From the human T2T-CHM13v2.0 reference genome, Homo sapiens: a DNA stretch of 64,000 nucleotides. Every line of letters starts with the position of its first letter. The first letter of the stretch is position 1. The notes beneath the pieces are model-generated. The model was not told the origin of the DNA. It made no database searches and saw only the letters and a program-made list of their open reading frames with translations. Made by a program: the position numbers and the translations under genes. Positions 1-64,000 of the stretch are shown here, one piece after another. Location: contig CP086569.2 in NCBI GenBank assembly GCA_009914755.4, forward strand, positions 14,976,001-15,040,000. Direction: 5' to 3'.

Positions 1-285
1 ACCTGTAATCCCAGCACTTTGGGAGACGGGGGGCAGGCAGATCACGAGATCAAGTGATCGTGATCATCATGGCTAACATGGGTGAAACCCTGTCTCTACT
101 AAAAACACGCAAAAAATTAGCTGGGCGTGGTGGCGGGCGCCTGTAGTCCCAACTACTTGGGAGGCTGAGGCAGGAGAATATCATGAACCTGGGAGGTGGA
201 GCTTGGAGTGAGCCGAGATCGCGCCACTGCACTCCAGGTTAGGCGATAGAGCAAGCCTACCTCACAAAAAAGAAAAAAAAAAAGT
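1..285 (+). mobile_element. Alu SINE, 5' end cut by the window edge, poly-A tail at about 263-285
   Basis: Carries the Alu hallmarks cctgtaatcccagcactttgggag..., gccgagatcgcgccactgcactccag and a terminal A-run. The left arm has an altered segment, gatcacgagatcaagtgatcgtgatc. Confidence 0.9.
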
Positions 286-299
286 TTCTAATAAAACTA

Positions 300-990
300 A
301 ATTTTAGGCTACTGTATGATCCAGCAATCCCACTACTGATATATACCCAAAAGAAAGGAAATCAGCGTATCGAAAACACGTCTTCATTCCAATGTATGTT
401 GTAGCACTGTTTACTAACATGTGGAAGTAAGCTAAGTGTCCACCAACACCACCTGATGAATAGATAAAGAAAATGTGGTACATATGCACAATGGAGTACT
501 ATTCAACCATAAAAAGGATGAGATTCAGCTGTATGTAACATTATGGATTGAACTGGAGATCATTATTTTAAGTGAAATAAGCCAGGCACAGAGAGACAGC
601 ATCACATGTTCTCACTTATTTGTGGGATCTAAAAATCAAAGCAATTCAACTCATGGGGACAGTAGAAGGATGGTTACCAGAAGGTAGGAAGGTTAGTGGG
701 GGCTGGGGGGAAGGTGGTGATAGTTGAGGGGTACAAGAAAATAGTTAGAATGAGTAATGTCTCCTGTTTGATGGCACAACAGGGTGACTACAGTCAATAA
801 TAATGATACATTTCAAAATAAAGAGTGTAATTGGATTGTTTACAATTCAGTGGATAAGTGATTAAGGGGATGGATGCCCCATGTTTCCTGATGTGTTACT
901 GCACGTTACATGCCTGTATTGAAACATCTCAGGTACCCCATAAATATATACACCTACTATGTACCCACAAAAATTGAAGACAAAAGAAAA
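300..990 (+). mobile_element. Older L1 (L1PB/L1MA-like) 3' fragment: ORF2 C-terminus remnant plus 3'UTR
   Basis: Matches the L1 3'-end consensus through ...aatgtggtacatatgcacaatggagtactattcaaccataaaaaggatgag...catcacatgttctcacttatttgtgggatctaaaaatcaa... and ends in ...tacccacaaaaattgaagacaaaag. It closely resembles the second fragment at 44380-45000. Confidence 0.7.
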
Positions 991-1472
991 TTGAAAAGAA
1001 AGAAATTGAGGCACAAAGTGGTTAAGTAACCTTCCCAAAGTAACACAGCCATAGATGGTAGAGCCTGGATTTGAACCAAGAAAAGCAAATGCTTTTGCGT
1101 GAATCAAGAAAAGCAAATGCTCACTTATCTTAAGCCACATCAGTTAAACATGCAGTCTCTGAATGTGTGTACATATGTAAATGTATCATCGCACTTGCAA
1201 ACTGAGTAATTTTAAAATGAACATATATATATGTTTATTGTTTTATTTAAATAAATGTATCAGAACATTAAAATCCAAATGCTTAGAGCCCTTGTCAAAG
1301 TACTCAACTTGAATAATCAAGGGACATTCAGGCTACCAATACTCAGATTGGCAACCTGCCCTCACTTTTTCAAATGATTCTCTGGTTGTAGGAGAGTTTC
1401 TGGAAGCAATATAATCAGTTAGTAAGCTATATAAGCAAGTCTGTCTCAGCAGTCACATCTATCTGGTTTTAG

Positions 1473-1770
<298 letters not shown>

Positions 1771-3031
1771 TTATGCTTCAATCATTTTGTCAGCTGTCTT
1801 GTAGTATGTTATTGATAAGCATCTATTAAGCATAGAGTCACATATAATGTAATTATGTGTCCCTCTGTCAAACCCTGGACCTATTAAAATATCAGTGTGA
1901 CTCTAACACTACACTGACCTAGCAAGTATTACATGTTAGACTACAGCTTAGAGAAAAAGAATACAAATTACATGAAATGTTGATCATTTACTTCCCTACA
2001 GGATATTCAACAAAATACCCTAAACTTTTGAAGGCAACTCCAAAATAGCTATCTCTTTCATTTTCTGGAACTATGATAGAGTCCTTATTAAGGTACCTTC
2101 TCAACTCTTCAGCCATGCCCTGGAATTCCACTGGCCAGGACTGAGAACAGAAATCATGTTGTTGTCACATGTTACCTCACCCTCGGGACTGGAGTGGGTA
2201 TTATTCCACATTGTCTTGTACAACCTACTACTTAACAGTTTAGATACCTGTATTGCATTGGTTATCATCTTTCCCACTCCTTAGAGTGCAGACTACCTGG
2301 TTTATTCATTATGTCCGCAATGTCTATGAAAATATCAACACACAGAGCTCTCTCAGTTGATATTGATAAACAAATACATTCAGGAAACACATTCACCAAT
2401 TATGTAAACAGTTGGTAACCTCTTAACCTGCATTGAAGAAAACACTTACTTGAAAGAACGAGTACTGATAGGTGTGTTAAAAAATATATCCTATTACTTT
2501 ATAGACATCCTTGCCATTCATGAATTTAACATTTCTAATATTGAAGCCCCTGGCATGTCATAATTTATAAATTTATTAATACTCAGATTCCATCCCAGCA
2601 TGGTTGATAAAAATAGTGGGTGAGAAGAAGTCATTTCAGTAAATAACCTAATAGCAATATCTTGTAAATAACCAAACACCAATATCTAATATAATCTTTG
2701 GTCTCTTATCTATAACTATTATGTGCAGAAATGTTACTCATGAGTCTAGATTGCTGATAAGTTGTCTGGAAACAAAATATGTAAAAAGGAGTCATGTATA
2801 TTACATAATATTAGGTAACTTACTATGTATGCACTTAAATTATTGGCAGCTCTTTTATTAGGTTATAGCTTACATTGGTAGGCTTTGATATAATGTTTTG
2901 TATTAAAATTTGAGAAAGAAATTTCTACAAAGTAAATTACAAAATGCTTTTACCTACGTGTGTGAACATATCATACATATAATTTTATATAGGTAGTCAA
3001 TTTTTAATTCCTATTTGTATTTAAATTTTAA

Positions 3032-3382
<351 letters not shown>

Positions 3383-5169
3383 AAAACTTTTTTTTTTCTT
3401 AAAAAACTGAATTCCAGCCAGAATAGAAAGAACTTATATTTGCTGTGTGAAATGAACAGTCCATGGGGAGTGTCTATGTATCCACACACAAACGTAATTC
3501 TAAAGCCTACCTTCCTATCCTAAAGGTTACATTAGTAGTAGCTTTAATTTTAATATCTAATGAATAGATTATTATACTACCTAATGTAGAAATGATCTCG
3601 TGTTCATTTTTAACCTTTAGTTCGCTTTGCTAAAAAATAAAATGAATCCATAATGTGGGCTTAATAAAGTAATGACTATTTGGTAATCCAGTGAACATTG
3701 TAAATAAAAATTAAAAACAGTCTAAACAAGTAGCTATATGACTGTTTGATTTTTTAAATTTTGGACAAATTCAAATTCATCTATGTTTAAAATCAATAAG
3801 AGCTCTGCAGAATCAACGTAAAAGATACATGAGACAAGAGAGAAAAAAATGACAAACACTAATCTAAGTTATTCTCTTTTCAATCTTTATCAATTTAATT
3901 TTGCACTGAGATTTCAATCATGACTCAGATAAGTAAGAAGCCCTTGCCATGCAACACAGGTAGTTGCAAGCAGATGATAACATTTGACCTGAAAACTTTC
4001 TGACACCTTCCTGATGTTGGTCTGGGAAAGGGTAAAACACAGGTAGGTGGGAGAATCAGCTGGTTTCTCAATGGATTAAGGCCACATGAAATTGAGACCT
4101 CCTTGGCTCTTTCAACCCAGGGAGTTGTGGCTTCTAGCTGGCAATTACTTACCTGGGTCTGTGATTTGCAATATCCAATTCTCATCAGTCTGCAAGGGGC
4201 AGACTGGAAACAGTTACAGAAAAACACCTTGAAGACAAGAAATCCACTTGCAACCCACCTGGCATCAAATTTTTGGGGGGATTTTGAATGTAATTTTGGA
4301 GGTCACATGAGTCCTATTCTGAAAGTCATTAATAAAACTAAAGGCAAAAATTTCTAAAAATCTCCTGTGCTTAATTGCTACTATCTGAGGTTATTTAACC
4401 TTCAGAGCTGAGGGCTGCCAGGTTTGGTCATGATGTGAACACTAAGAAGGAGAGAAAGTAGATCCCCTGGAATGGAAGTAAGAGATGCTAAGTGAGAATC
4501 CACAAGACCTTGGAAATCCAAAGAGGACACATGGTTTCTGGCAGCTTTCCACTTCCTAGTGCCAATTCCCTAGACATCCCCGCCTTTCTCGGGTTCTGTA
4601 TTATTATTTTTTAAATTGACAAATAAAATTTTATGTATCTATTATATATAATATGTTTTGAAATATGTTTACATTGTGGAATGCTACTCTGACTTAATTA
4701 ACATGCATTATCTCACATACCTAACATTTTTTGTGATGAGAACACTTAAAATCTACTTTTTTAGCAAGTATATTCTAATAATATTTTTCCTTATCCACAT
4801 ATAATTTCTGTTTTTTTCTCTCAGCAACCAAAGCAGTTGTAAATAAGTCAATGAATCTCAGGAATAAAAACATTTTTTAAAAAGACAATAATTAATTATT
4901 TGTTCTTTCATGTTTTGAGTCGTATCTAATAATCACAACAGTCTCATTTCATGCAGAGCAGAAAGTTTCTTTTCTCCCCATTTTCTGTGGGATGTTAACT
5001 GGGAATATTGGAAAGCATCCCTGAGCAGGGCCAGCTTCATAGGTCGTAGCTGGCCCAGTCAAACAGGGCCCCATGCTCAGAAGGACCCCATACATGGACC
5101 CCAGGATCTGCTCTGCTCATGTTATATATCAGTGTCCCCACTGGATGTCCCTTAGGAAACGCAAATTCA

Positions 5170-5608
<439 letters not shown>

Positions 5609-6024
5609 CTATTCTTTTTGTGGTTTTCCAAATAAGGAATGCATCTGTGTACTTTTGGGATATTATGTTATTTTTGTTAGAAATTTAGTGAAGATGTTGT
5701 AAAGAACATTTTTGAACGTTTATGTCAATAGTATATTTATTTACGGCTTTAAAGAAAATATGATCCTTAGAGGATGTCCACTAAATGGTGATTATACTCT
5801 TTCAAAGATTACATTTGGAACCCTTCACATATTAAATTAAAATGAAGCTTATAAAATCAATGTCACATTTTAAAAATGTTTCTCTTTAATAGAAATAATT
5901 TGATACTTAGTTTCAACATCATGTTAAAAGACCTAAAGATCATCATATATTATCAGATACGTTGAGTCGTAAATAAATTATATTTCTAAAGGATGTCTAT
6001 TTTGAATTATCTTTTCAGACTGCT

Positions 6025-6395
6025 ATGGTCTGAATGTTTGTGTCCCATTCCAAAAATGTATTTGTTGAATCTTATCCCCCACAATGATGGCATAAGGAGC
6101 TGGTGCCTTTGGGGTGCAGGAGGTCCTGAGGGTGGAGCCTCATGAATGGGATGAGTGCCCTTATCAAAGAGGCCCCAGAGACCTCCCTCACCCCTTCCAC
6201 CATGTGAGGATGGGGCAAAAGTTTCTATCTATAAACCAGGAAATAGGGCCACACAAAACACTATCTGCTAGTGACTTATCTTGGAATGCTTGCTTGTCTT
6301 CCAGAACTGTGAGAAACACATTTCTATTGTTATAAGCCACCCAGTTTTGGGTATTTTGTTACAGCAGCCTGCCTGGACAGACTAAAACAGAGAAA
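6025..6395 (+). mobile_element. Solo MaLR LTR (MST/MLT1-type)
   Basis: Opens with tgctatggtctgaatgtttgtgtccc and contains ...gtgcccttatcaaagaggcccc...ccaccatgtgagga... It ends ...ccagaactgtgagaaacacatttctattgttataagccacccagttttgggtattttgttacagcagcc, which is the characteristic MaLR LTR terminus. Confidence 0.55.
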
Positions 6396-8249
6396 TTCTT
6401 TTCTGTTATCAAAGAAAAGTCTTATTTTGTTTTACATAATATAAACATATATGTTTGTATATATATTTGTAATATATATAATATGGTGTATATATATGTA
6501 ATACAAAATTTTTGAAAATACATTACTCCTTTTAGAAAGAATTTGCCCTGTGTTCCTTTAGGTAGTCAGTTCTTGAAGCCTATTTCTAATAGAGGGAAAA
6601 TGGCTATGTACAATGTAAAAAGCATTTACATTAGTAAGATGGGTTTGGCTTGGAAGCTTTAGAAACTCAATTCCAACTAGCTTAAGTAAAACAAATAGAA
6701 AAAGGTAGGTGTAGTGAGGAAAGGTAAAATATAAAACATATTGTTTGAAGACTTTGAAAGCTAACCTGCTCTGTCTTATACTTATCTAAAATGCCAGTTG
6801 CAAGCACTGAAATCAAATAATTCTAATACAACAACAGAAACACTCAGGAAATCTTCATTATGTCTATTTTTCAGTGCAATATATAATATTATATTTGCAT
6901 CCACAGGCTCAAGAACTGCAACTACACCTAGATGCCTCTCTCTTTCTTTTTTCTTTTCTTTTTTTTTTTTTTTTCCTCTCTATCTCATTCTCAGCTCTGG
7001 ATCCCTCTAAGCCACCTCTGTTTTCCGGCTGTCTCTCTCCACATAGTGGCATTCACACATGACCTTTTTCATCTCTTCCATCATTTTGTCCCTGGAGATG
7101 GAGACCTATGGGAAGGAAATAGCCCCTCTTTCTACGGTTTTGGAGGGGGAGTTCTACTCCAAGACTGCAAAAGTTCCTTTCTCTGAATTCCATGGTGGTC
7201 TCAAGACAACATATTGCTTAAACTAAGCACAGAGCGCATGTTATCATGAGTTATTACCTTAAAGCCCCCATGTAAAGGGCAGTGCTCTTGCAGTGTGGTC
7301 ACATTCCCCCGAAATTAAAGTGCATGCATCCAATCTCCACAGTTCATTGAGAGTGGTTTGCAGCATTTGGGGAGGAGGTGACAAGAGGAGTTATCAAGCA
7401 GGAGGGAGAATAAGCATATTGAATACACATGACAAGAGATTTGTTGTTTTTTTTTTTTAAAAAAGCAAAGCATTTGTAATGTTGACCAACAAGAGGTATT
7501 GAGGTGCTAAGATGAGAAGACTGGAAAGTGAAATAACACCACAAGGAGTGTAGACTGGAAGAACTGATTAGACTCAAAGATTCTGAAATACCATCCTGTC
7601 CCTGGAGCCAAGGTGTGGACAAGCATCCCTTATCCATGTTGATTTCTCCTCCTTTATGGGATACAGGATAAAATCTCCTGGGAGGGAGCACTGGAGAGGA
7701 AAAGGAGCCATCAAGCTGGGGCACTTTGTTTCTGTGCTGAGTGCTACTGTAGGCACCTCCCAGAGCTAAAGGTTTCTTACTTTGTAGCTGGTGAGCACAA
7801 CCAGGGCATCTATGTGTGGCTTTGCAATACCACATCATCACACTTCTGTAATTACATGTCAGATGTCTTTCTACTCACTGGCCTCTGCATCCTGGATGAT
7901 AAGGGCTGAATTCTTTCAACTGTGTATGCCCTGTATCAATGCAACACTTGTTATATAAGAGATGTTAGATGTTTAATAAATATATGATAAATGGCCAAAT
8001 AAACCAGTTTGAACTAATTACAAAGGAAAATAGAAGAGCAAAAATTAGCAAATTACAGAAAAAATGTTTTAAATGGTAATTAAACTACTATATATTCAGA
8101 ATCACAGTGGTAATTTACTTAAATCCAACATCCAAAACAAATATTTATTGATCTATACTACATGCCAAGTGCTATGCTTGGTAATGAGATAACAAAGACA
8201 AATGTGAATGAATATGATATTCTTCCTTACATTAGAAAGCTGAACTATT

Positions 8250-8390
8250 TTGTTTTATTTTTAGAGATGAGGTCTCACTATGTTGTCCAAGCTGAAGATG
8301 AACTCTTAGTCTCAAGAGATCCTCCCAGCTCAGCCTCTTGAGTGACTGAGACTACAGCCACATGCCACCTCACCCAGCTGGGAGCTGAAC
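8250..8390 (-). mobile_element. Alu fragment (right arm)
   Basis: agagatgaggtctcactatgttgtccaagctga...cctcccagctcagcctcttgagtgactgagactacagccacatgccacc. Confidence 0.55.
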
Positions 8391-8472
8391 TTTTAATTAG
8401 TTACATGGATATATGATACGAGGCAGACAGGAATAAGGAGAAAACAAGTTTAAAATTTTAAGAGTTAAATTG

Positions 8473-8625
8473 GGCCAGGCGCAGTGGCTCATGCCTGTAA
8501 TCCCAGCACTTTGGAGGGCTGAGAAGGGAGGATCATGAGGTCAAGAGATCGAGACCATCCTGGCCACCACCCCCAGCTAATTTATGTATTTTTAGTAGAG
8601 CCCGAGTTTCACCATGTTTCCATAA
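8473..8625. mobile_element. Composite of two Alu fragments: plus-strand left arm at about 8473-8560, then a minus-strand piece
   Basis: gggccaggcgcagtggctcatgcctgtaatcccagcactttggagggctgagaagggaggatcatgaggtcaagagatcgagaccatcctggcc is followed by ccagctaatttatgtatttttagtagagcccgagtttcaccatgtt in the opposite orientation. Confidence 0.55.
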
Positions 8626-11399
8626 CTATATTTACTTTTTGAAGAAGAGGACTCCTAGAGGGTCACTTCTTCCTTTTTATGCAATCTTCCCTTGGCCTGT
8701 GGCAAATCCTAAGCTTTGGAATTAGGTACACTTGGTTTAGAAGTCTCAGCAAATTTAAAAATATATTGTGTGATTTGTAACTAACCTGATTTGGAAATAC
8801 TGCAATAATAGTCATTTATACTTAAGAAATTCTGCCATGTTAAGATATTAAATAACTTACCTGAATTGGAGACTTGATGTCATCATATTCTCAGATTAGT
8901 TTACCTGCTATTATTTATTTTTTTGCACTAAATGGGAGAGTGGGTTGTTTTGTCTGATTGTGTTGGCATAATGAAAAATGTCTTTTATCTGGTGCTCCCA
9001 TGGAAAGGGAGAAAATAATTATCTTTGTTTACTTAGGGCATCCTCATTTGTTCTTCTTCAAAATAAATTTTCAGCCAAAGTAACCTTTGACTTACATTTG
9101 TTTGATTTACTTTATTTTTAGCATTTGAAATAACCCACCTGTAGGATAGCCTTGAGTTATTTTTATCAACTGTTTCTACCTACTCAGATTCACGTTCGCT
9201 CAGTTCTCACTGATGGTGTAAGTTCCTCAAGCTTTTTACTGTTGTGACAAATACATGTGTAATTAATCTTTCTCTGAGCTTTTGCATTCATAATTAAGAG
9301 GAGCACCTGACGTTGGGCATATTTTAGGTGGTAGGCAAATTTAGACATTAATGTGGAAGAGCTCAATGCTGTAATTCTTTTTCTCAGCTCTCACAATTTG
9401 CAAGGAAGCCATGGTGCTAGACTCTGTGGGGAACTCAAAGATGAGTAAGTCTGGGCTATGGAGAATATTGAATATAATTGAAATTAGTACAAGGAAATCG
9501 GGAAGATGGGCAGTCTAGCTCAATAGAATGAACACACATTTTGTAGGGCTACCCTGATTTCTCACCTAGAAGCTTCCAGCAGCCTATATCCACTCAAGCT
9601 CCCTGCAATCCACCCACCTCATAGCACTCAGAGTGATGTCACCCAAAGGCACATCCGATCACCTCATTTCCCCCTGGGGCAAGGACTCTCTGTTGACTTA
9701 GGATAATGTGGCCCAAATTTCTCAGCATGCATTACAAGGCCCCATTTGACGTAGCCCTACTTGTGGCACACCATGGGGACACATTTCAACTCTGTGCCCC
9801 TCTCTGAATTGTTCTTGCTGTTGTTTTTACTATCCTCTGCTTTCACCTTCATCCTCTTTCCAACTCCTGTTTATATTTAAGTCTCAGCATGAATATCAAA
9901 TTGGAGAGAAACCTTTGGGAACCCACGAGGTTGTAGGTTGACACCCACTGTATTGATTTCATGTTACTACTTTGATGAAGGACCTTTAAGTTAGTGGCTT
10001 AAAACAGCATGTGTTTATCATCTTCCAGCTCTAGAGGTCCTAAGAGTCTGGTCTAAAATGAATATGTCCATGCTCACTCTCTCCAGAGGTTCCAGGGAAG
10101 AATCCATTTCCTTACCTTTTTGGGTTTCTGGAGGGTGCCCAGACTTCTTGGTTCCTGACCCCTTGCTTGATTTCTAAAGCTGTAAGCACAGCATCTTCAA
10201 ATCTCTCTAACTCTGGCTCTCCTACCTCTCTCTTTCCCTTACAAGGACACTTGTAATGACCTTGGGCCTTGTCAGGTCATCTAGGATTATTTCCTCATCT
10301 CAAGGTCCTTAATTGCACCTACGAAGTTCCTTTTGACATAGAGGGTCTCCTAGTCACAGGTTCCAGGTACTAGAATGTGGACATCTTTGTGGGGAGTGGA
10401 GAGACTGCTGCAATAGTACAGCCACTTAACTGAAATTCTGCAATGTTAAGACATTGAATAATTTACCTGAATTTGAGACTTGATGTCATCATATTCTCAA
10501 ATGAGTTTACCTGTTGTTATTTATTTTTTGCACTAAATGAGAGTCAAACACACCCTCATGGGGGCTCTCATGGCCTCTGTGACCTGCTCTTGGAGGCACT
10601 TATGAATCTCATGAGCACAGGTTCTTTGTATCTTGTCCTCTCCAAGTCCGAGTGCCTAGCCAAGCACCTGGTGCCCAGTTAGTTGCTAAATCAATTCATT
10701 GTTTAATAAAAAACAGACTTGGGTGTAAATCCTGGCTCTGAGATGCATTTTTAATGAGATACTGGGATACATACTTGAACTCTCCAATCCTCTGTTTTCT
10801 TCTCTGTCAAGTGGGATGGTTATACCCACCTTGCAGGGTGATGTGAAGATTAACTGACCGTGTCACCTCTGTAGATCCCAGTACAGGGTAGACACAAACA
10901 CCCCTGAAAGACTTATAAAATGCCAGTGCCCAACACGAATCTCTGAAGACTGATTCAGCCTATGCAAACCGTAGGAATCGCCATTCTTATTTCTGTCACT
11001 GGTGCTGTCATTTGTAATCAGACCAGTTGCAGGGTTGTAATCAAACTGCTACTGAGACCACAAAATTGGGGTGAGAGAGAAGATTAATTGCACTGAAGAA
11101 ACCTTTTGAGAAAAATGTGCTCAATTAAAATTCCGATTAAGTCTTCAAGTATTTTTCAGATGGGGACAAAGGCCATTTAAGGTGGTTTACAAAGGAAAAA
11201 ACAAACAAACAAAATGATTAGGATTATGAGAATGTATAACTGGCAAAGGGCCTGAGAGAATGGTGGATGAGGTCCCTGCCAGGTGGAGAATTTGCATACC
11301 TTTAATAGTGTGACACTCTACTTTTGCTGTTGGGTCTGTGGAATCCCAAGTTTTATAAGTGGAATGATTTCTTTCTTTACAGTATATAGGGACACTTTT

Positions 11400-11715
<316 letters not shown>

Positions 11716-12534
11716 AATCTTCTTTTTTTAAGAATGTAACCAATTTACCTAGAAGTTTGCTGAAGAAATCAGAAAGCAGTCATTCGGGGCAGTAACACTG
11801 GGTTATGACTTCATGGCCCAGCTAAGGTATACACAGTACATTTTTCCCAAAAGTACGTGAAAACAGAGTGTTGAGGACTGTCTGTACAAACTGTGGCAAG
11901 GTCAGCATTCTCTCCTGTAAAATATTTACAAGGTGTTCAATAATTAAGGGTGAATAATGCAGATTGTTTTTGTTCTTTAGAAGTGGATTCTTCCTTTCAA
12001 TGTTCACGAACTGGCCCAGAACCTACTTCAAGTATCCATCACCAACAGCAAAATCAGAGAAAATCACTTAGTCTCCAATTTTTCCTCCAGGGAAGGCCTC
12101 ATTAATGTAACAAAGGCACATTTCCTGTTTGAAGAAATCAGCAAGTGCTGATTTCAACATTTCCTAAAATATAATGAGCATTGCCACGTTCTTTAGATCC
12201 TGTCTCTCTTATCAGACCAGATAGATGTTTAAGTGCTCTGTACATTATGTGTTTGATGAAAGCATTGACCAGGATCCCTCCTGATGCAGCCTCACAATGC
12301 ACTGTGATCCAAAAGCTCCCTGTACTTGTTCAGTGTTTTCCTGCAATGTTCAGATCTCATGTTGATTATGCGAAGCAAGTCACTGATGCAGTTTAGTAGC
12401 AATAATAATTCCTGAAATTTATGTGGCTAATAATTTGGAGTGTATGTAAGGTTTTTAACATGTACTCTCTTATTCTATCCTTCAAGTCCTTTTGTAAGTT
12501 AGGTAGGACTGGTTTTATTGTGACCCTTTAATGT

Positions 12535-12830
12535 TTTTGTTTTTCTTGAGACGGTGTCTCACTCTGTTGCCCAGGCTGGAGGGCAGTGGTACGATATTGG
12601 CTCACTGAAACCTTCCAGCTCCTAGGTTCAAACAAGTCTCCTGCCTCAGCCTCCTGAGTAGCTGGGATTACAGGTGTGCACCATCACAACTACCTAATTT
12701 TTGTATTTTTAGTAGTGATGGGGTTTTGCTTTGTTGGTCAGGCTGGTCTTGAACTGCTGACCTCAAATGATCTGCCTGCCTTGGTCTCCAAGGTGCTGGA
12801 ATTACAAGCATGAGCCACCATGCCCGGTCC
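12535..12830 (-). mobile_element. Alu SINE
   Basis: tttttgtttttcttgagacggtgtctcactctgttgcccaggctggagggcagtggtacgat... ending in ...caagcatgagccaccatgcccggtcc. Confidence 0.85.
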
Positions 12831-14924
12831 CTTTTATGTTTTTATCAGAGAAGTGATTGGAAAGATTTTATGTGATGTCCACACCTCGGTGACCAAGATT
12901 ATCCTGCATGGTAGTGGGAACCAATTCTGGTAACCAAGTCTCTTAACTTTTCAATCTAATGTTCTATTTTGTTTCTCCATTTTGTTCTGATGTCTTTGTA
13001 TCCAAACACATTTGAAAGTTGGTTGGTTGAGAATTCATTATCTCTAGGATATACTTCAGCTGACTGATTTCCAAATACCAATGTGCTCGCTGTGCTAATG
13101 CAGTGAATATTTGTAGGATGGAAAGGGTGTACTTCCTTGGAATTTTTTCTTGTTTTTCCCTCTAGTGCAAATATTAAGCTTCAGGTAATATGGAGGATGT
13201 ATGTTTTCATACAGCAGAAGGTACTTTTCTATAATCCTATTACAATATTATGTAGACTTCACAATGTAAAGGGAACAGATGGCCACCCATGCTGAGTGGT
13301 CTTAAATTGTCAAAGTCCAGTACAGACAGATAAGGCTTGCAGTAGGTAGACATGCATCTTCTGGTTTAGCTAGGAACAGATTGTGTAAGCTCCCAGAGGC
13401 AGGGAATTCTCTGGTTTGCTCACTGCCGTGGCTCAGTACCTGCCACACTGCCAGCCTTTTTGTGGGCACTATGTAATATGTGTGAAATGAATAGATATGA
13501 TGCAAGGTGGCATCTGTTGAACTGACCCTAAATTGGGGCCAGTGTAACAGTGATTTTTTTTTTTTTAATCAATCAAAAGAAAAAAAAGAAGCTGGGCCCT
13601 TCATACTCAGTAACCTCGGCAAAATCACATAGCTGGTTGGGCCCCAGCTGTGACTGTGGTCCATGTGTCTAGCACTGTCCCCTAACTATACCCCACGCTG
13701 GATAAAATGCCCATCTTCCCTGTCAATCCCTTTTATGTGGCAGACAGAAGAATGACACCCAAAGCTGCCCTTACCCTAATTCCCAGAACCTGTCCAGAAG
13801 TAAACTTACCTGGCAAAAGGGATTCTGTAGATGTGATTACGTTAAAGGTCTGAGATAGGAGGATGATCCCATATTATCCAAGTGGACCCTAACTAAGTAC
13901 ATGAATCTTGAAAAATGGACACCTTTCCTGGATTCTGTTTACCATGGCTGGTTTGGAGATGTAGCAACCACATGCCAGGGGAGCACAAAGGCTTCTAGGA
14001 AAGCAGCTCCCCACTGACAGCAGCAAAGAAAAGGGGGCATCTGCCCTGTAACCTGTGGAACTGAATTCTCTGAACAGCTGACTGAGCAAGGAGACACATT
14101 CTCCCCCAGAGCCTCCAGAAAGAGACGCAGCCCTGCCGACCCCTGGATTTTCCCCAGTGAGACCCATACCAGACTTTGGACTGTCAGACTGTATGACAAC
14201 ACGTTTGTCTTGTTTGAAGGGGTTAAAGTTATAGCAATTTATTATAACAGCAATAGCAAACTATTGCTGTTAAGTAAACATGGCATATTTCTAGTTTGTT
14301 TGTTTGGGATAATAACTATTCAGAAAATTGGGGTAATTACTTGAGTCCATTGAGGAGGAGAGAAATTGTTGACACAAACATGTAATACTTTGTAAGGAGA
14401 ATATTGAATAACTGACACTTACTATAGGTTCTACAAGAAACATTCTACATGTTTAGGAGGATATTTTAACCTATTTCAGAACTAAAAAGAAGGAAGGATG
14501 AATATTTCCTTGATACCAGATGGTGACTGTCAAACCATACGAAATCTATGACTGAAATACTTACGAAGCATTTAGCAGAAAAGAGTGAGAGTGCGGGAAG
14601 ACTAGGGATGATGTAGCAAAGGAAGAAGCATGAAGGGGAATTAAAATAAACCCCCTGCCAAGTAGGGACATGATCAAGTATATATGTTCCCATGAAAGAA
14701 GAGGCTGGTGGGAGAATGTTGTTTGAGGTGGTACCATGGGGGATGGTGGTTCTGACCTATCAGCTGGGGTTGGGGAGGCTGCCTGAAGGTCACCCTTAGG
14801 TAGAGACAGGAGGATCTGAGTTCGTGAAGCCATGTGTTGAAGCAACTCAATGATAGATGGCTGTGGGTCACCCAGGGCTTGGCACACCTGGGTCTGAACA
14901 CATGGCCTGGGGTCTTGATATGGT

Positions 14925-15055
14925 TTGGGTGTGTCCATGTTATGGGAGGGACCTGGTGGGAGATAACTGAATCATGGGGGCAGTTTCCCCCATCCCATAC
15001 TGTTCTTCTCATAGTGAATAAGTATCATGACTTCTGATGGTTTTATAAGAGACTT
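14925..15055 (+). mobile_element. MaLR LTR fragment (THE1/MST-like 5' portion)
   Basis: tgatatggtttgggtgtgtccatgttatgggagggacctggtgggagataactgaatcatgggggcag...ctcatagtgaataag...tctgatggttttataag, the THE1/MST signature. Confidence 0.5.
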
Positions 15056-17934
15056 TTATAAAATACCAGTGCCCAAGATGAATCTCCGAAGACTAATTCA
15101 GTCTGTGCAAACCATAGACGTCACTATTCCTATTTCTGTCACTGGTGCTGTCATTTGTAATCACGCCTGTTGCAGGGTCATAATCAAACTGCTATTGAGA
15201 CCATAAAATTGGGGTGGGAGAGAAGTATTTCAATAAACAAGTGATTGAGATAGATGTCCATAAAATTGACCAAAAGATGAAAAAAAAAATCCATTGTGAG
15301 AAATCCAACATATGTATGCTGGCTCTGGTAAAAATATATATTTTATATTAAAATAAATTTGTTCCAGGGGCAATCTCAACCACTTATTAGCAGACAGATC
15401 TTTGGGCAACTTTGTCTTTCTGAGAGAAGGTTATGAGAGAATTAAATGAGACACTATATTTGAGGGAAAGTCTACTTCATGAGTGTATGGTCTGTGCATT
15501 TGCATGTGGCTCCACTATCCAAGGAGCCTCACCATTGGTTTAATGCTCTGCTGCCAACATCTTAATATTCTCCATACTTTCTGAACAAGAGGCCCTGCAT
15601 TTTTATTTTGCACAGGACCCAGAAGTTATATGCCTAGTTCTGGCACCTCGCACCAGCATGGTGCAACAGAATCGTTTCACACATGGCTATTTCTTGCCTT
15701 CTTTCCTGCTGGAATCCCTGTGATATGCTATTATGCTTGCATTTGCCACTGCTGAAACCGGAGCCCCCAGAAGCTTTTTTGGGCACTTGTCAGGAGCCTG
15801 TTGCTATAGGAACTGTTAAAAACAGGCCCTGTGCCTTTGTAACCAATATGCTACCAACAACATTGGACAACCTTCTTTAGTCCCACTATTGAGGTAGGTG
15901 GAGGAGTGTCGGGTCCATTCCCACCACTGAGAAGGGAGAGAGATACACAACAGATGTTTGTTGAGTGTTAGCTCTGCCAAGGGTGGGACATACCAGGAGA
16001 GACACAAGTCCCTGTCCTTTCAGTGGGTATTTTGGTAATTAGGAAACAGGAGACATGACCAAGGAAGAACCACTGCATAAGAAAGCTATGGAAGTTCCCT
16101 ATACCTGGTGCAGAAATAAACATGGCAAGAGTGGGTTCCAACTGTGTCGGGTCACATCTCAAAAGAGGATTTTCCTATGGAAATTGCTATGCTGGTGACT
16201 GAGTCTGTAATTTAGTTGCAGTTCAGAATAAATAGGCTCTTGAGAGCTGACCCAAATCAATGTAGTTGCATGCATTTTTATAATCAAATAGAGTAGCTAT
16301 TTATTCAAAGCCTATTTATTCTGAGTTCTAAATAATTGTAAATGGATGATCCAGGAGTCAGGATTTGAGCCATAATTCATTTCTGAATAATGTATGATGA
16401 AAAAAAAATCTCATGAAATCCTTGACAGCAAACTGTTATAGAGTCCTTCACTTATCAGTTGAAAGATTATAGCTTAGAAAATATTCAGTATCTAATGCTG
16501 TATGTTTTCAAATAGAACACTAATGATTTGGAAACTACATGGCAAAATAAAACACTTACATTTCATAAAAGCTCTCAGAGCCCAGCTTCTTATGATGTAA
16601 GGAATGAAAGTTCCCTAAATGACAATCTTTTTCAATTTCTTAAGTGGGAGATAAAGCATAATTGGTGTCACTGCTTGCCAGGGCTCCATTACATATCCTG
16701 ACTACATCATTGGAACATAAAATATGTCATTCCCTTTGCAAATCCTGGTGACATACATGAGAACATCTCTGAGTTGTGGGCTAACCTCCCCTATCATAAT
16801 CAGAGGGCTTTGTTCCTCCAGAACATAGGAGTGCAACTGTAACATGATTTTTATGGTATACGATGGAACACTGCAAATAATTTATTTGTAACCTTTACAT
16901 ACTCAGGAATTTAGACCTAACTTAAATTTCAGTTTGTAATAACTTGTGTGTCTAATATTAAAATGCTGATTTTTACCCAAGGTAAATTGACTGATTCAGA
17001 GCATGTCAAGTTGTACCTATCTGTTTAGAGTCTTTTCAGGTATTAAAAATATTATCTTTTATGTAATTGTGTGCAGCTTGAAGTCTGTGAGACTTATTTA
17101 CTGAGATTTGGATAGTCAATAACATGTCAGTTATATTGTCTGAATGTTAATGCCTGTAGTTACGAGATGCTTCTTTATTTTATTCATCTAGGTCCTCCTA
17201 GCCAGCAGTTTCATGCCCATACATGCATGATTGAAGCCAGCGGAATACAAAGGGCAGATAAAGTTATTAAAACTGAGGAATTACCCTCCTCTGATACTAA
17301 TATGTTTCTTTTAAAACATTCAATTTTATAATTATTTTAATGGCTCCAAAATGTATGTTTTTTCCTCATAAATAGCTTTGTTTCTCTTTAAGAGGGAAAA
17401 ATACAGAGACAGTGGTAACTTACGAAGATCTTGTGAATGAGAATGATTGGACTGTGATGCTCTTGTTTTCATCTTTAAAATATATATTTCTTTTTGTTGT
17501 TGTTAGCAGTGAACGATTTTTTTTCCACCTAGTAAAGTCATACTCACAGCCCCTCTTAAGTAGAGTTACACCACCGTAAGGGTGGGAAAAAGCTTCAGGG
17601 CTCCACACCCTTGTCTTCCTCCAGACAATGCAGCATAGTTTCCTTCCAGCCTGCCCTTGGCACACTCCCGTCGAAGGCTCTCCACTTAACCAGACACATT
17701 GATCATCAGAATGCCAAAACCTGTTTTGTTTAAGGAGAGCGCTCCTCACTTGGGGCTGGCACTTAAGACAGGATGTCAATTCGTTTAGGGAAATTTAGAC
17801 ATGGGCATCCACCTAAAGTCTGCACTATGTGACCCAGCTTCCTTCTGTGATCTACACACGGTTTGTTCTGAACATTCACCATTCTACTCAAGGCAGCTCC
17901 TCTGCAGCACAGACACATGTTCAACATGAACATT

Positions 17935-18440
17935 TTATACTCAAATATGGTATCTAATTTACAAATGCCACAGATGTATATTTTATAACCAAATATGCCA
18001 TCTAATGTATACCAAAACCATACATTTTATAATCAAATACAGTAGCTATTTAACAGACACAAGAGATATGTATTTTATAATCACATAAAGTATCTGTTTA
18101 GCTCATACCAGAGATATACATTGTATCATCAAATGTAGTAACTATTTAATACATTACTGGAAATATGCATCTTATAATGAAATGGAATAGCTATTTAGCA
18201 CATACAGAGATATATATTTTAAAATCAAAGAGAGTATCTGTTAGCACATACCAGAGATATGTATTTTATAATCAGAGTATCTGTCTAACATGTACCAGAT
18301 ATATGTATTTTTTAATCAAATGTAGTACCTGTTTAACACATGCCAGAGATATATATTTTATAATCAAATAAGCACATACTGGAGATATGAATTTTATAAT
18401 AAAGTATCTGTTTAGCATATATCTAATAAAGTTTCACATA
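17935..18440. repeat. Minisatellite: about 11 degenerate tandem units of roughly 46-49 bp
   Basis: Recurring unit attttataatca(a/c)a...agta(t/g)ctgtttagcacataccagagatat(g/a)t. I parsed the units by hand. The ORF at 18165-18371 is an artefact of this array. Confidence 0.75.
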
Positions 18441-20807
18441 AATCAGAGATCATACATATATTCAGGATGAATAAATCACATATTTTATAAATATATTATA
18501 TATTTATTAATAACGAGTACACACAAAGTGCTTTAACATTCATTCATTCATTCATTCACCCACTCACTTTTAGGGCCCAGGACATGGACATAGAGTAGTT
18601 TTTCTCCGTGTCCCTATTATGCCAGCTCAAGGAATTGATGATCTCACAACAAAAGAACCGTGTTTTAAGAACTCCTTGGCTAATAGAATCGAGGCAGTGT
18701 CTCTGTTCTGATCTCATCTGTCCTTATGATTGTCTTTTCTTGAGCTTTCCTGACCTTTGGAATTCTTTCTTTTCTCTCTAGTGCAAAACATAACAGGCTT
18801 CAGGTAATATGAGAACGTATGCTTTGATACAGCAGAAGGTAATGGGTTTAAAGTAGAAAATTCAACATATTTGGGCACTGTCATTTGAAATACTTAATGA
18901 AATGTTGAATTGACAAGTATAATTACTTTGCCACTTAATAAATTGGAATATTTTTCCTCGATGTCCCTATTACACCAGTCTTTCACTTGCAAATTAAGAA
19001 CCTTTCTGTCTTAGAAGGGGAAGCAAGTGGTAGAGGCTCCAGGTTCTCTTCCAATATACACTTCTTCTTCCTTAGTAAAGGAATCCCAATTTTTATCTGG
19101 ACCTATGGCTGTACAGCTAGGTTATATATCCCAGCTTCCCTTGGAGTTAGGTGTGGCCATTTATTTCACTGTCGGGCAATGACAGGTGAGCTGAATAACT
19201 GTGGGACTTACAGTACAAGGAAGGTTGTATACTTTTCCATTTTTCCTGTTACCCAAAACTTAGATACGATTACTGGAGCTCCAGCAGCTATTGTTCATCA
19301 TGAGGTCAAGGATCACACCCTGAAGATGGCCAAATAGTGAGCTGGAAATACCAAAGTCCTAAATGATTTGAGGAGTCTACCTTACCAGCCGGCCCTCTAT
19401 ATTCCTGTTACCAGACAAAAGTAGTAAAACTTTTGTTATTATTGTATACAACAGAATTCAATCCTATCTGCTGTAGGGGTTCTTACTTCCAATTTTCCAC
19501 GTGAGGAAATTGAGATACAGAGATGTCAATCTACTTCACTCAAGTCACCAAACTTGGAAGGGGGCAACTTCCCCAGGATGGTCCTTAATATTTCTATTTT
19601 TCCTATCCCTGTTGCTCCATTTTGCCCTTTAGTTCTTTTCAATGCATTTTAATTGCCCTTTAGTTCTTTTCAATTTTCAAACAATGCATTCCTCGTGTTA
19701 TTCCGGTCCAGCCCCAGTGCCACATCATGGGTGTGTGACAGGAAGACTAGCAATGTTTAAAAGGGCATGAGTGAGGAATCAGAGTTTCTAGTGAACTTAC
19801 CATGATGTGATTGAGTACTTTGGACAGGAAGAGAGTGACAGCCACAATTAAACAGCAGGAAATGCACAGGCCCAGAACTATGAGGAAGATGGAAAGTGAC
19901 CCACCCAAGCCCCTTGACCCTGGACAATGTCCCAGGACAGTGTCTTGCTGATCATGTGACTGTGCATAGGAGGCACATCATAATTACTTGTAGAGTTGAA
20001 CCTTATATCTTCAGACAGCATTCAGTTTTCTTCTGTTGTTTAATGGAGTCTGCAATAAAGGGGCCTCGTGCACATGACCAACAGGGAGCCACAGAAGCCT
20101 TGCATTGTTTATAACACCAGAAAGGGACAATTTGCAAGTCCTGTTCTCTGTTTAACACTAATTCTTCTTAAGTCTGATCACCTCCCACAGTCTAATAGGG
20201 TTTTTATGATGAGTTATTTCTTTCCTTTCCATTTTTCAGGAAAGTGTGAATGTTGCTTTAAATGCAGTGTTTTTCTGTGGGTATAAACTTTTTATGTGAT
20301 TTAAATTACATAAAAATTTCAGTCGTGCTGAAGACACCTCTCATATTCTAGACTTTGGTGTTTTCGTAGAGCTCAGGTTTTCATCTGTTTGTTGTCTTCG
20401 GTTGTTTCACCGAAGTGAGGAAGGTGGAGGTGGCTGAAGGGGAAAAGGGACTTAATGTTACTTATATTTGTGGCACTGAGTCAGGAAAGGCCGAGAAAAT
20501 GGAACTAAGCCAATGGGGGTGAAGTCTACTCTCTGCTTGTGACTTGTTAAATACACAGACCTTATTTCTAAATTGTTTCTCCTTGTTTCTAAATTGCAGA
20601 TATTAGTGGATTTTATTAAGGTATATTTATGGATCCAATATGTGCATTAAAATTTATTTATCAATCACTTAGAAGCATCATACCTTAATAAGACTTAAGA
20701 TTAACTTCAACCATGGCAAATACCAGTATGAGTCCTTTTGAAACCCTCTACCAGTACTTTAAAATGACGTGATGTCTTTGAAAATTTTTTTATTTTTATT
20801 TTTTTAA

Positions 20808-21000
20808 CCGGGGCAATATGGCAAAAACCCATTTCTACAAAAATTACGGAAGTATGGTGGCATGTACCTGCAGTCCCAGCTGCTTGGGAAGCTGAGGTGG
20901 GAGGATTACCTGAGTTTGGGGAGGTTGTGGTTGCAGTGAGCTATCATTACACCACTACACTCTGGCCTGGGCAACAGAGGGAAACCCAGAAAAAAAGAAA
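20808..21000 (+). mobile_element. Partial older Alu (AluJ/S-like, 5' truncated)
   Basis: ggcaatatggcaaaaacccatttctacaaaaattac...gcagtcccagctgcttgggaagctgaggtgggaggattacctgag...cactctggcctgggcaacagagggaaaccc. Confidence 0.7.
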
Positions 21001-24000
21001 ATTGCTTTTTAAAAACATATTATTTTAAAAGTTCCTGTAGTTTTCTGTGGCTTCACCTTATGACTATTTTAGCACCTTACTTATAGTACATATTCATTAA
21101 TAAATGTATCAGTGAATAAATGGAAATAAATTGAAGTTTAGTCCTAGATTTTTCACTAATAATTTTTCTTTACTAAATATGAACTCTTTCCAATGGTAGA
21201 ATAAGCCCCAGGAATGTTTACATATTTAGGCCATGTTTTCACAGATTCTTGTCAATTTGGAATAAAAATGAGAATTTTCAAGAGGAATTATTAACTCATT
21301 TGTTTTAAGAGAGAGAATTAGCGTTGGCAGGTGACTAAAATACCAGAATAGAATCATCTCCAGAACTGACAGATGCAGATCAGAAGAAAAGCTGTAGGAT
21401 TTCGCATTGTTTCTTTTCATTTGAGTTGGAATTCAAGTAATATTTTGACTCTGTAGTATTACAAGATTGTTTCTTGGCTTTTTGGCTAAGATTAAGTGTA
21501 TGCTATAACAGGAACATGAAAATGCAACATTGTATTACCCTAGTCCATGTGGATTTTGCATTCTGGGTCATTTTTCCTTTCATTATTGATACTTCTGTCA
21601 GAAAGAGAATTGTGGAATACTCCATGTAACTGTGCTTTTATATGAGATTGATACTGTGGTCCTTAGGCTCCTATTTCCTCATGGCTTAGACTTTTTATAT
21701 GGAAATGCAGCTCTGTCACTGTCATAGCACACAGTGGTAGCTGGCCTTGCCACCAGCTAGATTTGGCTTGATGGAAACCTGAATATCAATTTCTAGTTAT
21801 TATGAAATAGACACTCTTATTCTTCAGTGACTTTTAAGAATTTTTTTTGAATTATCTGTTTAATTTTTGAAACATGTTAGTCTTCCAGGGACTATTTTCT
21901 ATATGGTGTTCATAGGTGATCATATGCTAAATAACCCTTTAGAGCCTTCTCAAAATTAGATATTTGGAGTCATCATTTTTAATCATCCTTCTGCAAAAAC
22001 TAAGAAGCAATCCACCAAGAATCAATACTTAGTAGAGGTTAGTATGTCAGGTTTCTCAATCTTTCTTGTAGATTGTATTTTTACTTGTGTTTCTTTGATT
22101 TAAATATCTCATCTGTCTCTTCTCTACACCATAAGTGGGAGATTCTCACCTGTGTCCAAGGAGGTGGGTGTCTCTTTGTCTCTTTCTCTTCTACTCTAGG
22201 AATTGTTAATCAAGACTATTGTCAGGTGTGGCTACCTGTAGGCTATCTCATGAAAAAAAGGGAGATATGTTTGCAAATATGAAATTATTGTTCAAATCAC
22301 ATTTACTTCTCTCTCACCCCTGATAAATCAATGCTAATTTGCCCTGCCCCATAGAGCATCCCTGAATTTTACAGTGTGTGAGAAAAAACTTGAAGTGAAA
22401 AGACAACTCTATCCCTTTTTCCTGTATATTCTATAGCAGTAGTATTCTCTGTAAAGTATCAGATAGTAAGTACTTTCATCATTGTCTCTGTCAGCACACC
22501 TACTCAGCTGCACCATTGTAGAGGGAAGCAGCAGCAGGCAGTATCTCAACAAAAGGTCCTGGCCATGTGCCAGTAAAACTTTATTTACAGAAGCAGATGG
22601 TGTGCCATAGTTTACCTCCCTATAGCAAGGAAAACTGCAAGCCTCAGTTTCCTCTTCTGTAACATGAGGGAACTGAATATAGGAGCATGACCTTTCTGCC
22701 TTATAGGGTTCTTGTAAACAGCATATTCAATTATACATGCAAAATCACTTTTAAATTATTACGCCCTGTGCCATCGTATTTATAATAATTATAGATAGCA
22801 ACATCTTATTCATTCTTCCAGCAAAGTATTTTTTATTTACTTGTTTTTTTGAGAAAAATATACCTTAAGAAAATGGAGCACTTCATTGAAGTTCTATCAG
22901 AAACATAATCCCAGCATCTATCACACATCCAGACAAACACTGAACACTCAGGGAAAGTTTGAAGAATGAATAAACTGGCCCTTCCAGTAGAGGTTAACCC
23001 ATCAGGTCCTTTGTTTTAAGTTGCTCACTCACATTATATAATAGCAGTTGCTTGAATTCACAAAACATGTTCTCAAGAGGTACTCCTAACGTATCGATAT
23101 ATAAAGCAAAGTTTAACAAGTACTGCCAGATGTTTAGCCTGTTTAGGTGTAACATGTGGACTTATCTCTTTAGAATTGATTCCATTAATTTTAGTTTTCA
23201 AAACTATACTTTCAGAGAACAATCACAGATGTCAACCACACAATTGGGCATGAGCTTTTTGTTGAGCTGTTGCTTATTTATGTGTCTTAGGACTCAAGCA
23301 TTGACTTGAATGTGGAGCACACAGAGAATGTGGTCAAAGATTAGAGAAAAGAACAGTAGGTCTAGCAGTGGGACTCAGAGGTGGTCACTGTACGGCATCT
23401 AATGAGTATGATTTTGAAACCATCTTGCCCTGGAATTTTTATGTACTTGCCTTCCCTTTTTCTTTGAGGATGATGGCGCTATGTGATGAAAACTGACAAA
23501 CACACAGGAAAACTCTAACAGGGTGGACTGGCAGTTACTTTTCTTTAGGACAATTCTGGGGCTGCAGAAGCTCATGGCAGTAGCTACCAGCATGTAAAAT
23601 GCTGTCAATGAAGCAAGGAGTTGGGAATGTCTCACAGCCATATGTTGTGAACAGCCAGATAATTCACGGACAGAATTATTTGTGCAAGATTTTAAATTAT
23701 CAGTAGAGCACAAGATACAAAATATTTCCACTTTTAATTTGAAGGTTGAAGAATATTTATTGTTTTGACGGTTGTTTCCAGAAACTTTGCTGGAATCTGC
23801 ATGCCTGAATAAATGTGTGGTTGTCCTGAGTGATTCAGCTTACGAGAGCATAAATCAGGAGTAAGAGGTATCACAGGTGCATATCTGAGCAGTGGTCATC
23901 AAGGATTGTGAAGGAGCTGGTATCATTAAAATTTAATCAGGTCATTTAATAAACTGCTGTGTATTTTCCTAGTCATTTTTCCAATCAGAACAAGCTAACA

Positions 24001-24513
24001 AGATTGAATATAATTTAGAAGAAGGGTTTTTGATTCTTTGAGACTGCAATCATTAACTCCAGAGTAAATTAGAACACTCTTCAATTTAATGAGCCAGATT
24101 GCCCTTCTTTTTATTAAGTTAAATAAATCAGAAGAGCTGTTACTTAAGCTTGTATATCTTTTAATATTTTCTGTTGAAACTTACATGAATTTTTAAATCA
24201 TTGATGACAGCTTCTGTTGACAATATGAAATAATTTTGGAAGCGGTCTTTTTCCTTTTGGTTATTATCCTATTCCAGAATTTGATATTTATACCTAAGGC
24301 AATCAGGAAAAAAAAAAAGAAAGTTCTGAAACAGAATCAGATATTTTGGGGTCTATTTTTTGCAAAACACCCTCTTTAAGATTATACCTTTATATAACCA
24401 GCTATATTTTATGTATATACCTAGGGGTACATATATAAACACACATATATACAAATATATATATATACATGCATATACACATATGAATAATATGTGTAAT
24501 ATAACACACATAA

Positions 24514-24955
<442 letters not shown>

Positions 24956-25199
24956 TAAGTTTTAGGGTACATGTCCACAATGTGCAGGTTAGTTACATAT
25001 GTATAAATGTGCCATGCTGGTGTGCTGCACCTATTAACTCGTCATTTAGCATTAGGTGTATCTCCTAATGCTATCCCTCCCCGCTCCCCCCACCCTACAA
25101 CAGTCTCCAGAGTGTGATGTTCCCCTTCCTGTGTCCACGTGTTCTCATTGTTCAATTCCCACCTATGAGTGAGAACATGTGGTGTTTGGTTTTTTGTCC

Positions 25200-28978
<3,779 letters not shown>

Positions 28979-29041
28979 TATGATGTTAGCTGGTTATTTT
29001 GCTTGTTAGTTGATGCAGTTTCTTCCTAGCCTCGATGGTCT

Positions 29042-30058
29042 TTACATTTTGGCATGATTTTGCAGTGGCTGGTACCGGTTGTTCCTTTCCATGTTTAGTG
29101 CTTCCTTCAGCAGCTCTTTTAGGGCAGGCCTGGTGGTGACAAAATCTCTCAGCATTTGCTTCTCTGTAAAATATTTTATTTCTCCTTCACTTATGAAGCT
29201 TAGTTTGGCTGGATATGAAATTCTAGGTTAAAAATTCTTTTCTTTAAGAATGTTGAATATTGGCCCCCACTCTCTTCTGGCTTGTAGAGTTTCTACCGAG
29301 AGATGCACTGTTAGTCTGATGGGTTTCTCTTTGTGGGTATCCCAACCTTTCTCTCTGACTGCCCTTAATATTTTTTCCTTCATTTCAACTTTGGTGAATC
29401 TGACAATTATGTGCCTTGGAGTTTCTCTTCTCGTGGAGTATCTTTGTGATGTTCTCTGTATTTTCTGAATCTGAATGTTGGCCTGCCTTGCTAGTTTGGG
29501 GAAGTTCTCCTGGATAATATCCTGCATAGTGTTTTCCAACTTGGTTCCATTCTCCCCGTCACTTTCCAGTACACCAATCAGAGGTAGATTTGGTCTTTTC
29601 ACATAGTCCCATATTTCTTGAAGGCTTTGTTCATTTCTTTTTATTCTTTTTTCTCTAAACTTCTGTTCTCGCTTCATTTCATTCATTTCATGTTCCATCA
29701 CTGATACCCTTTCTTCCAGTTGATCACATTGGCTCCTGAGGCTTCTGCATTCTTCATGTCATTCTCGAGCCTTAGCTTTCAGCTCCATCAACTCCTTTAA
29801 GTACTTCTCTGTATTGGTTATTCTAGTTATACATTTGTCTAAATTTTTTTCAAAGTTTTCAGCTTCTTTGCCTGTGGTTTGAATTTCCTCCTGTAGCTCA
29901 GAGAAGTTTGATCGTCTGAAGGCTTCTTCTCTCAGTTCATCGAAGTCAGTCTCTGTCTACCTTTGTTCCATTGCTAGTGAGGAGCTGCATTCCTTTGCAG
30001 GAGGAGAGGCATGCGGCTTTTTAGAGTTTCCAGTTTTTCTGCTCTGTTTTTTCCCCAT
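29042..30058 (-). pseudogene. L1 ORF1 remnant, disrupted
   Basis: Track ORF 29228..29701 translates to MMEHEMNEMKREQKFREKRIKRNEQSLQEIWDYVKRPNLPLIGV..., which is the ORF1p C-terminal two thirds. The reverse-complemented ATG context (aaccacaaagatgggg) lies at about 30058. The 63-bp inter-ORF spacing to the ORF2 ATG at 28978 is preserved. Confidence 0.75.
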
Positions 30059-32861
30059 CTTTGTGGTTTTATCTACTTTTCATCTTTGATGATGGTGATA
30101 TACAGATGCGTTTTTGGTGTGGATGTCCTTCCTGAAAATGTACCAAACATTAGAACACATAGGTGGCTATAACATGCAACTGAAAACATAGTATAAAACC
30201 CCAAACCAATGCATGCAACCAAAAATATAGTACAAAATCACAAACCACTGCAAATCCATTCATGTATTCAGTTTTTAGTGTGTGAGGAGGGCTTTACAAA
30301 GACTGTCAGCTACAAACAACTTAATGGTGAAATGTAAGGAATGATATTGTGGTAAGCCATGTGATCTCCTTCAGCTCCTTCTCTCAGTTTCTGAGTGTTA
30401 AGGATGTTGTATTTGAAAGCAGACACTCCTGCTCTTTTACCACACACGAATTCTAGTTAAGCACCTGGTTCCCAGTTGGGAGAAAAATGATGACAATCTC
30501 CTCTGTTTTAAAGACACATGTCAAAGCTACATATCTGTGAATGACAACCTAATCAAAGCCCCTTCTGTTTCCTAATTTTTAAATGCTTACTTTAGGAGGA
30601 AAGATCTTGGTACTCTAAAATAAGCACAACATGCTGACCTACACTGAGATATTTTAAGGTTAAGACATCAATAGAAATATAATTGTAAATCCTAGTGGGC
30701 TTTTCTACCAGTTGTTAAGCAGGTATTCATATTCTGTTCATCTTTGAAAATATGTGGTTAGGTGGGCTGACTTTCCTGTCCACCACTCCTGTGGTCAGAA
30801 ATTCACATATAGCTTTTGACTCCCCCAGAACTTACTACTAAGAGCCTACCGTTGACTGGAAGACATACCAATAAGAATACAACAGTCCATTAGGACATAT
30901 TTTGTATGTTATGTAAATTATACACTGTATTCTCACAGTCAAGTAAGCTACAGAAAAGAAAATACTATTAAGAAAATCATAAGGAAGATAAAATATATTC
31001 ACTGTTTATTTAGTGAAAGTGGATCATCATAAGGATTTTTGTCCTCATCTTCACATTGACTATGCTGAGGAGGTGGAGGAAGAGGAGGGTTGGTCTTGCT
31101 GTCTCAGGGGTGGCAGAGACAGAAGACATAGAGGAAGTCTAAGGGAAGGCAGGAGAGGCAGGTCACATGGTGTACTTTTACTAAATAAATCCACATGGAC
31201 CCTCATAGTTCAAACCCGTTTTGTTCAAGGGTGAAGTGTACACTGACTCTAAGTAGGGTCCTTTAGCAGCAGGTAATAGACCCTGGCTGTGTTAAGTCAT
31301 ACAGAGCAGGTACTGGAAGCATATGATGTGAACATTTCCTACTATTGGCAGCTGGTAGGAGAACAGGCTTCTAAAACTCAGCTATTTGGCAACAGGTTGG
31401 CCATCCTAGGTCACTGTGGTTGCCACTGTTTCTAAGGTGACATTGACTTTCCTCAACCATTCTCTGTCCCATGGTGGCTTCCTTTTCAGGCACAGGTCAG
31501 GTGATCAGAGTCCATTTTCCAGTGGCATGACACACACCTTAGGTCCTCAGGGATATGTGCCCTTGCTTGTGCCACATAAAGTTGCAATGGTTTCCTTAAC
31601 TATTCCACTAGTGCTGGAATAATCACCATGATTATAAGTCCTCCCCAACCATGTGAAACAGTGAGCTTATTAAACCTCTTTCTTTTTTAAATTTCCCAGT
31701 CTCAGGCATGCCTTTTTCAGCAGTATTGAAATGGATACACAAACGTTTGTTCCTCCAGTCCTGATCAAAGTCTTTAACCATGGGTTGTCTATTTCTCAAA
31801 TTGTTCCTCTCCTATCCTGTGGCACAGATTAGCCTGAGAGCCTGGTTCCTTCAGTTCTAGAGCTACGGGGGCACAGCTAAGTCATGGAAACACCCATGCT
31901 TCATGTTAAGATCATGCCACACATTCTCCATGGCACCTAAATGGTGGCCCTCCATTTTCCATGTTCCTCAATTTACCCAAAGAACCTATCCTCTTCAGTT
32001 TTTCAAGGACATTGACTATTCACCAAAATTATTCCTTATCACTTTCTTAATGACATTGTCTAATTCCAATAAAGTGTCTCATTTCCTTGCACTAAGTAAT
32101 AATTCACATATTAAAAATAAACACAAATACTACAGAGTAATAATAAAATCAAAAGTCTTGATAGATTTTCTAAAAAGAATTTGATTAGAAACTTCCAACA
32201 ATAACTGTCTGAAACCTGTTTTGCATTATAAACTTTTCAGCATTTTATTCAAAGCAATTTTCTTTAATTAAAAACTTAACAGTGTAATCAAAAACACCTT
32301 GATACAAAAATTCAATTTTCCTCTTACTTGGGGGGAGAAAGGGGCTTGTTTCAGTCTCATCAGGTTTGCCAGGGACAATCAGAATAAAAACTCTGAAATT
32401 TAAGCTGTAGGATATTGCTCTACAGGTAAATATACACTATTTTTATAATCTAGGTTTTCTTATCACAGATACAATTACCAATAACATGAAAATCAGTAGG
32501 AAAAATTTAAACTTCAGAAATTACCTCCACCTATACACTAGATTAGGGTTTCTCAGCCTTGGTACTGCTGACAGTTGGGGCCATGACTTCTTAGTTTTTG
32601 GGGGCAGTCCAGTGCATTCCAAGACATTTAAAATCATTTCTGGCCTCTACCCACCAGACACCAGCAGCACCACTCAGACGTGATAACCAAAAATGTCTGG
32701 GTATAATATCTTTCCATATGGATAACTACTAGACTAGATTAAGGGAATCTGTTTTATGTCAATTATACATTTGGGTACTTAAGTTTTTCTCCACTATTTT
32801 AATATATTTCATTACCTCCATCTTTCTAAGCAAATAAGAGATTTAACTTAATATTGCAGAT

Positions 32862-33827
32862 TAGAGCCAAGATGGCTGAATAGGAACAGCTCCGGTCTAC
32901 AGTGTGAGTGACGCAGAAGACGGGTGATTTCTGCACTTCCATCTGAGGTACCGGGTTCATCTCATTAGGGAGTGCCAGACAGTGGGAGCAGGACAGTGGG
33001 TGCAGTGCACCATGCTTGAGCCGAAGCAGGGTGAGGAACTGCCTCACTCAGGAAGCACAAGGGGTCAGGAAGTTCCCTTTCTACTGCACTTTTCCAACGG
33101 GCTTAAAAAACGGCACACCAGGAGATTATATCCCACAACTGGCTCAGAGGGTCTTATGCCCATGGAGTATCGCTGATTGCTAGCACAGCAGTCTGAGATC
33201 AAACTGCAAGGCAGCAGCGAGGCTGGGGGAGAGGCACCCACCATTGCCCAGGCTTGCTTAGGTAAACAAAGCAGCCAGGAAGCTCGAACTGGTTGGAGCC
33301 CACCACAGCTCAAGGAAGCCTGCCTGCCTCTGTAGGCTCCACCTCTGGGGGCAGGGCATGGACAAACAAAAAGACAGCTGTAACCTCTGCAGACTTAAAT
33401 GTCCCTGTCTGACAGCTTTGAAGAGAGCAGTGGTTCTCCCAGCATGCAGCTGGAGATCTGAGAATGGGCAGAATGCCTTCTCAAGTGGGTCCCTGACCCC
33501 TGATCCCCGAGCAGCCTAACTGGGAGGCACCCCCCAGTAGAGGCAGACTGACACCTCACACGGTTGGGTACTCCTCTGAGACAAAACTTCCAGAGGAACG
33601 ATCAGACAGCAGCATTCACGGTTCACAAAAATCTGCTGTTCTGCAGCCACCGCTGCTGATACCCAGGCAAATAGGGTCAGGAGTGGACCTCTAGCAAACT
33701 CCAACAGACCTGCAGCTGAGGGTCCTATCTGTTAGAAGGAAAACTAACAAACAGGAAGGACATCCACACCAAAAACCCATCTGTACATCACCATGGTCAA
33801 AGGCCAAAAGTAGATAAAACCACAAAG
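32862..33827 (+). promoter_or_regulatory. L1 5'UTR, the region that in intact L1s holds the internal sense promoter and the antisense promoter
   Basis: Full-length L1PA 5'UTR sequence is present. Its activity here is unknown, since CpGs are partly decayed. Confidence 0.6.
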
Positions 33828-34844
33828 ATGGGGAAAAAACAGAGCAGAAAAACTGGAAACTCTAAAAAGCAGAGTGCCTCTCCTCCTGCAAAGGAACACA
33901 GCTCCTCACCAGCAATGGAACAAAGCTGGATGGAGAATGACTTTGATGAGTTGAGAGAAGAAGGCTTCAGACGATCAAACTACTCCAAGCTACAGGAGGA
34001 AATTCAAACCACAGGCAAATAAGTTGAAAACTTTGAAAAAAATTTAGACAAATATATAACTAGAATAACTAATACAGAGAAGTGCTTAAAGGAGCTGATG
34101 GAGCTGAAAGCTAAGGCTCGAGAACTACAGGAAGAATGCAGAAGCCTCAGGAGCCGATGTGATCAACTGGAAGAAAGGGTATCAGTGATGGAAGAGGAAA
34201 TGAATGAAATGAAGTGAGAAGGGAAGTATAGAGAAAAAAAGAATAAAAAGAAACGAACAAAGCCTCCAAGAAATATGGGACTATGTGAAAAGACCAAATC
34301 TACGTCTGATTGGTGTACTGGAAAGTGATGGGGAGAATGGAACCAAGTTGGAAAACACTCTGCAGGATATTATCCAGGAGAACTTCCCCAATCTAGCAAG
34401 GCAGGCCAACATTCAGATTCAGGAAATACAGAGAATGCCACAAAGACACTCCTCGAGAAGAGAAACTCCAAGACACATAATTGTCAGATTCACCAAAGTT
34501 GAAATGAAGGAAAAAATGTTAAGGGCAGTCAGAGAGAAAGGTTGGGATACCCACAAAGGGAAGCCCATCAGACTAACAGCGGATCTCTCGGCAGAAACTA
34601 CAAGCCAGAAGAGAGTGGGGGCCAATATTCAACATTCTTAAAGAAAATAATTTTCAACCCAGAATTTCATATCCAGCCAAACTAAGCTTCATAAGTGAAG
34701 GAGAAATAAAATCCTTTACAGAGAAGCAAATGCTGAGAGATTTTGTCACCACCAGGCCTGCCCTAAAAGAGTTCCTGAAGGAAGCACTAAACATGGAAAG
34801 GAACAACTGGTACCAGCTGCTGAAACATCCTGCCAAATTGTAAA
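33828..34844 (+). pseudogene. L1 ORF1 remnant with a premature stop at 34020-34022 (GGCAAAtAAG)
   Basis: Track ORFs 33828..34022 (MGKKQSRKTGNSKKQSASPPAKE...) and 34285..34641 (MKRPNLRLIGVLESDGENGTKLENTLQDIIQENFPNLARQANIQIQEIQR...). The length and the 63-bp spacer to the ORF2 ATG at 34907 are preserved. Confidence 0.8.
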
Positions 34845-34906
34845 GACCATCAAGGCTAGGAAGAAACTGCATCAACTAACAAGCAAAATAACCAGCTAAC
34901 ATCATA

Positions 34907-35791
<885 letters not shown>

Positions 35792-36639
35792 TAACCTTTT
35801 TAATCAGGTAATCAAATACATATGTGCACATATTTACTTATATTTATATTACCTGTAATATTTTTGAGGTTTTTATTCCATTTATTTGTTAAAATTCTCA
35901 TGGTACAATTAAATATTTCCACAGTCACCAATGGATCACATTCTGCAGTTTGAAAACATTCTAATGCAAACTTGAACAACACAGACACTGAAATTCTAAA
36001 CTTGTGTTTAAAAGACTTTACAAAAAATATAGCATCTAAAAATAATTAGTACTGTATTTGAAATAATATCCTTTTCTTTCTCCTCTTAACTTTGTCTTAG
36101 ATACATTTTTTAAAACTTTATGACTACTGAGTATCTCATAGAAATAATTTCTACTCTAAAGTATGATTTTTTTTTTCTATTTATATTGTGTTTAACTATG
36201 TGACATACGAGTGCTAGGGCTAAAAAACCATTAGTTTATATATTTCGCCTATATAAAGCCACTAAAATGGTGATAGTAATTTCATGATGAAATTTTTTAA
36301 TCAACTGGTTATATAAACCAAAATGTATTCTTATTTTTTAGCCACATTGTGGACATTCAGATAAAGAAAATATACCTGTAAGTATGCAAAAACTTTATAT
36401 CTAATGTAGGTCACCATCATGTTGCAAAAATAAACATAAAATCAATTGGCTAAACTTGTCCTTGAACATTTAGTATCCCGGACTAATAGTATGGAAATGT
36501 GCAATTTATTTTATTTTCATTTGTTGTTTTTATTTTACATACAATAATACACAATATCTTGTATTTTAAATTGTGTTTGACAATGTCTTCACTATCTGTC
36601 AGTGAAATATAATTAACTTACAGTGAAAAAAAGAATGCA

Positions 36640-36835
36640 TATTGAGTTAGAATTTGCTGTCAACATTTTAAAATATTTAAAATATTTTAAATGTTTTAAA
36701 AATATATTAATTTAAAATATTTTAAACTTTTTGTGATTTAAAAATATTTAAATTTAAAATTTAAAATATTGCCAACATTTTAAATGTTTTAAAAATATTT
36801 AAATTTAAAATTTTTAAAAATGTTTTAAAGATCTT
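36640..36835. repeat. AT-rich low-complexity tandem duplication (about 60 bp repeated twice), built from (tttaaaa)/(aatattt) motifs
   Basis: caacattttaaaatatttaaaatattttaaatgttttaaaaatat... recurs as ccaacattttaaatgttttaaaaatatttaaatttaaaatttttaaaaatgttttaaa. Confidence 0.5.
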
Positions 36836-37534
36836 TCTACAATTTATATTCTATATTGATCTATCATATTTGCTTAGTTGCTACAATTCACTGGTTGGCC
36901 TCCATATCATCTTAAACAGTGCCATTAAATTATTGACTATAGCTGGGAAGATTGAGAGGGTACCAACTTAGTTTTAATTTACATTTTAAAATATCAGTGA
37001 TTTGCAAAATATTTCTATGGATTAGAAAGATCAGAAAGAAGGTATTTAATCATTACTTTCTGGTCTATTCCATAAATATTTATTGTGAATTTGCTTTGTG
37101 CCAGGCAGAATTTGTACTGGATAGTTGATGTGTAGGTGTGAACAAATAAAGCAGGTTCATGACTTCATGGAATATTTGTTGTACTGGGTGAGAAAGCAGT
37201 AACAAGTAAATGAGTCAATAAACAAGGTTCAAAGTGGGAATTTCATTAAATTACAAAAATAAATACAATAGAATAGTCTATTGTGCTATAGACTGATGGG
37301 GAAGATAGCCTCATAAAAAGCAAAGCAGGATTAGTGCCACCCTCCCTCCCAATGGTATCCTTGCATTAATTCAAATAATGATTTTATTTCCTCAAGAGGT
37401 TTATTGCCATTTGCTGGGAAGTTACTCTATTTTTGCTATTGTAATGCACATCTTCAACGACTTTGATATGAATAACACCTGCTCAATCATAAGCAGCTAC
37501 CTTTTTTCTTAATTTTTAAATAAGTTTTAGAAAC

Positions 37535-37840
37535 AAGGCCTTGTTCTGTTACTGAAGCTGGAGTGCAGTGGCACTATGCAGTGAATGCATAGCTCATTGT
37601 AACCTTGAATTCCTGAGCTCAAGTGATTCTCCTGCCTCAACCTTCTGAGTGTCTGGGCTTAGAGGGACATGCCACTACACCCAGCTAATTTAATTTTTAA
37701 TTTTTTTAACTTTTATTTTTTGTAGAGACATGGTCTTGCTGTGTTTCCCAGGTTGGTCTTGAACTCCTGGAAGAATTAAAGGGATCCTCCCACCTTGGCC
37801 TTCCAAAGTGCTGAGATTACAGACATGTGCCATGGCTTGG
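37535..37840 (-). mobile_element. Alu SINE (older, AluJ-like, diverged)
   Basis: gaagctggagtgcagtggcactatgcagtg...cctgagctcaagtgattctcctgcctcaaccttctgagt...ccaaagtgctgagattacagacatgtgccatggcttggc. Confidence 0.8.
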
Positions 37841-39574
37841 CTGCTGTTTTGAAGACATTGTTAGAGATATTAGCTCACAGTCATTTTGTCTTGTCTGGTA
37901 GTGGAGGTGCTATAGGGACTGATCTCTAGAAGATTTTCCTTTTGGATTAGTTTAATAAGCTTTTGGCACAAATAATGTAGAATCACAGATAATAAAATTC
38001 ATAATAAATTTTAAATGTATTTTTTGATGTTGTTTGTGAGGATTGTTTGTAATACTCTGGGTGCCATATCAGAGAGATTGACACTATCCCCATACATTTC
38101 TTTTGTAGACAACACACCGCCCTTTTCTGTTTGTATTCAGTCAAAGCAGACTGCCCTTTTGAAAATGCTCATCTTTCAATGTGCATGATAGATTAATAAA
38201 ATAGCTATACTCAAGAATAAAAAGAAGTTTCAATAAAATACCATTCAAAAACTTACAATCAAATGGCTAGGCTTATTCTGGGTCATAAAAAGTGGGAACA
38301 TTCCCATTAAATCAGGGATAAGGCTTGAGTGCCTGACATCCCTGCTATTCCACACAACTGTTCTGCAAGACTTAGAAAATGGAGCAAAAAAGAAAAAGAA
38401 AAACTAATAAAATAAAAAATAGTGGAATCATTACTGTTAGTCCAAACTGCACCATTTTGTAAGTTCCTCGCTATTTTGCAAACCTTGCAAGAATGTGAGT
38501 CCAAACTGCACTTTTATGTAAAAGCTCCCCACTATGGTGCAGACCTTGGTTAAAGTGAAACATTTCACAGGGATTCTAAGCTTTGTAACAGCTTAGAACA
38601 CACATCCTCACACCCTCTAGCAAATACCTCATTTTGCTTAATTCTCCAGTTTTCCCGCATATCCTGCCCTTTAAACTGCACCAATTAATTTACACTCTTT
38701 GAAGCCTAAAAGCTTGTGCACCACTAATTTTTTTCCCACAAGTATAAAAACATCATTTCCATTCTTGGAACATCCCATGGAAAAGTAATCAAAGCCAAAC
38801 AACTGGTTTAACTACATGTATTGCATTTTTCCATTGACGAGGGATCTTGACATTCTGTAGAATTTTTGCAGTTTATGAACCACGAATCAGTCACAGTATC
38901 TAATATATTTCTTACTTACTTCTCTACAACCTTGCCTACAATGGCTATTATATGAATTTCTAACCCAGTAAACAAATAATGTGAAGAATTAATATTATTT
39001 GTGAAGTTCACTTATTCAAGGTCAATAAAATTCCATTTAGTATGCAGCTTAAGAACTCATGAAGATTTACATACGTTATCTAGTCACATCCATTATCTAG
39101 TCAAATAGAGAGTGAGCAGATTTATTTTTATTATATTTGTATTCACGTATTCAAGAAGTATTGAAGTTGCTAGGGTCTGCATGTGTTAAATAAGACGAAC
39201 AAGGTTCTCATGGAGTTTACATTTTCTGAGTGGTGAGGGTAGGAAGATTTCAGAGGATATAAAATATGAGAAAAGGGAAAAAATCTTAATGGCAGAATTA
39301 TAAGAAAAAATTCTAACATAGTGGTTCTCAAATGGGGCAGTGTCACTCCCTGGGGGATATTTGACAATGTCTGTAGTCATTTTTGGTTTTTATACCTGAA
39401 AGCAGACTACCACCAGCTTCCAGTGGGTAGTAGAGACCAGGGATGCTTCTAAGCATCCTCCAATTCACAGGTTAGCTCCCACCACAAAGAATTATCCAGA
39501 GACAAATGTCAGTAGTGCTGAAGGGGAGAAACTCTGCTTTCACACTTGACTTCCATAAATGATGTCTCTCTTTT

Positions 39575-39715
39575 TGTTTTTATTTTTATTTTTATTTTAA
39601 GTTCTTGTGTACATATACATGATGTGCAGGTTTGTTACACAGGCAATCATGTGCCATGGTGGTTTGCTGCACCTATCAACCCATCACCTAGGTATTAAGC
39701 CCCTCTCACGCATGC
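39575..39715 (-). mobile_element. L1 extreme 3'-end fragment (3'UTR terminus plus tail)
   Basis: tttttatttttattttaagttcttgtgtacatatacatgatgtgcaggtttgttacacaggcaatcatgtgccatggtggtttgctgcacctatcaacccatcacctaggtattaag is the reverse complement of the L1P 3' end. Confidence 0.55.
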
Positions 39716-41079
39716 AATATAGATAGTATCACTGCTTTGTTATTTACACTATTCAACTTGAATTTAACAAATACTGTTCAAATGATTCCTTGAAAAGAAT
39801 TATTTTTATTTTATGTTGCTTTCTAGATTTATAAATAAAAACAATATTTATAAGTTTAATTTAAAGAGGCTAAAATAAGCCACATTTTAAAATGTGTAGT
39901 TTAATACATCGACATTAAGTTCAAATCAGTAGTGTTTGCAGAAGCACTTTGAATGTAAAGTAAATATTAGTATTTCAACCAAGGAATGTGCATGCCAGTA
40001 TGTTTTCTTTTTGTCTAGTTTTCTCTCTTTTTAAAATTTGGACTGGATCATCTCATCAAATTCCTGTCAAAATTAATATACATTGAATGATAACAACTGC
40101 ATTTAGTATTGTGGTTGTTATTTGAATTGTTTTAATCATCCTAGGAAAGATTATTAAGAAGACTTTCTATTTTTGTAACAATATGAAACTGGTTTTAATT
40201 TGACTTAGTTTCATCTTTATAGAAATCATATAAAAAATGAGTGTTTCAATCTTTACCTAATTCATATGACTTAAGGAAGTTAAAAATAAGATAAAATAAA
40301 ACAAAAACCTCTAAGATGAAACAAAATTTGATTTCCTCAAATATTTGATACTAAAATATGTCAAGGACAAAATTTGAAAGCACTTGTCAATTAAGATAAA
40401 ATGTCAGTGGAGCTATTCCCATCATGAATATTTATAAGGGGAATGATAAAGAATCCACATGTATTTGAAATGCACTCACAACATGTTTTTTGAAGTACAA
40501 AGATACCAAATTGTTTAGCAAAACTCTGACATCCTTTTTTTTTGGTCATTGACAGAACAAGTCAGCATAAATAAATAAAAATGTAGAGAATTTGAGCAAT
40601 GTGACCAATAATGTTGGTTAATAGATGCAAATTAATCAAAGTGCTCTTTTGGTTTTAGCAAGTGTATACATGTTGGTTCACCATAAAGGAACATGTTAGG
40701 CAATAAATGAAATATACTAAACTTAAAAAAATAATAAAAATTTTGAAAATATTCTTTCACCTGAACAAATGAAAATAAACACACAGGCATAATTTGATAA
40801 TGTTATTGTAACAATAATGTTCCTGCTCCCACCAAAGCAGCAGCAAACTGACAACTGGGAAATTAGCCTCACTCACCCAAATAAGAGGACATTAAGCACC
40901 CTCAGAGAGGAAACACAGAGCCTATTAAACTTTGCCTCTCTCCTTCTTCCCTATCATACTACCCCCAGCCAGTTCCTTCAAAAACACTTATCTGAAATAT
41001 CTTTTAAAATTTCTAGAGTAGTTTTAGGTTTACAGGTAAGTTGAACAGAAAATAGAGTTCCCTATACCTCCTGCCCTGA

Positions 41080-42960
41080 CACATGCACAGTCACCCCAGC
41101 ATTGCCACATTATTATCATCTAAAGTCCATACTTTAGATTAGGGTTCACTCTTGGTGTTGTACAATCTATGAGTCTTGACAAATGCATAATGGAATGCCT
41201 CCACTAACATTATAGGACCATACCAAAGAGTTTCATGGCCCTAAAAATCCTCTGTGCTCTAGCTATTGATCCCTTCCTCCCCACTAACCTTTGGCATGTA
41301 TTGATCTTTTTACCACTGTCTCCATGGTTCTGTACCACGAAGTTTCATAGAGTTGGAATTTCATAGAGTTGGAATCACATTGTATGCAGCCTTTTCAGTA
41401 TTGGCTTCTTCAGATCGGTTTATTTCACTGAGTAATATGCATTTGACATTTCTACATGACTTTTTATAACTTGATAGCTGATTATTTTAAAGCAGTGAAT
41501 AATATTCTGCTTTCTGAATGTTCGGCAGCTTATTTATCCATTCATCTCCTGAAGGATATCTTGGTTGCTTTCAAGTTTGACAATGATGACTAAAGCCACT
41601 ATAATCATCTGAATGCAGGATTTTGTGTAGACATGTTTTCAGTTCATTTGGATGAATACTTAGGAGTGTGGTTGCTGAATCTCATGGTTAGAGTATGCCT
41701 AGTTTTGTAAGAAGCTGTCAAACTTTCTTCTAAAGTGATCATACCATTCTGCATTTCCATGATCAATCGCTAAATAAGGGTTTTTGTTGCTTCACGTCCT
41801 TGTTAGCATTTGATGTTGAATTGTTTTGGATTTTCACCATTGTAGGTGTGTATGCTATCTTGTTGTTTTAATTTGCAACTCCTGAATGATATATGATGTT
41901 GAGCATCTTTTTATATACTTCTTTCATATAACATCTGTATCTCATCTTTGTTGAGGTATCTATTAAGGGCCTTTCTCCATTTTTTAAGAAAGTTGTCTAT
42001 TTTCTTCTTGTTTAATTTCAAGACATTTTTAATATATTGTAGATAGCAGACCTTTATCAAGTATGTATTTTGCAAATATTTTCTTCCAGTCTGCTGTTTG
42101 TATTCTCGTTCTATCCATAATGTATTTTGCAGAGCAGAATTTTTTTAAATTTTTTCTTTTTTTCCTTTTTTTTTGCAGATGGGGTCTTACTCTCTCAGGC
42201 AGACTTGAGTGCAGTGTTATGATCTCAGCTCACTGCAACCTCCCCCTCCCTGGTTAAAGCGATTCTTCTGCCTCAGCCTCTCAAGTAGCTGGGAATAGAG
42301 GCACATGCCACCATGCCTGGCAAATTTTGGTATTTTAGTAGAATTGGGGTATCACCATATTGAGCAGGCTGGTCTCAAGCACCTGACATTGAGATCTGCC
42401 TGCCTTGGCCTCCAAAAGTGCTGGGATAACAGGTATAAGCCACTGCACCCGGCTGCAATTTTTTAATTTTAGTGAAGTCTCGTTCATCAATTTTTTCTTT
42501 AATGGGTCATGCCTTTGGTGTTGTATCTAAAAAGTCATAGTTAAACTCAAGTAGTTTAGATTTTCTCCAGTGTTATTTTCTAGGAGCTTGATAGTACCTA
42601 GGCCTGTGATCTGTTTTGAATTGATTTCTGGAAGAGTATAAGGTGTGTATCTAGATTTGCTTTTCACATGTGGATGATCAATTATTTGTTCCAGCTCCAT
42701 TTGTTGAAAGACCATCTTTTCTCCATTGCATTGCCTTTGCTACTTTGTCAAAGATAATTTGTCTATGTTTATGGGGGTCAATTTCTAAAGATCTCTATAT
42801 TGTTTTCTTCACTGATTTGTCTATTCTTTTGCCAATATCACACTGTCTTAATTGTAAAGCATTTTCTTACTCATGTATTTATTTATATTTTGACCATTTC
42901 TACAATCTTATCTATGTATTTTGTTCAGTGCATCAAAAAGTAAATATGCTTAAATAAATA
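41080..42960 (-). mobile_element. Ancient L1 (L1M-type) ORF2 3'-region fragments, interrupted by the Alu at 42150-42465
   Basis: Typical L1M reverse-complement motifs are present, including ...catctttttatatacttctttcatataacatctgtatctcatctttgttgaggtatctattaagggcctttctccattttttaa...agcagacctttatcaagtatgtattttgcaaatattttcttccagtctgctgtttg..., and the match resumes after the Alu. Boundaries and subfamily are uncertain. Confidence 0.5.
42150..42465 (-). mobile_element. Alu SINE inserted into the ancient L1
   Basis: T-run then gcagatggggtcttactctctcaggcagacttgagtgcagtgttatgatctcagctcactgcaacctcc... ending in ...aggtataagccactgcacccggctgc. Confidence 0.85.
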
Positions 42961-44379
42961 ATTATAGTTAAAGAGGAAAAGAAAGTACCAACTATGTTCA
43001 TTAGGAACCATGTTGATAATGGAGCATGATTGGCAAACAAGACATTGGCACTTGGTGGCATTAATAATCAGAAATCACTAAATATTGAAGTGTATAGAAT
43101 ACAGTTAATATGTATTTAGAGGAAAGTTCATATTCATAAGAGTTTTCCACATGAAACAAATAAATAAAAATATATTCTCTAAACTTACTTTGTTACAAAT
43201 AGGAAACAAAAACTGGACAAAGCTGAAAAGCACAATGAACTAAGTATCAATAAATGTGGGAATTAATGAGTTAGAATAAAATCTGAATCTTTAAAAGAAA
43301 ACCATAAATGACAAGTTAAGATAAATGTGACAGCTGAATATATAACCTATTTCTCTGCTCCTGACACAAGAAAGAAAAATTAAACAAGGAAAATGTAAGA
43401 AAATAATAAAGATCATTATATATTATGCGGTGTGGCATAAACTATTTTTATTGAATAGCTGATTTTTCACAATTCAGTTCCTCTAATGCCAAATTCTCCT
43501 AAGGCAAGTTATTACTTTTTCATATTCTCAGTTTGCCAAATTTGCCAAAAACATGTTTAAGGAATTCATCTTAAATATAGTGAATGAATTTGAGTTATTT
43601 TTCCTCACTAAGTCTTTCCTAATGAAGGGTTCTTATCCAAACCACACAATATAAAAATTATTTTAATCTTCTTTTTTTACAACTAGTAGTGGCAGGTGCA
43701 CAGAAGAAAGGTCATTGCTGTAGGGATTAATTCTCTCAAACAACCTGTGTTGAGAGGAGCTACATGGACTTAATCACTTTTTGTGGGTATATTCTTCTTC
43801 CATATCATTGAATAATAAATATTTAACTCTAAAATTTTCAAATAAATTCATATTAAAACAATAGAATTTTTTATCTATGATATAGTGGTATTAGACTATC
43901 AAGTATTATTAATCATATCAGCTATTATACTTTAGGGAGGGTTTTTTTTTAAAACCTATTAAATCCTTTAATCAACCAAGAGTACTCCAAAACATGTAAG
44001 AAATTGTCAGATAAATACACAAAGTGCATACCACGGGACTGATAAACAAATTACAATAATAGAAATCAAAACATGGCAACTGACACAGTTGTGAATTTCT
44101 TGAGGTGGTAAATACTTACAATCCTCTCATCATCCTTGTAAGGCAGATGTGACAATCTCTGCTTTGCACAGGAAATATTTGAGAATAAAGATTATTAGAG
44201 TGGATAAGAAATACTCTATATTTAATCTCACTAAGCAATGGCAGAGTAAGAATTTGAATCCTAATCTCTGTAACTCCATCCAAACCTTCATTACTTTCCA
44301 TACTGTCAGACTAAGAATAAGTCAAGGATATAATAAAAAATGTCACATAAGATCATTTTAAATACAAACAGGCAGAGTC

Positions 44380-45000
44380 TGTACATAAATGCACAGAAGC
44401 ATCTTTACAGAGAGTTTTGAGTATGCAGAGACTAATTGTCCACCAACAGATGAATGAATAAAGCAAATGTGACACTGATTCACAATACAGTACTATTTGG
44501 CTATAAAAGAGAATAAGATCCTGTCATTTGCAACAATATGGATGGAACTGGCAATCATTATGTTAAATGAAATAAGTCAGGTACAGAAAGACAAACATCA
44601 CATGTTCTTATTTATTTGTGGGATCTAAAAACTAAAACAGTTGAACTCATGGAGACAAGGAGTAGAAGGATGGTTACTAGAGGCTGGGAAAGGTAGTTCA
44701 GGGGTAGAGGAGATGAAGATAGTTAATGGATATCAAAAAAATAGGAAGAATGAATAAGACCTAGTATTTGATAGCACAACAGAGTGACTACAGAACATAA
44801 TAATTTAATTGTGCATTTTAAGATAACCAAAAGAATACAATTGGATCATTTATAACACAAAGGAAAAATGCTTGAGGAAATGGATACCTTATTTTCCATA
44901 ATGTGATTATGATGTATTGCATGCTTATAGCAAAATATCTCATGTACCCCATAAATACATACATGTGTCCACAAAAATTTAAAATGTATTAAAAAATAAA
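44380..45000 (+). mobile_element. Older L1 (L1PB/L1MA-like) 3'-end fragment, a paralogue of the one at 300-990
   Basis: ...gcaacaatatggatggaactggcaatcattatgttaaatgaaataagtcaggtacagaaagacaaacatcacatgttcttatttatttgtgggatctaaaaactaaaacagttgaactcatggagacaaggagtagaaggatggttactagagg... ending in ...catgtaccccataaatacatacatgtgtccacaaaaatttaaaatgtattaaaaaataaaa. Confidence 0.7.
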
Positions 45001-46636
45001 ATAATCAATATAATATTTTAAAATATGCACAGGTTGTCTCTAATGACTAGTTCTGCCATTTCTTACAGATCAGTCTAATTTTTCTTGTTATATGTTAGCT
45101 TTATATATATATATTTATATATCATAAAAAGAGAAAACTAAAATACATAATACCAGAAAATTAAATCAATGTGTAATTAAATCTTTAAATCAATATGTAG
45201 ACAAAACTGTATAAAATATAACAAGGAGGCAAAAAAAGAAATTAAAAATTTAGGCATGAGAAATTGAATAGGACAGAGAAAAGATATTAAACAATTTTAA
45301 GGCAACACTATGTGCAAATCCCCAAAGACAAATTAGAAAATATTAGAGAAATATCATTAGAAAATATAAATTATCAAAATTACACCTATAGTTAAAGTTG
45401 GAATGTGTATAAATCAATAAAGAAAAAAATGGAAAGGCAAAACAAAAAAAAAAGGAAATTACATTCGAGAGTCTGGGATCACACAGAGTACATTGTAACT
45501 CAAATAAAAAAATAAAATCAATTTATGCCTTGCATATGCACACACATACACAGTGGGAACCCATTGTATTGTCAGACTCTTGATCTGATGAATACAGAGT
45601 GGAAAGGCATAGTACATTTCAGTGCATTTAACTCTTGCACCTTGCTTTTAACTCTTTTTCAGAAAGCTAAAATGTAGAACAGATACAAAGGGAGCTGTTC
45701 TATTTGGAAAGGAGAATTGTGGGTGGGAGAGAAGGCAGGACAGCAAGTGGAACATCACCTACTGTTCTCAGTTGCTTGGCAGAACCTCAACCCTCATTAA
45801 ATCCACTTCATTGCCTCTTCCACAACTGCACCTGAACAGCCATATATAGCTGGAGAAAAACTCACAACCCAGTGGATCAGTCTCTTTAAAGACAATATCA
45901 TTATTTTCAAGGGGGCTTTCCTGAGCTTATTTACTTCCCTAAATACCCAAAGCATTCAGTCATCAAAATTGATTTCATGCTGGAACCACCTAGGTAGTTT
46001 TAAAAGACACTGACGCTGGGGTCGCAATCCCCAAAAAAATTCTTAGGAAATTGGTCTTGGGTGTGGCCCGGGCATGCCAATTATTAAAATAGTTCTGATT
46101 AATTCCAGAGGCAAATTTGAGAGAAGCTTACTTAGAAATCACTTGGAGATGTTACTGAAATACAGATTTTGACTTTTTTGATGTGGGGCAATTCTTCATT
46201 TCTAACAAGCTTCAAGTCACACCGATGTTGCTGGTCTATAGACCACATTCTGAATAGCAGGGACCTAGAGTCTTATTTCTCACCTTCTCCTGTCTCCTCA
46301 GAAATGTCCAATAGTCCTTCTGTCTTCCATTCTCACTCTAAGTGCATGACCTTGGTTCCCATTTTACTAGGAAAATCCAAGCCCATCAGTAGGGAGATTT
46401 TACAAGCTCTGACCTCCACCCTACCCACCTACAAGCCCATCATGCCCACATACTCTGCCTTCACTCCTGTGACTTCAAACCACCTTTGTTCCTATCTAAT
46501 GAAAGCACCCATCTTTTACAGCAGAGTGGACCTCTCTATCTCTTTGACAAATCTCCCTCTCTCTGTCATCACCTCATCACCAAGGATGAGACTACTACAT
46601 TCAGAAGCATGCTAGAACCCTATAATCCTAACAGAA

Positions 46637-46980
46637 AGCAAGGAAGGAAGGAAGGAAGGAAGGAAGAAAGGAAAGAAGGAAGGAAGGAAGGAAGGAAGGA
46701 AGGAAGGAAGGCAGGCCAGCCAGAGGGGAGGGGAGGGGTCACCTCTTCTGTAAGGAGCAATATGGAGGGAGGGAGGGAGGGAGAGAGGGAAGGAGGAGAG
46801 GGGAGGGGGGTCACCTGTCCCGTAAGGAGCAATATGGAGTGAGGGAGGGAGGGAGGGAAAGAGGGGAGGGGAGGGGAGGGGAAAGAAGGAGGGAAGGAAA
46901 AAAGAAAGGGGGGAAGGGATGGAGGGAGGGAGAGAGGAAGGAAGGAAGGAGGAAGGGAGGGAAGGAAGTAAGGAAGGAAT
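46637..46980 (+). repeat. Compound GGAA/GGGA polypurine microsatellite, about 340 bp, with two embedded copies of a roughly 35-bp non-repeat motif
   Basis: The top strand runs (aaggaagg)n... and (gggagggagggagg). Two embedded copies, gtcacctcttctgtaaggagcaatatggagggagggagg and gtcacctgtcccgtaaggagcaatatggagtgagggagg, sit about 70 bp apart. The overlapping track ORFs 46486..46842 on the plus strand and 46620..46994 on the minus strand are translation artefacts of this array. Confidence 0.9.
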
Positions 46981-48489
46981 CTCTTTCTTATCACAATTTC
47001 ATTTTCTAAATCAGGTTTTCTTCACAACTGACCAGTGAACATGACGTTTTTCTCAGTCACCAATGACCTTCACATTGCTGCATGTAATGCTAATCTCAGC
47101 CCTGAGCTGACTGAACCTACACCAGTGTGTGAATTAATAAGTATTCTTTCTCAGGCAAAAGGAGAGAGAATGGAAATAAAGTATCATGGGCAGAGGAAGG
47201 TAGTAGGAGAATTGACTGCATCATCTGAAAGGAGTCATAGTTTTAAGTGGTCTTGAATAATTAAAAAACTCAAAAAAACTTATTCCAAGTTGTTTTTAAT
47301 TCTACTGAGGGCAGGTAAAGAAATTTAATATTAAAAGGTACAGAACATAAAAAAGATTGAGGATTGTCTTATTACAGTCAAGGAAAAGGAAGTGGGAGAA
47401 AATGGATGAATGAAATCTTAGAAGGAATAGGGCCAGATTTTGACAGACTTTTCTCCACAAAGGAGAAGTTAAGCTAAAATGAAGGGACACAGCTTTGCCC
47501 AGTGATACCAAAATTTGGAGGGTGAAAAGTGTTTAAAGATTATGCAAATTGCACTGACATTTGCAAGCAACAATGCGTGTATTCCTTTAGCAATATAGGG
47601 GAAAATATCTCAGGTAGGTCTCAACCTTTTATTTTGGAAAAATCTTTAGTTTAATATGATTGAAGTTGTATATATATACACATATGTGTGGTATTATTTA
47701 TGTATACATATTCTAATGAAATCGTCCTATTTGGACTACAATGAAAACCAGTAGTTCTTTCCTATACACTTCTCCATTTCTGGCACTGCAAATGCAGGCA
47801 TTTTAACTATTATAGCTGTTTTTTGAAGATATTTACTTTCTTTTTTAAAAATACCCAGAATTTTTTATTTTTTGTTTCAAAAATTATCTAGCTATTACTT
47901 ATTGGTTTATCTCTCTTATCATTTCCACTACTACTTTGCCTCTTCTACTCCCTCTCCGCTTATAATGAACACAAGAATTGGCTAAATCAAGTATACTTTG
48001 TTTATGTTATTAAGGCTGTATTTCAATTGTTCACAGTCAAACCATGTGATAAACAATTATTGCATTCCTTTCTATTAAAGTTCTTTTGTTTTCCTTGGAG
48101 TAAGCAATTACCTTTTGTTTACTTCTGTAATTTTTATGTATTTTCTTGAATTGTCTCCGCTTCTACCACAGAAATATATGCCTGTTTTCAAAAGAAACAG
48201 AAACACCTGTGTCTTCTTGGACCACTGAATTCACTGGGTCCGGACATGCTGCATAGTTTTGATATTTTAATTTCTTGTCACCATATTTCTCTCGTAATTT
48301 CTTTAGTTTCTCACTTGTGTTGGCACTACTACATCTTTACGCTCAGTCCTTTTCTATTTTGGTAAAGCACACCCTTTAGTAATTTCCTCAGAAAAGATGA
48401 TACATTTTTCAGACTTTATATCTGAAAATATTTGTAGTGTATACTCATATTTGACTGGTAAATTTACCTGGCCTTGTATAATATTCTAG

Positions 48490-48892
<403 letters not shown>

Positions 48893-64000: not shown

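What the first reader, a model, noticed from the sequence alone, without database searches (positions are those of the whole stretch)
17935..18440. Minisatellite of about 48-bp units, roughly 11 copies, in otherwise unique DNA
About 500 bp consists of degenerate tandem copies of attttataatcaaa..agtatctgtttagcacataccagagatatgt. Units vary by substitutions and small deletions, as in an old VNTR. Minisatellites of this size are often length-polymorphic and can act as recombination hotspots or fragile, secondary-structure-prone sequence. Every unit carries the conserved cores ccagagatat and tattttataatc. The array is not part of any interspersed repeat family that I recognise.
Basis: seen in the sequence. 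Interest (0 to 1): 0.5.

Follow-up and report, generated by a model that had tools for sequence, protein, structure and literature searches.

The report
Decayed 48-bp AT-rich minisatellite
This is a real but old and heavily mutated tandem repeat of about eleven 48-base units in non-coding primate DNA, apparently cut in two by a later 1.6-kb insertion; it is an ordinary genomic fossil with no sign of function or current instability.

Summary
The tandem array is real. Tandem Repeats Finder gives period 48 and score 328, against 79 or less in composition-matched surrogates. A wraparound alignment places it at 17932-18421: 10.6 units, 80% identical to the consensus. A further degenerate half unit lies at 17913-17931.

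The window is primate DNA (Alu, L1, a THE1-like LTR). The array is 26% G+C, has no CpG, no higher-order repeat and no coding signal.

Units are 75% identical pairwise. The closest pair differs by K2P 0.15, and neighbouring units share at most 12 exact bases. Unit turnover therefore stopped tens of millions of years ago.

The suggestions of secondary structure, fragility and a recombination hotspot found no support:
- the DNA fold z-score is +0.5;
- there is no PRDM9 13-mer and no Jeffreys core in the array;
- the unit does not resemble the FRA16B unit.

One new point: a detached 34-bp partial unit at 16270-16303 ends at unit position 29, and the array resumes at position 30 at 17913. This suggests a 1,609-bp insertion split the array.

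Length polymorphism and genome-wide dispersal could not be tested, because no primate genome is in any collection. Verdict: ordinary.

The parts
17932..18421 (+). Main tandem array: 10.6 units of a roughly 48-bp AT-rich unit. TRF consensus: ATTTTATAATCAAATAGAGTATCTATTTAACACATACCAGAGATATGT. Unit starts: 17932, 17980, 18024, 18072, 18120, 18169, 18216, 18263, 18307, 18355, 18391.
   Evidence: TRF period 48, score 328. Wraparound alignment: 415/517 columns match. nhmmer unit hits. Surrogate controls.
17913..17931 (+). Degenerate half unit (unit positions 30-48) that forms the true left edge of the main array.
   Evidence: Wraparound alignment with softer penalties starts at 17913, at unit position 30. 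The repeat finder pairs 17913-17949 with 17961-17997 at spacing 48, 73% identity (D1). Self-BLAST matches 17915-18039 to 18288-18406.
16270..16303 (+). Detached partial unit (unit positions 45-48 followed by 1-29), same strand, 1.65 kb upstream. It ends exactly where the main array resumes in the unit's register.
   Evidence: 27/28 identical to the consensus, BLAST E 9e-8. 32/35 identical to 18019-18052. The 27-mer with up to 3 mismatches occurs only here and in the array, and in 0 of 100 shuffles. nhmmer E 1.6e-5. Wraparound score 52 against a null of 17.7 +/- 2.9, maximum 30.
16304..17912 (.). 1,609 bp of non-repeat DNA between the detached partial unit and the array. Inferred to be a later insertion, or the product of a rearrangement, that split one unit between positions 29 and 30.
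   Evidence: This is an inference from the exact phase continuity. No target-site duplication, terminal inverted repeat or terminal poly-A was found. It has no other copy in the window. Its ORFs have no Pfam or protein homologues.
18422..18519 (+). Possible, very degenerate right-hand tail of the array (about 2 more units). Not statistically supported.
   Evidence: It aligns only with softened penalties. There is no nhmmer hit beyond 18421. The repeat finder lists 18481-18508 at 71% (D3).

Best explanation
This is a fossil minisatellite in non-coding primate DNA.

Origin (inferred): a roughly 48-bp AT-rich sequence, whose consensus contains two short palindromes, was amplified head to tail to about 12 copies. 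The likely mechanism is replication slippage and/or unequal sister-chromatid exchange.

Decay (shown): amplification and homogenisation then stopped. The copies have since diverged by ordinary point mutation (transitions to transversions 2:1) and small deletions of 1-12 bp. They are now about 75% identical to each other, with the edge units most diverged.

Split (inferred, about 55% likely): at some later point 1,609 bp of unrelated DNA came to lie inside the leftmost unit, detaching a 34-bp piece (16270-16303) from the rest (17913-18421).

Function: the array has no detectable function. It is most likely stable, or only rarely variable, in length today.
For: - Periodicity is far above chance.
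- Mean pairwise unit identity is 0.75, with no trend with distance and no higher-order repeat. Units u1 and u2, at the edge, are the most diverged.
- There are 48 transitions against 24 transversions, K2P to the consensus is 0.18, there is no CpG, and G+C is 25.7%.
- The closest unit pairs have K2P 0.15-0.19. Adjacent pairs are 64-84% identical.
- The longest exact match between neighbouring units is 12 bp.
- The consensus unit and consensus dimer fold better than shuffles (z -2.1 to -4.5), but the real array does not (z +0.51).
- The detached partial unit ends at unit position 29 and the array restarts at position 30, on the same strand.
- The only ORF inside the array (68 aa) has no homologue and no Pfam match above threshold.
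- There is no Rfam match.
- Context is ordinary primate intergenic or intronic DNA with Alu, L1 and a THE1-like LTR.
Against: - No orthologous or allelic sequence could be obtained, so the age, the stability and the insertion event are inferred from one sequence only.
- The phase match at the split has a chance probability of roughly 1/48 to 1/10, depending on the tolerance allowed. It rests on a weakly conserved 19-bp half unit (11/19 matches).
- The 1.6-kb segment shows no target-site duplication or other insertion hallmark.
- In a population study, tandem-repeat loci with low motif purity (below 0.5) were more mutable, not less (bioRxiv 10.1101/2024.08.07.607105, read). Degeneracy alone therefore does not prove stability.
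Confidence: 0.82

Rival explanations
1. It is an active VNTR: the array still gains and loses units, is length-polymorphic in the population, and may be a local recombination or instability site.
For: - It has 10-11 copies of a 48-bp unit, and copy number correlates with tandem-repeat mutation rate (bioRxiv 10.1101/2024.08.07.607105).
- VNTRs as a class are often polymorphic (PMC13060803).
- The consensus unit has hairpin potential.
Against: - No pair of units is closer than K2P 0.15.
- Neighbouring units share at most 12 exact bases.
- The real array has no excess fold stability.
- There is no PRDM9 motif or Jeffreys core in the array.
- About 60% of human tandem-repeat loci are invariant in length across 832 genomes.
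Confidence: 0.12
2. The array is the internal tandem-repeat region of an old interspersed element (DNA transposon, LTR or LINE untranslated region), or a member of a dispersed satellite-like family. On this reading the detached copy at 16270 is a second relic of that family rather than a split-off piece.
For: - A second, isolated copy of part of the unit exists 1.65 kb away.
- It sits in the spacer of a 27-nt inverted repeat with a stable fold (z -4.1), which is MITE-like.
- Many human minisatellites derive from transposable elements (own knowledge).
Against: - There is no further copy on either strand in 64 kb.
- The flanks of the detached copy and of the array share nothing.
- The array's flanks have no other copy in the window.
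- No TIR or TSD brackets the array.
- The exact phase continuity between the detached copy and the array is expected under a split, not under two independent insertions.
- There is no significant match to a MIR consensus written from memory.
Confidence: 0.12
3. It is a functional non-coding element, for example a tandem array of transcription-factor sites, a matrix-attachment region, or a proto-fragile AT-rich minisatellite of the FRA16B/FRA10B type.
For: - It is AT-rich (74% A+T).
- Its copy number is similar to normal FRA16B alleles, which have 7-12 copies (PMC2875025).
- Each consensus unit carries two short palindromes.
Against: - Units decay at a neutral-looking rate and spectrum, and no sub-motif is kept intact; the cores are exact in only 3 of 11 units.
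- The unit has no similarity to the FRA16B unit (score 20 against shuffles 18.4 +/- 4.5).
- The unit is 77% A+T, against 94% for FRA16B.
- The real array has no excess structure.
Confidence: 0.03

Closest known systems
Ordinary degenerate ('ancient') minisatellites of mammalian genomes, as catalogued by Tandem Repeats Finder in simple-repeat tracks and VNTR catalogues
   Same: Head-to-tail units of tens of bp, about 10 copies, about 0.5 kb. It is non-coding, embedded between Alu and L1 in AT-rich DNA, and its units have diverged by substitutions and small indels.
   Different: Nothing essential. The one particular feature is the detached partial unit 1.6 kb upstream that continues the array's register.
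AT-rich minisatellites of the rare fragile sites FRA16B (33 bp) and FRA10B (about 42 bp)
   Same: It is an AT-rich minisatellite with a unit of a few tens of bp. Its copy number is in the range of normal FRA16B alleles (7-12 copies; PMC2875025).
   Different: There is no sequence similarity. The unit is 77% A+T against 94%. There are no perfect copies. The array has no excess hairpin stability. There is no evidence of expansion.
Classical hypervariable GC-rich minisatellites (Jeffreys-type, e.g. MS32, CEB1)
   Same: Tandem organisation and unit size class.
   Different: The array is 26% G+C. It lacks the GGGCAGGANG core and has no PRDM9 13-mer. Unit purity is low. Those loci owe their instability to nearly identical units next to meiotic hotspots (own knowledge).
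Minisatellites derived from transposable elements (e.g. the SVA VNTR region, tandem repeats inside LTRs or L1 UTRs)
   Same: A partial unit is also found outside the array.
   Different: There is no recognisable element around the array, no terminal repeats and no further copies in 64 kb. This cannot be settled without a repeat library.

Membership tests
Minisatellite (tandem repeat with unit of about 10-100 bp) | Head-to-tail copies of one unit with significant periodicity | tested here: met
   TRF period 48, score 328. 10.6 units in the wraparound alignment. Surrogate controls.
Minisatellite (tandem repeat with unit of about 10-100 bp) | Unit length in the minisatellite range and array length of 0.1 to tens of kb | tested here: met
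   Units of 31-49 bp, modal 48. Array of 490 bp, or 509 bp with the left half unit.
VNTR in the strict sense (variable number of repeats between individuals) | Alleles that differ in unit number in the population | not testable with these tools
   No second copy of the locus could be retrieved: pattern scans, exact ORF look-ups and a protein search all found nothing. Indirect signs point to low mutability.
Hypervariable GC-rich (Jeffreys-type) minisatellite | G+C-rich units carrying the shared core GGGCAGGANG | tested here: not met
   G+C is 25.7%. There is no core match inside 17913-18421, even with 1 mismatch allowed.
Hypervariable GC-rich (Jeffreys-type) minisatellite | High similarity between neighbouring units | tested here: not met
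   Adjacent units are 64-84% identical. The longest exact match at the unit lag is 12 bp.
AT-rich fragile-site minisatellite (FRA16B/FRA10B type) | Very A+T-rich unit related to the 33-bp FRA16B repeat (about 42 bp at FRA10B) | tested here: not met
   77% A+T against 94%. The local alignment score is no better than shuffles (183 of 500 shuffles score as well).
AT-rich fragile-site minisatellite (FRA16B/FRA10B type) | Stable hairpin or cruciform formation by the repeat tract | tested here: not met
   DNA fold of the array: -33.4 kcal/mol against shuffles -35.6 +/- 4.2, z +0.51. Only the idealised consensus folds well.
Satellite DNA with higher-order repeats | Long arrays with a multi-unit higher-order period | tested here: not met
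   The array is about 0.5 kb. Unit identity does not depend on distance (0.74-0.78 at distances 1-7).
Interspersed repeat with internal tandem repeats / dispersed family | Copies of the unit or its flanks at many unlinked loci; element termini (TIR, LTR, TSD) around it | tested here: inconclusive
   Within 64 kb there is only the array plus one partial unit. The flanks are unique within the window. No termini were found. A genome-wide search and a Dfam comparison are not possible with these tools.
Protein-coding tandem repeat | Open frame across units with homologues or domain matches | tested here: not met
   Only one 68-aa ORF lies fully inside the array (a 48-aa antisense ORF overlaps its right-hand units). 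It has no homologue. Its Pfam hits are below cut-off (16.1 bits against 25).

The most novel reading that the evidence does not exclude
The 48-bp unit, the detached copy inside a 124-bp hairpin-forming inverted repeat (16212-16335), and the two palindromes in the consensus unit could be relics of an uncatalogued ancient palindromic (MITE-like) mobile element whose subterminal repeat expanded into the array. Alternatively, the 1.6-kb interruption without a target-site duplication could record a template-switch or break-repair insertion inside a minisatellite.
Probability: 0.05. Interest if true: 0.25.

Novelty: already known. Interest (0 to 1): 0.08.

Why it matters
It matters little. Degenerate minisatellites of this size are common in primate genomes and are routinely listed by Tandem Repeats Finder. 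This one shows no coding, RNA or regulatory signal and no instability signature. Its practical value is as a caution for annotation and read mapping. It is also a small worked example of a tandem array that seems to have been split by a later 1.6-kb insertion, which gives a relative order of events that primate genome alignments could test. The pure (ATCT)23 and (AAGG)20 microsatellites elsewhere in the window are far better candidates for polymorphism.

Tried and rejected
1. Other copies or alleles of the locus. Two unit patterns and one flank pattern were scanned in viral, prokaryotic-genome and metagenome contigs, with 0 matches. These collections hold no primate DNA for this locus, so the result says nothing about dispersal in the primate genome.

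2. Orthologous contigs through ORFs. Exact look-ups of three ORFs in and beside the array found none on record. A protein search with nine neighbouring ORFs concatenated gave no hit with E <= 0.001.

3. Origin of the unit from MIR. The unit contains AGTAGCTA..TTTA.., which resembles the end of MIR. BLAST against a MIR consensus written from memory gave nothing significant in 15.5-19 kb (best E 0.36), so this was rejected.

4. FRA16B relationship: rejected.

5. A larger tandem duplication of about 355 bp to the right of the array, suggested by two repeat pairs with spacings of 353 and 357. No autocorrelation peak was found, and there was only one 33-nt match at E 0.004, so this was rejected.

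6. Structured RNA. No Rfam family passes threshold in the window. At a relaxed threshold there is only a 24.9-bit plant MIR390 hit on the hairpin at 16220-16330 (gathering score 77), which is spurious.

7. Phage DNA similarity: none.

8. Six-frame Pfam scan of 15.6-20.4 kb. Individual ORFs gave nothing above cut-off.

9. Target-site duplication, TIR or poly-A at the ends of the inferred 1.6-kb insertion: none seen.

10. The paper by Legendre et al. 2007 on predicting minisatellite variability is not held.

Full report
**What the window is.** The 64-kb window is primate DNA. BLAST with an Alu consensus written from memory finds about 17 Alu copies; the best is 95% identical at 5170-5450. There is a nearly full-length L1 on the minus strand, with ORF2 and ORF1 pieces at 25200-29701, and a second L1 fragment on the plus strand. 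A THE1/MST-like LTR start lies at 14917. G+C is 30-43%. No Rfam family passes its threshold anywhere in the window. The finding therefore lies in ordinary AT-rich, repeat-rich intergenic or intronic DNA.

**Checking the observation.**
- Tandem Repeats Finder reports 18024-18370 with period 48, 7.3 copies, 73% matches and score 328. This is the highest score of any long-period array in the window.
- A wraparound (cyclic) alignment to the TRF consensus ATTTTATAATCAAATAGAGTATCTATTTAACACATACCAGAGATATGT extends the array to 17932-18421. It has 10.6 units of 48, 44, 48, 48, 49, 47, 47, 44, 48, 36 and 31 bp, with 415 of 517 aligned columns matching.
- With softer penalties, and independently in the repeat finder, a further degenerate half unit at 17913-17931 joins on the left.
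- A possible tail to about 18519 is seen only with soft scoring and is not supported by the profile search.
- The periodicity is far above chance. Autocorrelation at lag 48 is 0.475, against a maximum of 0.427 in 1000 Markov-1 surrogates. The TRF score of 328 compares with 0 in window surrogates and 79 or less in 64-kb surrogates with the array's own composition.
Each core is exact in 3 units; the others have 1-4 mismatches.

**Anatomy.**
- The array is 25.7% G+C and has no CpG. The 5.5 kb around it is 38.8% G+C.
- Mean pairwise unit identity is 0.75. It does not depend on the distance between units (0.74-0.78 for distances 1-7), so there is no higher-order repeat. The two leftmost units are the most diverged.
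- Differences from the column consensus are 48 transitions and 24 transversions, giving K2P 0.18, plus deletions of 1-12 bp.
- The closest pairs of units (u7-u10, u4-u7, u7-u8) still differ by K2P 0.15-0.19. Adjacent units are 64-84% identical.
- The longest exact match between neighbouring units is 12 bp. The longest anywhere in the array is 22 bp, at lag 191.
- By inference, at mammalian neutral rates of about 1-2 x 10^-9 per site per year (own knowledge), the last detectable unit duplication is some tens of millions of years old.
- A variant pattern separates units u3, u5 and u6 (CTATTTA) from u4, u7, u8, u9 and u11 (CTGTTTA) (alignment). This is what local duplication within an array produces.

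- Secondary structure: as single-stranded DNA the array folds at -33.4 kcal/mol, against -35.6 +/- 4.2 for shuffles (z +0.51). The idealised consensus does contain two short palindromes (AAATAGA-GTA-TCTATTT and ACATA-N7-TATGT) and folds better than shuffles (z -2.1 for one unit; -2.7 and -4.5 for dimers of the two strands). Hairpin potential may therefore have existed when the array formed, but mutation has erased it.
- Recombination: the PRDM9 13-mer CCNCCNTNNCCNC occurs 5 times in the window, and the nearest copy is more than 11 kb away. The Jeffreys core does not occur in the array.
- Fragility: normal FRA16B alleles carry 7-12 copies of a 33-bp, 94% A+T unit, and expanded alleles carry up to 2000 (PMC2875025). 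The present unit is 77% A+T and has no similarity to it.
- Coding: only one 68-aa ORF lies fully within the array (a 48-aa antisense ORF overlaps its right-hand units). It has no homologue and no Pfam match above cut-off.

**A detached partial unit, and a likely split.** A BLAST of the consensus and an nhmmer profile of the units find nothing else in the window on either strand, with one exception: 16270-16303, on the same strand, 1.65 kb upstream.

- It matches the consensus at 27 of 28 positions (BLAST E 9e-8) and matches 18019-18052 at 32 of 35. Its nhmmer E-value is 1.6e-5.
- The 27-mer with up to 3 mismatches occurs nowhere else, and in none of 100 shuffles.
- Its wraparound score is 52, against a null of 17.7 +/- 2.9 with a maximum of 30.
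- Its own flanks share nothing with the flanks of the array.
- In the unit's register the piece covers positions 45-48 and 1-29 and stops exactly at position 29. The main array's left edge at 17913 starts exactly at position 30.
- Removing 16304-17912 (1,609 bp) would rebuild one complete 49-bp unit.
- The chance of such a phase match is roughly 1/48 if an exact match is required, and about 1/10 with a tolerance of two bases.

I therefore think it more likely than not (about 55%) that the array was once continuous, with about 12 units, and was split by a later insertion or rearrangement. The weak points are these. The 19-bp half unit is only 58% identical to its counterparts. The 1.6-kb segment has no target-site duplication, terminal inverted repeat or terminal poly-A. 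It has no second copy in the window.

The detached piece lies in the spacer of a 27-nt imperfect inverted repeat (16212-16238 / 16309-16335). That repeat folds with z -4.1 and remains unexplained.

**What could not be tested.** No collection available here contains this primate locus. Unit and flank patterns found nothing in viral, prokaryotic or metagenome contigs. ORF look-ups and a concatenated-ORF protein search found nothing. Length polymorphism, genome-wide dispersal of the unit, membership of a Dfam family and the age of the array thus remain inferences.

As a base rate, 60.5% of 4.4 million human tandem-repeat loci were invariant in length in 832 genomes, and a further 37.9% had fewer than 0.02 alleles per haplotype (bioRxiv 10.1101/2024.08.07.607105). 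The same study found loci of very low motif purity more mutable, so degeneracy alone is not proof of stability.

**Verdict.** The reading as an old, degenerate minisatellite is supported. The suggested hotspot, fragile-site and structure-prone properties are not supported for this array. It is an ordinary genomic fossil of a well-known kind. The only point of mild interest is the apparent split by a 1.6-kb insertion, which primate genome alignments can test directly.

Noticed in passing
window 16212-16335: A 27-nt imperfect inverted repeat (arms 16212-16238 and 16309-16335, 81% complementary, 70-nt spacer) encloses the detached partial unit. The RNA fold gives z -4.1. The only Rfam hit is a sub-threshold plant MIR390 match (24.9 bits against 77). 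The motif AGC(C)TATTTATTC occurs twice in direct orientation and once inverted here. A 12-mer, AAT(T/G)TAGTTGCA, repeats at spacing 50 (D16).
   Followed up: partly
window 18757-18841 and 13137-13223: A 90-bp match at 81% identity (E 3e-14), same orientation, 5.6 kb apart. Both copies read polypyrimidine tract-AG | 19-22 nt | GTAATATG, so they look like a small exon with its splice sites, or a fragment of an interspersed repeat.
   Followed up: partly
window 61368-61459: A pure (ATCT)23 microsatellite, 90% matches, TRF score 156. It is a much better candidate for length polymorphism than the minisatellite.
   Followed up: no
window 46636-46979: (AAGG)20 is followed by G-rich GGAG/GGAA runs with a 72-bp period (2.2 copies, score 234). 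This is a purine-rich tract with strong strand asymmetry. Two PRDM9-type 13-mers lie at 46416 and 46798.
   Followed up: no
window about 24900-36800: A nearly full-length L1 on the minus strand (ORF2 pieces 25200-28978, ORF1 29228-29701) lies head to head with a 5' L1 fragment on the plus strand (ORF1 34285-34641, endonuclease 35018-35794). AT skew flips sign between them. An AT-rich low-complexity tract with a 44-51-bp period follows at 36667-36829.
   Followed up: no
window 14917-15257 and 10913-11118: A THE1/MST-like LTR start (tgatatggtttgg...) lies at 14917; part of it matches 60650-60756 and 61703-61807. The adjoining 15056-15257 matches 10913-11118 at 82%.
   Followed up: no
window 19622-19674: A perfect 22-nt direct repeat, TTGCCCTTTAGTTCTTTTCAAT, occurs twice at spacing 31 (D11). 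This looks like a recent small duplication.
   Followed up: no
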